Assembly (NCBI GenBank): GCA_965223845.1
Contig: CBDCXR010000004.1
Location: 3,040,001 to 3,104,000 of the forward strand
Source: Planctomycetota bacterium
GTDB lineage: Bacteria > Planctomycetota > UBA8108 > SXIK01
DNA length: 64,000 bases
Direction: 5' to 3'
This document shows positions 1 through 64,000 of the stretch, one piece after another. A program made the position numbers and the translations under genes. The notes under the pieces are model-generated. The model did not search any database. It was not told the origin of the DNA and saw only the letters and a list, made by a program, of their open reading frames with translations. How positions within the stretch are numbered: position 1 is the first letter of the stretch; every line of letters starts with the position of its first letter.

Positions 1-186
1 CGCCCGGAACGAGAGTTACTGCCAAGACGGCGACGAAAAAACCGAGCTGAAACGAGCGATGATCGTGACGCATGAATGAGTCTCCCGGCGATAGAATCAC
101 TCTCGGCTCGCGCCGCAGGGCGCGAGGCCTGAAGGCATGCCCGGATTCTCGACCGAGACGTTCCACCGATCAAGCGAGATCGACTC

Positions 187-1335
187 ATGCGTAGAGATTC
201 TCTGAGAGCAGCGACCTCGTGGAGCGCGGCTCTCGTCGCCGGGATCGGGGCCTCGCTCCTTCTTCCGGCCCACGCGGCCGAGCCGGGCGCTCCCGCCGAC
301 GGACTCGGCATCGGCGATACCGCTGTCGACTTCGCCCTGCCCGGCGTCGACGGCAAGATGTATCGGCTCCGTGACTTCGCGGGGACGAAGGTCCTCGTCG
401 TCGTCTTCACCTGCAATCACTGTCCGACCGCTCAGCTCTACGAGTCGCGTATCCAGGGACTCGCCCGCGAGTTTCGCGCGCGAGGTGTCGCTCTCGTCGC
501 CATCTCCCCGAACGACCCGGAGGCGGTTCGCCTCGACGAGCTCGGCTACACGGACGTGGGCGACTCGCTCGCCGACATGCAGGTTCGCGCGCAGGAGCGG
601 CGATTCGATTTTCCGTATCTCTACGACGGCGACTCGCAGGCCGTCTCGCGAGCGTACGGCCCGGCCGCGACTCCGCACGTCTTTGTATTCGACCGCGCAC
701 GGAAACTCCGCTACAGCGGCCGCATCGACGATTCGGAGAGCGGACGAGACATCGGCAGCCGCGATGCGCGCGACGCGATTCTTGCGCTGCTCGACGGAGG
801 CGCACCACCCAAGGAGAAGACACGCGTTTTCGGCTGCTCGATCAAGTGGTCCGACAAGCGCGGAGACAACAGGAGATTCCTCGCGAAGCTCGCCCGGCTT
901 CCGGTGAAGTTGGATGATCTCTCAATTGCGGATGTCCCGCGTCTCCGCGAGAACAAAAGCGGAAAGCTCCGGCTCGTCAATCTCTGGGCGACGTGGTGCG
1001 CGCCCTGCGTCGCGGAGTTCCCCGAGCTGGTCACGACCGATCGGATGTACCGCCACCGCGACTTCGAATTCGTTTCGCTCTCCATCGATGCGATGGACGA
1101 CCGGGACCGTGCGCTCCAGATGCTCAAGAAGTTCGAGGCCTCGAACCGGAACCTCATCTACAGCTCGTCGAGCCGTGATGCGCTCGCAGACGCGATGGAT
1201 CCATCGTGGTCGGGAGCGCTGCCACTCACTCTTCTCATCGCTCCGGGCGGGAAAATCGTCTACCGCCGCGTCGGTCGGGTGGATGTGCTCGATCTTCGGC
1301 GGACGATTGTGCGTGAGCTCGCGCCCTGGAAATAA
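187..1335 (+). CDS. Exported tandem redoxin protein (AhpC/TSA-like domain + TlpA-like domain)
   Basis: Signal peptide; FTCNHCP and YGPAATPHVFVFD..Y.GRIDD in domain 1; WATWCAPC and GALPLT in domain 2. Confidence 0.85.
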   Translation: MRRDSLRAATSWSAALVAGIGASLLLPAHAAEPGAPADGLGIGDTAVDFALPGVDGKMYRLRDFAGTKVLVVVFTCNHCPTAQLYESRIQGLAREFRARGVALVAISPNDPEAVRLDELGYTDVGDSLADMQVRAQERRFDFPYLYDGDSQAVSRAYGPAATPHVFVFDRARKLRYSGRIDDSESGRDIGSRDARDAILALLDGGAPPKEKTRVFGCSIKWSDKRGDNRRFLAKLARLPVKLDDLSIADVPRLRENKSGKLRLVNLWATWCAPCVAEFPELVTTDRMYRHRDFEFVSLSIDAMDDRDRALQMLKKFEASNRNLIYSSSSRDALADAMDPSWSGALPLTLLIAPGGKIVYRRVGRVDVLDLRRTIVRELAPWK

Positions 1336-1385
1336 ACGGATCGGCGTGCCCGGGAGTCTGGCAGAGGGCTCTTCTCGAGACGACG

Positions 1386-1483
1386 CTAGCGCGGATTTCT
1401 CACCAGATTCCGTGAGCGACACATCCGATGCTCGATTCGCGCTTGCGGTGGTGCAGCAGAATCTGGTGAGAAGTCCGGGCTAG
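1386..1483. mobile_element. MITE-like element with ~25-bp terminal inverted repeats and CTAG ends
   Basis: Left CTAGCGCGGATTTCTCACCAGATTC vs reverse complement of right end CTAGCCCGGACTTCTCACCAGATTC (2 mismatches); diverged second copy at 39235-39309. Confidence 0.7.
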
Positions 1484-3273
1484 GTTCGAGTCAGAAGCAG
1501 AAGGCGGAATTCGAGAATCTGTCCCCCAGGATTGTCGATGGCGCGAAGAACTAGCGGCCCGCGCCCGGGTGCGAGGTCGATGGTCCCGACGTGCCATTGG
1601 CGAAAGTCCTTCACGTAGGACTCCACACGCTTGACGCGATCGTGCTCCGCGCCGCGAATCGGCGGATCGTGAGCCTCCTCCAGCTTTCCTCGCAGCTTCG
1701 CGTCGCCAAACGCTAGCTCGATCGTCGCGCCTTCGTCTCCGGCCGGGCACGCATAGTAGATCTCGACTTCGTACCGACCGGCCTCGAGAACCTCGACGTC
1801 CCACGCGATCTCGTCGCCCACGCGAGTCCAGTTCGTGAAGTAGGAACAGTTCGGGAATCGGTTCGAGCGTCGAATCTCGCCGCCCGCCTTCGCGTCTCGC
1901 GCGGGAAGCTGCGTGTAGCGAAAGTTCGGATGTCCCACGACGAACGGCCGGCGGTCGACGCGGCCTGCCGGCGCGTCTTCCATGCCGACGTCGCGACGAA
2001 ACGCCGCGACCGCACTCCGCAGCCGGCTCGCGATCTCCGGGTTGGTCTCCGCGAGGTCGCGGTCCTGTCCCGGATCCGTCGACAAATCGAAGAGCCGTCC
2101 GCGGTGATCGAGCCGATACCGTCCGCTCCGCACGCTCACTCGGTTCCGCCAGGAGGAGAACAGATTCCGTTCCGGCTCGGTCGTCCTCGTCCCGAGAATC
2201 GCTCCCGCGAGACTGGTTCCGTCGAGGGGCTTCGCGCTTGCGATGTCGACGCCCGCGAGCTCGGCGAGCGTCGGAAGGAGATCGATCGCACCTCCGTACG
2301 CGGAGACGACCGTCTCCGGGCGGATCCGCGCCGGCCAACGGACGAGGAGCGGTGAACGCACGCCGCCTTCATCGGTCGATCCCTTGCGCCCGCGCATTCC
2401 CCCGTTCCATCGCCACCCGTTCGGACCGTTGTCACAGAAGTAGACGACGATGGTATTGTCACGGAGGGACAGCGCCTCGATTCGCGCGAGCAGCCTCCCG
2501 ACGTTCCAGTCGATGTTTTCGCACATCGCGAGCGCGGCGCGTTGATGCGGCAGGTCTTCCTTCTCCGGATCGCGATGGCGCCGTTCGAGCTTTCGATCTT
2601 TGAATTTCTTCCACCACCGCTCCGGCACCTGCATCGGCGAGTGCGGGGTGTTGTAGGCGAGGTAACAGAAGAACGGACGTTCGCGATTCGTCTCGATGAA
2701 CGCCATCGCGCGCTCGGTAAAATCGTCGATCACAAACCCCCGCCCACGCACCATCCGCCCGTTGTGCTCGAGCGGAGGACTGAAGTAGTTCCCCCAGTGG
2801 CCGGAGCAGAACCCGTAGAACTCGTCGAATCCGCGGCCGTTCGGGTGGTAGGGATACTGCATGCCGTTGTGCCACTTCCCGAACGCTCCGGTGGCGTAGC
2901 CCGCGGACTTGAACGTGTCCGCGATCGTGCGTTCGTCGAGATCGAGCCGCTCTCCGCCCGCCGAGGTCGAGTAAACGCCGCACCTCTGGTGGTACCGACC
3001 GGTGAGAAACTCGGCCCGGGTCGGCGAACAGACTGGCGCGACGTAGAAGCGTTCGAAGCGCGCACCGTCGCGCGCCAGTCCGTCGATGTTCGGCGTAGAG
3101 AGATCGGTGTTCCCGTTCAGGCTGAGGTCTCCCCAACCCTGGTCGTCGGTGAGGATCACCACGACGTTGGGCCGGGGGGCATCCCGCGCGGCGAGCGGAA
3201 CTCGTGGTAAAGCCGCCCCCGTGAGGACGACCAGCAGAAGAACGACGCGAGGATGGTGAGGTCTGCGCGGCAT
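1480..3273 (-). CDS. Arylsulfatase (formylglycine-dependent) with C-terminal carbohydrate-binding-like domain
   Basis: [30 protein letters not shown] motifs; start moved to ATG 3273, which gives a signal peptide. Confidence 0.9.
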
Positions 3274-3329
3274 CGGGTATCTTTCCTGAACGGAGAAAGG
3301 ATAGAAACTAACACAAAGGAATTGAATCG

Positions 3330-4565
3330 ATGCGCATCCAGATCGGAGTGGTCTTACTGGGGCTCCTCGCACCCCCTTCTCTCGCGCTCTCTAAGGACGA
3401 GTCGACACTCGCGCTCGACCCGTCACGTCAGTGGCAGAAGCACACCATCAACGACCGCTCGCCATACGAAGCCGCGGGGGTTGGAGATTTCAACCGCGAC
3501 GGAAAGCTCGACGTCTTCAGCGGCGACTCGTGGTACGAGGCTCCCTCGTGGAAGCGCCACAAGGTGCGCGATCTCCCGGCGAGCCCGAACCCGCACTACG
3601 CGGAGGATTTCGCCGATCTTCCTCTCGACGTCAACGGCGACGGCTACACCGACATCGTGACCTGCACGTACTTCACGAACCGAATCGGCTGGGTCGAGCA
3701 TCCCGGTGGCGATCCGACGATGCCGTGGATCGAGCACACGATCGACACCCCGTCGTCGAGTGAAACGGGGCAGCTCGTCGACATCAACGGCGACGGCGCG
3801 CTCGACTTTCTCCCAAACACCGTCAGCGTAGTGACGTGGTACGAGCTGGCGGCGAACAAGCCGACCGTCGCGTGGAAGAAGCACGATTTAGGCAGGAAGG
3901 GTGCCGGCCACGGCATAGGCGTCGGGGACATCAACAGCGACGGTCGCACGGACATCATCACTCCGAAAGGCTGGTACGAGCAACCCGCCGACGCGACGGT
4001 CGACGATTGGCCGTTTCATGCTGAATTCGGTCTCGGTGGTGCGAGCATCCTCATCATCGGGAAGGATTTCGATGGCGACGGGGACACCGACATCCTCTCC
4101 GGCATGGGACACGCCTACGGACTTAGGTGGCTCAAGCAATCGAAGAAACCGTCCGGCGAACGGGAGTGGACGGACGAGTGGATCGACAAGTCGTTCTCGC
4201 AGGTCCACACGCTCCATCTCGCCGACCTCGACGGTGACTCCCGGCCGGAAGTGATCACGGGAAAGCGGGTGTACGCCCACGAGGTCGAGCCCGGCGCGAC
4301 CGACGCCCCGTGCGTCTACACGTTTCGCTACGACCGGGAGAAGGCGCAGTGGGTGAAACGAGTTCTTTACGAGGGAAAGCCCGCGGTCAACGCACCGAAA
4401 GAAGCGAAGGACCGCTGGGCGCTCGAGGATTTCGAGCGTGGAAGCGCCGGCACCGGACTCCAACTCGACGCGCGCGATCTCGACGGCGACGGCGACATCG
4501 ACGTCGTCTGTCCGGGAAAGTCCGGACTCTATTGGCTCGAGAATCCGCGCATCTCCGGAAAGTAG
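3330..4565 (+). CDS. Secreted FG-GAP/VCBS repeat beta-propeller protein
   Basis: Signal peptide; seven DxNxDGxxD-type Ca-binding repeats. Confidence 0.85.
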
Positions 4566-4602
4566 CGAACGACGAGCGCGGGACGACCTTCGCGCGCCGC
4601 GA

Positions 4603-5523
4603 TCACTCGTTCAAGGTCATCCAGTCGAACTCGCCGCCGGATTCGTCCGCGAGGCCGAGGAGAAACTCCTCGTGAATCGGGTTCCGAGAGGCTCGAGGGT
4701 GCGCGAAGACCTGAATCGGAATTCCCTTCATGAAGGCGAGGTCGAGGACTTCGACCGACGCTCGACGAAGGTAATCGCTCTCGCGCGCGCCCCGGCAAGT
4801 CCCGACTCCGTCCGACACGTAGACGAGTCCCGGGAATCCCCGTTCAGCCGAGTCGAAGTAGGGAAACGCGCGGGTGAATCCGTCGATGGGACAAGTACTC
4901 ACGCCGAGCTCGACACCACTCAACCACCGAATGAGTGCTTCGGCGTCTTCGGGAGTTAGAGCGCGGACGGACGGGCCGCGCGGCCAGCGCGGAGGCTCGT
5001 CTCCGGAGAAAACGATCGCGACTTCGCGGCCCTCTTCCGCGAGACCGCGAATCAGTTGCGGAAACTCCTCTCGAACTCGCTCGAATCCACCGTTTTGGAA
5101 GAACGTGGGGGTACGGTCGACGAGGAAGACGATCGGATCGTACTCGATCTCCACGCCGAAGAACTTCGTGGACGACGAGGCGTCTTCACAAGGGGAAAAC
5201 CGTTCGCAACTGAGCCCGGACCGATCCTCGCCGCACTGTGCGAAAGGATCCATCGGCGGCCGTCCGCCCGCAAACAGGTAAAGCAGGATTGAAACCGCAT
5301 CGTCGATGGCGATCCCCCCTGAATCGTCGAAATCGGCGGCGGCGAGGCACGCCGGCGCCTCGCCGCTGTCGAATAGATAAGTCAGAGTGAAGATCGCGTC
5401 CGTGAATCGGAGAGCACCGTCTCCGTCCACGTCGCCGCGGCGAAACGGGTCGGCGCTGGCGCTCGAGAAGATTCCGAGCACCAGAAGCGCGCACACCAGA
5501 CTGAGACAACATACGCGTTTCAT
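4603..5523 (-). CDS. Secreted protein: N-terminal dockerin-like domain + vWA-like domain
   Basis: FRRGDVDGDG..DAIFTL.YLF..C..AADFDDSG; then IVFLVDRTPT, VYVSDG and terminal LADESGGEF typical of vWA. Confidence 0.7.
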   Translation of the reverse strand: MKRVCCLSLVCALLVLGIFSSASADPFRRGDVDGDGALRFTDAIFTLTYLFDSGEAPACLAAADFDDSGGIAIDDAVSILLYLFAGGRPPMDPFAQCGEDRSGLSCERFSPCEDASSSTKFFGVEIEYDPIVFLVDRTPTFFQNGGFERVREEFPQLIRGLAEEGREVAIVFSGDEPPRWPRGPSVRALTPEDAEALIRWLSGVELGVSTCPIDGFTRAFPYFDSAERGFPGLVYVSDGVGTCRGARESDYLRRASVEVLDLAFMKGIPIQVFAHPRASRNPIHEEFLLGLADESGGEFDWMTLNE

Positions 5524-5645
5524 TCGCAGCTCTCCGTTCGCGCACTCCTCCCCGTTTAGATCAGGCCGGCATCACATGACCGATCCGTTCGCCGGGATAT
5601 AGGAAACTGCTATGGATCGAAAACGGACGGAAGACCGGCTCGTTC

Positions 5646-7004
5646 TCACAGAGTCCAACCCGACCGGTACTCCGGGCTGACCCACTTGTTCGCCGCCTCG
5701 ACGTTCGTCACCTTCATCGCCTTCGCATCCCACTTGAGCTCCTGCCCCGCGAAGCGAATCGCGACGGCTCCGAGGAGCGCGACCTCCGTGAGCGGTCCGC
5801 CGAAGTCCGCGAAGTCGGATCCGGCCTTGCGGCCGTTCCGGATTCCCTCGAGCCAATCTTGATGGTGGCCCTTGACGCGCGGAATCTTCTTGAGCGGCTG
5901 CTTGTAATCGTCGGCCAGTTCCTTCGGAATGATGCGCCGGCCGCCCGCACCGTGCGAGCCGTGGACGATCTTTCCCTTCGTGCCGTAGACGACGGCGCCG
6001 GTGCCGGGGAGATTTCCGTCGAGGCCTTCGGGACGCGGCGGACGCATCTTGCCGTCGAACCACGTGAGCTTGATCGGACCGCGCCTTCCCTTAGCCGGGA
6101 ACTGATACGTGATCTTCGATCCCGGCGGGTAGACGAGCACGTGCTTCTCGGGGTCGTAGCCCGGATCGACCTCGGCCTTGACCGACGTCGGCGCTCCGAG
6201 ATCGAGCGCCCAGAACGAAGGATCGAGGACGTGGCAGCCGAAGTCCCCCACCGCGCCCGTCCCGAACGGCATCCACCCACGCCAGTTCCACGGTACCCAA
6301 AGCGGACTGTACGCGATCTGCTGCGCGGGCCCGAGCCAGAGGTCGTAGTCGAGACCGTTCGGGACGTCGTGCTTCTCGGCTAGCTTCGGTAGCTTGTCCA
6401 TCTGACAATAAACGTGCGGGAAGGCATCGCAGCTCGCGTGCACTTCCGTCACGTCGCCGATCGCCCCGTCCCAGACCCACTCACAGAACGAGCGAATCGA
6501 CTCCGACGAGTGTCCTTGGTTCCCGAGCTGCGTGACGACGCGCTTCTCTCGCGAGAGCTTCCGAATCGCGCGGACCTCGTGGATCGAGTGCGCGAGCGGC
6601 TTTTCGCAGTAGACGTGCTTCCCGCGCCGGAGCGCATCCATCACGGCGACCGCGTGCGTGTGATCGGGCGTTCCGACCGTGACCGCGTCGATCTGCCCGT
6701 CGACCGCGTCGAGCATCTTGCGGAAGTCCTTGAACTTCGCCGCCTTCGGGTAGTCTTTGTAGGTTCCCGCGGCGCGCCCGTCGTCGACGTCGCAGAGCGC
6801 GACGATGTTGTCGTTCTTGCAGGCGTTCACGCTAGCTCGCCCGCGTCCACCGATGCCGATGCAGGCGACGCCGATCTTTTCGTTCGGCGTCGGCCGATTC
6901 GGCCCGCCGAGGATCGAAGCGGGCGCGATGCTGAAGAGCGCAACACCGCCGGCCGTGCCGCTCAAGAACTGTCGCCGATTGACGCGTTTCGGGGTCTTCG
7001 ACAT
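5646..7004 (-). CDS. Tat-exported Gfo/Idh/MocA family oxidoreductase
   Basis: NRRQFL twin-arginine signal; IGIGGRG; TPDHTH; HVYCEKP; start moved to ATG 7004. Confidence 0.9.
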   Translation of the reverse strand: MSKTPKRVNRRQFLSGTAGGVALFSIAPASILGGPNRPTPNEKIGVACIGIGGRGRASVNACKNDNIVALCDVDDGRAAGTYKDYPKAAKFKDFRKMLDAVDGQIDAVTVGTPDHTHAVAVMDALRRGKHVYCEKPLAHSIHEVRAIRKLSREKRVVTQLGNQGHSSESIRSFCEWVWDGAIGDVTEVHASCDAFPHVYCQMDKLPKLAEKHDVPNGLDYDLWLGPAQQIAYSPLWVPWNWRGWMPFGTGAVGDFGCHVLDPSFWALDLGAPTSVKAEVDPGYDPEKHVLVYPPGSKITYQFPAKGRRGPIKLTWFDGKMRPPRPEGLDGNLPGTGAVVYGTKGKIVHGSHGAGGRRIIPKELADDYKQPLKKIPRVKGHHQDWLEGIRNGRKAGSDFADFGGPLTEVALLGAVAIRFAGQELKWDAKAMKVTNVEAANKWVSPEYRSGWTL

Positions 7005-7235
7005 TTCTGAATCTCCGTCGTATCTCCGCGTTCGTCGTTCCGCCGAGAGGGCAAGGAAGCGTTCGAAAGAGCTACCGCTGATTCTGAACGACCGGCGAGA
7101 GCGGATCAACGCTAACCTGAACCTCAGGCGCGCGTACCTGCCAGCAGATCGCGCGTTCGGAGCGGCCACCTCTCGTTACAATGGTGCGAACACGGGCGCG
7201 CCGTCTCTCGCGAACGCTGCCATGATCGGAGGACC

Positions 7236-8255
7236 ATGCTCGAATCGTGTAGGTCGATCCAACCGGTGCCGGAGCGAGCTCTATCGGCCGCATCGCTCGT
7301 CGCGGTCGTGCTAGCGCTCGCCCTTCCGAGTGCCTGCAGTCCCGCGCACGAGCGCTCTCGCAGCGGCTCGCCCCCCTCAGGGGCGACTCGACGATCCGAG
7401 ACGATCGCACTCGGCCGCGATCTCTTCTTCGACCCGCGCTTATCTCGAACCAATCGCGTCGCGTGCGCGACGTGCCATCGACCCGAGCTCGCGTTTACGG
7501 ACGGCAGGCGGTTCGCGGTCGGAGTCGAGGATCGTCGCGGAACGAGAAACACACCGAGTCTCCTAGGGGTCGCCGAGCAGTCGTCGTTCTTCCTGGACGG
7601 ACGCGCGAGCTCACTCGAAGCGCAGGCGCTCCTCCCGATCGAGAACCCGCGCGAAATGGATTCCCGGCTCACCGACGTGATCGCAGCCATCGATGACGAC
7701 TCGGAGTATCGTCGCCGGTTTCAGACTGTGTTCGGCGGTCGAGTCACGTCCGCGCGCATCGCCGAGGCGATCGCCGCGTTCGAACGAACTCTGACGGCGC
7801 CCGAGACACCATTCGACCGCCATCTCGCGGGCGACTCCGACGCGCTGTCTCCAGCCGCTGAGCGAGGGATGGCGCTGTTCTTTTCCGACGCGCGCTGTTC
7901 AGAGTGTCACCCGAGTCCGCGATTGACCGACGGCGAGTTTCACAACGTCGGTGCGGCCGACCCCGCACTTCCCGTCGACGAAGGTCGGCGCGCCGTCACC
8001 GGTCGCCGGGAAGATGAAGGCGCGTTCAAGACTCCGGCGCTTCGGAACGTTTCGCAGACCGCACCCTACATGCACAATGGTCGCTTCAAGACGCTGCGCG
8101 AAGTTGTCGAGCACTACAACTTCGGCGCGGTGAACCCGCTCGGGAACGAACACCGCGACGAGCGCCTCGAAGTGCTCTATCTGAGCGAGGACCAGGTCGA
8201 CGACCTCGTCGCGTTCCTCACCCAAGGACTCACGAGCTCGCCCGAATCCAACTAG
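7236..8255 (+). CDS. Di-heme cytochrome c peroxidase/MauG family protein (probable lipoprotein)
   Basis: LFFDPRLS, CATCH, RNTPSL, CSECH, FKTPALRNV..TAPYMHNG. Confidence 0.9.
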   Translation: MLESCRSIQPVPERALSAASLVAVVLALALPSACSPAHERSRSGSPPSGATRRSETIALGRDLFFDPRLSRTNRVACATCHRPELAFTDGRRFAVGVEDRRGTRNTPSLLGVAEQSSFFLDGRASSLEAQALLPIENPREMDSRLTDVIAAIDDDSEYRRRFQTVFGGRVTSARIAEAIAAFERTLTAPETPFDRHLAGDSDALSPAAERGMALFFSDARCSECHPSPRLTDGEFHNVGAADPALPVDEGRRAVTGRREDEGAFKTPALRNVSQTAPYMHNGRFKTLREVVEHYNFGAVNPLGNEHRDERLEVLYLSEDQVDDLVAFLTQGLTSSPESN

Positions 8256-8272
8256 GAAGATAGGACTCTCCG

Positions 8273-10522
8273 ATGCCCAAGACCTACTTCGTGACTGCCG
8301 TCGTCCTCGCCGCAGCTGCTTTGGCCGGTACCGCTGCGCGAGCGGATGCACTGGGCGAGACCGAGCTGAGGCGCCTCGTTTACGTGACGTCGCTCGACGG
8401 TGCGGGTGGGCAGGGCGCGCCGGGCATCTATGTCTACGACATCGATCAGGCTCACGAGCTCGTCCGCTTCGTGCCGATGCCAAACCTCGGCGGAACGCGC
8501 GGCGCTTGCGCGAACGCCGCGACAGATCGGATGTGGATCAGTCACGCGAACTCGAAGCTCCTCTGTCTCGATCTCCGCACGGAGAAGGTGCTCTGGGAAG
8601 TCGAGTATCCGGCCGAAGAGGGCGGCGCGGATCGGATCGGGGTCACACCGGACGGGAAGAAACTCTACGCCCCGAGCGGATGGTGGAGTCGCGATCCGCA
8701 CATCAAGGTGGTCGACGCGGTCAGCGGGACGCTCCTGAAGCGGATTCTCGTCGCTCCGTCCGGCGGCCTTCACAACCTCATCGTGAGTCTCGATGGCGGC
8801 ACGGTGTTCGCGGGATCGACTCGCTACAACATGCTCTCGGTGATCGACACGGCGAGCGACGAAATCGTCGGGCGCGTCGGACCGATCATCGGCGTCATCC
8901 AGCCTCTCACCGTCAACGGGTCGCAGACGCTCGCCTACATCAATTCACACCTCTACCGCGAGGGACACGGTCCCGGATTCGAAATCGGTGATCTTCGGAC
9001 CGGCGAAATCCTGCACGTCGTCGGGAGACCCGATCTCTCCGAGCGGCGAAGCCGCTGCCACGGGATCGGGATCACGCCGGATGAGAAAGAGGTCTGGGTC
9101 GTCGATCAGGGGCATCGCGAGCTCCACGTCTTCGACAACACCGTGATGCCCCCACGCTTCAAGGTCGCGCTCCCGATGGCGGCGAAGACTCATGGCTGGA
9201 TTTGCTTCAGTCGCGACGGAAAGTTCGGTTGGTGCGACACCGGAGAAGTGTTCGACGTCGCAACGAAGAAGGTGATCGCGCGATGGACGGACGCTCGCGG
9301 CGGCGAGGGGAAACCCGTCATGAGCAGCAAGTTCTTCGAGATCCATTTCCGCGGCGAAGACGCGATCTGGGTCGGAAGACAGATGGGGGTCGGCTACGTG
9401 GGAGCCGACACCGCTCGCGCCGTCTCCGCTGACCGAACGGCACTCTCGAAAATCGATGCGTCGATGCGCGAGTTCGTCGCGAGTGGGACCATCTCGGGCG
9501 CGGTGACGCTCGTCGCCGTCGATGGCCGCGCCGTCCACCACGGCGCGGTCGGTCACGCCGATCTCGAGGGGAACGTAGCGATGGCGAAGGATACGATCTT
9601 CGCGATCGCCTCGATGACGAAACCGATCACCGCGACGGCGATCGCGATCCTCGAGGACGAAGGCCGGCTCTCCGTCGACGATCCGGTCGCGAAGCACCTT
9701 CCCGCCTTTGCAGACATCAAGCTTGCGAACGGTTCCGCTCCCGCGCGCAAGATCACGATTCGCGATCTTCTCACTCACACCTCGGGAGTGGGCGATGGCC
9801 CGCGGCGTCCGATTCCGACGGAGATGACGCTCGCGGACTTGGTCGATGGAATCGCGAGCCAACCGCTCAAGTTCGAGCCGGGTTCGAAGTGGAGCTACGG
9901 GAAGGGGCTTACCGTCTGTGGGCGGATCGTCGAGGTCCTCGCCGACCAGGCATTCGAAGCGTTCTTGAAGACGCGGATTTTCGAGCCGCTCGGAATGAAG
10001 GATACGTCTTTTCGTCCCACGGGAGATCAGCGCGCGCGAGTAGCGAAGATCTACAAACCGTCAGCCGATGGAACATCACTCGAATCGACGGCCGTGTCGT
10101 GGGCGAATCCCGATCGAAAGCGCGCGCCGAATCCCTCGGGTGGACTCTACTCGACCGCTCGCGACATGATGCGCTTCTACCAGGCGATCCTGAACGGCGG
10201 GGCGCTCGACGGCGTTCGCGTCGTGTCGCGGCGTGCGTGCGAAACGATGCTCTCGATTCACACGGGCGATCTGGTCACCGGATTCACCCCCGGAAACGGC
10301 TGGGGGCTCGGCTGGTGTGTCGTCCGCGAGCCCCAGGGCGTGACCGCGCGGCTCTCGCCGGGCACCTTCGGCCACGGCGGCGCGTTCGGGACACAAGGTT
10401 GGGTCGATCCCGAGCGGCGGTTGATCTCGATCCTGATGATTCAGCGCACCGAGCTGGGGAACAGCGACGGCTCGAAGATTCGGCGCGCATTCCACGAGCT
10501 CACGTCGGCCGCGCTCCGATAG
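8273..10522 (+). CDS. YncE/YVTN-like beta-propeller fused to a beta-lactamase class C-like serine hydrolase
   Basis: Propeller repeats (TPDGKKLY, SLDGGTVF, TPDEKEVW, SRDGKFGW); C-terminal FAIASMTK, LLTHTSG, WSYG, FGHGG. Confidence 0.8.
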   Translation: MPKTYFVTAVVLAAAALAGTAARADALGETELRRLVYVTSLDGAGGQGAPGIYVYDIDQAHELVRFVPMPNLGGTRGACANAATDRMWISHANSKLLCLDLRTEKVLWEVEYPAEEGGADRIGVTPDGKKLYAPSGWWSRDPHIKVVDAVSGTLLKRILVAPSGGLHNLIVSLDGGTVFAGSTRYNMLSVIDTASDEIVGRVGPIIGVIQPLTVNGSQTLAYINSHLYREGHGPGFEIGDLRTGEILHVVGRPDLSERRSRCHGIGITPDEKEVWVVDQGHRELHVFDNTVMPPRFKVALPMAAKTHGWICFSRDGKFGWCDTGEVFDVATKKVIARWTDARGGEGKPVMSSKFFEIHFRGEDAIWVGRQMGVGYVGADTARAVSADRTALSKIDASMREFVASGTISGAVTLVAVDGRAVHHGAVGHADLEGNVAMAKDTIFAIASMTKPITATAIAILEDEGRLSVDDPVAKHLPAFADIKLANGSAPARKITIRDLLTHTSGVGDGPRRPIPTEMTLADLVDGIASQPLKFEPGSKWSYGKGLTVCGRIVEVLADQAFEAFLKTRIFEPLGMKDTSFRPTGDQRARVAKIYKPSADGTSLESTAVSWANPDRKRAPNPSGGLYSTARDMMRFYQAILNGGALDGVRVVSRRACETMLSIHTGDLVTGFTPGNGWGLGWCVVREPQGVTARLSPGTFGHGGAFGTQGWVDPERRLISILMIQRTELGNSDGSKIRRAFHELTSAALR

Positions 10523-10550
10523 CGGCGGAGAAAAACGGAGACTTTGCACG

Positions 10551-11342
10551 ATGAATCGCGCCACGCCGATCCTTTGTATTGCCTCCCTCGTTGCCGCCTG
10601 TTCCTCGTCGGGTGGACCGACCCGAGACTCGCGGGAGCTCTCTCTCTGGTCCTGGAACGTCCTCCACGGAGCGAACGCGGCCGGTGAGCTCAACCTCGCG
10701 GCGAAGGGCGAGTATCTAGCCAGCACCGACGCCGACATCGTTTTTCTGCAAGAAATCGATCACACGTGCGAACGCTCGGGCAAGGTCGATCAAATGGCTG
10801 CGCTCGCGCGCGCGACATCGATGGACGCGGCGTTCGGCGCGTTCATGCCGTTTCAAGGAGGAGAGTACGGGCTCGGGACTCTCAGCGCCGTTCCCGTCCG
10901 GTCGAGTCACGCGCTCCGCCTTCCCGACGGCGACGAACCGCGCGTTGCGCTCTTCCGTGAGCTCGAGGTCTTGGGGCACCCCCTCTTGGCCGTCAACGTC
11001 CACTTCAATTGGACTCGCGACGATCGGGCGCGATTCGCTCAGGCCCGGGCCCTTCTCGACGAACTCGCATCGCGAGGCGCGGCGACGATCGTCGCGGGCG
11101 ACTTCAACGACGTCCCCGCCAGCCGAACGATGCAGGCGTTTTACGAGGCCGGCTTCACCCACGTCGAAGCTCCCGGACCGAGCTGGAACGCAGAGGCGCC
11201 GAGCGTCGACATCGACCACATCCTCATCCGAGACGGCGGAAGGCTGCGCATCGAGTCGCTCGGCGGCGAAGTCGTCGTCGAATCCTCCCTCTCCGATCAC
11301 CGTCCCGTTCGCGGCCGAGTTCGCGTGCGAGTCAACCCCTGA
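10551..11342 (+). CDS. Endonuclease/exonuclease/phosphatase family lipoprotein
   Basis: Lipobox LVAAC; SWNV, LQEID, GDFN, IDHI, SDHRPV. Confidence 0.9.
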   Translation: MNRATPILCIASLVAACSSSGGPTRDSRELSLWSWNVLHGANAAGELNLAAKGEYLASTDADIVFLQEIDHTCERSGKVDQMAALARATSMDAAFGAFMPFQGGEYGLGTLSAVPVRSSHALRLPDGDEPRVALFRELEVLGHPLLAVNVHFNWTRDDRARFAQARALLDELASRGAATIVAGDFNDVPASRTMQAFYEAGFTHVEAPGPSWNAEAPSVDIDHILIRDGGRLRIESLGGEVVVESSLSDHRPVRGRVRVRVNP

Positions 11343-11400
11343 GTGATCCTCTCGTCCGCCACCCATGGACATCGCCCGTTCCCTTTCTTCGAGCTCAACC

Positions 11401-12936
11401 ATGATGATCTCGCCCCGAGTCCTTTGCGCCGTCGTCGCGTTCGCTTGCTTCTCCGCTCGCGGTGAGTCCGCGGAGCGTCCGAACATCGTGTTCATTCTCG
11501 CGGACGATCTCGGCTTCGGCGACGTCGGCTGCTACAACTCCGAGTCGAAGGTCCCCACTCCGAATCTCGACCGTCTAGCCCGCGAAGGGATGCGCTTCAC
11601 CGATGCGCACAGTCCCTCCACAGTGTGCACGCCGACGCGCTACAGCCTCCTCACGGGCCGCATGGCATTTCGAACGGGGATGCGCGGGGTGTTCACCGGC
11701 GTCGGCGGTCCCTGCATGATCGAGGAGGAGCGCCTCACTCTGCCGCAGCTCCTTCGCGACAAGGGATATGCGACCGCGATGTTCGGCAAGTGGCACGTCG
11801 GAATGACGTTCTTCGACAAGAGCGGTGCGCCGATCAACAAGAACGGTCTCGAGGCGGTGAAGCGAATCGACTACTCCCGAGCCGTCCCGGACTCGCCGAT
11901 TCACCGCGGCTTCGACCGTTTCTTCGGAACCGTTTCGTGTCCGACGACCGATTGGCTCTACGCGTACGTCGACGGCGATCGGATCCCCGCACCGCCGACA
12001 GAACTCCTCGATCGTTCCCCGCTCCCGAAGCACCCGTACTCGCGAGACAATCGGCGGGGCATGATCGCGCCGGGGTTCGATCTCGAGCGCGTCGATCTCG
12101 TCTTCCTCGAAAAGAGCCGAGAGTTCCTCCGCTCCCACGTCGAGAAGAAGAAAGACCAGCCGTTCTTCCTGTTTCACTCCGCGCAGGCCGTGCATCTTCC
12201 GTCCTTCCCTGCGGACGAGTTCAAGGGGAAGACGAAGGCCGGTCCCCACGGTGATTTCATCTTCGAGCTCGACTGGATCGTCGGCGAGCTCATGAAGACC
12301 CTCGAGGAGCTCGGCGTCGCCGAGCACACGCTCGTCCTTTTCTCGAGCGACAACGGTCCCGAAGTGACATCGGTGATCCACATGCGGAGCGACCACGCGC
12401 ACGACGGCGCGCGGCCGTGGCGTGGGATGAAGCGCGACCAATGGGAGGGTGGTCACCGCGTGCCGCTCATCGCGCGCTGGCCGGGAAAGGTGCGCCCGGG
12501 AACGACGAGCGATCAGACGGTTAGCCTCACCGACCTTTTCGCGACGTGCGCCGCGATCGTCGGAACGGAGATCCCCCAGAGCGCCGGGGAAGACAGCGTG
12601 AGCTTTCTCCGCGTTCTCACCGGCGAGCAGGGCGACGAGCCGGTGAGACAGTACACGCTTCAGCAAACGATCAGTCTCGCTCTCTCGATCCGGCGCGGCC
12701 CATGGAAGTATCTCGATCACAAGGGATCGGGCGGGAACAACTACCAGCGCGGGAGACTCAAGGACTTTGTCCTTCCGGAGAAGAATCCGGACGCACCGGG
12801 ACAGCTGTACCATCTCGGCGACGACCCCGGCGAGACGACGAACCTCTACTCGAAACATCCCGGGATCGTGCGCGAGCTCAAATCGAAGCTCGACGCGTTC
12901 GTCGCGAGCGGGCGGAGTGCACCCGCACGCAAGTAA
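11401..12936 (+). CDS. Arylsulfatase A-like sulfatase
   Basis: PNIVFILADDLG, CTPTRYSLLTG, GKWH, SDNG; start could be 11365, 11401 or 11404. Confidence 0.9.
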   Translation: MMISPRVLCAVVAFACFSARGESAERPNIVFILADDLGFGDVGCYNSESKVPTPNLDRLAREGMRFTDAHSPSTVCTPTRYSLLTGRMAFRTGMRGVFTGVGGPCMIEEERLTLPQLLRDKGYATAMFGKWHVGMTFFDKSGAPINKNGLEAVKRIDYSRAVPDSPIHRGFDRFFGTVSCPTTDWLYAYVDGDRIPAPPTELLDRSPLPKHPYSRDNRRGMIAPGFDLERVDLVFLEKSREFLRSHVEKKKDQPFFLFHSAQAVHLPSFPADEFKGKTKAGPHGDFIFELDWIVGELMKTLEELGVAEHTLVLFSSDNGPEVTSVIHMRSDHAHDGARPWRGMKRDQWEGGHRVPLIARWPGKVRPGTTSDQTVSLTDLFATCAAIVGTEIPQSAGEDSVSFLRVLTGEQGDEPVRQYTLQQTISLALSIRRGPWKYLDHKGSGGNNYQRGRLKDFVLPEKNPDAPGQLYHLGDDPGETTNLYSKHPGIVRELKSKLDAFVASGRSAPARK

Positions 12937-12957
12937 CTCCGCCGTTCCGAGCTCGCG

Positions 12958-13341
12958 CTAGCGGATCTGGTCGTTCACCGTCTCGACTCCGGCCGCGGTC
13001 ACCCGCAGGTCGAGTCGCCCCTTGCTGTGACGCGCGAGATAACAATCGACGGTCAGGGTCTCTCGCCGGCCGGTCGAATCGGTGAGTTCGATCTTCAGAT
13101 CCGAATCGCTCGTAGCCCGGATCCTCGTGGACACGACGGAACCGGGAGCGATGTTACCGAGGGAACGCGTCGCTCCCGTCGCTCGGAGCACGACGTTCTC
13201 GAGTGCCGCCGCATGGCGATTTTCGATCGACACGAGCACGCCGCCGCTTCGCCACCACCACCACGCGAGCATCGCCACGGCGAAAACGATGAGTGCGATG
13301 CGAGTCGCACCGAAGCGCATCGGGTTCTCTCCGCGAGTCAT
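12958..13341 (-). CDS. Small membrane-anchored hypothetical protein
   Basis: N-terminal TM helix then beta-rich domain; fills the gap downstream of the DUF1501 gene on the same strand. Confidence 0.55.
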   Translation of the reverse strand: MTRGENPMRFGATRIALIVFAVAMLAWWWWRSGGVLVSIENRHAAALENVVLRATGATRSLGNIAPGSVVSTRIRATSDSDLKIELTDSTGRRETLTVDCYLARHSKGRLDLRVTAAGVETVNDQIR

Positions 13342-13371
13342 CCCTCGTTCTTTTCTCGTACGATCGGGATT

Positions 13372-14745
13372 TCAGGCGAAAAGCGGTAGTGGTGCGCCGT
13401 CCGCGATTGGAAACGGTCGCCCGAGCCGGTCGTGGATCTCCGAATCCGGAGGGATCCCGAGAGCGGAGAAGACCGTCGCGAGCAAGTTCGCCGGACCACA
13501 CGCGGCACTCGCCGGGTGCGCCCCGATGCCATCGGAGCTGCCGTACACCTGTCCCCCGCGAATACCGCCGCCCGCGAGCGCGACGCTGTAACACCCCGGG
13601 TAATGATCCCTTCCCGCCGCTCCGTTGATCTTCGGCGTCCGACCGAATTCCGTGAGGAATACGACGAGTGTCTCGTCGAGCATGCCTCTCTCGGAAAGGT
13701 CGTCGAGGAGTGCCGACGCGCTTCGGTCGAATACGGGGAGCATCGTGTTCTTCAGGCGATTGAAGTTGTTCCCGTGCGTATCCCAGTGATCGCCGACCGA
13801 ACCGTTCAAGTCACCCGCCGAACACACCACGGTAGCGAGCGGGACTCCCGCCTCGACGATGCGCCGCGCGAGCAGCATGCTCCTCCCGCAGATGTGATCG
13901 CCGTAGGCTTCGAGGGTCCGCTTCGGCTCCTTCCCGACGTCGAAGGCCTCCCGCACCGCAGGCTCGAGGAGCATGTCGACGGCGAGCTGGCGAAAGTGAT
14001 CGCTCTCGGCGAAGGCGTCCTCTGCGGGTAGAGGCGCTTCGAGTCGGCGGAGAAGCCGAAGGCGTGACTCGAGTCGCTCGGCTTCGGTCGTCAGAGTCGG
14101 ATCGATGCTCGAAGCACCGAGCCCGCGGGACACACCACCGAACGGTTTCCCGCTTTTCGACGAGATGACGATCGGGTCGTGCTCCATGCCGAGCCACCCG
14201 GAGTACTCTCCCGCCTGCAGCGTCCCGTTGTCGACGAGCGGATAAGGAAGGCGCACGGCCGCCGGCAGACCTCGCGGCGCGCGGCGAAACTTCGTCACGA
14301 CAGCTCCGAACGAAGGCCAATCGTCCGCGGAAGGCGGGAGGTTTTGCGCCGTCGTCGCTCGAGGCGGCGGGCGACCGGTCATATTCCAGTACATCGCCTT
14401 CCCGTGCGCGGAGCTCTCGTGGTGCATCGAGCGCACGATCGCGAGACGCTCGGTTTGGCGCGCAAGGAGCGGGATGTGCTCTGAGACGTGGACTCCCGGA
14501 GTAGCCGTTCGAATCGGCCGAAACTCTCCGCGATATTGATCCGGTGCGTCGGGCTTCGGGTCCCAGGTATCGATGTGACTGATGCCGCCCCAACAGAAAA
14601 GGACGATGCACGACTTGGCTCTCGGCGACGCATCGACGTCGCTCGCACGCGCCCGTGACGCGAGAAGCTGCGGGAGAGTCAGCCCCGCCATCCCTACTCG
14701 AAGAAAACCACGCCGGTTCAAGTGGAGCGCAGTGCGATCTCGCAT
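13372..14745 (-). CDS. DUF1501 domain protein
   Basis: LNRRGFL, GGISHIDTWDPKP, WDTH, EFGRTP, GRDH, AGGGI.GG; start moved to ATG 14745. Confidence 0.9.
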   Translation of the reverse strand: MRDRTALHLNRRGFLRVGMAGLTLPQLLASRARASDVDASPRAKSCIVLFCWGGISHIDTWDPKPDAPDQYRGEFRPIRTATPGVHVSEHIPLLARQTERLAIVRSMHHESSAHGKAMYWNMTGRPPPRATTAQNLPPSADDWPSFGAVVTKFRRAPRGLPAAVRLPYPLVDNGTLQAGEYSGWLGMEHDPIVISSKSGKPFGGVSRGLGASSIDPTLTTEAERLESRLRLLRRLEAPLPAEDAFAESDHFRQLAVDMLLEPAVREAFDVGKEPKRTLEAYGDHICGRSMLLARRIVEAGVPLATVVCSAGDLNGSVGDHWDTHGNNFNRLKNTMLPVFDRSASALLDDLSERGMLDETLVVFLTEFGRTPKINGAAGRDHYPGCYSVALAGGGIRGGQVYGSSDGIGAHPASAACGPANLLATVFSALGIPPDSEIHDRLGRPFPIADGAPLPLFA

Positions 14746-14958
14746 CGATCCTCCGCCGGTCGTCTTCACCTCGCTTCGAACTCTCGCGCCGCCCGCGGCG
14801 AGCATCACACGAGCGCTCTTTAATTCTTCGCGCCAGTTCATGATCTCCGCCCGCGGGTCTCGCCGTCAACCTCGGGATCCAAGATCGCTTTTCGACGATC
14901 TTGCGGTTTCCGCATCCACTACAATGACCGCCACGAAAGCTGGGAGAAGGACTCGGAC

Positions 14959-16101
14959 ATGATTCGCGCCCACAAGGCTCTGATGGTGTTGTTCACCGTT
15001 GCGGCGACGCTTGACGTCAATGCAGATCGCGTCGAACTCCGTCGAGTCCCGGACGGTGGAATCCAGCCGCAGGTAGCGCTCGACGCGGAACATCGCGTGC
15101 ACCTCGTGTACTACAAGGGGCAGGACACAGCCGGAGATCTCTTCTACGCTTATTCGGAGAACGACGGCGAGACTTATTCTTCGCCCGCACGGGTCAATTC
15201 GACGCCGAGTTCCGCGATCGCCGCGGGAACGATCCGTGGGGCTCACATCGCGCTCGGACGCAACGGCCGGGTACACGTCGCGTGGAACGGATCGGGACGC
15301 GTGGGCGGGGAGCACGGTTCGCCGATGCTCTACGCTCGCTTTGATCCCGCGACCCGGGCGTTTTCCCGGCAGCGCAACTTGATGACGAAGACCGGCACGC
15401 TCGACGGGGGCGGATCGGTCGCGGCCGACGGCGAGGGCAACGTCTACGTCGTTTGGCACGCGGCGGCGATCGGAGCCCCGCCGGGCGAGCAGCACCGGGC
15501 CGTCTGGGTGGCGAAGTCGGAGGATGACGGGAAAACGTTCACTCCCGAGGTGCGAGCAAATCTGACGGACACGGGCGCGTGCGGCTGCTGTGGGCTCCGA
15601 GCGTTCACTCGCCGGAGGGGCGATCTGCTCATCCTCTACCGGACCGCGACCCGTGTCGTGACTCGAGACATGCACCTCCTCACTTCAAGCGACCGCGCCG
15701 CGAGCTTCTCCGGGAATCGCATCCACGCGTGGAACGTTCCGACCTGCGTCATGAGCATGGCATCGTTCTGCGAAAGCGAACGCGAGGTGTACGCCGCGTG
15801 GGAAACCGAGGAGCGCGTCTACTTCGGCCGACTCTCGCCCGGCGGCGAGCCGATCGCGGTGTCAAGTCGGCGGAAGACCGGGCAGAAACACCCGGTGATC
15901 GCCTCGAATTCGCGCGGCGAGATTCTCATCGCGTGGACGGAGGGAACGGGATGGAAGCGAGGCGGCGCTCTCGCGTGGCAAGCTTTTGATTCTGGCGGTC
16001 AGCCGATCGTCGACGCCGGAGGCACTCGCGATGGGACACCGGTTTGGAGCTTTCCCGCTGCGTTCGCCACGCGCGACGGGAAGTTCGTCGTCGTTTACTG
16101 A
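14959..16101 (+). CDS. Secreted BNR/Asp-box (sialidase-like) beta-propeller protein
   Basis: Asp-box repeats SENDGETY, SEDDGKTF, SSDRAASF; CGCC motif. Confidence 0.7.
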   Translation: MIRAHKALMVLFTVAATLDVNADRVELRRVPDGGIQPQVALDAEHRVHLVYYKGQDTAGDLFYAYSENDGETYSSPARVNSTPSSAIAAGTIRGAHIALGRNGRVHVAWNGSGRVGGEHGSPMLYARFDPATRAFSRQRNLMTKTGTLDGGGSVAADGEGNVYVVWHAAAIGAPPGEQHRAVWVAKSEDDGKTFTPEVRANLTDTGACGCCGLRAFTRRRGDLLILYRTATRVVTRDMHLLTSSDRAASFSGNRIHAWNVPTCVMSMASFCESEREVYAAWETEERVYFGRLSPGGEPIAVSSRRKTGQKHPVIASNSRGEILIAWTEGTGWKRGGALAWQAFDSGGQPIVDAGGTRDGTPVWSFPAAFATRDGKFVVVY

Positions 16102-16149
16102 TTCAAACGAGAAGAACTCTACTCACGTCATTTCACCGGAGCGAAAAGC

Positions 16150-17577
16150 ATGACGAACTACCGATGCATCGGCAGCGTACTGCTCGTGGGCCTATTCGTA
16201 CTCTGCGCGCAGACGGCGACACTCGGCGATCTGGGGGTCGGAGCTCCGGCCGAAGAAGGAGCGACCGTACTGTTTGACGGAACTCGCGAGAGTCTCGACG
16301 AAAACTGGACCTACTGGGAGGGCCCGCGGTTCGCGTCGTCGCTCCCGATCAAATGGAAGATCGTCGACGACCCGGTGGATGATGGCACGGTTCTCATGAC
16401 TCACGATCCGGCCGCGGCCGGGGGCAAGTACGGGACGGCCGACGTCGTCACCAAAAAGAAGTACCGAGACTTTCGTCTGCACGTCGAATTTCTCGTGATG
16501 AAGCCGAGAGGAAACAGCGGAGTCTACCTGCAGAACCGCTACGAGATTCAAATCCTGGACGGTGATCGCTCGAGCCACGGGATGGGCGCCGTGATCAACG
16601 AATCGCCGTCGCCCTACTACGCGTACAACGGCGTCGGCAAGTGGAATTCATACGACGTCGTCTTCCGTGCCGCTCGATTCGAGGATGGAAAGAAGAGCGA
16701 GAACGCGCTCGTCACGGTCTTCTTCAACGGGAAACCGGTTCACATCAACCAGTCGATTTACCGCGTCTGGGGCGGAAAGAACTCGGGAATCGACGGCGGC
16801 AATCAAAACGGCGTCGGCATCACAGACACCCCCGGCGGTCTCAAGCTCCAGTGCGAGGGACACGACGTCCGCTACCGAAATATCTGGATCAAGGAGCTCG
16901 AGCTCGAGAAGCCCGACACGCGATTCGAGCTTCCGACCCACGATGCCGTCACCGGCGCACCGCGGGGCGGCGGCTGGATGAATCGTCACCAGAGTTTCAA
17001 CAAGCGAGTTCAGAAGGGAAACGTCGACGTGATCTTTGTCGGCGACTCGATCACGCAGGGCTGGGAGGGAGCCGGAAAGGCCGTGTGGGCCGAGCGCTAT
17101 GCGCCGCGAAACGCCGTCAATCTCGGCATCGGCGGCGATCGAACGCAGCACGTCCTCTGGCGGCTCGACAACGGCAACGTCCACAAGATCGCGCCGAAGG
17201 TAGCCGTCGTGATGATCGGGACGAACAACTCGCGGAAGAACTCTCCCGAAGAAATCGTCGACGGCGTCACCGCTGTCGTCGAGAAGATCCGGGCGAAGCT
17301 CTCGAGCACGAAGGTCCTTCTCCTCGGCATCTTCCCGCGCGGCGAGCGCTTCAACGATCAACGTGGAAAGATCACTCAGGTGAACCAAGCGATCCAGAAA
17401 CTCGACGATGGCGAGTCGGTCTTCTACCTCGACATCGGTCACCAGTTTCTCGAGCGCGACGGGAGCCTAAGTCGCGAAATCATGCCCGACTTCCTCCATC
17501 TCTCGCCGAAGGGCTACGCGATCTGGGCCGAAGCGATCGAGGAGAAGCTCGCTGCGCTCCTCGGCGCGGACGGCTAA
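16150..17577 (+). CDS. DUF1080 (3-keto-disaccharide hydrolase-like) fused to SGNH/GDSL (PAF-acetylhydrolase-like) esterase
   Basis: LFDG, DF.LHVEF, NSGVY...YEIQI, LQ..G.DV.YRNI; then GDSIT, GIGGD, GTNN, DFLH. Confidence 0.85.
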   Translation: MTNYRCIGSVLLVGLFVLCAQTATLGDLGVGAPAEEGATVLFDGTRESLDENWTYWEGPRFASSLPIKWKIVDDPVDDGTVLMTHDPAAAGGKYGTADVVTKKKYRDFRLHVEFLVMKPRGNSGVYLQNRYEIQILDGDRSSHGMGAVINESPSPYYAYNGVGKWNSYDVVFRAARFEDGKKSENALVTVFFNGKPVHINQSIYRVWGGKNSGIDGGNQNGVGITDTPGGLKLQCEGHDVRYRNIWIKELELEKPDTRFELPTHDAVTGAPRGGGWMNRHQSFNKRVQKGNVDVIFVGDSITQGWEGAGKAVWAERYAPRNAVNLGIGGDRTQHVLWRLDNGNVHKIAPKVAVVMIGTNNSRKNSPEEIVDGVTAVVEKIRAKLSSTKVLLLGIFPRGERFNDQRGKITQVNQAIQKLDDGESVFYLDIGHQFLERDGSLSREIMPDFLHLSPKGYAIWAEAIEEKLAALLGADG

Positions 17578-17679
17578 GCCCTCCCGAATCCGTCGCGCGA
17601 ACGACCGTTCGCCGCGCCGACAGACTTCGCGCATCAAGCGGAACGGCTGCCCCTCGCGGTTACGGGGAGGGTTCGGCGT

Positions 17680-18750
17680 TCACGCGCAGGACCCGCTCGT
17701 CACGCAGCTCAGTCCGTCCGGCGTGGGATCCGGTCCGCACGCGCGCCCCGGACTCGGCGGCGCGGGCCCCTGGCGATACAGATGAAAGAGGAGGAACAAG
17801 GCGTCGGAGACGCCGATGGCGCCGTCGTCGTTTGCATCGAGAGAGCTCGCGCAGACGACGATGGTGTCCACCTGGAAGAGACTGTTCAGGATCACGAGCG
17901 CGTCGGCGAGATCGATCGCGGAATCACCGTTCGTATCCCCGCGGACGAATCCACCCCCGCCGCAATCGACCGTGAGCGAGTACGCGCCCGTCTGGAGCGG
18001 CGTGAACGAGCTCACGAGTACATCGTACGTGCCCGCGGAGAGTGGAAGTTCGAGCGCCGCGGGAAAACCGGCGTCGGCGTCCGGCCTCGTGGCAGCGTCG
18101 ATGGGCTCGCAGTCCGCGCCGATCAATACGAGAAATGGGTCGAACTCTGCCGACCGGAGCTCGAACTGCACGCTTCCCGCCTCCGGGAGCACGACCCGGT
18201 ACCGGTCGAACGATTCACCGTCGGGAAGTCGACAGTCTTCGAGGCTGAGTGTCCCCTCGATCGACTCGCCGCACTCGAGCGCCTGTGACGGACAGATCGC
18301 GCAGGGATCGACGTTCGGCTCGCACTCGAGCGAGAGCTCGTACGCGCCGCGTACTCCCGGGTCCGAATTCGCGACGAGCACTACGTAGGAGCCCGGCTCG
18401 AGCTCTCCGCGAATGCACGCCGAATCGCCAGATTCTCCGCAGCGAGTGCTCGCATCGAGTTCGGTGCAGCTGTCGTCCGTGAGGAAGAGAATCGGATCGA
18501 ACGCTTCGGAACGCACGGAGAGCTCGTAGAAACCGGCGGCATCGATCTCGATCGGCCACGCGTCGAGAAAGACCCCGTCGTCCGGCTCGCAGCCGTTGCC
18601 TAGTTCCCGGACGGCGAGCTGTCCGCACTCGAGTGACCCGACGCCGCAGTCCGCGCAAGAGGTCACCCCACCCGTCGCCGGACGCAGAAAGGCTATGAGA
18701 GCCGCGATGGCGAACGCCGGTGTCGTCGAGCGGCGAACGACGGCGCTCAA
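17680..18750 (-). CDS. Secreted protein with two Cys-rich PPC-like domains and a C-terminal dockerin-like domain
   Basis: Two repeats with S.AFDP/S.EFDP..L, L..G.Y and GAY.L; FVRGDTNGD..DLADA..; TTG start overlaps the stop of the upstream regulator. Confidence 0.7.
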   Translation of the reverse strand: MSAVVRRSTTPAFAIAALIAFLRPATGGVTSCADCGVGSLECGQLAVRELGNGCEPDDGVFLDAWPIEIDAAGFYELSVRSEAFDPILFLTDDSCTELDASTRCGESGDSACIRGELEPGSYVVLVANSDPGVRGAYELSLECEPNVDPCAICPSQALECGESIEGTLSLEDCRLPDGESFDRYRVVLPEAGSVQFELRSAEFDPFLVLIGADCEPIDAATRPDADAGFPAALELPLSAGTYDVLVSSFTPLQTGAYSLTVDCGGGGFVRGDTNGDSAIDLADALVILNSLFQVDTIVVCASSLDANDDGAIGVSDALFLLFHLYRQGPAPPSPGRACGPDPTPDGLSCVTSGSCA

Positions 18751-19658
18751 GACTCAGCTCCTCGACCACGGAGGATCTCGTCGAGCGACACCTCGAACGC
18801 GTTTGCGATCTTCATGAGCGCGCCGATCGATACGTTCTGAGTGCCGCGTTCGATCATGCTGATGAAGGACCGCTCGACGCCAGCGGCTTCGGCTAGATTT
18901 CCTTGGCTCCAGCCCCGTCGCTTGCGGAGGGCGCGAATCGAATGACCGATGCCCGCGAGGTACTCGGACAAGGTCGGCCGCGTCGAGGAGACGCGAAATC
19001 GTTCCGACAGCAAATCGATCGCCTCGGCGAAGTTCTTCGCCCAGAGATCGACGCCCGGCAGTTCGTTTCCTCGCGCGACGAGAGCCGCGACCGCGCGCCC
19101 CCCCACCATCACGGCCGGAGCCTTTCGCGGCGCGGCCACGCGCCGCGTGAGCTCGGCGAGCCCTCCGATGTGTTCGTCCATCGTCACGGAAACCGCGACG
19201 AGGTCCGGCGACCGCTTCTCGGTGAATCGTTCCAGATCAGCGGCCGGGACGTCGCCGCCGAGGAAGTCCACGGTCCAGCCCTCCGAGCGGAGAATTCCCG
19301 CTAGCGCACGCGCACCGAATTCATGCGTTTCCCCCGGCGCCGCACAACAAACCGCGCGGAGTCCCGTGCGTCGGGACGCCGGGAACATCTCAGCGAGGCG
19401 ATCGACGTGGCGCGCACCGATCTCCGTGGAGCGATGCTCCTCCGCGACGGTGATTTGGTTCTCTTCCCACATCTTCCCGATGCGGGCGTGGGCGCGAGCG
19501 AGGATCGAGTCGCAGATGGCGGCGAGTCCGAGGCCGGCGTCGACCGCGCCGCCGAGAACCTGAAAGCCGGCGTCGAATCCACCCGCGAGCAGGGTGTCGG
19601 CGTACCGAATCGCAGTCCGATCGAGGTCCTCGGAGGCAGGGGAGCTGGAGTCATTCAC
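18747..19658 (-). CDS. Cobalamin-binding (CarH-type) sensor fused to C-terminal XRE/HTH_3 domain
   Basis: W-x9-EH (WEENQITVAEEH), PGETHEFG, FLGGDVP, SVT; C-terminal IRALRKRRGWSQ..LAEAAGV.RSFIS.IERG; start GTG 19658 or further upstream. Confidence 0.85.
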   Translation of the reverse strand: MNDSSSPASEDLDRTAIRYADTLLAGGFDAGFQVLGGAVDAGLGLAAICDSILARAHARIGKMWEENQITVAEEHRSTEIGARHVDRLAEMFPASRRTGLRAVCCAAPGETHEFGARALAGILRSEGWTVDFLGGDVPAADLERFTEKRSPDLVAVSVTMDEHIGGLAELTRRVAAPRKAPAVMVGGRAVAALVARGNELPGVDLWAKNFAEAIDLLSERFRVSSTRPTLSEYLAGIGHSIRALRKRRGWSQGNLAEAAGVERSFISMIERGTQNVSIGALMKIANAFEVSLDEILRGRGAES

Positions 19659-19668
19659 GGGCCGAATC

Positions 19669-19710
19669 CTGATTAATAAATTCTTCAGATTGACAGTCTG
19701 ATTTAAATAT
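19669..19710. promoter_or_regulatory. AT-rich divergent promoter region with 17-bp palindrome overlapping TTGACA
   Basis: TCAGATTG-A-CAGTCTGA at 19685-19701 (1 mismatch); TTGACA at 19690-19695; extra CTGATT at 19669. Confidence 0.55.
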
Positions 19711-19789
19711 GGCACAAAAGGGCCGCTGGGGGAAGAGGAATCCCCCCTTTCGTTTCGCTTCGGCCGGTCTGGCCTTCAAGGAGGTTGGG

Positions 19790-21112
19790 ATGAAACCCAC
19801 GCTCTCGTATTTCGGGGCTTTGTTGGTAGTTGGCTTGCTCAGTGCGCCCGCGTTCGCGCAAACGGGCACCGTAACCGTAGTCCACGGAGTACCGGGACTG
19901 ACCGTGGACGTCTACGTCAACGGCGATCTGACGTTCGAGGATTTCGCCCCGGACACGATCACCGATCCCATCGAGCTTCCCGTCGGTGACTACGACATCG
20001 CGATCACGGCACCCGACGCGGACATCGCGGACGCCGTCATCACCGGCTCCGCGGCGCTGACCGAGGGCGCTTTCGTTTCGATCGTCGCGCACCTCGCGGC
20101 CGACGGCAGTCCGACCCTCTCCCTCGTGCCGCTCGACCTGACGCCCTCGGACGAGGGAAGCCGACTCACCGTCGCTCACCTCGCCGCGGCTCCGGCGGTC
20201 GACATCTCGCTCCGCCGGGTCTTTCGCCGGATCGGAAAGGTCGAAGGCGCCGAAAACGGCGACAGCGCGACGCTCGATCTGCGCGCGGGCCTCTACTTCG
20301 CCAAGATCTTCCCGGCGGGATCGGACGACGCGGTGTTCGGCCCCGCGAAGCTCATCCTGCGCACCGGGTACCACCACGTCGTTTACGCGGTGGGTTCCCT
20401 TGCGGACGAGACGTTCAGGGTCCTCACGCAGAAGATCGAGATTCCCCCGGAGGTTCCGGCGACCAATCAAGTCTCGGTCGTTCACGGCGTGCCCGGAGCG
20501 ACGGTCGATGTCTTCGTGAACGGCGCTCTCACACTCGACGATTTCACGCCGGGCACCATCACCGATCCGCTCGCCCTCCCGGCCGGCGACTACGAAGTCG
20601 CGCTCACGGGGGCGGAAGGCGGCGATCCGAGCTCGCCGCTGATCTCCGACACGTTCACTCTGGGATCAGGACAAAACGTTTCGATCGTCGCGCACCTCAC
20701 CGAGGACGGTGCGCTGGCTCTCACCGCCTACGCAAACGACGTGTCGTCGATCGGCTTCGCACGAAGTCGCATCGTGGTGCGGCACAACGCAGCGGCGCCC
20801 GCCGTCGACGTCGCACTGCGACGATGGTTCTGGCGAGCCGCAAAGATCGAAGGACTCGCGAATCCCGACGAGGCCCAGGCGGACGTGATCGCTGGTCGCT
20901 ACTCGGCGACCGTCTTTCCGGCCGGATCCGACGATGCCGTGCTCGGCCCCGCTCGGCTCACTCTCCGCACGGGTGACGTCCAGGTCGTCTACGCGATCGG
21001 CTCGCTCGCCGACGAGAATCTCGGCCTCCTCGTTCAGCGGATTCCGGTGAACGACTGGCGCTCGAGCCTCTTCGATCTGCTAGCATCGCTCCTCGCTCGA
21101 CTCGCTCGGTAA
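19790..21112 (+). CDS. Secreted tandem DUF4397 domain protein
   Basis: AAGGAGG RBS before ATG 19790; signal peptide; two ~200-aa repeats with VVHGVPG.TVDV.VNG and H.AAAPAVD. Confidence 0.85.
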   Translation: MKPTLSYFGALLVVGLLSAPAFAQTGTVTVVHGVPGLTVDVYVNGDLTFEDFAPDTITDPIELPVGDYDIAITAPDADIADAVITGSAALTEGAFVSIVAHLAADGSPTLSLVPLDLTPSDEGSRLTVAHLAAAPAVDISLRRVFRRIGKVEGAENGDSATLDLRAGLYFAKIFPAGSDDAVFGPAKLILRTGYHHVVYAVGSLADETFRVLTQKIEIPPEVPATNQVSVVHGVPGATVDVFVNGALTLDDFTPGTITDPLALPAGDYEVALTGAEGGDPSSPLISDTFTLGSGQNVSIVAHLTEDGALALTAYANDVSSIGFARSRIVVRHNAAAPAVDVALRRWFWRAAKIEGLANPDEAQADVIAGRYSATVFPAGSDDAVLGPARLTLRTGDVQVVYAIGSLADENLGLLVQRIPVNDWRSSLFDLLASLLARLAR

Positions 21113-21351
21113 CGAGCGGTGCGAGCACCGAGGCGCGAATGCACCCCAGCGAATGAGAATTCCAAGGGAGATTTCGCGCTCGCGCCTCGGTCGTCAATCA
21201 TTTCGCGTCCGGGGAGAGGATCGATCGAACGATCGCCCCTCTCCCCGGTGGCGCGGTTCCCCCGAGCCGCCGCGGCTCAGCTTGAAAGACTCGCGGCCGG
21301 CGCGGGTGACCTTGAAGACAACTCTTCCCCACAAGCGTCGTTCGTACTCCC

Positions 21352-23538
21352 ATGCGACCAGCTTCCTTGATCTCGAGTGCGCTTCTCGGCGCCCTGCTCG
21401 CCGCCGGCGCCTGGTGGCTGTTGTCGAGATCGCTCGAGTCCGATTCGAGAGAGGTCGACACCGGAAACCGGGAGCCCGAGGTGGTCGACGCGCCGACCGG
21501 CGCGCCGGATGCGCCGATTTCGGACGCGCACGTCGGATCGGATTCCGTCGAGCCCCTCGATTCCGACGCACGGACGCTTCCGGTCGCTCCGCTCAGCCGT
21601 TCTCTCGTCGGCCGCGTGGTATCCGCGGAGGACGGCGCGGCGATCGAAGGCGCTCTCGTCGAGATCGCGCTCGATCTCCCCGGCGTACCGATCGACTCGC
21701 GTCCGCTCGCGCGGACCGAAACCGCCGGAGACGGACGGTTCGAGTTCTCGAGCTTGCCGGGACTTGGTTTTCGCGCGCGCGCATCTCACGACGGGCACCT
21801 CGATGCGACGCTCACGGGACTTCGGATCGGAAGCGAGATCGAGTTTCGCCTCGAGCCCGGCGCCCCGCTAGCCTGCCGAATCGAGCGACGTTCGGCCTAT
21901 GGCGTCGAGCCGATTCCGGAGTGCCGCGCTCGACTCCAGATCGCCGGTTCCGGCTGGACTCGAACCATCGAGAGCGATCGATCGGGAATGGCGACGATCT
22001 CGGGCGTCACGCGGGAGCAACTCGCTCGAGCCGCAGAGCTCGGTGAGCTCGAGCTCGCGGTTCCGGGGTACGTCGCTGCCGCGATCGAGCTGCCGCAAGA
22101 CCCGACGGGCCCGGCCGTACTTCTTTCTGCGGCGCGCGGTACGACCATTGCGGGTCGAGTCGTCGATTCGGTAACGGGAGCGGGGATAGAACACTCGAGC
22201 GTCACTACCGACGGGAACGCCGAGGTCGAAACGGATCACCGCGGAAGGTTCCGGATCCACGGAGCGGAGCGGTGGCTGCTTGCGAGCGCCGCCGGATACA
22301 CCCCGGCCGGAATCGATCTCCTCGCGCGAACCGATCTTTCCGATCTCTCGGATCCGCCGGTGGAGATCCAAGTGACTGTCGAGCTCGACGCGGGACTCAC
22401 TCTCCACGGCCGCGTCCTTCGACCCGACGGCACCGGAGTCGGCGGTGCGGAGGTCCTCGTCGATCCTCGCATGCTCTCGCGCCACGAGCTCCAGTCGGAG
22501 TGGACGGAGAGCGCCCTTCGATCCGGCTCTTGTCGCACGGACGCGAACGGGAACTACCGTCTGGACGGCATCGCTCGAAAGTGGATCAACGCGTCCGGAA
22601 ACCTCGCCCTACGAGTACGACCCGCGAGCTCCCACGGCTGGGTCGTTCACTATGTCCACCTCGATCTCACCTCCGCCGAATTCGCCCACGACGTCGTTCT
22701 TCCCCTCGGGAACGCAACGGGTTCCGTGCGAACGGCCGGCGGCGAGCCCGCGTCGGGTGCACGAGTTTCGGTCGCGTCCCTCGACGGACGCATCGGCCAG
22801 AGCGCGATCGCGGACGAGAGCGGCGATTTTCAACTGATCGATCTTCCCGCCGGACGGTTTCAAGCTGCCGTCGAGCACGCCGGTGCCACTCGAGTCGTCA
22901 CGACGCTCAGCGTTCCGTCGGAGCGACTCGAGTTTTCGCTCGATCCTACCCACGCGGTACGCGCTCGGATCGGCCTCGGCGCTCACCCGCTCCCTCCCGG
23001 TTTCTCGGTAGCGATCCCGCTTCTCGACCGAAAGATCCGCATCGAGCTGAAGCGCGCGCCCGACGATCGGGGGATCGTCGAGTTCGGCGACGTCCCTCGG
23101 GGGGCGTACCCGCTCCGCGTTCTGGCTCCGAGTCCGCACGCACCGTTTCTCCCTTACCCGGAGCAGTTCGAAACGCGGATTCACGTCGGAGACCAAGACT
23201 GGGAGGGCGACGTCGAGTATCCCATCGAGCCCGCGGGGACGGTCCTCTTCTCGTTCGCCGCAGAGGGCGGCGCGTCCCTCGAATCCGTAGAGATCGCAGT
23301 CCTCCATTTCCGGGGAGGATTGCATCGATACGGGTCGCCGTCGAGCTCGAGCAAGCGTTCGCACCGCCTCGCGATCGCTCGCGAGGAGTATCGCGCGCTC
23401 CTTCGCCCGGGCGACTACCTTTTCCGCTTCCGCTCGATCGATCCATCCGCAACGAGCCTCGAGTCGCGAGAGCGAATTGTCGTCCGTCGCGACGAACAGG
23501 CCGAAGCCGCGGTCGTGCTTCGTGCGCGCTCGCGCTGA
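21352..23538 (+). CDS. Membrane-anchored protein with carboxypeptidase-regulatory-like (Cna-B type) repeats
   Basis: N-terminal TM, acidic linker, repeated G.V...G..I.GA.V...TD..G.F motifs. Confidence 0.75.
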   Translation: MRPASLISSALLGALLAAGAWWLLSRSLESDSREVDTGNREPEVVDAPTGAPDAPISDAHVGSDSVEPLDSDARTLPVAPLSRSLVGRVVSAEDGAAIEGALVEIALDLPGVPIDSRPLARTETAGDGRFEFSSLPGLGFRARASHDGHLDATLTGLRIGSEIEFRLEPGAPLACRIERRSAYGVEPIPECRARLQIAGSGWTRTIESDRSGMATISGVTREQLARAAELGELELAVPGYVAAAIELPQDPTGPAVLLSAARGTTIAGRVVDSVTGAGIEHSSVTTDGNAEVETDHRGRFRIHGAERWLLASAAGYTPAGIDLLARTDLSDLSDPPVEIQVTVELDAGLTLHGRVLRPDGTGVGGAEVLVDPRMLSRHELQSEWTESALRSGSCRTDANGNYRLDGIARKWINASGNLALRVRPASSHGWVVHYVHLDLTSAEFAHDVVLPLGNATGSVRTAGGEPASGARVSVASLDGRIGQSAIADESGDFQLIDLPAGRFQAAVEHAGATRVVTTLSVPSERLEFSLDPTHAVRARIGLGAHPLPPGFSVAIPLLDRKIRIELKRAPDDRGIVEFGDVPRGAYPLRVLAPSPHAPFLPYPEQFETRIHVGDQDWEGDVEYPIEPAGTVLFSFAAEGGASLESVEIAVLHFRGGLHRYGSPSSSSKRSHRLAIAREEYRALLRPGDYLFRFRSIDPSATSLESRERIVVRRDEQAEAAVVLRARSR

Positions 23539-23614
23539 CGTGCCGCACGGCGAGGGTCGCTGCGGGATGATCGCCGGCAGCTCGCGATCTTCAGCAACGA
23601 TCGCGACGAAAGGA

Positions 23615-24505
23615 TCACCGTCGCGAGCGATCGGGCCGATGGTACAGCGCACGCGCGAACTCAGCGAGTTGCTCCATTGTATCGCAGTGCGCAGTCGATC
23701 GAATTCGTGCGCGCGTCCGGTCGTCGATCGCTCGCCCGCCGACCACGACGGCGACATCGAGCTTTCGTGCGCTGTCGTAGAGACGGGAGTATTCCCCGAC
23801 GAATTCCTCCACCGATTGGAGGTGAGCGACACTGATCCAGACAAGGGACGGTCGTTCCGTGCGAATCGCGTTCTCGAGGCTGGCCGGCGGCAAATCGACG
23901 CCGTAGGCCTCCGCGCGCCACCCGAGATCGCGAAGAGTCAGCTCCGCCATGGCCGAACCGATCGAGTACGGATCGCCGGAAAGGGATCCCCCGATCGCGT
24001 ACGGCGCGTCTGGGGCGGGCGCGTCGATCATTCCCCGCAGCTCGTGAAGAAAACGGGAGCAGATCTCGCAGGCGCGACGCTCTTGGTAGACGTCGACGCG
24101 ACCGTGTTCCCACGCGTCTCCGATCGCAACGAACGCGGGCGCGATCTCACGGTCGAAGAGCTCCGGAAGTGCGACTCCGGCTACGAACCGTGCGAGAGCG
24201 AGACTCCGAAACGCGCTCTCGTCGCCGGACTCGAGCGCCGCCCGAAACGAGTCGCTCGCGAGATCATCGCGGGACCCCGAGTCCTCGGTCTTCGGAAACG
24301 CGTCGGCGATTCCGAGGCGTTCGGGGTCCTCGGCGCTCCGTCCGCTCGCGCGGAGGAACGAAATGACACTCGCGGTGGTGATTCGACGGTGTCCGCCCAC
24401 GGTCCGCGTCGTGGCGAACACTCCCTTGTCGCACCAACGCTTGATCGAAGCCTCGCTCACCCCCAGAGCGATCGCCGCCTCCCGCGGCGAGAGCGAGTCC
24501 CTCAT
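23615..24505 (-). CDS. MerR/excisionase-type HTH + degenerate cobalamin-binding domain regulator (CarH/LitR-like)
   Basis: LSPREAA..LGVSEASIKRWCDKG...T.GGHRR; W-x9-ER; GDPYSIG; YGVDLP; VGGRA. Confidence 0.85.
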   Translation of the reverse strand: MRDSLSPREAAIALGVSEASIKRWCDKGVFATTRTVGGHRRITTASVISFLRASGRSAEDPERLGIADAFPKTEDSGSRDDLASDSFRAALESGDESAFRSLALARFVAGVALPELFDREIAPAFVAIGDAWEHGRVDVYQERRACEICSRFLHELRGMIDAPAPDAPYAIGGSLSGDPYSIGSAMAELTLRDLGWRAEAYGVDLPPASLENAIRTERPSLVWISVAHLQSVEEFVGEYSRLYDSARKLDVAVVVGGRAIDDRTRARIRSTAHCDTMEQLAEFARALYHRPDRSRR

Positions 24506-24670
24506 TCGTCTCGCCCCCGAAGATCGAGTTCGTCCCCAACCGCACGCCTCGCGGCCCCGCGCTCGCCCCTCGGCTTCCGATCGCGGCCGTCTCCCCGACC
24601 GCTATGAGCCGGCGGCAGACGCCCCGAGTCCACGTGCGCGCACCGGCGCTCAGCATCGCGCAGCGACCAG

Positions 24671-24696
24671 ACCATCAAATCGTTCAATACGTTCAC
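24671..24696 (-). promoter_or_regulatory. Putative operator (9-bp tandem repeats) facing the CarH-like regulator
   Basis: Minus strand reads G TGAACGTAT TGAACGATT TGATGGT. Confidence 0.6.
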
Positions 24697-24774
24697 AGCT
24701 CGCCTGATCTCGAGGTCCACAGCGACCATGTTCGCTTCCGTTTTCGATTTTTCAAGACATCTTCGAGAATCGCA

Positions 24775-24806
24775 TTGACACCCACCTCTCCCGCCTTGAT
24801 AGTAAT
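24775..24806 (+). promoter_or_regulatory. Putative sigma70 promoter of the desaturase operon
   Basis: TTGACA at 24775-24780, 17-bp spacer, then GATAGT(AAT). Confidence 0.5.
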
Positions 24807-24817
24807 CGTCGTCTCGA

Positions 24818-24845
24818 GTGAACGTTTTGAACGTTTTTGTGATGG
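24818..24845 (+). promoter_or_regulatory. Putative operator (9-bp tandem repeats) facing the desaturase operon
   Basis: G TGAACGTTT TGAACGTTT TTGTGATGG; near-inverted copy of 24671-24696. Confidence 0.6.
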
Positions 24846-25834
24846 GCCACCCGACGTTGTCTGCCCCGAATCATGCCCCGAAATCCCGTACGCGGGAAGG
24901 CTGCCTCGCGCGGTGGCTCGTGAGCGATCCACCCGTTCCGACGCCAAGCGCGGACGACGATCGCATCGACTGGCTCCGCTGCGCGCCCTTCTTCCTCGTT
25001 CACGCCGCCTGCCTCGGCGTCTTCTGGGTCGGCGCGAGTGCGTTCGCGGTCGGAATCGCGATCGGCCTCTACGTCGTGCGCATGTTTTTCATCACCGCGT
25101 TCTATCACCGTTACTTCTCGCACCGATCCTTCAGAACGAGCCGCTGGGTGCAGTTACTAGGGGCCGTAGGAGCCTGCACCGCAGCCCAGCGCGGCCCGCT
25201 TTGGTGGGCCGCGCACCATCGCCACCACCACGCTCACTCCGACGGCCCGTCGGACAAGCACTCCCCGCGGCACCGGGGCATGATCTTCAGTCACATCGGC
25301 TGGTTCATGACACGCGGAAACTTCTCGACCGATCACCGTTACGTGCGGGACTGGGCCCGTTTCGCGGAGCTCCGCTTCCTCAATCGGTTCGACTGGGTTC
25401 CGTTTGTCGTTCTCGGCGCAGTTCTGTTCGCCGTCGGCGAGCTGCTCGAAGCTCGACGGCCTCACTGGAACACAAACGGCGCTCAGCTTCTCGTGTGGTA
25501 CCTGATCTCGACCGTGGCTCTCTACCACGTCACGTACACGATCAACTCGCTCGCCCATCGCTTCGGGTCGCGGCGATTTGAAACGCGGGACGACAGCCGG
25601 AACAACGCGATGCTCGCGCTCCTCACGCTGGGGGAGGGCTGGCACAACAACCACCACCACTATCCCGCTTCGGCGCGTCAGGGCTTCTATTGGTGGGAAA
25701 TCGATCTCACGTTCTATGTCCTACGATTCTTCGCCGCCCTCGGAATGATCTGGGGCCTTCGCCCGGTGCCGGAGCACGTGCGCGCCGCCGGCCGACCCGG
25801 CAAAGCAGCGCCGGCGCTCGAGGAGGCGCGATGA
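24842..25834 (+). CDS. Acyl-CoA (delta-9 type) fatty acid desaturase
   Basis: His boxes HRYFSH, HRHHH, GEGWHNNHH; TM helices. Confidence 0.92.
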   Translation: MGHPTLSAPNHAPKSRTREGCLARWLVSDPPVPTPSADDDRIDWLRCAPFFLVHAACLGVFWVGASAFAVGIAIGLYVVRMFFITAFYHRYFSHRSFRTSRWVQLLGAVGACTAAQRGPLWWAAHHRHHHAHSDGPSDKHSPRHRGMIFSHIGWFMTRGNFSTDHRYVRDWARFAELRFLNRFDWVPFVVLGAVLFAVGELLEARRPHWNTNGAQLLVWYLISTVALYHVTYTINSLAHRFGSRRFETRDDSRNNAMLALLTLGEGWHNNHHHYPASARQGFYWWEIDLTFYVLRFFAALGMIWGLRPVPEHVRAAGRPGKAAPALEEAR

Positions 25835-27111
25835 CGAGGATCACCGTAGCCAGTCCGCGTCCTCGCATCGCCATCGTGGGAACCGGAATTTCGGGTCTGG
25901 TCTCCGCCTACCGGCTTCACGACGAGCACGAGATTACGGTGTTCGAAGCGAGCGATCGCATCGGCGGGCACACCAACACCGTCCCGATCGAGCTCGACGG
26001 GAAGGACTATCGGATCGACACCGGGTTCATCGTATTCAACGAGCTCCACTACCCGAAGTTCACGCGGCTGCTCGCTGAGCTCGGCGTCGCGTCGCGGCCG
26101 ACCTCGATGAGCTTCAGTGTACGCTGCGACCGCACTGGGATCGAATTCAACGGCACGTCACTCCGAACGCTGTTCGTGCAAAAGCGAAACCTTCTTCGCG
26201 CCGGGTTCTGGCGGATGCTTCGCGACATCGTCCGGTTCGGTCGGACCGCGCCGAAGCTTCTCGAGGCGCCGGATTCGCTCTCGGTTCGCGCGTACCTCGA
26301 GAGCGCCGGATACAGCGAAGGATTCCGCGAGCGGTACCTCCTCCCGCTCGGTTCGGCGCTCTGGTCTTGCTCGAGCGAGACTTTCTCGTCGTTTCCGATT
26401 CGATTCGTGGTGGAGTTTCTTCACAACCACCACATGCTCCAGCTGCGCGATCGACCCGTGTGGCGGGTCATCGAAGGCGGATCGCACCGGTACGTGAGCG
26501 CGCTCACGCGTCCGTTTCGGCATCGCATTCGAACTCGCTGCGCCGTGCGGTCGATTCGCCGCTACGACGACCACGTGAAGCTCATCGGCGCGACCGGCAG
26601 CGTCGAACGCTTCGACGAGGTCGTCCTCGCCTGCCACGCCGATCAGGCGCTTCGACTCCTCGAGGATCCATCTCGCGATGAAGAGCGGATCCTCTCCAGC
26701 TTTCCGTACCAACGGAACGAGGTCGCGCTTCACACGGACACGTCGGTCCTTCCTCGAGACCGGCGCGCGTGGGCGAGCTGGAACTATCACATCCGCACGG
26801 ACCGTCCGCGATCGGCGACCGTCACGTACGACATGAATCTGCTTCAAGGGCTCGTCGCCCCAAACGAGTTCTGCGTGACGCTCAACGATACCGAAGGAAT
26901 CGACCCCGCGAAGATCCTCCGGCGCATCAGCTACGACCACCCGACCTTCGATCACCGACAGTCCGCGGCGCAAAAGCGACACGCAGAGCTGATTCGCAAC
27001 CGGAGAACGTCCTATTGCGGAGCCTACTGGGGCTACGGGTTCCACGAAGACGGCGTGCGCAGCGCGACTGCGGTCACCGAAGCGTTCGGGAGGCAGTATG
27101 TCCCGCAATAG
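25831..27111 (+). CDS. FAD-dependent oxidoreductase (COG2907; UfaD-like)
   Basis: [44 protein letters not shown]; ATGA overlap with the desaturase. Confidence 0.88.
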
Positions 27112-27871
27112 CTGCGTCTACTCCGGACGGGTTCGGCACCGGCGGCATCGTCCCGTCGAGCACGAATTCAGCTACTCCGTATTCATGGTCTATCTCGATC
27201 TGGCCGAGCTCGACGACGTCTTCCGCGGACGTTGGCTGTGGTCCGTCGAGAAGCCCAACCTCGCCGCATTCTTTCGGCGCGACCATCTCGGACCCCGCGG
27301 GGAGACGCTCGAAGAGTCCGTTCGTGAGCTCGTCGCGGAGCAGACCGGACGCCGTCCGAGCGGCCCGATTCGGCTCCTCACGCATCTCCGCTACTTCGGC
27401 TACACGATGAATCCGGTGAGCTTCTACTACTGCTGGAACACCGAAGGAACGGCGGTCGAGTACCTCGTCGCGGAAGTGAACAACACTCCGTGGGGCGAGC
27501 AGCACTCCTACGTCGTCGATCGCACCAAGGCCGAGGTTCGGCGGGGTTGGACCCGCGCCGCCTTCGGAAAGGAGTTCCACGTCTCTCCGTTCATGGCGAT
27601 GGACCAGACGTACAACTGGAGCTTCTCGGAGCCCGGACCGGAGCTCTTCTTTCAGATGGAAAACCGCGAGTCCGACGAAGTCGTGTTCGACGCATTCCTT
27701 CACCTTCGCCGGCGCGAACTCACCGGACGAACGCTCGCCGCGACTCTCGCTCGTTACCCGCTCATGACGACGCAAGTCGTCGCGGCGATCTATTGGCAAG
27801 CGTTTCGGCTGTGGCTGAAACGCTGCCCCTTCCACCCTCACCCGAAACACTCGGAGGGAGTCAGCCCGTGA
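27098..27871 (+). CDS. DUF1365 family protein (UfaO-like)
   Basis: [40 protein letters not shown]. Confidence 0.9.
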
Positions 27872-29163
27872 CCACGAGCGAGACCATCCGACCTCAAGAA
27901 ATGGACCGGACGGTTCTGGGCGAGAGCCCGAATCCCACGCGTCTCGAGCCGATGGGCGCCGCGGATCGACTCGCGAAGCGCGTCGTCGAGCAACGATTGT
28001 CGGCCCTTCCCGGCGGCGGCATCACCGTTGTGAGCGAAGCTGCGAGCATCCCCGACGATCGTCGCCCGAGAATCCGAGTTCGCGATCCGAGGTTTTACCG
28101 TCGCGTCATCCGCGGAGGAACGATCGGCGCCGCCGAGGCCTACATGAACGGCTGGTGGGAATGCGATGATCTCGCGGCCCTGATCCGGGCCCTAGTCCGT
28201 CACATCGAAGTCGCGGACGGACTCGACACGGGCACGACTCGGATCCGGCGGCTCGCCGAGCGCGCTGGACATTGGCTTCGCCGAAACACGCGACGCGGCA
28301 GTCGGCGAAACATTCATGCGCATTACGATCTCGGGAACGATTTCTTTCGTCTCTTCCTCGACCCGAGCCTCACCTACTCGTGCGGAATCTTCGAGGAGGC
28401 GACCTCTACCCTCGAAGAGGCATCTCAGGAAAAACTGGATCGCATCTGCCGAAAGCTCCGCCTCGCTCCACACGACCGCCTGCTCGAGATCGGTTCCGGC
28501 TGGGGAAGTTTTGCCCTTCACGCAGCGGCGAACTACGGCTGCCGGGTGACAACCACCACGATCTCAAGCGAGCAGTTCGAGCTGGCTCGCGAGCGCGTTG
28601 CGAAGGCGAATCTCTCCGAACGCGTGACGGTTCTCCTCGAAGACTACCGCCAACTGACCGGTCGTTACGACAAGATCGTCTCGATCGAGATGATCGAAGC
28701 CGTCGGTCACGAGTTTCTCCCGGAGTACTTCGGAAAGTGCAGCGCTCTTCTCGAACGACATGGCGCGATGCTCCTTCAGGCGATCACCATGCCGGATCAC
28801 CGTTACGAGCGATATCGGCGATCGGTCGACTTCATTCGAAAGTACATCTTCCCCGGAAGCTGCGTCCCATCGGTCGCCGCGATGAGCTCAGCCATCGCGA
28901 AATCGAGCGACATGCGCTTGACGCACCTCGAAGACATCGGGATCCACTACGCGACGACGCTTCGGCACTGGCGCGAGAGGTTTCTCGCGCACCGAGAAGA
29001 CGTGCGCGCTCTCGGGCATTCCGAATCCTTCGTTCGGCTCTGGGAATTCTATCTCGCCTACTGCGAGGCTGGTTTCGCCGAACGATATCTCGGTGACGTG
29101 CATATGCTTCTCGTCAAGCCGGGATGGTCGCCGAGCGTGGTCTCGAGTCCGGGCGAAGGATAA
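27868..29163 (+). CDS. cfa: Cyclopropane-fatty-acyl-phospholipid synthase family methyltransferase (UfaM/CfaS-like)
   Basis: [50 protein letters not shown]; GTG start overlaps the DUF1365 stop. Confidence 0.9.
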
Positions 29164-29166
29164 GTC

Positions 29167-29715
29167 GTGATTCGCTCCGGCGTCTTCATCAACGCGGGTC
29201 TATTCCAAGCGAGCTGGTTCACGGCCGTCATCGGAGCCGCGCACGGTCGAAGCGGGATCGGGCCGATCGCGATCGCGACCTGGGTCGCGTTCCACCTAGC
29301 TCTGAGCCGAGAGCGGGTCAGCGAGCTCGCTACGATCCTCGCGGCGATCGCCGTGGGCTACGTCACGGATTCCCTGCTCGTCTCGGTGGACGTCTATCGG
29401 TTCCATGACGACAACGGAATCGTCCGACCCACGCGAATCTGGATGCTCGCGCTCTGGGCGAATCTCGGAGCGACCCTTCGCTCCTCCCTCGCTTGGCTAC
29501 GCGGCCGAACCGCACGTGCGGCCGCCAGCGGCGCACTCAGTGCCCCGCTCGCGTACTACGGCGCGGCGAAGATCGGCGCGATTGCGATACCCTCACCCCT
29601 GCCGCCGCGGTTCACCGCGATCGCCACGGGTGGAGCCCTCGCGGTGGCGGCGATCGCGGCGTTCGCTTCGGCGTGGGACCGGCCACGCGGCGCCTCGACG
29701 GAGTCTCCGCCATGA
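29167..29715 (+). CDS. DUF2878 family membrane protein
   Basis: N..LFQ..W, W...LW, SL.WL, PL.YY.A pattern; operon context. Confidence 0.8.
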   Translation: MIRSGVFINAGLFQASWFTAVIGAAHGRSGIGPIAIATWVAFHLALSRERVSELATILAAIAVGYVTDSLLVSVDVYRFHDDNGIVRPTRIWMLALWANLGATLRSSLAWLRGRTARAAASGALSAPLAYYGAAKIGAIAIPSPLPPRFTAIATGGALAVAAIAAFASAWDRPRGASTESPP

Positions 29716-30521
29716 CTCTCGTCATCACTGGAGCGATCGGCTGGATCGTCACCGCGCTCGTGATGGTCCTTCTCTGGTTACGGCAGAAGCGAACGAAGAA
29801 CGCAGGGATCGTCGACGTGACGTGGGCGACCGGCGTCGGCGCTCTCGCCATCGCGTTCGCCGCCGTCGCCGATGGCGAGCCGATCCGCCGGTCTCTCGTC
29901 GGCCTGTGTGCGGGCGTTTGGTCCCTTCGGCTCGCGCTCCATTTGCTTCGGCGTATGACCGGACGCCCTGAAGACGGCCGTTATGCCGACCTTCGCACTC
30001 GTTGGGGAACCCGCACCGAGGTGTATTTCTTCGCCTTCTTCCAAATCCAGGCTCTCTGGGTGGTCCTCTTCGCGGTTCCGATGGCGGTCGCCGCGCGCAA
30101 CCCATCCGCCCTGGGGTGGACCGATCTAGCCGCAGTGCTCGTGTGGCTCGTCTCGATCGCGGGAGAGAGTATCGCCGACCTACAACTCGGACGCTTCGTG
30201 TCCCGGGAAGAGAACGCGGGGAAAGTGTGCCGGGCGGGACTTTGGCGCTATTCACGCCATCCGAACTACTTCTTCGAATGGCTCCACTGGTGGGCGTATG
30301 TCCTCTTCGCGATCGGGTCGAACGGAGTTTGGTTCACTGCAGCGGGAGCCCTCGTCATGCTCTACTTCCTCCTTCGAGTCACCGGGATTCCGCCGACCGA
30401 GGCCAGAGCCCTCTCGAGTCGAGGTGAAGCCTATCGTGAGTACCAACAGACGACGAGCGCGTTCGTCCCCTGGCCGCCGAAAGAGAGAGGATTCGCAAGT
30501 GGGAACGAAACTGATCATTGA
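29712..30521 (+). CDS. DUF1295 family membrane protein (steroid 5-alpha reductase-like)
   Basis: [36 protein letters not shown]; ATGA overlap. Confidence 0.9.
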
Positions 30522-31584
30522 CTGCATCGAGCGGGGCTGGGTGCCCGATGCGCTGGTTCGAGCAGGAATTCGTCGACTGTGTCGAGAGCGACTCAAGCAG
30601 GAGCGAAGCTCCGCGTGCGAAGAACGACGCGACCGAGCACGACAATTCCTGTCCGAGATGGCGGCGGCGCCGATCGCCCCGTTGCCGCATGCGGCGAACG
30701 AGCAGCACTACGAGCTCCCGGCCGAGTTCTTCGGACTCGCACTCGGTAGCCATCGAAAGTACAGCTGTGCGTACTGGCCGAAGGGAGTGACCTCGCTCGA
30801 CGACGCAGAGGAGGCGGCGCTCCGAATCACTTGCGAGCGGGCGGAGCTCGCCGACGGGCAAGACATACTCGAGCTCGGCTGCGGCTGGGGATCGCTGACT
30901 CTGTGGATGGCCGAACGCTATCCACGCTCGCGGATCTTGGCGGTCTCCAACTCGAGCTCGCAGCGACGGTTCATCGAGGGTCTCGCACGCGCTCGAAGTC
31001 TGCCAAACGTCGAAGTCGTCACTTGCGACATCAACCGGTTCTCCACCGATCGCACCTTCGATCGCGTGGTGTCCGTAGAGATGTTCGAGCACCTCCGGAA
31101 CTACGAGCTGATCCTACGGCGTATTTCGCAGTGGCTGCGTCCGCAAGGCCGTTTGTTCATTCACGTCTTCTGCCATCGCGATTCCGCCTACACGTTCGAG
31201 ACGGATCGCGACGACGACTGGATGGGTCGTCACTTCTTCACCGGCGGAATCATGCCGAGCGACGACCTCCTCCTCCACTTCCAGGACGACATGCGAGTGG
31301 CAAATCACTGGCGCTGGAATGGAATCCACTACGCGAAGACCGCGAACGCCTGGCTGCACCGGTTCGACCGACACGAATCCGAGATTCGTGAGCAGCTCGT
31401 TCGCACCTACGGACCTACCGAGGCCGAACGCTGGCGCCACCGCTGGCGCATTTTCTTCATGGCCTGCGCCGAGCTGTTCGGATTCCGCAGCGGTGAAGAA
31501 TGGTGGGTCGCGCACTACCTCTTCGCCGCGCCTCGCGAGAGAGTTGCGACAGCGAATCCGAGTGCGCGAGTAGCGGTGAGCTGA
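30499..31584 (+). CDS. Cfa-like class I SAM-dependent methyltransferase
   Basis: [45 protein letters not shown]; GTG start at 30499. Confidence 0.88.
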
Positions 31585-31694
31585 CCGGAGCCGGACGAAC
31601 CACGCCGAAGACGAATCTTCGCCGCTCACCGACGCAGCGACCGCAAGCGATCAGGCCTCTACGCGACTTCGGTTCCGGCGTTCGTTCTCGTTCT

Positions 31695-32783
31695 CTACGC
31701 GAGGCGTCCGGACGCTTCGATCGGCCAGACGTCCACCACTCGCCCGTCTTCGTGCACAAACATCTCGCGGTAAAGATTGCAGGTCGTGCAGGCGTGACTC
31801 GAGATGAGCTCGAGCGCGTCCCCCATTCGCCACTCGGGGGCATTCCGGACGACGAGGTGCTCCTCGGCGAGAAAAAACGGTACGTCCACGCCCGAGTGCC
31901 CGCGAATTCGCGGCGGACCGAACTCGCCGCCCGCGCCCTTGACGCCGACATCAAGTACGGCTTCGCCCGGACGCTTGCTGATCACGCGAGTGAGTACGGA
32001 GAGCGCGATGTCGAACTCGGGCGTGAGCTCGTGGTAGCGCCAGTCCATCGTCGGATACGTTCCGGCCTGAATCTCGTCGACGCCGTCGATCGCCCCGGTC
32101 GTAGCGTACGTCGAAGTCGATCCACCACTGATCACCGGGACCGGGATTCCGGCTGCTTCGATCTGTTTCCTCGTCTCCATCGCCAGTGCCATCGCCTCGC
32201 TCGTTCGCCGCGCGCGCTCCTCGGCGTCGGTCACGTAGACGAGATGTCCCTCGAACGCCTGAATCCCTTGGAACCGGACCCCCGGTCGCTCGGCGATGAT
32301 CCGAGCGAGCGTGAGTGCCGGCGCTCCCGGCGGCACACCGCAGCGCCCCATACCGATGTCGACCTCGACGAATAAGCCGACGGTGGCGCCCGCCGCGTCC
32401 GCCGCGTCGGACACGGCTTCCACTTGGTCGATGTGATCCACCGCGATCGCGACCTTGATCCGCCGGGCCAGTTGGGCGAGTCGTTCAAGCTTCCGCGCAC
32501 CGACGACTTGATTCGCGATGAGCACATCATCGAACCCGTGCTCGGCGAGCACCTCGGCCTCGCCGAGCTTAGCGCAGGTGAGCCCGACCGCGCTTCCCGC
32601 GTCGAGCTGCAGTCGCGCGAGCGTCGTGCACTTGTGGTTCTTGAAGTGCGGGCGGAGCTTCGCGGGCCGAGCGCTGAAGAACTCCGCCATCCGGTCGAGA
32701 TTGCGCCGCACTTTCTCCCCGTCGAGGAGAAGAGAAGGTGAGTCGAGATCTTCGATTCGGAGTCCGGTCCGCGAGTCGCTCAT
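31695..32783 (-). CDS. DSD1 / D-threonine aldolase family PLP enzyme (fold type III)
   Basis: RPHFKNHKC, CAKLGEAE, GMGRCG, SGGST, EEH, HACTT.NL. Confidence 0.88.
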   Translation of the reverse strand: MSDSRTGLRIEDLDSPSLLLDGEKVRRNLDRMAEFFSARPAKLRPHFKNHKCTTLARLQLDAGSAVGLTCAKLGEAEVLAEHGFDDVLIANQVVGARKLERLAQLARRIKVAIAVDHIDQVEAVSDAADAAGATVGLFVEVDIGMGRCGVPPGAPALTLARIIAERPGVRFQGIQAFEGHLVYVTDAEERARRTSEAMALAMETRKQIEAAGIPVPVISGGSTSTYATTGAIDGVDEIQAGTYPTMDWRYHELTPEFDIALSVLTRVISKRPGEAVLDVGVKGAGGEFGPPRIRGHSGVDVPFFLAEEHLVVRNAPEWRMGDALELISSHACTTCNLYREMFVHEDGRVVDVWPIEASGRLA

Positions 32784-32790
32784 CGCTGGT

Positions 32791-34278
32791 TCACTCGGGC
32801 CACGGTGACTTCTCGGTCGCGAGCCCGTAGAGAATCGCCTTCGAGCTCGTGTACTCGTGGACAACCTCGTCGAAGCCGAGCTCCGCGCCGATTCCGCTCA
32901 GCTTGTAGCCGAAGACGGGGACGTTCGGCCGCAGGTAGCCGCCGCCGTTCACGGCAATCCGTCCGGCGCGCAAGCGCCGCGCGATGCGGAGCGCGCGTCC
33001 CCCGTCGCGGGTCCAAATGTTCGCCATCAGGCCGAACTCGGTCTCGTTCGCGATGCGAACGGCCTCGTCCTCATCCGTAAACGTCATGACCGACAGGACC
33101 GGACCGAACACTTCCTCGCGCGCGATCGTCATCCCACTCGTCACCCGATCGAACACCGTCGGCCGGTAGAAGAATCCACGGTCAACGTCGGACCCACGGA
33201 GCCGCTCGCCACCGATGACGAGCCGCGCGCCGTCGCTCTTTGCCGTCTCCACGTAAGCTTCGACCGTCCGCAGATGCTCCGCTGTCGAGATCGATCCGAG
33301 GTGATTCTCGGTGTCGCACGGATCCCCCTGACGGAGCGTCTCCGCTTTGGCGACGATGCGATCGAGGACGTCGTCGTGTTCGTTCTCGTGAACGAGGAGT
33401 CGCGACCCCGCCACGCAAACCTGGCCGAGGTTGAAGAAGATGCCGGTGATGACGCCATTCACGACGTGGTCCACCGGTGCGTCGGGAAAGACGAGGCTCG
33501 GAGTCTTCCCCCCGAGCTCGAGCATCACTCCCTTCATTCCCTTCTTCGCGCCTTCGAGAATGCACTCTCCGGTCGTGTGGCGCCCCGTGAATGTGATCTT
33601 GTCGACTCCGGAATGGTCGACGAGCGCTTGGCCGGCTTCGCCGCCGAGTCCATGGACAACATTCAGGACTCCGGCGGGGAGCTCGACCTCATTCGCGATC
33701 TCAGCGAGCATGAGAGCCGAAAGCGGAGAGAGCTCGGACGGCTTCAGAACGACGCAGTTTCCGCAGGAGAGCACGGGTGCGACCTTGATTGCCGCATTCG
33801 TGAGCGGAAAGTTCCAGGGCACGATCGCGGCGACGACGCCCATCGGCTCGCGAAACTGCATCGTCACGTTGTCCGGAAGCTGGCCGTAACACTTTCCTCC
33901 GATTTTGTCGGAGAGACCGGCGTAGCTCTCGAAGAGATCGGCCGCGCAAGGCACGTCGAAGCCGCTCGTGTCGCGGATCGGCTTACCGACGTTGAGAGTG
34001 TCCGTGAGCGCGAGATCATCGAGTCGCTCGCGGATCTTCTCGGCGATGCGAAAGAGGAAGCGCCCGCGTTCGAGCGCGTCCATGCGGGGCCACGGCCCCT
34101 CGTCGAACGCGTGGCGAGCCGCGGCGACCGCTCGGTCGACGTCGGATGCGTCGGCGAGTGCAACATCCGCGAGATGTTCACCCGTCGCGGGATTCGTGAC
34201 CGGCGACGTTCGCTCACTTCGAGAGGCGATCCACTCGCCTCCGACGTACATTCTCGACGGCCAATTCAGATTCGTCAT
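32791..34278 (-). CDS. Aldehyde dehydrogenase
   Basis: PWNFP, KPSE, FTG, LELGGK, GQVC, EEVFGP. Confidence 0.95.
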   Translation of the reverse strand: MTNLNWPSRMYVGGEWIASRSERTSPVTNPATGEHLADVALADASDVDRAVAAARHAFDEGPWPRMDALERGRFLFRIAEKIRERLDDLALTDTLNVGKPIRDTSGFDVPCAADLFESYAGLSDKIGGKCYGQLPDNVTMQFREPMGVVAAIVPWNFPLTNAAIKVAPVLSCGNCVVLKPSELSPLSALMLAEIANEVELPAGVLNVVHGLGGEAGQALVDHSGVDKITFTGRHTTGECILEGAKKGMKGVMLELGGKTPSLVFPDAPVDHVVNGVITGIFFNLGQVCVAGSRLLVHENEHDDVLDRIVAKAETLRQGDPCDTENHLGSISTAEHLRTVEAYVETAKSDGARLVIGGERLRGSDVDRGFFYRPTVFDRVTSGMTIAREEVFGPVLSVMTFTDEDEAVRIANETEFGLMANIWTRDGGRALRIARRLRAGRIAVNGGGYLRPNVPVFGYKLSGIGAELGFDEVVHEYTSSKAILYGLATEKSPWPE

Positions 34279-34312
34279 CTCTCTCGAACTCCCCGCGCTC
34301 CCGCGGCGCCGA

Positions 34313-35812
34313 TCAGCGTGCTCCGGAATCCGGCCCGCCGAAGTGACCTGGACGTGCGTGACTAAAGATTATTCCGATCGCCCCACCTGAAACCAACGAC
34401 AGCGGCATCAACCACAGAAAGTTGATCTCGACGAGCTGCCACGAGACGGCGACCGCGACGAAGATGCTGACGGCGCAACCAAGCAGGGTACCGAACGCCG
34501 TCGCCCAAGGTACGAAAAGCGCCATGAAAAAGAGCACGAAGAGCGGCGCGACGAGTAGGTTCACAGTCTTGTGTACGCGCTGGAGAAGGTTCCCCTCCTG
34601 ATCGATCTCGCCGATCACGAGACTGAGGCCCACGATCACGAAGCCGATCCCCCAGGAGATTCGGCGAGCGAGGCGCACGCGATCCGTCTCCGATCGTTCG
34701 CGCGGCCGAAATCTCTGAAAAAAGTCGATCGCGACGACCGAGCTCGTCGAGTTGAGACCCGACGAGAGGCTCGACATCGCCGCCGCGAGCAGCGCCGCCA
34801 CCACGAGACCGGTCAGGCCGGCCGGCAGCCCGCTCACGATGAACGCGAGGAAGAGGCCGCTCGTACTCTCCGAGAGCGGCTTTCCGTCCGGGAGGAGCTC
34901 CGGCCGCGCGGCGAAGTATGCGAGGAGGCAAAGTCCGAGCACGCCGAGGCAGAGTCCGGTCGTGAGATCCGCCGTGAGCGAAGTGACGTAGGCGCGCCGC
35001 GCGGCTCGCGCGTCCTTTGTTGCGAGGTAGCGCTGGATCGCGACTTGATCCGATCCCGCCGTACACACGTGCCAGCAGAAGTACGCGAGCCCCGCGCCGA
35101 GGATCGTTCTCGCGCCGGGATCCTCGGCGTCGGGAAAGAACCGAAGCGGAGCCCAGTGCTCGGCCCAGCCCGATGGCCACCAACCGTCCACTCCGCCGCG
35201 ATCACCGTGGATGATCGCGATCGCCGCGACTGCGCCGCCGAAGAGAATCAGCGTTTGAATGACGTCGGTGTAGACGACCGCGCGAAGCCCACCGAGAGCC
35301 GTGTAGACGACAGTGAGAAGTCCGACGATCGCGCTCACCCAAACGGCGGCGCTCGGGCTGAGCCCCAAGATCGGGACGACGAGCTCCATCGCGAGGAGAT
35401 GGATGATGAACGCCATCCAGATGAGACGGAGCGCGAGGAAGAGAAACGATCCCGCGAATCGAACACTCGGCCCGAGCCTCCGATCGAGGAGCTCGTACGC
35501 CGTAGTGACCTCTTCGCGCATGAGACGCGGGATGAGAATCCATCCGACGACGAAGATGACGAGGGGATAGGCCGCCGACCCGGCGAGGACCATCGGTCCG
35601 CGGAGAATCATCTCCTCCGGGTAGGAGAGGTACGAGATCGCGCTCAAAAGACTCGCGAAGAGGCTGAGCCCGACGGCCCCCGAGCGCATGCGCCGGCCGC
35701 CGAGGAGATAATCATCCATACTCTTCGTCCGCCGCGCGAAGTACCAGCCGACGGCGAGCATGCCAAGAGCGTACGCGACGAGAACACTCGAGTCTAGCGC
35801 GCCGAGCTTCAT
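34313..35812 (-). CDS. Sodium:solute symporter family transporter
   Basis: Multiple TM helices; Y.LGGR, YT.LGGL.AV..TD..Q, DQ...QRYL, AAAMSSLSS. Confidence 0.9.
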   Translation of the reverse strand: MKLGALDSSVLVAYALGMLAVGWYFARRTKSMDDYLLGGRRMRSGAVGLSLFASLLSAISYLSYPEEMILRGPMVLAGSAAYPLVIFVVGWILIPRLMREEVTTAYELLDRRLGPSVRFAGSFLFLALRLIWMAFIIHLLAMELVVPILGLSPSAAVWVSAIVGLLTVVYTALGGLRAVVYTDVIQTLILFGGAVAAIAIIHGDRGGVDGWWPSGWAEHWAPLRFFPDAEDPGARTILGAGLAYFCWHVCTAGSDQVAIQRYLATKDARAARRAYVTSLTADLTTGLCLGVLGLCLLAYFAARPELLPDGKPLSESTSGLFLAFIVSGLPAGLTGLVVAALLAAAMSSLSSGLNSTSSVVAIDFFQRFRPRERSETDRVRLARRISWGIGFVIVGLSLVIGEIDQEGNLLQRVHKTVNLLVAPLFVLFFMALFVPWATAFGTLLGCAVSIFVAVAVSWQLVEINFLWLMPLSLVSGGAIGIIFSHARPGHFGGPDSGAR

Positions 35813-35948
35813 GAGTGAGTTCGTCCTCAGGGCTTCGTTCGCATCGCACGCGGCGACGAAAGACGCAGCGTATGCGGTCACCCCAGCTAACTCAAGGCGA
35901 CGATGGACATCCCTCGAGAGGACGGCGAGAATCCGGTCGGGAGGATCG

Positions 35949-38321
35949 ATGGCCGATACGAAAACCGAGTGCGGAGCATCGTGGTTCGCACCGTCGAATC
36001 TCGAAGCGTGTGACGCCGATCGCGTGCTGTTCGATCGCGAGCTCCGCGCGTTCGTTCCCCCGGACGCGTTCGACGCACACGCACACCTCTATCGCGCCGA
36101 GGACCTCGATGGAGTCCGTTGGCCAACGCTCGAAGGGCCCGTCGGCCTCGAAGCGTACCGGCGACTCATCGCGTCCTGGATGGGCGATCGCGCGGCGCGA
36201 GACGGTCTCTTCTTCGGCATGCCCGAAAGAAACGTCGACACATCGCCGGCGAACGACTTCGAGCTCGCGGAAGTGCGCGCGTCAGCAGGCTCGCGTGTTC
36301 TTCTCCTCGCGCGTCCGAGCGACGCGCCGTCGACATTGGAAGAGCTCGTCCGCACCTCCGGAGGTGTCGTCGCCGGCTTCAAGGTTTACCACGTCTACGC
36401 GTCACGCGATCGGACGATGGACGCGCGCGTCGAGGAATTCCTTCCCGAATGGATGGGGGAGATCGCGAATCGTCACGAGCTCGCGATCATGCTCCATCTC
36501 GTTCGCGATCGCGCGCTCGCCGATCCCGTAAACCAAAGTTCGATCCGCGAATTCTGCATCCGCTTTCCGCACGCGAAGCTGATCCTCGCGCACGCGGCTC
36601 GCGGCTTCTGCGCGGCACACACTCAGGAAGGGATCGCATCGCTCCGCGGTCTCGAGAACGTTTTCTTCGATACTTCCGCGATCTGCGAACCTCTGGCGCT
36701 TCAGGCGATCCTCGAGACGTTCGGTACGCGCCGCTTGTTCTACGGAAGCGATTTTCCCGTGAGCAATCTCCGCGGTCGCGCGGTGTCTCTCGGCGACAGG
36801 TTCTTCTGGCTCTACGCACACAACGTCGACTGGGGCGGTGACGACAATCACGTCGGTGGGAAGCCGACACTCGTCGGGATCGAGTCTCTGCTCGCGCTCC
36901 GGCAAGCGTGCCGCGCACTTCATCTTCGAGACGCCGACGTCGAGCGCATTTTCCGTACAAACGCGCTACGCGAGCTCGGACTCTCGCTTCCAACGGGAAC
37001 GTTCGGCGAGAAGCTCTACGCCCACGCGAAACGGATCATCCCGGGAGGAACTCAGCTCCTCAGCAAACGCCCCGAAATGCACGCGCCGGAGCGATGGCCG
37101 CCCTACTTCGCCGAGGCGCGCGGGATCGAGGTCGTCGATACGGACGGCCGAGCGTTTCTCGACTTTTCTCTCATGGGCGTCGGCTCGTGCCTTCTCGGCT
37201 ACGCCGATCCCGACGTCAACGCCGCCGTCGCAAGAAGAGTGACGCTCGGGTCGATGGCGATGCTGAATCCGGCCGACGAGGTCGAGCTCGCCGACGCTCT
37301 TCTCGAGCTGCATCCTTGGGCGGGCGGAGTGCGTTACGCGCGGAGCGGAGGAGAGGCGCTCACCATCGCAGTCCGCATCGCGCGCGCGAGCACGGGCCGC
37401 GACGCGATCGCGTTCTGCGGGTACCACGGCTGGCACGATTGGTATATCGCTTCGAACATCGCGACTGCGGGAGCGAACGATGCGGATCGCCTCGCGGGTC
37501 ACCTCCTCCCGGGACTCGAGCCCGCCGGAGTTCCGACATCGCTCGCCGGATCGGCTACCCCGTTTTCGTACAATCGACTCGACGAGCTGGAAACGATCGT
37601 CACCCGTCGCCGCGACGAGCTCGCCGCCATCGTGATGGAGCCGACGCGAAACGAGCCTCCCGAGCCCGGCTTTCTCGAAGGAGTCCGCGCGCTGGCGGAC
37701 GAGATCGGCGCGCTTCTCATCGTCGACGAGGTCTCCGCGGGTTGGCGCCTCCACCTCGGGGGCGCGCACCTTCGCTACGGACTCTCACCCGATATGGCCG
37801 TGTTCTCGAAGGCTCTCGGGAACGGCTATCCGATCGCTGCGATCGTCGGTACGGCCCGGGCGATGGCCGCGGCGGAACGTACGTTCATCTCGAGCACGCT
37901 CTGGACCGAAGGGATCGGCCCCGCAGCGGCGCTCGCGACGATCGCGAAACTGCGCCGCTTCGACGTTCCGGCGCACGTCGATGCCGTCGGAGTTCGCTAC
38001 CGCGAAGGGATAGACCGACTCGCCGAGCGGTTCGGGGTGCCTATTCGCGTCTGCGGTCACCCGGCGCTGACGACGATCGCGTTCGAACATGAGCGAAGCG
38101 CCGCGCTGCAAACGCTTCTCACCGTCCGCATGCTAGACCGAGGCTACCTCTCGGGCGCCGGCTTCTATCCCAGCCTCGCTCACGAGCCGCGTCACGTCGA
38201 CGCCTACCTCGCCGCCGCGGACAGCGTATTCGAGGAGCTCGGCGACGCCATCCGTGCGGACGACGTCGAACGGCGCCTCGATTCACCGCCCAAGCACACT
38301 GGTTTTCGCCGACTCGCCTGA
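35949..38321 (+). CDS. Amidohydrolase_2 domain fused to class III (GSA-aminomutase-like) aminotransferase
   Basis: DAHAH, KVYH, LAH, DTS, YGSDFP; then IPGG.QLLSKRPE, GYHGWHDW, DEV..G.R, FSKALGNG. Confidence 0.85.
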   Translation: MADTKTECGASWFAPSNLEACDADRVLFDRELRAFVPPDAFDAHAHLYRAEDLDGVRWPTLEGPVGLEAYRRLIASWMGDRAARDGLFFGMPERNVDTSPANDFELAEVRASAGSRVLLLARPSDAPSTLEELVRTSGGVVAGFKVYHVYASRDRTMDARVEEFLPEWMGEIANRHELAIMLHLVRDRALADPVNQSSIREFCIRFPHAKLILAHAARGFCAAHTQEGIASLRGLENVFFDTSAICEPLALQAILETFGTRRLFYGSDFPVSNLRGRAVSLGDRFFWLYAHNVDWGGDDNHVGGKPTLVGIESLLALRQACRALHLRDADVERIFRTNALRELGLSLPTGTFGEKLYAHAKRIIPGGTQLLSKRPEMHAPERWPPYFAEARGIEVVDTDGRAFLDFSLMGVGSCLLGYADPDVNAAVARRVTLGSMAMLNPADEVELADALLELHPWAGGVRYARSGGEALTIAVRIARASTGRDAIAFCGYHGWHDWYIASNIATAGANDADRLAGHLLPGLEPAGVPTSLAGSATPFSYNRLDELETIVTRRRDELAAIVMEPTRNEPPEPGFLEGVRALADEIGALLIVDEVSAGWRLHLGGAHLRYGLSPDMAVFSKALGNGYPIAAIVGTARAMAAAERTFISSTLWTEGIGPAAALATIAKLRRFDVPAHVDAVGVRYREGIDRLAERFGVPIRVCGHPALTTIAFEHERSAALQTLLTVRMLDRGYLSGAGFYPSLAHEPRHVDAYLAAADSVFEELGDAIRADDVERRLDSPPKHTGFRRLA

Positions 38322-38328
38322 TCATTCG

Positions 38329-39135
38329 ATGACCGACCCGCAAACCGAACCGAGCGTCCAGAAACTCTTCGATCTCTCCGGTCGCGTCGCTCTCGTCACC
38401 GGCGCGTCGGGACACCTCGGCGGCGCGCTAGCGCGCGGGCTCGCAGAAGGCGGCGCGACCGTGATCGCCTCGAGTCGTGAATGCGATCGCGCCCGAGCCG
38501 TCGCGAACTCCCTGTCGAGTCCGACGGGCGCCGCACACGCCGCGATCGAGCTCGATCACATGGATGAAGCGTCCGTCGAGAGTGGATTTGCCGCCGCGCT
38601 CGAGGCGGCGGGACGCGTCGATATCCTTGTCGCCAACGGCCACGAACATGTGAAAAACGACTGGACCGATGTCTCCGGCGACGAATTCACCCGGCAGCTC
38701 GCCAACGCTACGGGGTACTTCCTTCTCGCCCGTCGAGTCCGCGACCACGCCGCCCGGCGCGGCGGAGGAGCGAGCGTCGTCTTCATCGGCTCGATGTACG
38801 GGCAGGTCGCGTCGTACCCGGACGCCTACGCGGACATCTGCGCCGCGAGTCCCGTTGCCTACCACACCCTGAAGGGCGGCATCCTTCAGATGACGCGCCA
38901 CCTCGCGGTCTATTGGGCGCGCGACGGCGTACGCGTCAATTGTCTCAGCCCCGGACCGTTTCCAGCGGACGACGTCTCGGCCGAGCTGAAGGATCGTCTC
39001 GCGACCCGCAGTCCACTCGGCCGGATGGGGAGCCCGGAAGAGCTGAAGGGAGCCCTCGTATTTCTCGCGAGCGACGCGAGCAGTTATGTCACCGGACAGA
39101 ATCTGGTCGTCGATGGCGGGTGGACCGCGTGGTGA
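38329..39135 (+). CDS. SDR family oxidoreductase
   Basis: TGASGHLG, GSMYG, YHTLK, VRVN...PG, TGQNL.VDGG. Confidence 0.92.
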   Translation: MTDPQTEPSVQKLFDLSGRVALVTGASGHLGGALARGLAEGGATVIASSRECDRARAVANSLSSPTGAAHAAIELDHMDEASVESGFAAALEAAGRVDILVANGHEHVKNDWTDVSGDEFTRQLANATGYFLLARRVRDHAARRGGGASVVFIGSMYGQVASYPDAYADICAASPVAYHTLKGGILQMTRHLAVYWARDGVRVNCLSPGPFPADDVSAELKDRLATRSPLGRMGSPEELKGALVFLASDASSYVTGQNLVVDGGWTAW

Positions 39136-39234
39136 CCGCGACGAATTCCACGGCCGGAGTGCGTACGCTGTTCGGATCGGCGAGCGAGAAACAGAATCCG
39201 AATCGCGATCGATCGCAGCACGATTCGCACTGGG

Positions 39235-39309
39235 CTAGTCCGGGCTTCTCACCCGACTCCACTGCGGAGCCGCTTCGCTCACCGAATCTGGAGAGAAATC
39301 TGGGCTCAG
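39235..39309. mobile_element. Diverged, shorter copy of the CTAG-ended MITE-like element, in opposite orientation to 1386-1483
   Basis: CTAGTCCGGGCTTCTCACCCGACTC ... TCGCTCACCGAATCTGGAGAGAAATCTGGGCTCAG matches the reverse complement of the 1386-1483 element. Confidence 0.6.
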
Positions 39310-39454
39310 CGCGCCGAAGCGACCGTTTTCGGGTACGATGATCCGCGGATCGGTTTGAGAACGAGCGGGGCGTCCATCGCGCCCGCTTTCACGAGGGTCG
39401 AGACGGCGCACTCGCGGCGACGAGTCGCGCCCGACACAGAATCGGGGTACGGAT

Positions 39455-42400
39455 ATGTCCATCGGTCGCTCTCTTCGTGCGTCGATGTTGGCGAGCCTCC
39501 TCCTCACGCTCGCTCCGAGTTCCGTCATCGCCGGAGGGGGCGCCGGGCCGGTGATCCGCTCGGTCTCTCCGTCGGCGGCGCGCACCGGAGAACGGGTCAA
39601 CATCAGTGGAGTCGGATTCGGCCTCGACCCGGACGATCTGTGCATCGCCGTTCTCGTCGGTGGTCGGATGATTCCGCTCCGGGTCGTGACCGCAAGCGAC
39701 ACGATGATCGAAGCGGTCGTCGGAGTCGTTCCCTTCGACGCCGAAGGTCCGGTCGTTCTCCAGCGGGGAGTCGGCGGGCGATTCGACGCCAATCCCGTCG
39801 GCGACCTGATCCCGGGGGAGCAGGCGTGGATTTGGAGTCGCGAACGCGAGCTCCTCGAAGCGAGGTCACCGGAACCGCTCACGCTCCAAGCCGTCGAACC
39901 GAATGAAACGACGCGGTGGTTCTTCGGTGAAGAGCCCGACGGTAGCGCGCTCGTCGTCCTTGACGGCGACTGGATTGCCGGCAGCACGATCGAGATCAGC
40001 GCCCATCTCCACGACACGAGCCCGAACTTCGCCGTCGCTCACGATCTTCGCATCGGAGGAATTCGCGTAGACCAGGATGGGTCACTCGTCGAATGCGCCG
40101 AGCAGCTTTGCGAGTTGATCCGGCAGCTGTTCGAAAGCGCCAACGTAGTGCTCGGCTGCGTCGTGCGCCAAGTGGGCCCCGCTTCGGTGGGAATCTTGGT
40201 GGAGCTAGAGATCGGGTCGGTCCGCCGCGGCGGTATCGACATCTGCGTGACGGCGCCTCCGGTGGATCCCGATCCCGTCCTCGATCGGTTTCAGCCTCCG
40301 AGCGGAGGACCGGGAACCGAGATCCGCGTCGGCGGACGAAATCTCGAAGCGGAGCTGGACGATATCTCGCTCGTCGTCGTCTCGAACGGCCAGGTTGCGC
40401 CGATTCAGGTGACGCAGGTGGACCCCGACTTGGTCGGCGGAATCCTCCAGCCGTTCGGCGGTATCGACAGCAAGCCGTTACCGAATTGGCAACCCGGACC
40501 GATCCAGTACTCGCGCGGGCGCGGCGAGATCGGGACGGTCAAGCCGATCTTGCCGAATGTGGAAGTTCCCGTTCCGGTATGGGCCTGGACTCGCGATCCC
40601 GTCGGCGCCCCACAAGCCGAGACCGCGACGGACTTCGATCCCGTGGTCGAGGGGCCGCTCGGCGAGGGCGTCGAGTGCTTCTTCAGCGCCTCCCCCACCG
40701 ACGGCGAGCTCTGTCTCTTCCTCGATGGCGATTGGAATCCGGGCTCCGATCTCGAAATCGGTCTCTCCGCGAGGAACCCCGAACTCGGGATCGGTTACGA
40801 CATGCGCGCGCCGCTCGTCCGCATCGCTGACGGCGGAACGGGAATCGAATGCGCGCGGCGCATCTGCGAAGTGGTGCGGCTCGCGTTCGAGCAGCAGCTC
40901 GGCGTCATGGACGTCCGCTGCTCCGCGGAAGAGCAGGATGACGGACGAGTCAAGCTCACGGTGAATCTCCTCGACGCAGCGGGAGCTCTCGTTCCGATCA
41001 CGCGCGGGTTCTTCTCGGTCTGCGTTGCGCCACTCCCTGATCGCCCGCTGCGTATCGTCGACTTCAACCCGAAGGAGGGAACGACCGGCACGGAGATCAC
41101 GATCATCGGCGAGAACATGATCCCACCGCCTTGTGACTGGGCCGATGTGTGCGTCGCGATTCTCGGGGCCGAGAGAGAAATCGTGCCGCTCGACGTCGTG
41201 AGCGGTCGTCACCTCGACGAAAACGGGACGGACGAGATCATCGCGCGAATCGGAGCGCTTCCGAACGATTTCGTTCTTCAAAAGCCGGTGGAGTTCATCG
41301 TGAGCCGCGGCGCGGGACAATTCATCATGCCCGACGGCGTGCCGGTCGAATCGTGGATCTGGTCGGCTACGGCCGACGGCGAACAGGCCACGGCCGACGA
41401 CGGATTCCTTCTCATCCCACCAGCGAAGCCCGTTCCGTGTTACGGCGCTAGCCTCGTCGACGCTGAGCTGCTCCTCGATTTGCCTCCGCCCGCGTTCTGG
41501 GCGCCGAACAGCGTGTTCGACATCCGACTCAAGTACGAAACCGCGGCGATGAATTCCGCGATCGCGCTCCACATTCCCGGCTGCGTCACCGAGGACGGCC
41601 AAAACCCGGGCGAAATGATCTGCAACGCGATCGACAGCGGGCTCGCGGTGGTCGGAGCGACGGTCGACTGTGAGGTCTCCGTCCTCCCGAACGGAGACCT
41701 TCGGGTCAAGGTCGCGAATCCGCCGGGAATTCCCGCGATCACTCACGGCGGCCTCATGGTCGGGATCGACCCGGCTCCCACGCCCATTCCGATCATCACG
41801 GACTTCAATCCGAAGCGCATCGTCGATCCCTCGCAGATGATCGTCGTCGAGGGTCGCAACTTCCCGACGGATCCCAATTCGGTCTGTATCGGGATTCAGT
41901 CGCCCGCAGACAACCGCTTCATCCCCCTCGGCGTCAACGAGATCGATCCGAACCGCATCGTCATTCCTCCACCCGAGTGTCCGCTACCATTCGACTTCGA
42001 GGGTCACATCGTGCTCACGCTCGGGGACGGAACGAAAGGCGCGGTGAAGCCCATCGAACCGGGGATCCAACTGACCGAGCCGATCTCTGCGTGGACTCGT
42101 CGGCCGGCGCGGGGTCCGATCGCAGCTTCGGAAGATCAGCTTTTCGTCCAAGCGATGGATATGCCGGGTGCACTCACTCTCGCGAGTGAGGGGCCGATCG
42201 GCGGAGAGATCGTCCTCGACGTCGGGATACCGCCGCAGTGGGGCGTAGACTGTCGAGTTGATCTCAATCTCGGGATGTTTGAAGGGCGAAGCGGAATTGG
42301 GCACTGTCTTCGTGCGCGCGGTCTCCTCGTGCGGGGGGGAGAATCCCCGGCAGATTGGATGGGTCGCGTGTGCCACGTGATCACCGAAGCCCTCGCGCAA

Positions 42401-44386
42401 CTGGTGGATGTCGCGGTCGAGTGCGAAGTCGTCGAGAACGGCGGATTCAAGATGGTGATCGGATTCCCCGGGGGACCGGTCACCCAGGGATTCGCGATTC
42501 TCCAGGTCACCGAGTCGCCGCGCGACGCTCCGGTGATCACGGGCTTCGACCCGGTGGAGGGCGGCGAGGGCACGACGATCAGGATCGTGGGCCGGAACTT
42601 CGGTGACGACCCGGCGGCGATCTCGACCGTCATCGAGTTCGAGGACGATACCGTCCATCCGATTCACATCCTCGAGGCGACGGACACCGAGCTGATGGGT
42701 TTCCTGACGTCGACGCCCCTCGAGTCGAAGCCCATTCAGATGTGGGAGGCTTCGCCGATCCGTCTTGCGATGGGAATCGGAACGCGCGCGGTGCCCGGGA
42801 AGCCGATGCCGATCGGACGCATCGATCCCATCTCGACCTGGAGTCGGATTCCGACCGACGGAGCAACGGCACTCTCCGCGGATCAATTCCTCCCCATCCA
42901 TGGCCAAACACGCGAAGGTCGCGCGTGCTTCTTTGCGGGAGCGCCGCGCGATGGAACGCTGAGTCTCTTCCTCCGCGGCAACTGGGAGGCGGAGTCCGAC
43001 TTCGAGGTCTCCGTTCACGTGCGCGACGAGACCACCGGCGAGAACCACGAGCTCTACGCGCCGTCGCAGGTGATCCCCGAATCGCGCTCGGTCGAAGAGT
43101 GCGCGGAAAACATTTGTACGCTGATTCGCATCGCGTTCGCGGAGAACGACATCGCGGTCGAATGCAGCACGGAGCCGGCGGGCGACGGCGTCGTCGAGAT
43201 CAAGCTCGGATTGCCGGACGGAAGAATCTCCAAGGGTTGGTTCAGCGTGTGTGTGTCACCGGAACCGACGACGCCTGAGACTCCCGTCGTCGAAACGTTC
43301 GGGCCGCGGGAGGGCGGCGTCGGCGACCTGATCACCATTCGAGGGAGCGGATTCGGTGACGATCCCGACGACCTCGCCGTCGCGCTTCGACTCAACGGAA
43401 CGACCGTCCCGATGCCGGTCATCGAGACGAAGGACGGAGAGCTCATCGCGAAGATGGGCGCGATCAAGGCCGTCCTCGGCAAGCCGGTCCCGTTCTCGAA
43501 ACCCGGACCGATCCACGTCGCACGCGGGGTGGGTATGAGCGGAGTGATGAAACCGACGGGGAAGATCCTCACATGGGAGGCACCGGTCAAAGCCTGGCAG
43601 AGCTCCGGAGTGCCGACAACGGCGTCGATGGAGCTCTTCCAACCGACCGGGTTCGTGAAGCCGATCGACTTCGTCAAACCCGTCGATCCGATCGTCGGCG
43701 GCGCGGGGGGAATCGTTGCGGAAGAGCAGCCGGTCGGTTGTTTCTTCGGCGAAGTGGAAGACGGGAAGGTCTGCCTCACTCTTCGGGGTGATTGGCCGGC
43801 CGGCAGCGAGGCGAGCTTCGCGTTCCAAGCTCACTCTGAACCGGAAGGGACGCGCGTCGCCGCGGAGGCGTCGCGCGTGCGCTTCGACGGCGGTGGAGCG
43901 GCCGGATGCGCCGACGCGATCGCCGAAGGCATCCAGTGGATCTTCATGCAGCAGGTCGACTCGGGACCGATCGCGTGGGAGATCGAGGACCTCGGCGACG
44001 AGGCGGTCAAACTCACGATCTCGCTCAAGGATGGATCCGATATCGACTGGGGGACCCTCGACGTCTGCATTTTCCCACCGTCTGACGGAGGTGGCCTCGT
44101 CCTCCCGGGTGACTGCAATGCGGACGGTGCGATCAACATCGCCGACCCGATCTGCCTCCTCGGCTTCCTCTTCGGGGGAGGGAGAGACGAGGTCTTCTGC
44201 GGTGAGCCGGGTGAGCCGGAGCCGGACCCCGATGACCGCCTCCTCCTCGACTACAACGGCGACGGCGGGACGCCGGACATCGCCGACGCGGTCGGACAGC
44301 TCCTCTTCCTCTTCGGAGACGGAAAGCCGCATGCCCTCGGCGAGGAGTGCCGGATTTTTCGCACTTGTCCCGACGCGTGCCCGTGA
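39455..44386 (+). CDS. Large secreted protein: six IPT/TIG-led ~250-aa repeats + C-terminal dockerin-like domain
   Basis: Signal peptide; P.I..F.P..G..G..I.I.G.NF x6; LPGDCNADG..NIADP..LL..LF. Confidence 0.8.
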   Translation: MSIGRSLRASMLASLLLTLAPSSVIAGGGAGPVIRSVSPSAARTGERVNISGVGFGLDPDDLCIAVLVGGRMIPLRVVTASDTMIEAVVGVVPFDAEGPVVLQRGVGGRFDANPVGDLIPGEQAWIWSRERELLEARSPEPLTLQAVEPNETTRWFFGEEPDGSALVVLDGDWIAGSTIEISAHLHDTSPNFAVAHDLRIGGIRVDQDGSLVECAEQLCELIRQLFESANVVLGCVVRQVGPASVGILVELEIGSVRRGGIDICVTAPPVDPDPVLDRFQPPSGGPGTEIRVGGRNLEAELDDISLVVVSNGQVAPIQVTQVDPDLVGGILQPFGGIDSKPLPNWQPGPIQYSRGRGEIGTVKPILPNVEVPVPVWAWTRDPVGAPQAETATDFDPVVEGPLGEGVECFFSASPTDGELCLFLDGDWNPGSDLEIGLSARNPELGIGYDMRAPLVRIADGGTGIECARRICEVVRLAFEQQLGVMDVRCSAEEQDDGRVKLTVNLLDAAGALVPITRGFFSVCVAPLPDRPLRIVDFNPKEGTTGTEITIIGENMIPPPCDWADVCVAILGAEREIVPLDVVSGRHLDENGTDEIIARIGALPNDFVLQKPVEFIVSRGAGQFIMPDGVPVESWIWSATADGEQATADDGFLLIPPAKPVPCYGASLVDAELLLDLPPPAFWAPNSVFDIRLKYETAAMNSAIALHIPGCVTEDGQNPGEMICNAIDSGLAVVGATVDCEVSVLPNGDLRVKVANPPGIPAITHGGLMVGIDPAPTPIPIITDFNPKRIVDPSQMIVVEGRNFPTDPNSVCIGIQSPADNRFIPLGVNEIDPNRIVIPPPECPLPFDFEGHIVLTLGDGTKGAVKPIEPGIQLTEPISAWTRRPARGPIAASEDQLFVQAMDMPGALTLASEGPIGGEIVLDVGIPPQWGVDCRVDLNLGMFEGRSGIGHCLRARGLLVRGGESPADWMGRVCHVITEALAQLVDVAVECEVVENGGFKMVIGFPGGPVTQGFAILQVTESPRDAPVITGFDPVEGGEGTTIRIVGRNFGDDPAAISTVIEFEDDTVHPIHILEATDTELMGFLTSTPLESKPIQMWEASPIRLAMGIGTRAVPGKPMPIGRIDPISTWSRIPTDGATALSADQFLPIHGQTREGRACFFAGAPRDGTLSLFLRGNWEAESDFEVSVHVRDETTGENHELYAPSQVIPESRSVEECAENICTLIRIAFAENDIAVECSTEPAGDGVVEIKLGLPDGRISKGWFSVCVSPEPTTPETPVVETFGPREGGVGDLITIRGSGFGDDPDDLAVALRLNGTTVPMPVIETKDGELIAKMGAIKAVLGKPVPFSKPGPIHVARGVGMSGVMKPTGKILTWEAPVKAWQSSGVPTTASMELFQPTGFVKPIDFVKPVDPIVGGAGGIVAEEQPVGCFFGEVEDGKVCLTLRGDWPAGSEASFAFQAHSEPEGTRVAAEASRVRFDGGGAAGCADAIAEGIQWIFMQQVDSGPIAWEIEDLGDEAVKLTISLKDGSDIDWGTLDVCIFPPSDGGGLVLPGDCNADGAINIADPICLLGFLFGGGRDEVFCGEPGEPEPDPDDRLLLDYNGDGGTPDIADAVGQLLFLFGDGKPHALGEECRIFRTCPDACP

Positions 44387-44581
44387 TTCGATCGCAGCCC
44401 GCGACCGGAAGCCAGCCCGGCCGAGTCCGCTACCGGTAGAGCTCCGGCACGATCGTGGGATCGCGTCGAGCGGAAGTCGGGTAGTCTAATGAGCCGGCCC
44501 GCCGCTTAGAACGGGCTCGTTGTCCCGTCGTCGATCAACGACTCTGCTCGACTCTCCTGGGAGCTCTCGGAGAACCGCTCT

Positions 44582-47500
44582 ATGCCTCGACTCGGCCGCT
44601 CGTCCCTCGCCTGCTTCAGTTGGTTGCTCACCGGTTGCGCACTCGTGGGCGGCGGCCCCGCTCTCTCCGCCGACGAAGACACCCACTGGATCCACTCCTT
44701 CGAACGCATCCAGCTCTCCGCTGAGTTCTACTCCGAAGGAGCCACGTACGGGGACGTGAACGGCGACGGCGCAAACGACCTCGTCTCGGGTCCGTTCTGG
44801 TTCGAGGGACCCGACTTCGAGAAACGCCACGAGTTTTACCCGCCGAAGACGTTCGATCCGAAGCGCTACTCGGACAACTTCTTTCCGTACGTCGTCGACA
44901 TGAACGGCGACGGTCGAAACGACATTCTCATCATCGGCTTTCCGGGGCAGGACGCGTCCTGGTACGAGAATCCGGGGAATACGGATGCCCACTGGAAGCG
45001 GCATCTCGTCGTCGACGAGGTGAGCAACGAGTCGCCGGCCTTCGTCGACATCACGGGCGATGGAAAGCCCGAAATCGTCTGCATCCAAAACGGGCGCTAC
45101 GGTTACGCCGAGCCCGACTGGGCGAATCCGGCGGCGAAGTTCCGCTTCGTTCCGATCTCCGAGGACCGAAAGCTCGGTCGCTTCACGCACGGCATGGGAG
45201 TGGGCGACGTCAACGGCGACGGGCGCCTCGACCTCCTCGAGCGCGGCGGCTGGTACGAGCACCCGAAGGACGGCGCGTCGAGCGCGCTTTGGAAGCATCA
45301 CGATTGGGGATTCACGGAGGAGGCGAAGAAGGCGTTCGGCCTCCCCGGCGGCGGCGGCGCGCAGATGTACGCCTACGACGTCGACGGTGACGGCGACCGC
45401 GACGTGATCACGAGCCGGAACGCGCACCGCTGGGGCCTCTTTTGGTACGAGAACCAAAACGCCGCGGGCGATGGGGCCGGCCCGTTCGTACCCCACCGCA
45501 TCACCGGACGTCCCGACGAGCCGTCGCGCTACTCGCTCCACCTCGCGAACATGCACGGGATCGACCTCGTCGACATGGACGGCGACGGGCTAAAGGACAT
45601 CGTCACGGGTCTCCGCGTGTGGGCACACTACGGCGAGCCGTCGGCGAACCCGCCGGGCCTCCTCTATTGGTTCCGTCTGGCTCGCGGTAAGAACGGCGAG
45701 GTCGATTGGGTGCCGCAGCTCATCGACGACGACTCCGGCGTCGGCGTGATGGTGAAAGCGGGCGACGTCGACGGCGACCGACTTCACGACGTGGTCGTCG
45801 GGAACAAAAAAGGCATTTACTTTCTCAAGCACTCACGGCGCGAGACAACGCGCGCTGAGTGGCTGCGCTCGCAACCGAAGCGCTTCCACACCTCTGGACT
45901 CAAACCCGAAGACGCCGCCGCGGCGATGAGCGTCCCCGAAGGATTCGCCGTCGAGGTCGCGGCTGCCGAGCCGCAAATCCACCAGCCGATCGCCTTCACT
46001 CTCGACGACCGCGGCCGGTTGTGGGTCGCGGAAGCACACACCTACCCTCGCCGCGCGAAAGGTCACGAAGGGAAATGGAACGAAGGTCGCGACAAGATCG
46101 TCGTCCTCGAAGACCGCGACCTCGACGGGAACTTCGAGACCCGGAAGGTGTTCGCCCAGAACGTGAATCTCGTGAGCGGCCTCGAGGTGGGGTTCGGCGG
46201 CGTGTGGGTCGGCGCGGCGCCGTACCTCCTCTTTTTCGCGGACGCGAACGGCGACGATCGGGCGGACGGCGATCCGGAGATCGTTCTCGACGGCTTCGGT
46301 TTCCAAGACACGCACGAGACGCTGAACGCGTTCAGCTGGGGACCCGACGGCTGGCTCTACGGCTGCCACGGAGTCTTCACGCACTCGCGCGTAGGGGCGC
46401 CGGGAACGCCCGATGCGGACCGCGTCCCGGTGAACGCCGCGTACTGGCGCTTCCACCCGCAGCAGCGCGAGTTCGAGGTTTTCGCCTGGGGCACGAGCAA
46501 TCCGTGGGGACTCGACTTCAACGATTACGGCGAAGCCTTCGCGTCTGCCTGCGTGATCCCTCACCTCTACCATGTGATTCAAGGCGCGCGCTACCAGCGA
46601 CAGGGCGGACGGCACTTCAATCCGCACGTGTACGACGACATCAAGACCATCGCCGACCATCTCCACTACTCCGGGCGCATCCAGGATCACGCCTGGTGGG
46701 GACACGAGCGCCCCGCCGATAGCGAGGTCCTCGCGCGCGGTGGCGGCCACGCGCACTGCGGACTCATGATCTATCTCGGCGACAGCTTTCCGCCGGCACA
46801 CCGCGGCAGGCTCTACATGAACAACATCCACGGGAACCGCGTGAACGAAGATCGCGTAGGCCCGCGCGGGTCGGGATACGTCGGCTCGCACGGCGAGGAT
46901 CTCGTGATCGCAAACGACGCGTGGTACCGCGGAATCAATCTTCGCTACGGACCGGAGGGCGACGTCTATTTCTCCGATTGGTACGACAAGAACGCGTGCC
47001 ACCGTACGAATCCCGAGATCTGGGACCGGACGACGGGTCGACTCTACCGCCTCTCGTATCTCGGCGATCGAACTGCGCCGCGGCGCGGTCGAGTCCAGCT
47101 CTCGAGGCTATCGAGCGCTGAGCTCGTCGAGCTTCAACTCCACGCGAACGACTGGTACGTTCGCGTCGCGCGGCGAATTCTTCAGGAACGCGGCCCTGAC
47201 CCAGACGTGCACGCGGCGCTGCGAACGATTCTGAGCGAGAATTCCGCGGTCACGAAAAAGCTGCGAGCGCTGTGGGCGCTCCACGCGACCCGGGGACTCG
47301 ATCCCGATCTCGCGACCTCGCTACTCTCGAGCGATCACGAATACTTGCGTGCGTGGGCGATCCAGCTCACTCTCGAGCGGAAGCAGCCGCCGGCCGCATT
47401 TCTCGCTCGACTCACCGAGCTCGCGAGAGAGGACACTTCAGCCGTCGTTCGCCGCTACCTCGCATCCGCGCTTCAGCGCCTTTCCCTCGAGGACCGCGAA

Positions 47501-49273
47501 CCGATCGCTGCGGGTCTCCTCGCCCGCGAAGAGGATCGCGAGGATCACAATCTTCCGCTCCTCATCTGGTACGGAGTCGAGCCGATCGTCGCGACTCGCC
47601 CCGAGCGCGCCCTCGAGCTCGTCGAGGTCTCGCAGATCCCCCTCGTCACGCGTTACATCGTGCGTCGCCTCGCCGCCGAGCCGGATCACCTGGGAGTCGC
47701 GATCGATATCCTCAATCGCGCCGAGACGACCGCGACCCAGCTCGTCGTCCTCGACGAAATCCTCACGTCGCTGAGGGGCCAAGCGAAACTCGAGATGCCT
47801 GCGAGCTGGGGGCCGGCGTTCACCCGACTCATCGCGAGCGAGAGTGCAGAGATCCGTGATCGCGCCGAGGCCATCGCCGTTCGCTTCGGTGACCGGCGCA
47901 TCTTTCCGCATCAGCGAGCGACCCTGGCCGACCGCAACGCCGATCTCGCGCGCCGAAAACACGCGCTCCGACTGCTCGTCGACGGCGCGGACGCCGAGTG
48001 CGTTCCAGTTCTTCACTCCGTTCTCGCGGAGCCCGATCTCCGCGGGCTCGCTCTCAAAGGACTCGCGAAGTTCGGCCATCGCGAGACGCCGACGGCGATC
48101 CTCGCGGTGTACGAGAATCTCACCACGACCGAGCGAGCGAGCGCCGTTGCAACCCTCGCCGCTCGTCCGGCGTCGGCTCGCGCGCTCCTCGATGCGGTAA
48201 AGGACGGACGCGTTCCGCGCACGGATCTGAGCGCGTTCATCGTGCGTCAGATCGACTCGTTCGACGATCCCGCCCTTCGCGCGCAACTCGAGACGGTTTG
48301 GGGTAAGGTGCGAAAGACCGCTTCCGACAAAGCGGCGCGGATCGCCGCGCTCAAGAACGTCCTCACTCCGAAGGTGCTCGAGAGCGCCGATCTCTCGGCC
48401 GGTCGCGCCGTCTTTCAGAAGGCCTGCCATCAGTGTCACACCCTCTTCGGGGACGGAGGCAAGATCGCGCCTGACCTCACGGGATCGAATCGCGCGAACC
48501 TCGACTACATCCTCGAGAACATCGTCGATCCCAATGCCACCGTGGGAAAAGACTACCAACTGATCGAATTCGTCATGAACGACGGGCGCGTCGTGTCTGG
48601 CCTCGTCGCGAGTGAAACGGCGTCGGCGCTGACCGTTCAGACGATCGACGACGTCGTCGTCCTCCCGCGCGACGAGCTCGCCGAGCGCAACGTATCGCCG
48701 AGCTCGCTGATGCCGGACTCACTGCTCGATGCGCTCAAACCCGAAGAGGTGCGAGATCTCATCGCGTACCTCGGGACACCGGTCCAGGTGCTCGTCGCCG
48801 GCACTCCTGTCCGCATCGATCCCAAGACCCACCGAGTTGCCGGTGCGATCGAAGCGGAGTCGCTCGCATCCGAATCGACCTCAGGCGACGTTGGCCCGCA
48901 GGACATGCGCGGCTTCGGCGCCGGCAAGTGGAGCGGAAACGCGCACCTCTGGTGGCGGCAGGGCACACCAGGGAACAAGCTCCGAATCAAGCTCCCGGTG
49001 AAGAAGAGCGGCACGTATCGAGTCGATCTCGCACTCACAAAGGCGCGGGACTACGGCGTCTTCAAGCTCTCGCTCGATGGTCAGCCGCTCGGAAGTCCGA
49101 TCGATCTCTACGATCCCAATGTCGTACCGACGGGAACGATCCTCTTCGGTGAATCGGCTCTCGAGGCCGGTGAGCACCTGCTCGAAGTCGAAACGGTCGG
49201 TGCGAACCCGAAGGCGATCAAGGCGTATATGTTCGGGCTCGATTACGTGCTCTTGGTGCCGGTCGCGCGCTGA
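44582..49273 (+). CDS. FG-GAP propeller + PVC-type heme-binding CxxCH membrane-bound dehydrogenase-like protein
   Basis: FG-GAP repeats; AAEP...P.....D..GRLWV, WGPDGWLY, NPWG, DWYD; HEAT repeats; CHQCH, PDLTG, SLMP; C-terminal beta-sandwich. Confidence 0.88.
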   Translation: MPRLGRSSLACFSWLLTGCALVGGGPALSADEDTHWIHSFERIQLSAEFYSEGATYGDVNGDGANDLVSGPFWFEGPDFEKRHEFYPPKTFDPKRYSDNFFPYVVDMNGDGRNDILIIGFPGQDASWYENPGNTDAHWKRHLVVDEVSNESPAFVDITGDGKPEIVCIQNGRYGYAEPDWANPAAKFRFVPISEDRKLGRFTHGMGVGDVNGDGRLDLLERGGWYEHPKDGASSALWKHHDWGFTEEAKKAFGLPGGGGAQMYAYDVDGDGDRDVITSRNAHRWGLFWYENQNAAGDGAGPFVPHRITGRPDEPSRYSLHLANMHGIDLVDMDGDGLKDIVTGLRVWAHYGEPSANPPGLLYWFRLARGKNGEVDWVPQLIDDDSGVGVMVKAGDVDGDRLHDVVVGNKKGIYFLKHSRRETTRAEWLRSQPKRFHTSGLKPEDAAAAMSVPEGFAVEVAAAEPQIHQPIAFTLDDRGRLWVAEAHTYPRRAKGHEGKWNEGRDKIVVLEDRDLDGNFETRKVFAQNVNLVSGLEVGFGGVWVGAAPYLLFFADANGDDRADGDPEIVLDGFGFQDTHETLNAFSWGPDGWLYGCHGVFTHSRVGAPGTPDADRVPVNAAYWRFHPQQREFEVFAWGTSNPWGLDFNDYGEAFASACVIPHLYHVIQGARYQRQGGRHFNPHVYDDIKTIADHLHYSGRIQDHAWWGHERPADSEVLARGGGHAHCGLMIYLGDSFPPAHRGRLYMNNIHGNRVNEDRVGPRGSGYVGSHGEDLVIANDAWYRGINLRYGPEGDVYFSDWYDKNACHRTNPEIWDRTTGRLYRLSYLGDRTAPRRGRVQLSRLSSAELVELQLHANDWYVRVARRILQERGPDPDVHAALRTILSENSAVTKKLRALWALHATRGLDPDLATSLLSSDHEYLRAWAIQLTLERKQPPAAFLARLTELAREDTSAVVRRYLASALQRLSLEDREPIAAGLLAREEDREDHNLPLLIWYGVEPIVATRPERALELVEVSQIPLVTRYIVRRLAAEPDHLGVAIDILNRAETTATQLVVLDEILTSLRGQAKLEMPASWGPAFTRLIASESAEIRDRAEAIAVRFGDRRIFPHQRATLADRNADLARRKHALRLLVDGADAECVPVLHSVLAEPDLRGLALKGLAKFGHRETPTAILAVYENLTTTERASAVATLAARPASARALLDAVKDGRVPRTDLSAFIVRQIDSFDDPALRAQLETVWGKVRKTASDKAARIAALKNVLTPKVLESADLSAGRAVFQKACHQCHTLFGDGGKIAPDLTGSNRANLDYILENIVDPNATVGKDYQLIEFVMNDGRVVSGLVASETASALTVQTIDDVVVLPRDELAERNVSPSSLMPDSLLDALKPEEVRDLIAYLGTPVQVLVAGTPVRIDPKTHRVAGAIEAESLASESTSGDVGPQDMRGFGAGKWSGNAHLWWRQGTPGNKLRIKLPVKKSGTYRVDLALTKARDYGVFKLSLDGQPLGSPIDLYDPNVVPTGTILFGESALEAGEHLLEVETVGANPKAIKAYMFGLDYVLLVPVAR

Positions 49274-49324
49274 ACGAACCCTCCGCACGGGGAGCCGGTC
49301 CCGACGACTTCCCACGAGCCTGAG

Positions 49325-50809
49325 TCAGTCCGCGCTCCACTCCACTTCCCGCTCGAGCGGAAAGAGCGGCACGCGTCGATTCCGGTACTCGAGGCGGTTT
49401 AGATTCGCTGACGTCACGCCCGGCGTATCGACTCGAATGAGCTCCGTGCAGATCGGAGCGTACGCTGCGACGGGGGCGTGAACGCCCTTCGCGACAATGG
49501 CGCGATACCTCGACGGATCGACTCCGCACGATGTCCACTGGGCGAGGCTGAAAGGCACCATACGCCGAGAAGTAACGAGAAGCGTGAGCTTTCGCCCGTC
49601 TGTGAGCACGGCGCTCGGACCTTGATCGAACCGAGTGAATCCCCCGTGCCGCGGTTCGTTCTCCGTGAAGATCCCGTCGGCGAGCCGCACCACGGTCCAC
49701 TCCCCGGCGAGCGGCGGGCCAGAGGGCGGACCCGATGTTCCGCCGACCTCGAAACGGGCGCAGCCACCCACGCCGATCGTGCGAGCGCGCTGCACCGACG
49801 CGGGATCGAAAAGGCACGCGAGGGACGGTCCGACGCCGCTCTCGTCGAGAGCTCGTGCGAGGATCGTTCCGTCCCCCGGAGACCCGCCGCCGACGTTGTC
49901 TCCCATGTCGAGGAGGCACGCTGGACCGGTGGCGGTTTCGGCCCGTTTCACCGCCGATTCGACGTCGACGAGCTCACCGACGAAGCGGCTTCGATCGTCC
50001 CAGAGGCCGCGAGCGAGGCCCGCCGCGAGGCGATCCGCGAGGGCGGAGTCTCCGTCCGTCACGACGACGACCGCACTTCCCATTTCGAGAACGTCGGCGT
50101 ACGGGAAGCCGAGCAGAATGCTCGATCCGAGAACTCTAGCTCGATCGAGCAAGCGCTCCGCGCCAGCGAAATGTTCCCGGCAAGGAGATTCGCTCGTCGA
50201 CTGACGCTCGATGTTGATCGCTAGCGGGGGAAATCTTGCGGCTTGCGTCAGCTCGATCTCACCGCGTACTCGGCGCACGATGAGATCCGCCGCGTCGAGT
50301 CCCCGCTCGCGTTGATCGAGGTGCGGGTTCGTTCGATAGGCGAGGAGTGCATCGGTGGCTTCGACCATACGCGGAGAGAGATTCGCGTGGAGATCGAGTG
50401 TCGCAACGACTGGGATCTCCTCGCCAACGGCTCGACGAATTCGCCCGAGCCAATCACCGTCGACGTCGCCGATCGACGATGCGACGTTCGCACCGTGGCA
50501 AGCGACCAGAACTCCGTCGAGCTCCCCCGCGCGAGCGAGCTCGCGTTCGAGCATCGCGACGAGTTCGGCGTACGTTGAGTCCGCGATCGGGCCGTACGGG
50601 AGCGCCCGTGCGACCAAGAGCGGGATCGCCTGCGCGCCCTGTCGATCGAGGCCGGCGAAGAAGCCGCCGATTTCGTGGTGAGCCGACTCGAGCGCGTCTC
50701 GAATCGCGTTCCCGGTGACGAGGAGGTCCTCGCGGAAGCGATCGAGTGTCGTTTCCTTGCCGAGGAACGTGTTCGACTCTTCCAGTAGACCGGCGATTCC
50801 AATGCGCAT
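49325..50809 (-). CDS. M81 family metallopeptidase (MlrC-like)
   Basis: ESNTF, HGA, DLHAN, YRTNPH.D, DMGDN.GGG..GD, AKG. Confidence 0.88.
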   Translation of the reverse strand: MRIGIAGLLEESNTFLGKETTLDRFREDLLVTGNAIRDALESAHHEIGGFFAGLDRQGAQAIPLLVARALPYGPIADSTYAELVAMLERELARAGELDGVLVACHGANVASSIGDVDGDWLGRIRRAVGEEIPVVATLDLHANLSPRMVEATDALLAYRTNPHLDQRERGLDAADLIVRRVRGEIELTQAARFPPLAINIERQSTSESPCREHFAGAERLLDRARVLGSSILLGFPYADVLEMGSAVVVVTDGDSALADRLAAGLARGLWDDRSRFVGELVDVESAVKRAETATGPACLLDMGDNVGGGSPGDGTILARALDESGVGPSLACLFDPASVQRARTIGVGGCARFEVGGTSGPPSGPPLAGEWTVVRLADGIFTENEPRHGGFTRFDQGPSAVLTDGRKLTLLVTSRRMVPFSLAQWTSCGVDPSRYRAIVAKGVHAPVAAYAPICTELIRVDTPGVTSANLNRLEYRNRRVPLFPLEREVEWSAD

Positions 50810-50928
50810 CACGACCCTCCTCAACGCGGCGCGAGCGCAGACATTCTACGGCGCCTGGCTGCCATATGCCGCGCCGTGGTACCGTACGGATCGGATGAAA
50901 CTTCTTTCGAGCCCGAGGGCACCCGGCG

Positions 50929-51579
50929 ATGAACATCTCTCTCGATCAAATCCGCGAGAAGCTCACGAGCGCCCTCGTCTCCGACGCACTCGACGCACTC
51001 GGACTCTGCGAGCAGTCACCACGCCTCCCGTTTCGGCCGCTCACCGTCGACAGCGTGCTCGTCGGGCGAGCGAAGACGACTCTCTGGGTCGACTACGACC
51101 ACGAGGTCGATCACCCCTACGAGCTCGAGCTGCGTGCGGTCGACGACTGTGAGCCGGATTCCGTCTTTGTCGCAGCCGCGGGCAGCTCGCTCCGCTCCGC
51201 GGTCTGGGGCGAGCTCCTCTCGACCGCAGCTCGCAATCGCGGGTGCGTCGGGGCCGTAGTGGACGGTGCAGCGCGAGATCTCGTGCGGACCCAAGCGATG
51301 GACTTTCCCGTCTACGCGCTCACGACGAGCCCGTACGACAGCCGGTTTCGCCAGCGGGTGGTCGACATCGATGTCCCAGTGCAGATGGGCGGGACTCGCA
51401 TCGCCCCGGGTGATCTCGTCATCGCGGACCGCGACGGAGTGGTCGCAGTTCCGGCGGAAGCGGAGGCGGAGGCGATTCAGCGCGCGTGGGAGAAGGCGAA
51501 CACCGAGAACGAGATTCGCAGCGCGATCGGCGGCGGAATGCGGGCGAGCGAGGCGTACGAACGTTTCGGGACGCTCTGA
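50929..51579 (+). CDS. RraA / HMG-CHA aldolase family protein
   Basis: SDALD, WGELLS, DGAARD, GD...AD.DGVV.VP. Confidence 0.88.
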   Translation: MNISLDQIREKLTSALVSDALDALGLCEQSPRLPFRPLTVDSVLVGRAKTTLWVDYDHEVDHPYELELRAVDDCEPDSVFVAAAGSSLRSAVWGELLSTAARNRGCVGAVVDGAARDLVRTQAMDFPVYALTTSPYDSRFRQRVVDIDVPVQMGGTRIAPGDLVIADRDGVVAVPAEAEAEAIQRAWEKANTENEIRSAIGGGMRASEAYERFGTL

Positions 51580-51586
51580 CGCGACC

Positions 51587-53815
51587 TCACTCGCGCACGC
51601 CGAGCGCACCCGACCCTTCCGTCACCACCACCACCCGATCGAGCGGCACCGCCTCGAACTCCTGCACCGCGCCGCTCGTCGGCCAGTGCACTTCGAGTCG
51701 GACGATGCGATCACACTTCCCGAGTCCGATCGTCTGACGGAGCGGGTTCGCCCCGAAGCTGCCGCCGCTCGACACGCTTCGGTAGATGCTCCGCGTCGCG
51801 CCCGCGGTCTCGACATCGACCCGAATGCGCGCACCGATCGCGGACCGGTTCGACTTCGTCCCGACGCAGCGAACGGCGATCCAGTGGTGTCCGAAACCGG
51901 GATTCTCGAACAGGACGTCGCGAAATCGGTCGCCGATGTACGCGCCACCCATCTGCTCGAACACATCGACGTCGCCGTCGGAGTCGATATCGGCGAACGC
52001 GACGGCGTGTCCCTTTTGGAGGTGCCCGAATCCTCCCGCCATCGTCACGTCTTCGAACTTGCCGCCGCGCTGAACGAGCATCAGATTCGGCATCAGAGAA
52101 TCGTAGCTCGGATCACCGGTCCCAAGGTACATGTCGAGGTAGCCGTCGCCGTCCACGTCTCCGAAATTCGATCCCATCGGAAGCATCGGAAGCGTCAACC
52201 CGGTGCGATCGGCCACGTTCTCGAATCGACCCTTCCCGTCCCCGCGATAGAGGCATGCCCGCTCCCAGGTCGCCGGCATACCGAGTGCGTGCCGGGCGAC
52301 CGCCGCGCCCTTCCCCTCGTAGCTCGAGACGAAAAGATCGAGGTGTCCGTCGCTATCGTAATCCCAAAACCACACGGGAAAGCTCTTCAGCGGGCGAGTG
52401 ACACCGAGCGATGGCGCGACATCGGTAAACGTCCCGTCGCCGTTGTTCTGGTAGAGCCGATTTTCGGCGCCGTAGTTCGAGAGGTAGAGGTCGGGATCGC
52501 CGTCGCCGTCGAAGTCGCCCCACGTGACTCCCTTTGTGAAGCGATCGTTCGCGACGCCCGCTCGGCTGGTGACTTCGGCGAATGTGCCGTCGCCGCGGTT
52601 TTCGAATAACTGGCACGGCGCGCGAAGTCCCTGCGTAGTCTCGTTGCCGATATAGAGGTCGAGGTCCCCGTCTCCGTCGTAATCCGACCAGCCGGCCGTC
52701 TGCGTGGGAAAGTGGTGCTCACCGATTCCAGACGAGTAGGTCACGTCGGTGAAGCTGAACTCGCCGTTGTTTCGAAGGAGCGAGTTCGGGTGGCGTCCAA
52801 GCTTCCCGAGCCACGCGCCGCGAAGGACGAGAACGTCGAGATCCCCGTCTCCGTCGTAGTCAGCGGGCACGAGATTGAGGCCGCCGGTGATTCCGGAGAG
52901 GCCGGCACCCGCGGAGCGATCGGCGAAGCCGCCCTTCCCGTCGCCCGCGAAAATCCTGAGCTCGCCTCTCGGTTCCCACGTCGACGTCAGGAGATCGAGG
53001 CGACCATCGCCGTCGAAGTCGTCGATCACGACTCCGCCGGAGCAATTGAATCGGTCGATTCCCATCTTCGGTGCGATGTTCTCGAACCGGGGAAACTCCA
53101 CCCGACTTTGAAACGCCATCGGCGAAATCAAGTGCTCGCGCGGGACCTCGTTCGGATAAGCGTCGAGTGTCATGTACGCGATATTGAGGAGCCACCGCGA
53201 AGCGAGATGGAGGTCGTGCTCGGCGGGAAGGTTCCGCATCACCTCGGCGAAGTAACGGATCGCCTCCCGAGACCCCTCCGGTTTCGTGTGAATCCCCCCA
53301 CCACGGATCGGCACGATGCAGCTCTCCGGAGTAAAACGCGAGCAGCAGTTTTGCGTCTCGCCGATGCGCATGTATCCGACGCCGAGCTGAAAAATCGTCT
53401 CGTTCGCTCGTTCCGCGCCGATCTCGGCGGCGACTTCCGGGAGGAGCTCGTAGGCCTCCGTGAGTCGCTCGACGCCGCGCCGTTCGGCCCCCGCCCGGAG
53501 AAGCGCGACGCCGAGGAGTCGGCGAAGACGCCAACGAAGCTCGAGCGGCGAGCGGTCGTCCAAGGTCGCGAGCTGGCCTTCGAGCTGTCGAACGAGACCG
53601 TCACCCTGATAGCGGTTCTCGTTCTGTGCCGCCCGCGCGAGCACGTCGAGCTCCTGGACCATGCGCGCGTGCGCTGCGGGCTGCTCTCCGAGCGATCGCG
53701 GTACGGAGGCGCTCGGCGCGGGCGACGAAACCCCGGTGGGTGCAGACGAATCGGGTGGATCACACGCCCCGGCGAGAAGCGACACCGCGACGACGAGTAG
53801 ACCTCGATGACTCAC
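51587..53815 (-). CDS. CRTAC1-like (TPR + FG-GAP + ASPIC/UnbV) lipoprotein
   Basis: Lipobox LAGAC; ETQNCC; seven D.D.DG..D repeats; N.SAIGARI...SGGSFG...GLG...V.WP.SG. Confidence 0.88.
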   Translation of the reverse strand: MSHRGLLVVAVSLLAGACDPPDSSAPTGVSSPAPSASVPRSLGEQPAAHARMVQELDVLARAAQNENRYQGDGLVRQLEGQLATLDDRSPLELRWRLRRLLGVALLRAGAERRGVERLTEAYELLPEVAAEIGAERANETIFQLGVGYMRIGETQNCCSRFTPESCIVPIRGGGIHTKPEGSREAIRYFAEVMRNLPAEHDLHLASRWLLNIAYMTLDAYPNEVPREHLISPMAFQSRVEFPRFENIAPKMGIDRFNCSGGVVIDDFDGDGRLDLLTSTWEPRGELRIFAGDGKGGFADRSAGAGLSGITGGLNLVPADYDGDGDLDVLVLRGAWLGKLGRHPNSLLRNNGEFSFTDVTYSSGIGEHHFPTQTAGWSDYDGDGDLDLYIGNETTQGLRAPCQLFENRGDGTFAEVTSRAGVANDRFTKGVTWGDFDGDGDPDLYLSNYGAENRLYQNNGDGTFTDVAPSLGVTRPLKSFPVWFWDYDSDGHLDLFVSSYEGKGAAVARHALGMPATWERACLYRGDGKGRFENVADRTGLTLPMLPMGSNFGDVDGDGYLDMYLGTGDPSYDSLMPNLMLVQRGGKFEDVTMAGGFGHLQKGHAVAFADIDSDGDVDVFEQMGGAYIGDRFRDVLFENPGFGHHWIAVRCVGTKSNRSAIGARIRVDVETAGATRSIYRSVSSGGSFGANPLRQTIGLGKCDRIVRLEVHWPTSGAVQEFEAVPLDRVVVVTEGSGALGVRE

Positions 53816-53831
53816 CGCTCGAAAACCTTCC

Positions 53832-54935
53832 TCAATCCCAATCGATGATTACTTTCAGGCTGTCCGGATCCGAAGCCCGCTCGATCGCCGCGAGAATCTC
53901 CGTCGGCCGGAAGCGCTCGTTGTCGCGAGTCATGCGATCGATGTTCGGAAGTCGTCCTTCGACGAGAAACTCATGCGCGAGGCGAATCCCGTGGAGACTC
54001 GATCCGTGAGTCGCCTGGTAGCACTGCAGCCGGTAGTGCACGTCGCCGTTCAGATCCAGCTCGTGCGCGAGCCGGGGCTTTCCGTCCGGACCCTTCACCC
54101 CGGCGTGGGCATCGAGCACGGTCCCGTATCCCATGAGCTTTGGCGCGAGGTCGTACGCGGCCTTCGCCGGCGCGTTGATCATGACGAAGTGCGGCTCGTT
54201 GAACGGCCGACACTCGGCGAGTACGGCGTCCACGACGTCTTCGTCCCACGGTACGCCCACCACGCGTTCGTCGCCGAAATCGCGGAGCACTCGCTCGAGA
54301 CGCTCGCGCCCCCGATTGACGAGTACGATCTTCCGCGCGCCCATCGCCTGCGCGCACTGGAGCGCGTAGGTGCTCTGCGAGCCGGCGCCGATGAGAACGA
54401 CGATGCGGTTCTCGATGCAGTTATTGACGCGAGTCATTCCCTCGAGGCAGCAGGCGAGCGGCTCCAGCTGACAGGCGTGGTCGGGATTGAACCCCGGATC
54501 GAATCGGACGACCGGACCTAGACGCACAAACCATTCCGGCAAGACCGCATGGGTTCGCGCGAATCCAGGAAACTCGTGGCCAGTCGCCTGAGTGTTCGGG
54601 CAGCTCGTCCAGTCTCCGGTGCCGTTCTCGCCACAGTAGATGCACCCGAGATCACCGCAGGGAATGTCACAGCCGAGTCCGACGAGGTCGCCCGGTGCGA
54701 ATCCATCCACACCGTCCCCAACTGCATCGACGACGGAACAGACTTCGTGAAGGAGAAGCGCCGGCCACTCCTTGATTCGCGGAAGTCCATGGCGATAGAT
54801 CACAACATCGGACTGACAAACGGAAGTCCGCGCCGTGCGGAGCCGGATCTCACCGGGTCCGGGCTCGGGGACCTCGTCGTCGCGCGCGTTGAACGCGCCC
54901 CCGGGGCGGTCGAGTTCGTAGGAACGGTTCATCAT
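53832..54935 (-). CDS. Zn-dependent medium-chain alcohol/polyol dehydrogenase
   Basis: VCQSD, LHE, CGDLGCIYC...C, EPLACC, IGAG; start moved to ATG 54935. Confidence 0.85.
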   Translation of the reverse strand: MMNRSYELDRPGGAFNARDDEVPEPGPGEIRLRTARTSVCQSDVVIYRHGLPRIKEWPALLLHEVCSVVDAVGDGVDGFAPGDLVGLGCDIPCGDLGCIYCGENGTGDWTSCPNTQATGHEFPGFARTHAVLPEWFVRLGPVVRFDPGFNPDHACQLEPLACCLEGMTRVNNCIENRIVVLIGAGSQSTYALQCAQAMGARKIVLVNRGRERLERVLRDFGDERVVGVPWDEDVVDAVLAECRPFNEPHFVMINAPAKAAYDLAPKLMGYGTVLDAHAGVKGPDGKPRLAHELDLNGDVHYRLQCYQATHGSSLHGIRLAHEFLVEGRLPNIDRMTRDNERFRPTEILAAIERASDPDSLKVIIDWD

Positions 54936-55362
54936 GAGTCTGGTTCGGTTCGTTGGAGGCGCCGTAACAGGAGGCCTGTCCGTGCGACCGGCCTGGTCGC
55001 AAATCGAGTGATAGGATCGGAGAACGAAGCGGCTTACTCTAACCGCGGGTTCGCACCCGATTCTACCGCCGGATTCGCACGCAGCAGACTCGGAGCGCAC
55101 CCGCGGCGATCACCGGGACACACCGGCCGAGCGCGATCCCGCCGGCGTCCGCCTCGCGACTGGCGCCGAAGGAGCGGGCGAGTTTTTTCCGTAAATCCTT
55201 CGGAAATACGTGTCGCTCCCGGCGTCCGCGGGAACTTTGCGGATGAGGCCGACGGAACCAGCCGTCGGACGAGCTTGTCGGTTCGAGGATTCCGTTCGGC
55301 ACCGAGGCGACTGGCGCCCGGTGCGGCGGAAACGATCTTCAGGTGAGCGGACACAAGGTTTC

Positions 55363-58300
55363 ATGGTGCACGACCCCGAAGAGCTCTTGACGCACCGAGC
55401 GTGGCTTCAAGCGATCGCGCGCAGCCTTCTCGGCGACGCATCGCAAGCCGACGACGTCGTCCAGGAGACTTGGGTCGCGGCGCTCAAGCGACCGCCCCGA
55501 AACGAGGGTGACGGACGTGCTTGGCTTCGCCGCGTCGCGCACAACCTCGCTTACCGAACGCATCGCGGCGATCGTCGTCGCGGCAAGCGGGAGAGAGCGG
55601 CCGCACGACCCGAGCGCGTCGGGGCAACGCCGGAGTCGCTGCTCGAGCGTGCGGAGATGCAGCGGCTCGTCGCAGAAGCGGTCACCGAGTTGTCGGAGCC
55701 GTATCGCACAACCGTTCTCCACCGCTACTTCGAGGGGATCTCGGCGGCGGAGATCGCCGCCCGACAGGGAGTCGCGGTCACGACCGTGCGCACGCGACTC
55801 CGCTCCGCCCTCGAGACGCTCCGGCGCAAGCTCGACCACTCGTTCGACGGAGATCGCCGCCGCTGGTGCGCGATCCTCGCTCCGATCGCTCTCGGTGACG
55901 GCGCCGCCGTCGCCGCGACGACGGCGATCGCCACGAAGACCGCGGCGACGACCGGTACGGCCTCCTTTGGAACAAGTTCAGTCTTCCTCGGAGGTTCTCT
56001 CGTGACGGCAAAAAAGGTCGCGATCACGTGTCTCTCGTCGTTCCTGATCCTCGCGGGAGGCGCGTTGCTCGTCTACTGGACGAGCAATCCGGGAGGGGAA
56101 ACGCGAACCGAGCCCGTGGTCGACTCGAGCTCGTCTCCGGATTCCGCCGCGGACGCGCCGGAGAGAGCGGCTTCCGTCGAGTCGGACGCAGTCGCGAGTA
56201 CGCCTCCGTCGCGCGACGAACTCTCCGAAGTAGCGACCCTCTCTCCGCCGGCCCTCGGCGGGACGATCCGCGCGCGCGACGGTCAGCCGATTCCGGGCGC
56301 GACGGTGATCGCGTTTCGGCTTGGCGCACTCGATCCGCCGATCGATCGCGCCGCGGCGGAGCTCCAACAGCGGGATGCGGATCTCGCCGAGACTCTACGC
56401 AAGACTCGCAGAGAGTGCGGGGGTCTCGCGAAGACCTTCGCTCGAGCTCGCTCCGGTGAAACCGGCGACTACGCGATCCCACTGCTCGAGCCGGGCGAGT
56501 ACCGCATCGTCGTCGCCCACTCGAATCATCTACCCGAGCTCGACGCGCACGCTGCGATCGCCGCGGACCGGCCGGCGCGCTGCGATGTCGAGCTCCTCGA
56601 AGGCCTCGAGATTCGCGGCCGCGTCGTGGACGAGTCGAGCGCGCCGCTACCGGGCGCAGAGATCTCGGTTCGACCGTCGTCCGAGCGCACGCTCCGAGGG
56701 AACGCGCGGAAGGACCGTCTTCTCGAAGAGTGGCGCGACGGGCGATTCCTCGTCGAGTCGCGATCCTCCCTCGCCGGGGCCGACGGGACGTTTCGCGTCG
56801 GCTCGCTTGCTTCCGAGCGCTACGATCTCACGGTTCGTCTCGCTGGCCGCGCACCCGTGCGCCGGCTCGACATCCCGGCGGGGCGGGAGGCGTTGGAGAT
56901 CGTCCTTCCCCTCGGGGCGGTCGTGCGCGGTCGGGTGGTCCACGGCAACGAAATGCCAATTGCCGGTGTCGATGTCCGGCTCGAGTTCGTCGGCGACGAG
57001 AAAGCTCCGTCTCCCGTGATCGGCGCCGCGTCGTTCCGGCGCGTCGTAGCGGCCGACTTCGATCCGACCGAAGAGGCCGTCCGCGCATCGGCGACGGACG
57101 AGGAGGGTCGCTTTGAGTTCGCCGGTGTTCGGAGCGGGCCGTACGTCGTTCGCGCCGAGCTCTCGGGGTACGCGCCCCGCGAGAAGAAGCTAGACGTTGG
57201 CGATGATCCGGTCGACGCCGGCGACCTCATTCTCGGCGACGGAGGCTCCATTCGAGGTCGACTCGTCGACTCGGAGGGGATGCCGATCGCGGCGGCGCTC
57301 GTCTGGATCGAGGCGCCGCAAGAAACCGGCATCACTCACTGGGGACAAGCGGCGCGGATCGCTCCGCGACTCGTCGAAGCCGAGACCGAGTTCGATGGCA
57401 CCTTCAAGCTGGGAGGACTCGCAGAGGGATTCTACGCCGTTCGGGCGGCGAGCGAAGCGCACGCGAGCGTGCGCCTCAGCGGAGTCGCGGCCGGACGTAG
57501 CGACGTCGAGATCACGCTCCCCAAGGGAGAATCCGTCACCGGAGTCGTACTCAACGGAATCGACGACTCTCCGCTCGAGGGCGCGGAGATCGCCCTTGCG
57601 GAGAGCAGTGCCCACACGCCGATTCCGGAGAAAACCGTGCACTCGGCGGCGGACGGCCGCTTCGAATTGCGCGGCGTCGAGTTTCGCCGGGGGCTCGTCC
57701 TTCTCGTTTCGCACGTCGACTTTCGTGGACGCCCGCTACGCGTCTCGATGGAAGACGACACACGCGATGTCGAGGTGCGCCTCCAGCCGTCGATCCTCGT
57801 CGCAGGGATCGTTCTCGACGCCGAACGGAAACCGGTCCGCAGCGCGCGGGTCGCGCTCGAGGGTCAGTACAGAGACTCGGCGCCGGTTCGATCCGAAGCC
57901 GACGGCTCGTTCTCGCTCGAAATCTCTTCGATGTTTCGGGAGCAATCAGGGTTGCAGTACGTGGTCGCGTCCGACGGTCGACGAGGAATCGGACGCGTCG
58001 AACTTCCCCGCGATTCGGGGCGCCACGTCGACGTGGACGAGCTCGAGATCGTGCTCGAGCCGACGACGACCGTCGAAGGAGACGTTCGTAGCGCGGACGG
58101 AAACCCAGTCGCCGGCGCGATCGTCACGCTCCAGCGTCGGACGAACGCCGGTGACGCCCGCGGACCGCTGCGCCGTTCGCACTCGACGCGCGACGGCAGC
58201 TTTCGGATTCTCGGACTCGAGCCCGGCGTGTACGCCGCGCACGTCGTCGCGCTCGGATACGCCGAAACCACGGCGGACATCGATGTCCGATCGAGCCGCC

Positions 58301-59511
58301 ACACCGAGACGTTCGTTCTCGATCGCGGGATCGACCTCGAGGGTGAAGTCGTCGACACCGCGGGAGATCCCGTGGCGGGCGCAGACGTCTTCCTACTCGC
58401 GACCATCGAAGGTGACCGCCTCGACGAGGGCAGCATTCACGAGGGCCGGAAGGCGCAGGGGGAAACTCGATTCACGACGCGCACGGACGAGAACGGAATC
58501 TACGTGTTTCGTAACCTGCCTGAAACGGAGTGGACGGTCTACGCGCACTCATCCGGATTCGACGCTAGCGACCTCGCCGTCGTCCCGCCGGGCGAGGAAC
58601 CACCCGAGCTCGTCCTCGCGCGTTTCGGCCGTGTCTTCGGCCGCGTCGTGTCGGACGCAACCGGAGAGCCCCTGCCGTCGTTTCGAGTCCATCTCAATCT
58701 CGCCAAGAACCGGCGTGGTATCGGGGGAAGCGGCATGCTCTTGCCGAGGCAATACGCGACGCGCGACGGCAGCTTTCTCGTCGAAGGCGTTGCGCCCGGC
58801 GAGTATTTCATCGTCGTCGAAGCGCCCGGCCATTCGTACTGGGGGAGGGAGTTCACGGTCCCCCACGGAGGCGACGCGAAAATCGATGCTCGGCTCGATC
58901 CGGGACGAATCCTCCGCGGCGTGGTCCTCGACCGAAAGTCGAACGCTCCCGTGCCCGGAGTGCGTGTTTTCGCCTCGAATCGCGCAGGAAAAGCATGGTC
59001 TCGACGCGTCATGCCCGAGGAGCTAAACGACACGACGAACGAGGAAGGCGAGTTCGCGATTCGCTCGGTTCAGCCGGGAAGATACTCACTCTGGATCCAT
59101 CACCCGACGTACTTCGCCGAGCAAAAACGGATGAAGGCCGAGATTCCGGCGGACGGCGAAGCGTCGCCGCTCGAGATCGGAGTCCTTCCGAGTGGAACGG
59201 TCACGGGGACGATTCGCCTTCTCACGAAACGAAACAGCTTCAATCGATCCGTGAGACTCACGCGGCCCGGCGAAACGGACGCCGCGCACTGGAGCCGCAT
59301 CGACGAAAGCGGGAAGTACCGCATCCGGAGCGTAGTCCCCGGGACCTACGAAATTTCCTTCCGCGAGGAATCGCTCGTCCCGGAGAAGGTCGGCGCCCCG
59401 GCCGGGACCCCCATCGACTTCGAGACGGACATCATTCGGACGAGCGTGTCGCTCGGCGAAGTCGAGGTCGAAGCCGGCGCGACGGCGAGATTCGATCAGA
59501 CGGTGGAGTAG
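55363..59511 (+). CDS. ECF sigma-70 factor with TM segment and long carboxypeptidase-regulatory-like C-terminal extension
   Basis: Region 2 ADDVVQETW..WL..VA.N; region 4 L.EPYR....RYFEG.S..EIA...TVRTRL; TM; many Cna-B-like repeats; start moved to ATG 55363. Confidence 0.88.
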   Translation: MVHDPEELLTHRAWLQAIARSLLGDASQADDVVQETWVAALKRPPRNEGDGRAWLRRVAHNLAYRTHRGDRRRGKRERAAARPERVGATPESLLERAEMQRLVAEAVTELSEPYRTTVLHRYFEGISAAEIAARQGVAVTTVRTRLRSALETLRRKLDHSFDGDRRRWCAILAPIALGDGAAVAATTAIATKTAATTGTASFGTSSVFLGGSLVTAKKVAITCLSSFLILAGGALLVYWTSNPGGETRTEPVVDSSSSPDSAADAPERAASVESDAVASTPPSRDELSEVATLSPPALGGTIRARDGQPIPGATVIAFRLGALDPPIDRAAAELQQRDADLAETLRKTRRECGGLAKTFARARSGETGDYAIPLLEPGEYRIVVAHSNHLPELDAHAAIAADRPARCDVELLEGLEIRGRVVDESSAPLPGAEISVRPSSERTLRGNARKDRLLEEWRDGRFLVESRSSLAGADGTFRVGSLASERYDLTVRLAGRAPVRRLDIPAGREALEIVLPLGAVVRGRVVHGNEMPIAGVDVRLEFVGDEKAPSPVIGAASFRRVVAADFDPTEEAVRASATDEEGRFEFAGVRSGPYVVRAELSGYAPREKKLDVGDDPVDAGDLILGDGGSIRGRLVDSEGMPIAAALVWIEAPQETGITHWGQAARIAPRLVEAETEFDGTFKLGGLAEGFYAVRAASEAHASVRLSGVAAGRSDVEITLPKGESVTGVVLNGIDDSPLEGAEIALAESSAHTPIPEKTVHSAADGRFELRGVEFRRGLVLLVSHVDFRGRPLRVSMEDDTRDVEVRLQPSILVAGIVLDAERKPVRSARVALEGQYRDSAPVRSEADGSFSLEISSMFREQSGLQYVVASDGRRGIGRVELPRDSGRHVDVDELEIVLEPTTTVEGDVRSADGNPVAGAIVTLQRRTNAGDARGPLRRSHSTRDGSFRILGLEPGVYAAHVVALGYAETTADIDVRSSRHTETFVLDRGIDLEGEVVDTAGDPVAGADVFLLATIEGDRLDEGSIHEGRKAQGETRFTTRTDENGIYVFRNLPETEWTVYAHSSGFDASDLAVVPPGEEPPELVLARFGRVFGRVVSDATGEPLPSFRVHLNLAKNRRGIGGSGMLLPRQYATRDGSFLVEGVAPGEYFIVVEAPGHSYWGREFTVPHGGDAKIDARLDPGRILRGVVLDRKSNAPVPGVRVFASNRAGKAWSRRVMPEELNDTTNEEGEFAIRSVQPGRYSLWIHHPTYFAEQKRMKAEIPADGEASPLEIGVLPSGTVTGTIRLLTKRNSFNRSVRLTRPGETDAAHWSRIDESGKYRIRSVVPGTYEISFREESLVPEKVGAPAGTPIDFETDIIRTSVSLGEVEVEAGATARFDQTVE

Positions 59512-59709
59512 CTGTTCCCGAGCCCGAGACCGCCTAGCGGTTCGAATCGACCGCGGCTCGGAGCCCTCCGATCGATCGCCTCGATCTCGACCCTGAACGA
59601 GGGCAACGCGGGCTATCCTCCTTTTTTTGCGGCAGTGCCGCGACCATTCAGAGAGAATCAGCCGCCCACCGAACCTGGCTTCACCCGCACGCTCGTCCAC
59701 GCCACACCC

Positions 59710-60387
59710 GTGCCCCGCCCCTGGACCCTGATCGAATCCGTAGAGACCGACGCGGGGAAGCTCGAGCTTCTCCGACTCGACGACGAGTGGATGATTACGA
59801 TCGATCGCCGCGCGCTCATGTCGAGTCGCTATCACCGCTCGGAAATCGCGCTCGCGGAGCTCGCCTGCGCTCCGCTCGCGAAGCTCGAGGCGCCTCGCGT
59901 GCTTCTCGCCGGTCTCGGTATGGGATACACGCTCCGCGCGGCGATCGATGTCTTACCCCCGAAGGCGACCGTCGTAGCCGCCGAGATCAACGCGACCGTC
60001 GCTCGCTGGAATCGCGGTCCGATCGCGCACCTCTCGGAAAACGCACTCGACGATCCGCGAGTGACGCTCGAGATCGCGGACGTCAGCGTACTCATCGAAA
60101 CCGCGGCAGCCGGTGACGGAGACGGCCGCTTCGAAGCGATCGTCCTCGACCTCTACGAGGGACCGTATCCGTTGGCCGCGGGAAAACCGGACCCGCTTTT
60201 CGGACGAGGAGCGCTCGGCCGAGTGCGCAAGGCGCTTCGCCCGAACGGGTGTTTCGCGGTCTGGTCGGAAGGTCCGGTCGAAGAATTCGAGCGGCGTCTA
60301 CGCGAGTGCGGCTTTCGGTTCGAGCGGAATCGTCCGAAACACAAGGGGCCTCGTCACGTCGTGTATCTCGGCTGGCCCACTCAATAG
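59710..60387 (+). CDS. Spermidine synthase-like SAM-dependent methyltransferase
   Basis: LMSSR...SE..LA, VLLAGLGMGYTL, AEI, AIVLD...GP, L.P.G...VWS; start GTG 59710 or 59635. Confidence 0.82.
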   Translation: MPRPWTLIESVETDAGKLELLRLDDEWMITIDRRALMSSRYHRSEIALAELACAPLAKLEAPRVLLAGLGMGYTLRAAIDVLPPKATVVAAEINATVARWNRGPIAHLSENALDDPRVTLEIADVSVLIETAAAGDGDGRFEAIVLDLYEGPYPLAAGKPDPLFGRGALGRVRKALRPNGCFAVWSEGPVEEFERRLRECGFRFERNRPKHKGPRHVVYLGWPTQ

Positions 60388-60439
60388 CGCGATCGGAAGC
60401 TCGAGTTGGGCCCGCCATGCCTGAGCGAGCCTTCACCGC

Positions 60440-61405
60440 CTAGCGCGACGATCGCAGCAGTCGGCTCACCTCCGGAGGAAGCGAGAGCTTCTCGGATTCG
60501 AACTCGCCGAGGCGGTACGAGACGTGCAAGACGACGCGGTCGTCCGGTGAATCGGGAATCTTCTCACGCCCCTTCCACAGCGTGGCTCCCTTCCGGCCGT
60601 TGAACGCTCCGGTCGAATAAATCGAATCGATTCTCACGGGGAGTCCGGTTTTCCGGGCGACGTGGACGTCATACGCGACCTCGGTCATGCCGCTGCGCAG
60701 CCCGGACACCTTTACGGCTCCACTACAACACTGCTTGAATCGCAGTGCTTCATGAACGTACACCGCGGATGCAGCCTTCGCGGGGACCTCGACGCGAACC
60801 ACGCGCACCGCCGGCGGCTCGTTCGAGACGACTCGGTGATTTGCGCTCGCCGGGGAGGTCTCTACCGTCGACTCCTCCTTAGCACCGGCACGTCCGTATA
60901 GAGTTTCATACTCTTTCGGGGTCAACCATCGGACGTTCTTCGCACGCTTCCCCGTCTTCACGATGTTGGTGAGTGCATTGAGCGGAAACTCGAACAGACG
61001 ATTCATCTGGAGCGCGTCGTACATCTCCCGCTCCGTGGCGAATCCGCTCGAGAGCCTCGCCCACTTTCCGCGCCGCTTGACGAGCGCGACACCACTCGGA
61101 GTGCGATACACGTCCATCGACGAAACGTACATCACCGGCCTCCCCGTCTTCGGAGCGGATCCGCGTCGCGCTTCGAACTGCAATTTCGTCGTTTCTTCCT
61201 CGATTCTCCCGATCGCCTCTGAGCGCGGAGCGAGACCGGCGCGGAAGACTGCGTCGATCTGGTAGTTCTTGCTCGCAGCCAACTTCTTGAGCGCGGTTCC
61301 CAGCACTTCGCGAGGGGAAGGCTCCTCCGCTGACGACGCGCTCAGTTCGCCGATCGCCAGAAACACGCAAGGAAGAAGACGAAGCGAAAGGCAATTGAGT
61401 CTCAT
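60440..61405 (-). CDS. Secreted basic hypothetical protein
   Basis: Signal peptide; ATGA overlap with the upstream CotH gene. Confidence 0.65.
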   Translation of the reverse strand: MRLNCLSLRLLPCVFLAIGELSASSAEEPSPREVLGTALKKLAASKNYQIDAVFRAGLAPRSEAIGRIEEETTKLQFEARRGSAPKTGRPVMYVSSMDVYRTPSGVALVKRRGKWARLSSGFATEREMYDALQMNRLFEFPLNALTNIVKTGKRAKNVRWLTPKEYETLYGRAGAKEESTVETSPASANHRVVSNEPPAVRVVRVEVPAKAASAVYVHEALRFKQCCSGAVKVSGLRSGMTEVAYDVHVARKTGLPVRIDSIYSTGAFNGRKGATLWKGREKIPDSPDDRVVLHVSYRLGEFESEKLSLPPEVSRLLRSSR

Positions 61406-63921
61406 CCTTTGGAACTCCGCTCAGGAAATCGCCAGGTTCCGCGCGCGCTCCAATCGCCTTCGCGTATGGAACGGAATTGGACGGTCGTACCCGGACGGAC
61501 GGTCATCGGGCGGCGATACCGATTCGCCTGGGAACTGCTCGGATCGGTTCCGTCGGTAGTATAGAAGATCGTCGCATTCTGATCTTCGATCGTTCGGCGT
61601 CCAAGAAACTCCGCGCGAATTAGAAGGTCGCTGCTAGCGGCTTTGCGATTGAGGGCGTGCACCGCGAGAACGTTCGCTCCCCGCCGGAGGTAGCGTCCCC
61701 AATCGCGGCTCGAAAACTCGACCGGTGAAAATGGACTAGCCTCCGTAGCACTCGTCGCCGCAGAGCTCCACGACAACTCATCGATCGGCGGAGCGTTGGC
61801 AGAGGCGATCGCATGGCCGTTGAGGAACGCCACGAAACCGTCGTCGTATCTCGCTCTCAAGATCCAGCGCTCAACCCCAGCGACCGCCTCCTTGCTGGAT
61901 AGAACAAACGGGAATCTGACGTAGACCGAGGTGTTCGATTCGCCGTTCCCGATCTCGTCCAAATCGGTCCCGATCCACTTCTCGTAGCCACTGGTTCTCT
62001 CGTAACCCACGCCTCCTCGTCCTGCCCGCCACTCGTTTCCCGCCGCGAATCCGGGGTCGCGCCAACGAGCCGCGAGATCCCCATCGGTGGGAGTCAGCAC
62101 TCGGTGCGGAGAGGTTCCCCCGATCAGTACGAGATCCGAATGGGCCGGAACGGTCAGCACGAGTCGCTCCTCCACCGAATCGTCGAGGCGGGCGACTGGA
62201 GCTCTGACGTCGGGCCAGACTCCCAGACGCTTGAAGCGACCCGTCGCCATCGGTACGACCGCATTCCAGTATGCATCGACCCAAGCGAGCTCACGGAGCC
62301 ATTCGACCTCCCGCCGGTACGCAGGTTTTCGTCGAGCGTCGCCCCAACGAGCCGACTCGGCGACGATCGCGCGGTCGATCTCGGCCACGCGTCGGTTCCA
62401 GCGTCGTCGGTTCCGTTCCGGCGAGAGGGTTCCTCCCGGCCGCAAGAGCTCCTCAACACGGTCGATGACGCGGCGGCGAAACCGATCGTTGCCGAGAAGC
62501 CGACCGAAGAGGAACGTCGGCGACGGCTTCGGATAGGGTTGCTCGATGCGGAACTGCCCGGACGGCCTCGCGTACGAATAAACACGTTCGAGCGAATCAT
62601 TCGTGATCTCTTGATCCCAAACAAGAAACCGGAAACCTTCGCTGTCGTCTCCTCGCCGTCTGGCCGCCCACCAGTTGTGGTGCGGCCAATCCTCGGCACC
62701 GGCATAGACGTGGAGGAGTACGTAGTCGATCAGGTGCGCGACGTCGAGGTAGACCGGGAGACGCGGATCGCGTCGACCGCGTTCGTCTCGGCCTTGAATT
62801 CGGAAGTAGGCGACGTCACTCGACAAGCCCGATGTCGCGAGGTCGATCATCGTCGTCCACGCATCGAGATCTCCGGCTTCGAGCTCGACGAAGTCCTTCA
62901 CGATGTCGAAGTCGCCTCGCCGACCTCCGAGGTGCTCCGCGAGAAACGCACTGTCCGGACGCTCACTCAGATTGTAGAGCCCCCAGTAGAGACCGTTTAG
63001 GAATAGGTGGACGTAGCGGCCGCGGGCCGCGAGATGTCCCATTTCTGCGTGGGTGTCACGCATCCACTGGTCGCGGAGGTACGTCGCGCGACGAGAGTGG
63101 TAGCGTTCCACGCCACGGTTCGTTCTCCCGTCTTTCGTCGTCCAGGAATCCGTAGAACTGGCCCGGAGGATCAGTTGGGTGTATTTCGATCCTCCGGGCC
63201 TAACAAAGAGGGGGAACCGTAGTGTCTTGGGTCCGTACGCGCGCCGGAAAATAATCCGGATGGAGTGCTTGAGAGTCGAGAAATGCGCCCGACTCGAGTT
63301 GCCGTGCATGCGGATTCCGGCGTTGACGCGAAACCCGCGCTGTCCCGACGGAAACACGAGCTCGATGCTCGCAGCGCGCTCCCACTCCCGCCCCCGCTGC
63401 CCCGACCGCTCATAGATTCCGGACGGCCCAAAGAGATTCTCGGGGACCGTCACGATCGAAACGCAGGGAAGTGATCTGAGCGCGTCCTTCAGTCCATATC
63501 CAGGAAGAGTGGAGTCGACGACGCTCGCATCCAGCCCGTAGTCCCCGGCGAATCGGCGCTCCCAAGTGGAAGGCAGACCCGGTGGCTGCGCGGGCTGCCG
63601 GGCGACATCCGTGGGAAAGATGAACGTTCGCGTCTCGATCGGTCCTGCGATCTCCTCGCCGCGAAACGCGGCGGCGCGAATCACCGTCGTCGATCGAATC
63701 GGAATCGCCTCGGCGAAACTCGTCGCCCGAACGGTGGGCACCGTCGCGTCCGCGGTGAACCGAATGACTAGATCCGGGCGATCACCGGCGAGCTTCAGCG
63801 CGAACGGTTCGTCGTAGAGTCCGCTTTCCTGTGAAAACCGCACGACGGAACCGCTGGACGCCGCATGGGCGCTCGTCCCCCCCACGAGCAGCGCGAGTAA
63901 GCAACGTGTCGCGGTCGGCAT
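61402..63921 (-). CDS. CotH kinase family protein with flanking Fn3-associated (chitobiase-C-like) domains
   Basis: I.FT.D...P, GIR.HGNSSR, K.S.R..F, LNG.YWGLY...ER.D, DWP.HNW, WD.E, ESARWGD, IFYTTDGTDP. Confidence 0.85.
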   Translation of the reverse strand: MPTATRCLLALLVGGTSAHAASSGSVVRFSQESGLYDEPFALKLAGDRPDLVIRFTADATVPTVRATSFAEAIPIRSTTVIRAAAFRGEEIAGPIETRTFIFPTDVARQPAQPPGLPSTWERRFAGDYGLDASVVDSTLPGYGLKDALRSLPCVSIVTVPENLFGPSGIYERSGQRGREWERAASIELVFPSGQRGFRVNAGIRMHGNSSRAHFSTLKHSIRIIFRRAYGPKTLRFPLFVRPGGSKYTQLILRASSTDSWTTKDGRTNRGVERYHSRRATYLRDQWMRDTHAEMGHLAARGRYVHLFLNGLYWGLYNLSERPDSAFLAEHLGGRRGDFDIVKDFVELEAGDLDAWTTMIDLATSGLSSDVAYFRIQGRDERGRRDPRLPVYLDVAHLIDYVLLHVYAGAEDWPHHNWWAARRRGDDSEGFRFLVWDQEITNDSLERVYSYARPSGQFRIEQPYPKPSPTFLFGRLLGNDRFRRRVIDRVEELLRPGGTLSPERNRRRWNRRVAEIDRAIVAESARWGDARRKPAYRREVEWLRELAWVDAYWNAVVPMATGRFKRLGVWPDVRAPVARLDDSVEERLVLTVPAHSDLVLIGGTSPHRVLTPTDGDLAARWRDPGFAAGNEWRAGRGGVGYERTSGYEKWIGTDLDEIGNGESNTSVYVRFPFVLSSKEAVAGVERWILRARYDDGFVAFLNGHAIASANAPPIDELSWSSAATSATEASPFSPVEFSSRDWGRYLRRGANVLAVHALNRKAASSDLLIRAEFLGRRTIEDQNATIFYTTDGTDPSSSQANRYRRPMTVRPGTTVQFRSIREGDWSARGTWRFPERSSKG

Positions 63922-64000
63922 CAGCGACCCTTTCCCCACGAGAGTCCGGGCGCGTCGAGAGCCCCGAGCAGATTGAATCGTCCACCCAAATCGGGGTGCT

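Follow-up and report, generated by a model that had tools for sequence, protein, structure and literature searches.

[quoted passage not shown] This architecture, which has no MerR domain, is confirmed here. We propose that the protein is an AdoCbl-dependent, CarH-like photoreceptor-repressor that light releases from its operator and that reads DNA through its C-terminal XRE domain, a reading to which we give a probability of roughly 60%.

A probable B12 sensor module followed by an XRE domain

The gene lies within an open frame at 18747-19715 (minus strand) of 322 residues. Alignment with the family places its start at the GTG of 19656-19658, giving the 303-residue protein and bearing out the span proposed in the initial annotation; the limit of the open frame allows an N-terminal extension of at most 19 residues. 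Pfam reported no MerR or HTH_17 match, and the helical bundle of the AF2 model of the 303-residue protein (pLDDT 93.6, pTM 0.84) begins at residue 7. Even with up to 19 extra residues, the N-terminus thus lacks a MerR HTH, as had been noted earlier. In the 322-residue frame all three domains scored above their Pfam cut-offs: B12-binding_2 with E 6.4e-07 (29.9 bits against 23), B12-binding with E about 1.7e-17 (63.8 bits against 32.1), and HTH_3 with E 7e-16 (about 58.4-58.7 bits against 23; residues 260-314 of that frame). The last falls where the initial annotation had put an XRE domain, at approximately 18770-18950.

Table 1. Features of the regulator locus, in window positions.
Feature	Position	Strand	Basis and remarks
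CBD-XRE regulator gene	18747..19658	-	303 aa, GTG start, TGA stop; Pfam domains, family-alignment start
B12-binding_2 (PF02607) four-helix bundle, residues 20-80	19419..19601	-	Pfam; AF2 helices 7-90
Rossmann-type B12-binding domain (PF02310), residues 102-204	19047..19355	-	Pfam; holds GETH and GGDVP
XRE/Cro-C1 HTH (HTH_3, PF01381), residues 241-295	18774..18938	-	Pfam; structure match
GKMWEENQITVAEEH (GKMW...EEH, Wx9EH), residues 61-75	19434-19478	-	read from translation
PGETHEFG with lower-ligand His112, residues 108-115	19314-19337	-	read from translation
GGDVP (GxxxP loop), G134-P138	19245-19259	-	read from translation
Divergent intergenic region, candidate operator/promoter	19659..19789	.	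AT-rich island, GC 0.46
Direct repeat CTGATTAATAAAT	19669-19681		intergenic region
Direct repeat CTGATTTAAATAT	19698-19710		intergenic region
Inverted repeat TCAGA-N7-TCTGA	19685-19701		intergenic region
TTGACA	19690-19695	+	intergenic region
Divergent gene, secreted protein with two DUF4397 (PF14344) domains	19790..21112	+	Pfam E 1.7e-45
Downstream gene, secreted Cys-rich PPC/dockerin-like protein	17680..18750	-	weak Pfam matches

Light-responsive CBDs carry a signature of four motifs, GxxW, EH, GxxH and GxxxP, that separates them from other CBDs (Yu et al. 2024, PMC11796333). All four are intact in the regulator, and each is well kept in its family. GxxW reads G61-K-M-W64 (Gly in 132 and Trp in 129 of 139 members), the EH ten residues past the Trp is E74-H75 (132/139 and 127/139), GxxH with the lower axial His is G109-E-T-H112 (His112 in 136/139), and GxxxP is G134-G-D-V-P138 (G134 in 133/139, P138 in 134/139). 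The Trp, Glu and both His residues occur together in 120 of the 139. The Wx9EH cap and PGETHEFG, which the initial annotation had described as intact, are indeed so at residues 61-75 and 108-115.

In Myxococcus CarA the B12 module serves as an oligomerisation scaffold that is independent of the cofactor. Were the same true here, the protein would be an ordinary XRE repressor. Decay of this sort does occur in the genome, for a paralogue at 23615-24505, near the regulator, has lost both the ligand His and the His of EH. In the regulator, by contrast, all eight signature residues are kept, as they are in 96 of 139 family members, which suggests that purifying selection acts on the cofactor site. 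We regard a mere scaffold as highly improbable.

Comparison with solved structures leads in the same direction as the signature, to a CarH-type sensor module as initially annotated. The best sequence matches of the CBD are all solved B12 photoreceptors (8j2x with E 7e-20, then 8jbs and 5c8a), and VIA Z scores of the regulator model against such photoreceptors reach 26.3, 25.5 and 23.5. The modelled four-helix bundle and Rossmann fold are arranged as in the CBDs of solved photoreceptors (Z 26.3 for 8j2w, 23.5 for 8jbs and 19 for 5c8d). Judged by the model, then, the closest matches in sequence and fold are B12 photoreceptors rather than corrinoid methyltransfer proteins.

Among these, the photocobilins (SasPcob, 8j2w/8j2x; AbDPcob, 8j2y) match the CBD best in both sequence and fold, with an rmsd of 1.9 over 206 residues for 8j2w. 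They end in a globin-like domain that binds biliverdin, in some cases together with GGDEF, whereas residues 226-303 of the regulator form the XRE HTH, with no further domain and no second chromophore domain. Among photoreceptors that bind DNA, CtMerR of Chloracidobacterium thermophilum (8jbs/8jbt) comes closest in structure over the full module (against its CBD, Foldseek gave TMt 0.83-0.85 and rmsd 3.0); it has an N-terminal MerR domain, which the regulator lacks.

CarH, or class I LitR, is known from Thermus thermophilus (5c8a-5c8f, 8c31) and also from Myxococcus and Bacillus. The regulator shares with it the four-helix bundle bearing the Wx9EH adenosyl cap and the Rossmann domain with ExHxxG (VIA Z 19 against TtCarH, rmsd 2.8-3.1 over 191-197 residues), and by analogy would presumably use the same AdoCbl photolysis switch. 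The two differ in their readers. Characterised CarH/LitR proteins have an N-terminal MerR-type HTH; the regulator has an XRE/Cro-C1 domain at the opposite end, and with TransRegCarH, the CarH equivalog of NCBIfam, it reaches 57.9 bits where the cut-off is 400. Antirepressors of the AerR type have no HTH of either kind, being a CBD without any DNA-binding domain, and AerR 7te2 (213 aa) aligns to the CBD part of the regulator only.

The reader itself resembles R-M controller (C) proteins and SinR (1y7y, 2b5a, 1b0n), which superpose on its last 75 residues with rmsd 0.7-1.5 and Z 12-14. For model residues 226-303, VIA gave Z 14.2 with C.BclI and Z 13.5 with C.AhdI (rmsd 0.7). C proteins and SinR are small, stand-alone dimers without a sensor, whereas in the regulator the HTH serves a 225-residue B12 module as its output. 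Residues R245, Q252, R263, Y265, E270, G272 and N275 of this HTH are each kept in at least 90% of the family. In the regulator the recognition region reads VERSFISMIERGTQN where the family consensus has LDR[TA]YISxVExGKQN, and its recognition helix, VERSFIS in place of the LDR[TA]YIS of the others, is the single such variant among 75 proteins compared.

One departure from CarH concerns how light would act. The residue following W64 is Glu (E65), where TtCarH has His132. The initial annotation had read this residue correctly, although the substitution carries little weight: no more than 54 of the 139 family members have His there, and CtMerR, with Arg, still photoswitches. All the same, E65 offers no bis-His light state and TtCarH H132A is unable to monomerise (PMC11796333), so that light-driven disassembly is not assured.

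The protein might therefore be a B12 photoreceptor that signals without disassembly of a dark tetramer, light either re-orienting the XRE pair of a constitutive dimer or turning on an activator. The resemblance of its HTH to R-M controller proteins, some of which both activate and repress, would suit such a mode, as would the absent His and the behaviour of H132A. Photocobilins too have a residue other than His after the Trp, and in these closest solved relatives illumination left the oligomer state of the CBDs unchanged when biliverdin was absent (PMC11796333). CtMerR argues the other way, since it also lacks that His and yet passes from tetramer to monomer in the light (PMC11796333). On balance we consider signalling without disassembly rather unlikely.

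The CBD-XRE family and its gene neighbours

The architecture had been presented as a distinct class of regulator. That it is singular or newly visible does not hold. An exhaustive HMMER search found it in no fewer than 135 clusters when sequences were grouped at 50% identity, overturning the rarity suggested by a word-indexed homologue search, which had returned only three other proteins. Members are already labelled in databases as 'corrinoid protein/XRE family regulator' or 'corrinoid protein MtbC1/XRE family regulator', and light-responsive CBDs fused to HTH domains on the N- and the C-terminal side have been described (Yu et al. 2024, PMC11796333). Our search of the literature found no bench characterisation of the CBD-XRE architecture.

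Pfam detected B12-binding_2, B12-binding and HTH_3 in 135 of 135 members, and with its shared domains, signature residues and HTH residues the family is, at the level of sequence, a coherent one. The regulator agrees with it in architecture, length and conserved residues, aligning collinearly with positions 5-295 of the 298 in the family profile (309.8 bits). Members come from Chloroflexota/SAR202, Bdellovibrionota, Rokubacteria, soil metagenomes and a few Planctomycetota. Within this set the regulator is a long-branch member whose identity to any relative does not exceed 36-39%. A full-length tree makes it sister to the protein of locus L112 (SH-aLRT 98), both on long branches. Trees of the CBD or the HTH alone gave no supported set in which to place the regulator, and with L112 removed it attached nowhere with support. 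Hence we treat the sister relation as tentative.

Relatives often lie beside photolyase, carotenoid, SDR/DUF1731 and amine-oxidase/DUF1295 genes. By our own tally, photolyase, SDR/DUF1731, DUF2867, YbgA or amine-oxidase neighbours occur at 27 of 72 genome loci; among 73 metagenome loci, SDR/DUF1731 lies upstream at 19, while a polyprenyl synthetase lies downstream at 13 and a carotenoid synthesis protein at 2. At locus L088, that of the planctomycete relative Ca. Uabimicrobium, the gene context was uninformative.

These surroundings bear on a further alternative, in which the protein would sense cobalamin supply, with AdoCbl or some other corrinoid as its co-repressor. The intact B12 domains are compatible with control by B12 availability, as is the absence of known photoprotection genes among the regulator's immediate neighbours in the window. 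The family context, on the other hand, is one of photolyase, carotenoid and lipid photoprotection rather than B12 uptake or B12 enzymes, and no Rfam family, cobalamin riboswitch included, reached its gathering score within the window. Moreover, Wx9EH and the rest of the signature set light-responsive CBDs apart from others, and HaAI-2E, from which the signature is absent, bound OHCbl only (PMC11796333). A cobalamin-supply sensor thus appears improbable.

Many relatives also carry an operator-like inverted repeat of the TGTAGAA type, placed around a promoter. Of 72 upstream regions, 18 contain TGTAGAA/TTCTACA, compared with 9 of the 227 intergenic stretches used as controls; with shuffled sequences the mean was 2.25 and the maximum 7. 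At nine loci of relatives, GTAG-N40-CTAC flanks a promoter of the TTGACA-17-TATAAA type. The protein of locus L048, an LDRTYIS member, is accompanied by the site GTAGAATAT-N30-ATATTCTAC, with half-sites 42 bp apart.

Candidate operator and targets in the window

The family operator does not carry over to the window. When TGTAGAAT was transferred, 9 matches with at most one mismatch were found against 10.6 expected; not being enriched, it was dropped. Nor does one TGAAGAAT, at 19680-19687, count as evidence. No sigma-70 consensus promoter was scored in 19659-19789. This region is the sole place in the 7.9-Mb genome where CTGATT-N23-CTGATT occurs. A repeat so confined to the regulator's promoter does not allow a wider regulon to be predicted.

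The divergent gene at 19790-21112, whose product has a signal-peptide-like N-terminus and whose ATG is preceded by GGAGG, is a candidate target. A genome-wide search returned just its two domain matches, making it the only DUF4397 gene of the genome, and a DUF4397 gene adjoins the related regulator at L112 too. Among the listed papers that use the term, none describes a function for DUF4397. On the other side, the TTG start of the 17680-18750 gene overlaps the TGA stop of the regulator (TTGA), and from this overlap the two genes are probably co-transcribed and translationally coupled. The Pfam matches of that gene's product, Dockerin_1 with E 3e-4 and PPC with E 1e-3, both lie under the curated cut-offs.

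Adjacent genes in the window encode DUF4397, PPC/dockerin-like and CarboxypepD_reg proteins, none of them a known photoprotection gene, whereas relatives have carotenoid, photolyase or lipid genes as neighbours. A cluster of amine oxidase, DUF1365, CFA-synthase and DUF1295 genes lies 4-12 kb from the regulator gene, and the same families flank the relatives at L075, L096 and L102. Elsewhere the genome encodes two canonical MerR-CarH proteins, and it also encodes a PduO-type adenosyltransferase (E 4.5e-57). The assembly is near-complete, with one contig of 7.87 Mb among its four.

A proposed model of the switch and its implications

For the light-released repressor that we favour, we infer the binding of the cofactor, the response to light, the state of the oligomer, the polarity as a repressor and the targets in this genome as follows. 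In the dark, the B12 module would hold AdoCbl with His112 beneath the cobalt and with Trp64, Glu74 and His75 capping the adenosyl group. The AdoCbl-bound module would self-associate, and the XRE domains thereby paired would bind an operator within 19659-19789. The bound regulator may repress its own operon, including the PPC/dockerin-like gene, the divergent DUF4397 gene, or both. Green or UV light would then break the Co-C bond, and with the loss of the oligomer or of its geometry transcription would be released.

A bolder extension, which we hold only tentatively and think doubtful as a whole, is that CBD-XRE proteins form a second class of B12 photoreceptor-repressors whose wiring is independent. 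Their dark oligomer would clamp the promoter at two half-sites which, in relatives, are about four helical turns apart. A divergent sub-branch, comprising the planctomycete protein and one from a myxobacterial MAG, might have been re-targeted together with its DUF4397 partner, such that light would remodel proteins that are secreted or lie at the cell surface, in place of pigments or DNA repair.

To our knowledge, CarH is the sole well-studied B12 gene switch that responds to green light, and it is already in optogenetic use. The CBD-XRE family would give optogenetics a second, orthogonal DNA-binding chassis, in which the same sensor carries a small XRE domain at its other end. It would also test whether the B12 switch works irrespective of the position and attachment of the DNA reader. 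Two canonical CarH proteins, a decayed paralogue and the present regulator in a single genome would make this organism convenient for studying how several B12 photoreceptors divide up their regulons. Furthermore, CBD-XRE proteins are widespread in abundant uncultured SAR202, freshwater Bdellovibrionota and soil lineages, and may be a main route of light sensing there.

The sensor module, its DNA-binding domain and the Glu after the Trp

The minus-strand reading frame is open over 18747-19715, and alignment with relatives places the start codon of the window protein, in which a cobalamin-binding domain (CBD) precedes an XRE helix-turn-helix, at GTG 19656-19658, giving 303 residues. Three Pfam domains score above gathering, and the motifs GKMWEENQITVAEEH (residues 61-75) and PGETHEFG (residues 108-115) were read from the sequence. 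Neither a MerR domain nor any other DNA-binding domain was found at the N-terminus by Pfam, in the AlphaFold2 model (pLDDT 93.6, pTM 0.84), where a four-helix bundle begins at residue 7, or in the longest possible upstream extension, which adds only 19 residues. Thus the ORF, Pfam, sequence and model bear out the gene, motifs, C-terminal XRE domain and missing N-terminal MerR domain of the initial annotation.

According to Yu et al. 2024 (PMC11796333), light-responsive CBDs carry the signature GxxW, EH, GxxH and GxxxP. All four motifs are present in the window protein, as GKMW, EEH, GETH and GGDVP, and its best solved relatives by sequence are B12 photoreceptors: photocobilins 8j2x, 8j2w and 8j2y (E 7e-20 to 4e-18), CtMerR 8jbs (E 2e-14) and TtCarH 5c8a (E 5e-10). 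The fold of model residues 10-225 matches 8j2w (Z 26.3, rmsd 1.9 over 206 residues), 8jbs (Z 23.5; Foldseek TMt 0.83-0.85) and TtCarH (Z 19). Residues 226-303 of the model match the XRE controller proteins C.BclI (Z 14.2) and C.AhdI (Z 13.5, rmsd 0.7), and the recognition region, VERSFISMIERGTQN, was found in no other of 75 proteins compared.

The initial annotation noted Glu in place of the His that follows the Trp in Thermus CarH. When 139 full-length members of the CBD-XRE family were aligned with MAFFT, just 54 had His at this position, 18 had Glu, 15 had Ala and the remainder had other residues. CtMerR has Arg there, SasPcob Gln and AbDPcob Tyr, and Yu et al. (PMC11796333) report all three as photoactive. 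Glu is therefore ordinary within the family and no marker of a special class. It leaves open the output step of the window protein: His-less CtMerR passes from tetramer to monomer in light, whereas TtCarH H132A is unable to monomerise (PMC11796333). A photoreceptor signalling without oligomer disassembly is the rival reading at this point.

Features of the window protein, its surroundings and the source genome (window positions unless marked; C4, a contig of the source genome)
Feature	Position	Strand	Remark
Window regulator gene	18747-19658	-	
B12-binding_2	residues 20-80 of 303		
B12-binding	residues 102-204 of 303		
HTH_3	residues 241-295 of 303		
Secreted PPC/dockerin-like protein	17680-18750		downstream of regulator; TTG start overlaps its stop codon as TTGA
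Divergent intergenic region	19659-19789		131 bp, AT-rich island
Two direct repeats, 29 bp apart	within 19659-19789		candidate operator element
TTGACA	within 19659-19789		candidate promoter element
TCAGA-N7-TCTGA inverted repeat	within 19659-19789		candidate operator element
Secreted two-domain DUF4397 protein	19790-21112		upstream, divergent
Secreted 728-aa protein, three CarboxypepD_reg domains	21352-23538	+	between DUF4397 gene and HTH_17 regulator
HTH_17 + B12-binding_2 + B12-binding regulator	23615-24505	-	four kb from CBD-XRE gene
Cluster: flavin amine oxidase, DUF1365, cyclopropane-fatty-acid-synthase-like, DUF2878, DUF1295, second CMAS-like methyltransferase	25690-31584	+	
Canonical MerR-type CarH/LitR gene	C4:4207313-4207858 (locus L003)	+	intact Wx9EH, GERH, LGxxVP
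Canonical MerR-type CarH/LitR gene	C4:4443955-4444407 (locus L005)	-	intact Wx9EH, GERH, LGxxVP

A large family and its gene neighbourhoods

A word-indexed search gave 28 matches, of which just 3 further proteins combined the two domain types. An exhaustive HMMER search of 1.84 billion representatives with a four-sequence profile returned 2,168 matches at E <= 1e-30, the best 150 of which (weakest E 5e-56) are nearly all close to 300 aa long and aligned over their full length. Of 151 sequences collected, 139 were at least 270 aa, and B12-binding, B12-binding_2 and HTH_3 occur in 135/135 of those put in alignment A2. The window protein is no singleton: the architecture is shared by at least 135 clusters at 50% identity. 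Databases give members automatic names, one being 'methanogenic corrinoid protein MtbC1/DNA-binding XRE family transcriptional regulator'. Conservation is strong in the HTH, where R245, E270 and N275 are invariant and Q252, R263, Y265 and G272 reach at least 90%. All eight signature residues are kept in 96 of the 139 members, and W, E, H and H in 120; a cofactor-independent scaffold is the rival to be weighed with these counts.

When each species was represented by a single genome, a relative was encoded at 464 of 471 pattern matches, the best 80 falling in Dehalococcoidia/SAR202, freshwater Bdellovibrionota, Rokubacteria/Methylomirabilota, Fimbriimonadales, Acidobacteriota, Bipolaricaulia and Ca. 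Uabimicrobium amorphum. Among 401 sampled Planctomycetota genomes, 42 match at E <= 1e-40, only three of them (G000, G098 and G176, the Ca. Uabimicrobium amorphum record) across both halves; the other matches listed end at profile position 248 or before. Searches of two genomes from the same family and six from the same order gave no match. Among metagenome contigs, 444 relatives were confirmed, and the best 80 share just 30-37% identity with the window protein.

Neighbours at 72 genome loci, called crudely as longest non-overlapping ORFs and then domain-scanned, include a divergent DnaJ-domain gene (25 loci, Bdellovibrionota-type clade), an SDR with DUF1731 (11), a DICT-domain protein (9), photolyase (8), and DUF2867, YbgA/DUF1722 and flavin amine oxidase (5 each, three of the last followed by DUF1295). 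By our tally, at least one photoprotection-type gene (photolyase, DUF1731 SDR, DUF2867, YbgA, amine oxidase) lies at 27 of the 72. At 73 metagenome loci (120 neighbours scanned), a DUF1731 SDR stands immediately upstream in 19, a polyprenyl synthetase immediately downstream in 13 and a carotenoid synthesis protein downstream in 2. Photoprotection-type genes are the sort of regulon that CarH/LitR controls. The relatives' neighbours resemble such a regulon, by association only and among related, non-independent loci. The DnaJ protein (e.g. 4818-5888 of locus L084) is about 345 aa with an N-terminal DnaJ domain and accompanies the sub-family with recognition helix LDRAYIS.

Operator-like repeats and the window locus

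TGTAGAA/TTCTACA is the commonest non-trivial word upstream of CBD-XRE regulator genes; 18 of 72 such regions of 200 nt contain it, versus 9 of 227 other intergenic stretches of the same loci (shuffle control: mean 2.25, maximum 7 in 500). A GTAG-N40-CTAC inverted repeat of exactly 48 bp lies upstream of the regulator at nine relatives' loci (L048, L062, L063, L066, L090, L098, L103-L105). At L048 it reads GTAGAATAT-N30-ATATTCTAC, with TTGACA, 17 nt and TATAAA discernible by eye on the opposite strand between the arms. The half-site centres, 42 bp apart, bracket a sigma-70-like divergent promoter, a spacing that is unusual for XRE proteins and suggests a higher oligomer clamping the promoter. 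LDRTYIS is the recognition helix in 18/20 motif-positive rows and LDRAYIS in 26/38 motif-negative ones; motif presence tracks the helix, a correlation confounded by phylogeny.

The family motif is not enriched across the window. The direct-repeat arrangement of 19659-19789 is unique to this site in the 7.9-Mb genome, and a consensus promoter scan of this region gave no match. The 11-mer ATAAATTCTTC of this promoter, noticed post hoc, has one other genomic site only, C4:2479655-2479692 (L008), some 30 nt ahead of a small stand-alone XRE gene; an estimated 0.3 occurrences are expected. In the DUF4397 leader, past the AT-rich island but ahead of the start codon, a GC-rich stem-loop precedes a T-rich run (19728-19746, +); the element looks terminator- or attenuator-like and has no Rfam match.

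Three secreted proteins are encoded around the photoreceptor gene within 17680-23538. The DUF4397 gene is the only one in the genome, and the sole other family locus with an adjoining DUF4397 gene is L112, in a Myxococcales MAG (L197, from a metagenome, is identical in sequence). The L112 regulator is sister to the window protein in the full-length tree (SH-aLRT 98, both branches long), a pairing confirmed neither by domain-wise trees nor by a leave-out run. Therefore, repeated adjacency is better evidence than the tree for a functional link between the regulator and DUF4397.

Other B12 regulators and proposed mode of action

The HTH_17 regulator facing the lipid-modification cluster has Tyr for the lower-ligand His (GDPYSIG) and Arg for the His of EH (YQER). 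It is probably B12-independent, as Myxococcus CarA is. Genes of the cluster's families also border those of CBD-XRE proteins in MAGs of Bdellovibrionota (L075, L096, L102). AT-rich sequence at 24650-24850 (GC 0.47-0.53), inside an over-called ORF (24604-25581), holds TTGACA at 24775-24780 and tandem GAACGTTTT x2 at ~24816-24836, a possible promoter/operator for both cluster and HTH_17 regulator. With the window protein and the products of the two canonical MerR-type genes, the genome therefore has three B12 photoreceptor regulators that carry the signature, and their DNA-binding domains are of two kinds. MetH and a PduO-type adenosyltransferase are also encoded, and CobA was not found in the assembly (91.7% complete).

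Our literature search found no paper characterising a CBD-XRE protein; Yu et al. (PMC11796333, section 12) say only that light-responsive CBDs are found joined to an HTH on their N- or C-terminal side. Against the two rivals named above and a third, a sensor of B12 supply, the best-supported reading of the window protein is an AdoCbl-dependent, light-released repressor, which would work like CarH, yet outside the MerR-type CarH/LitR family.
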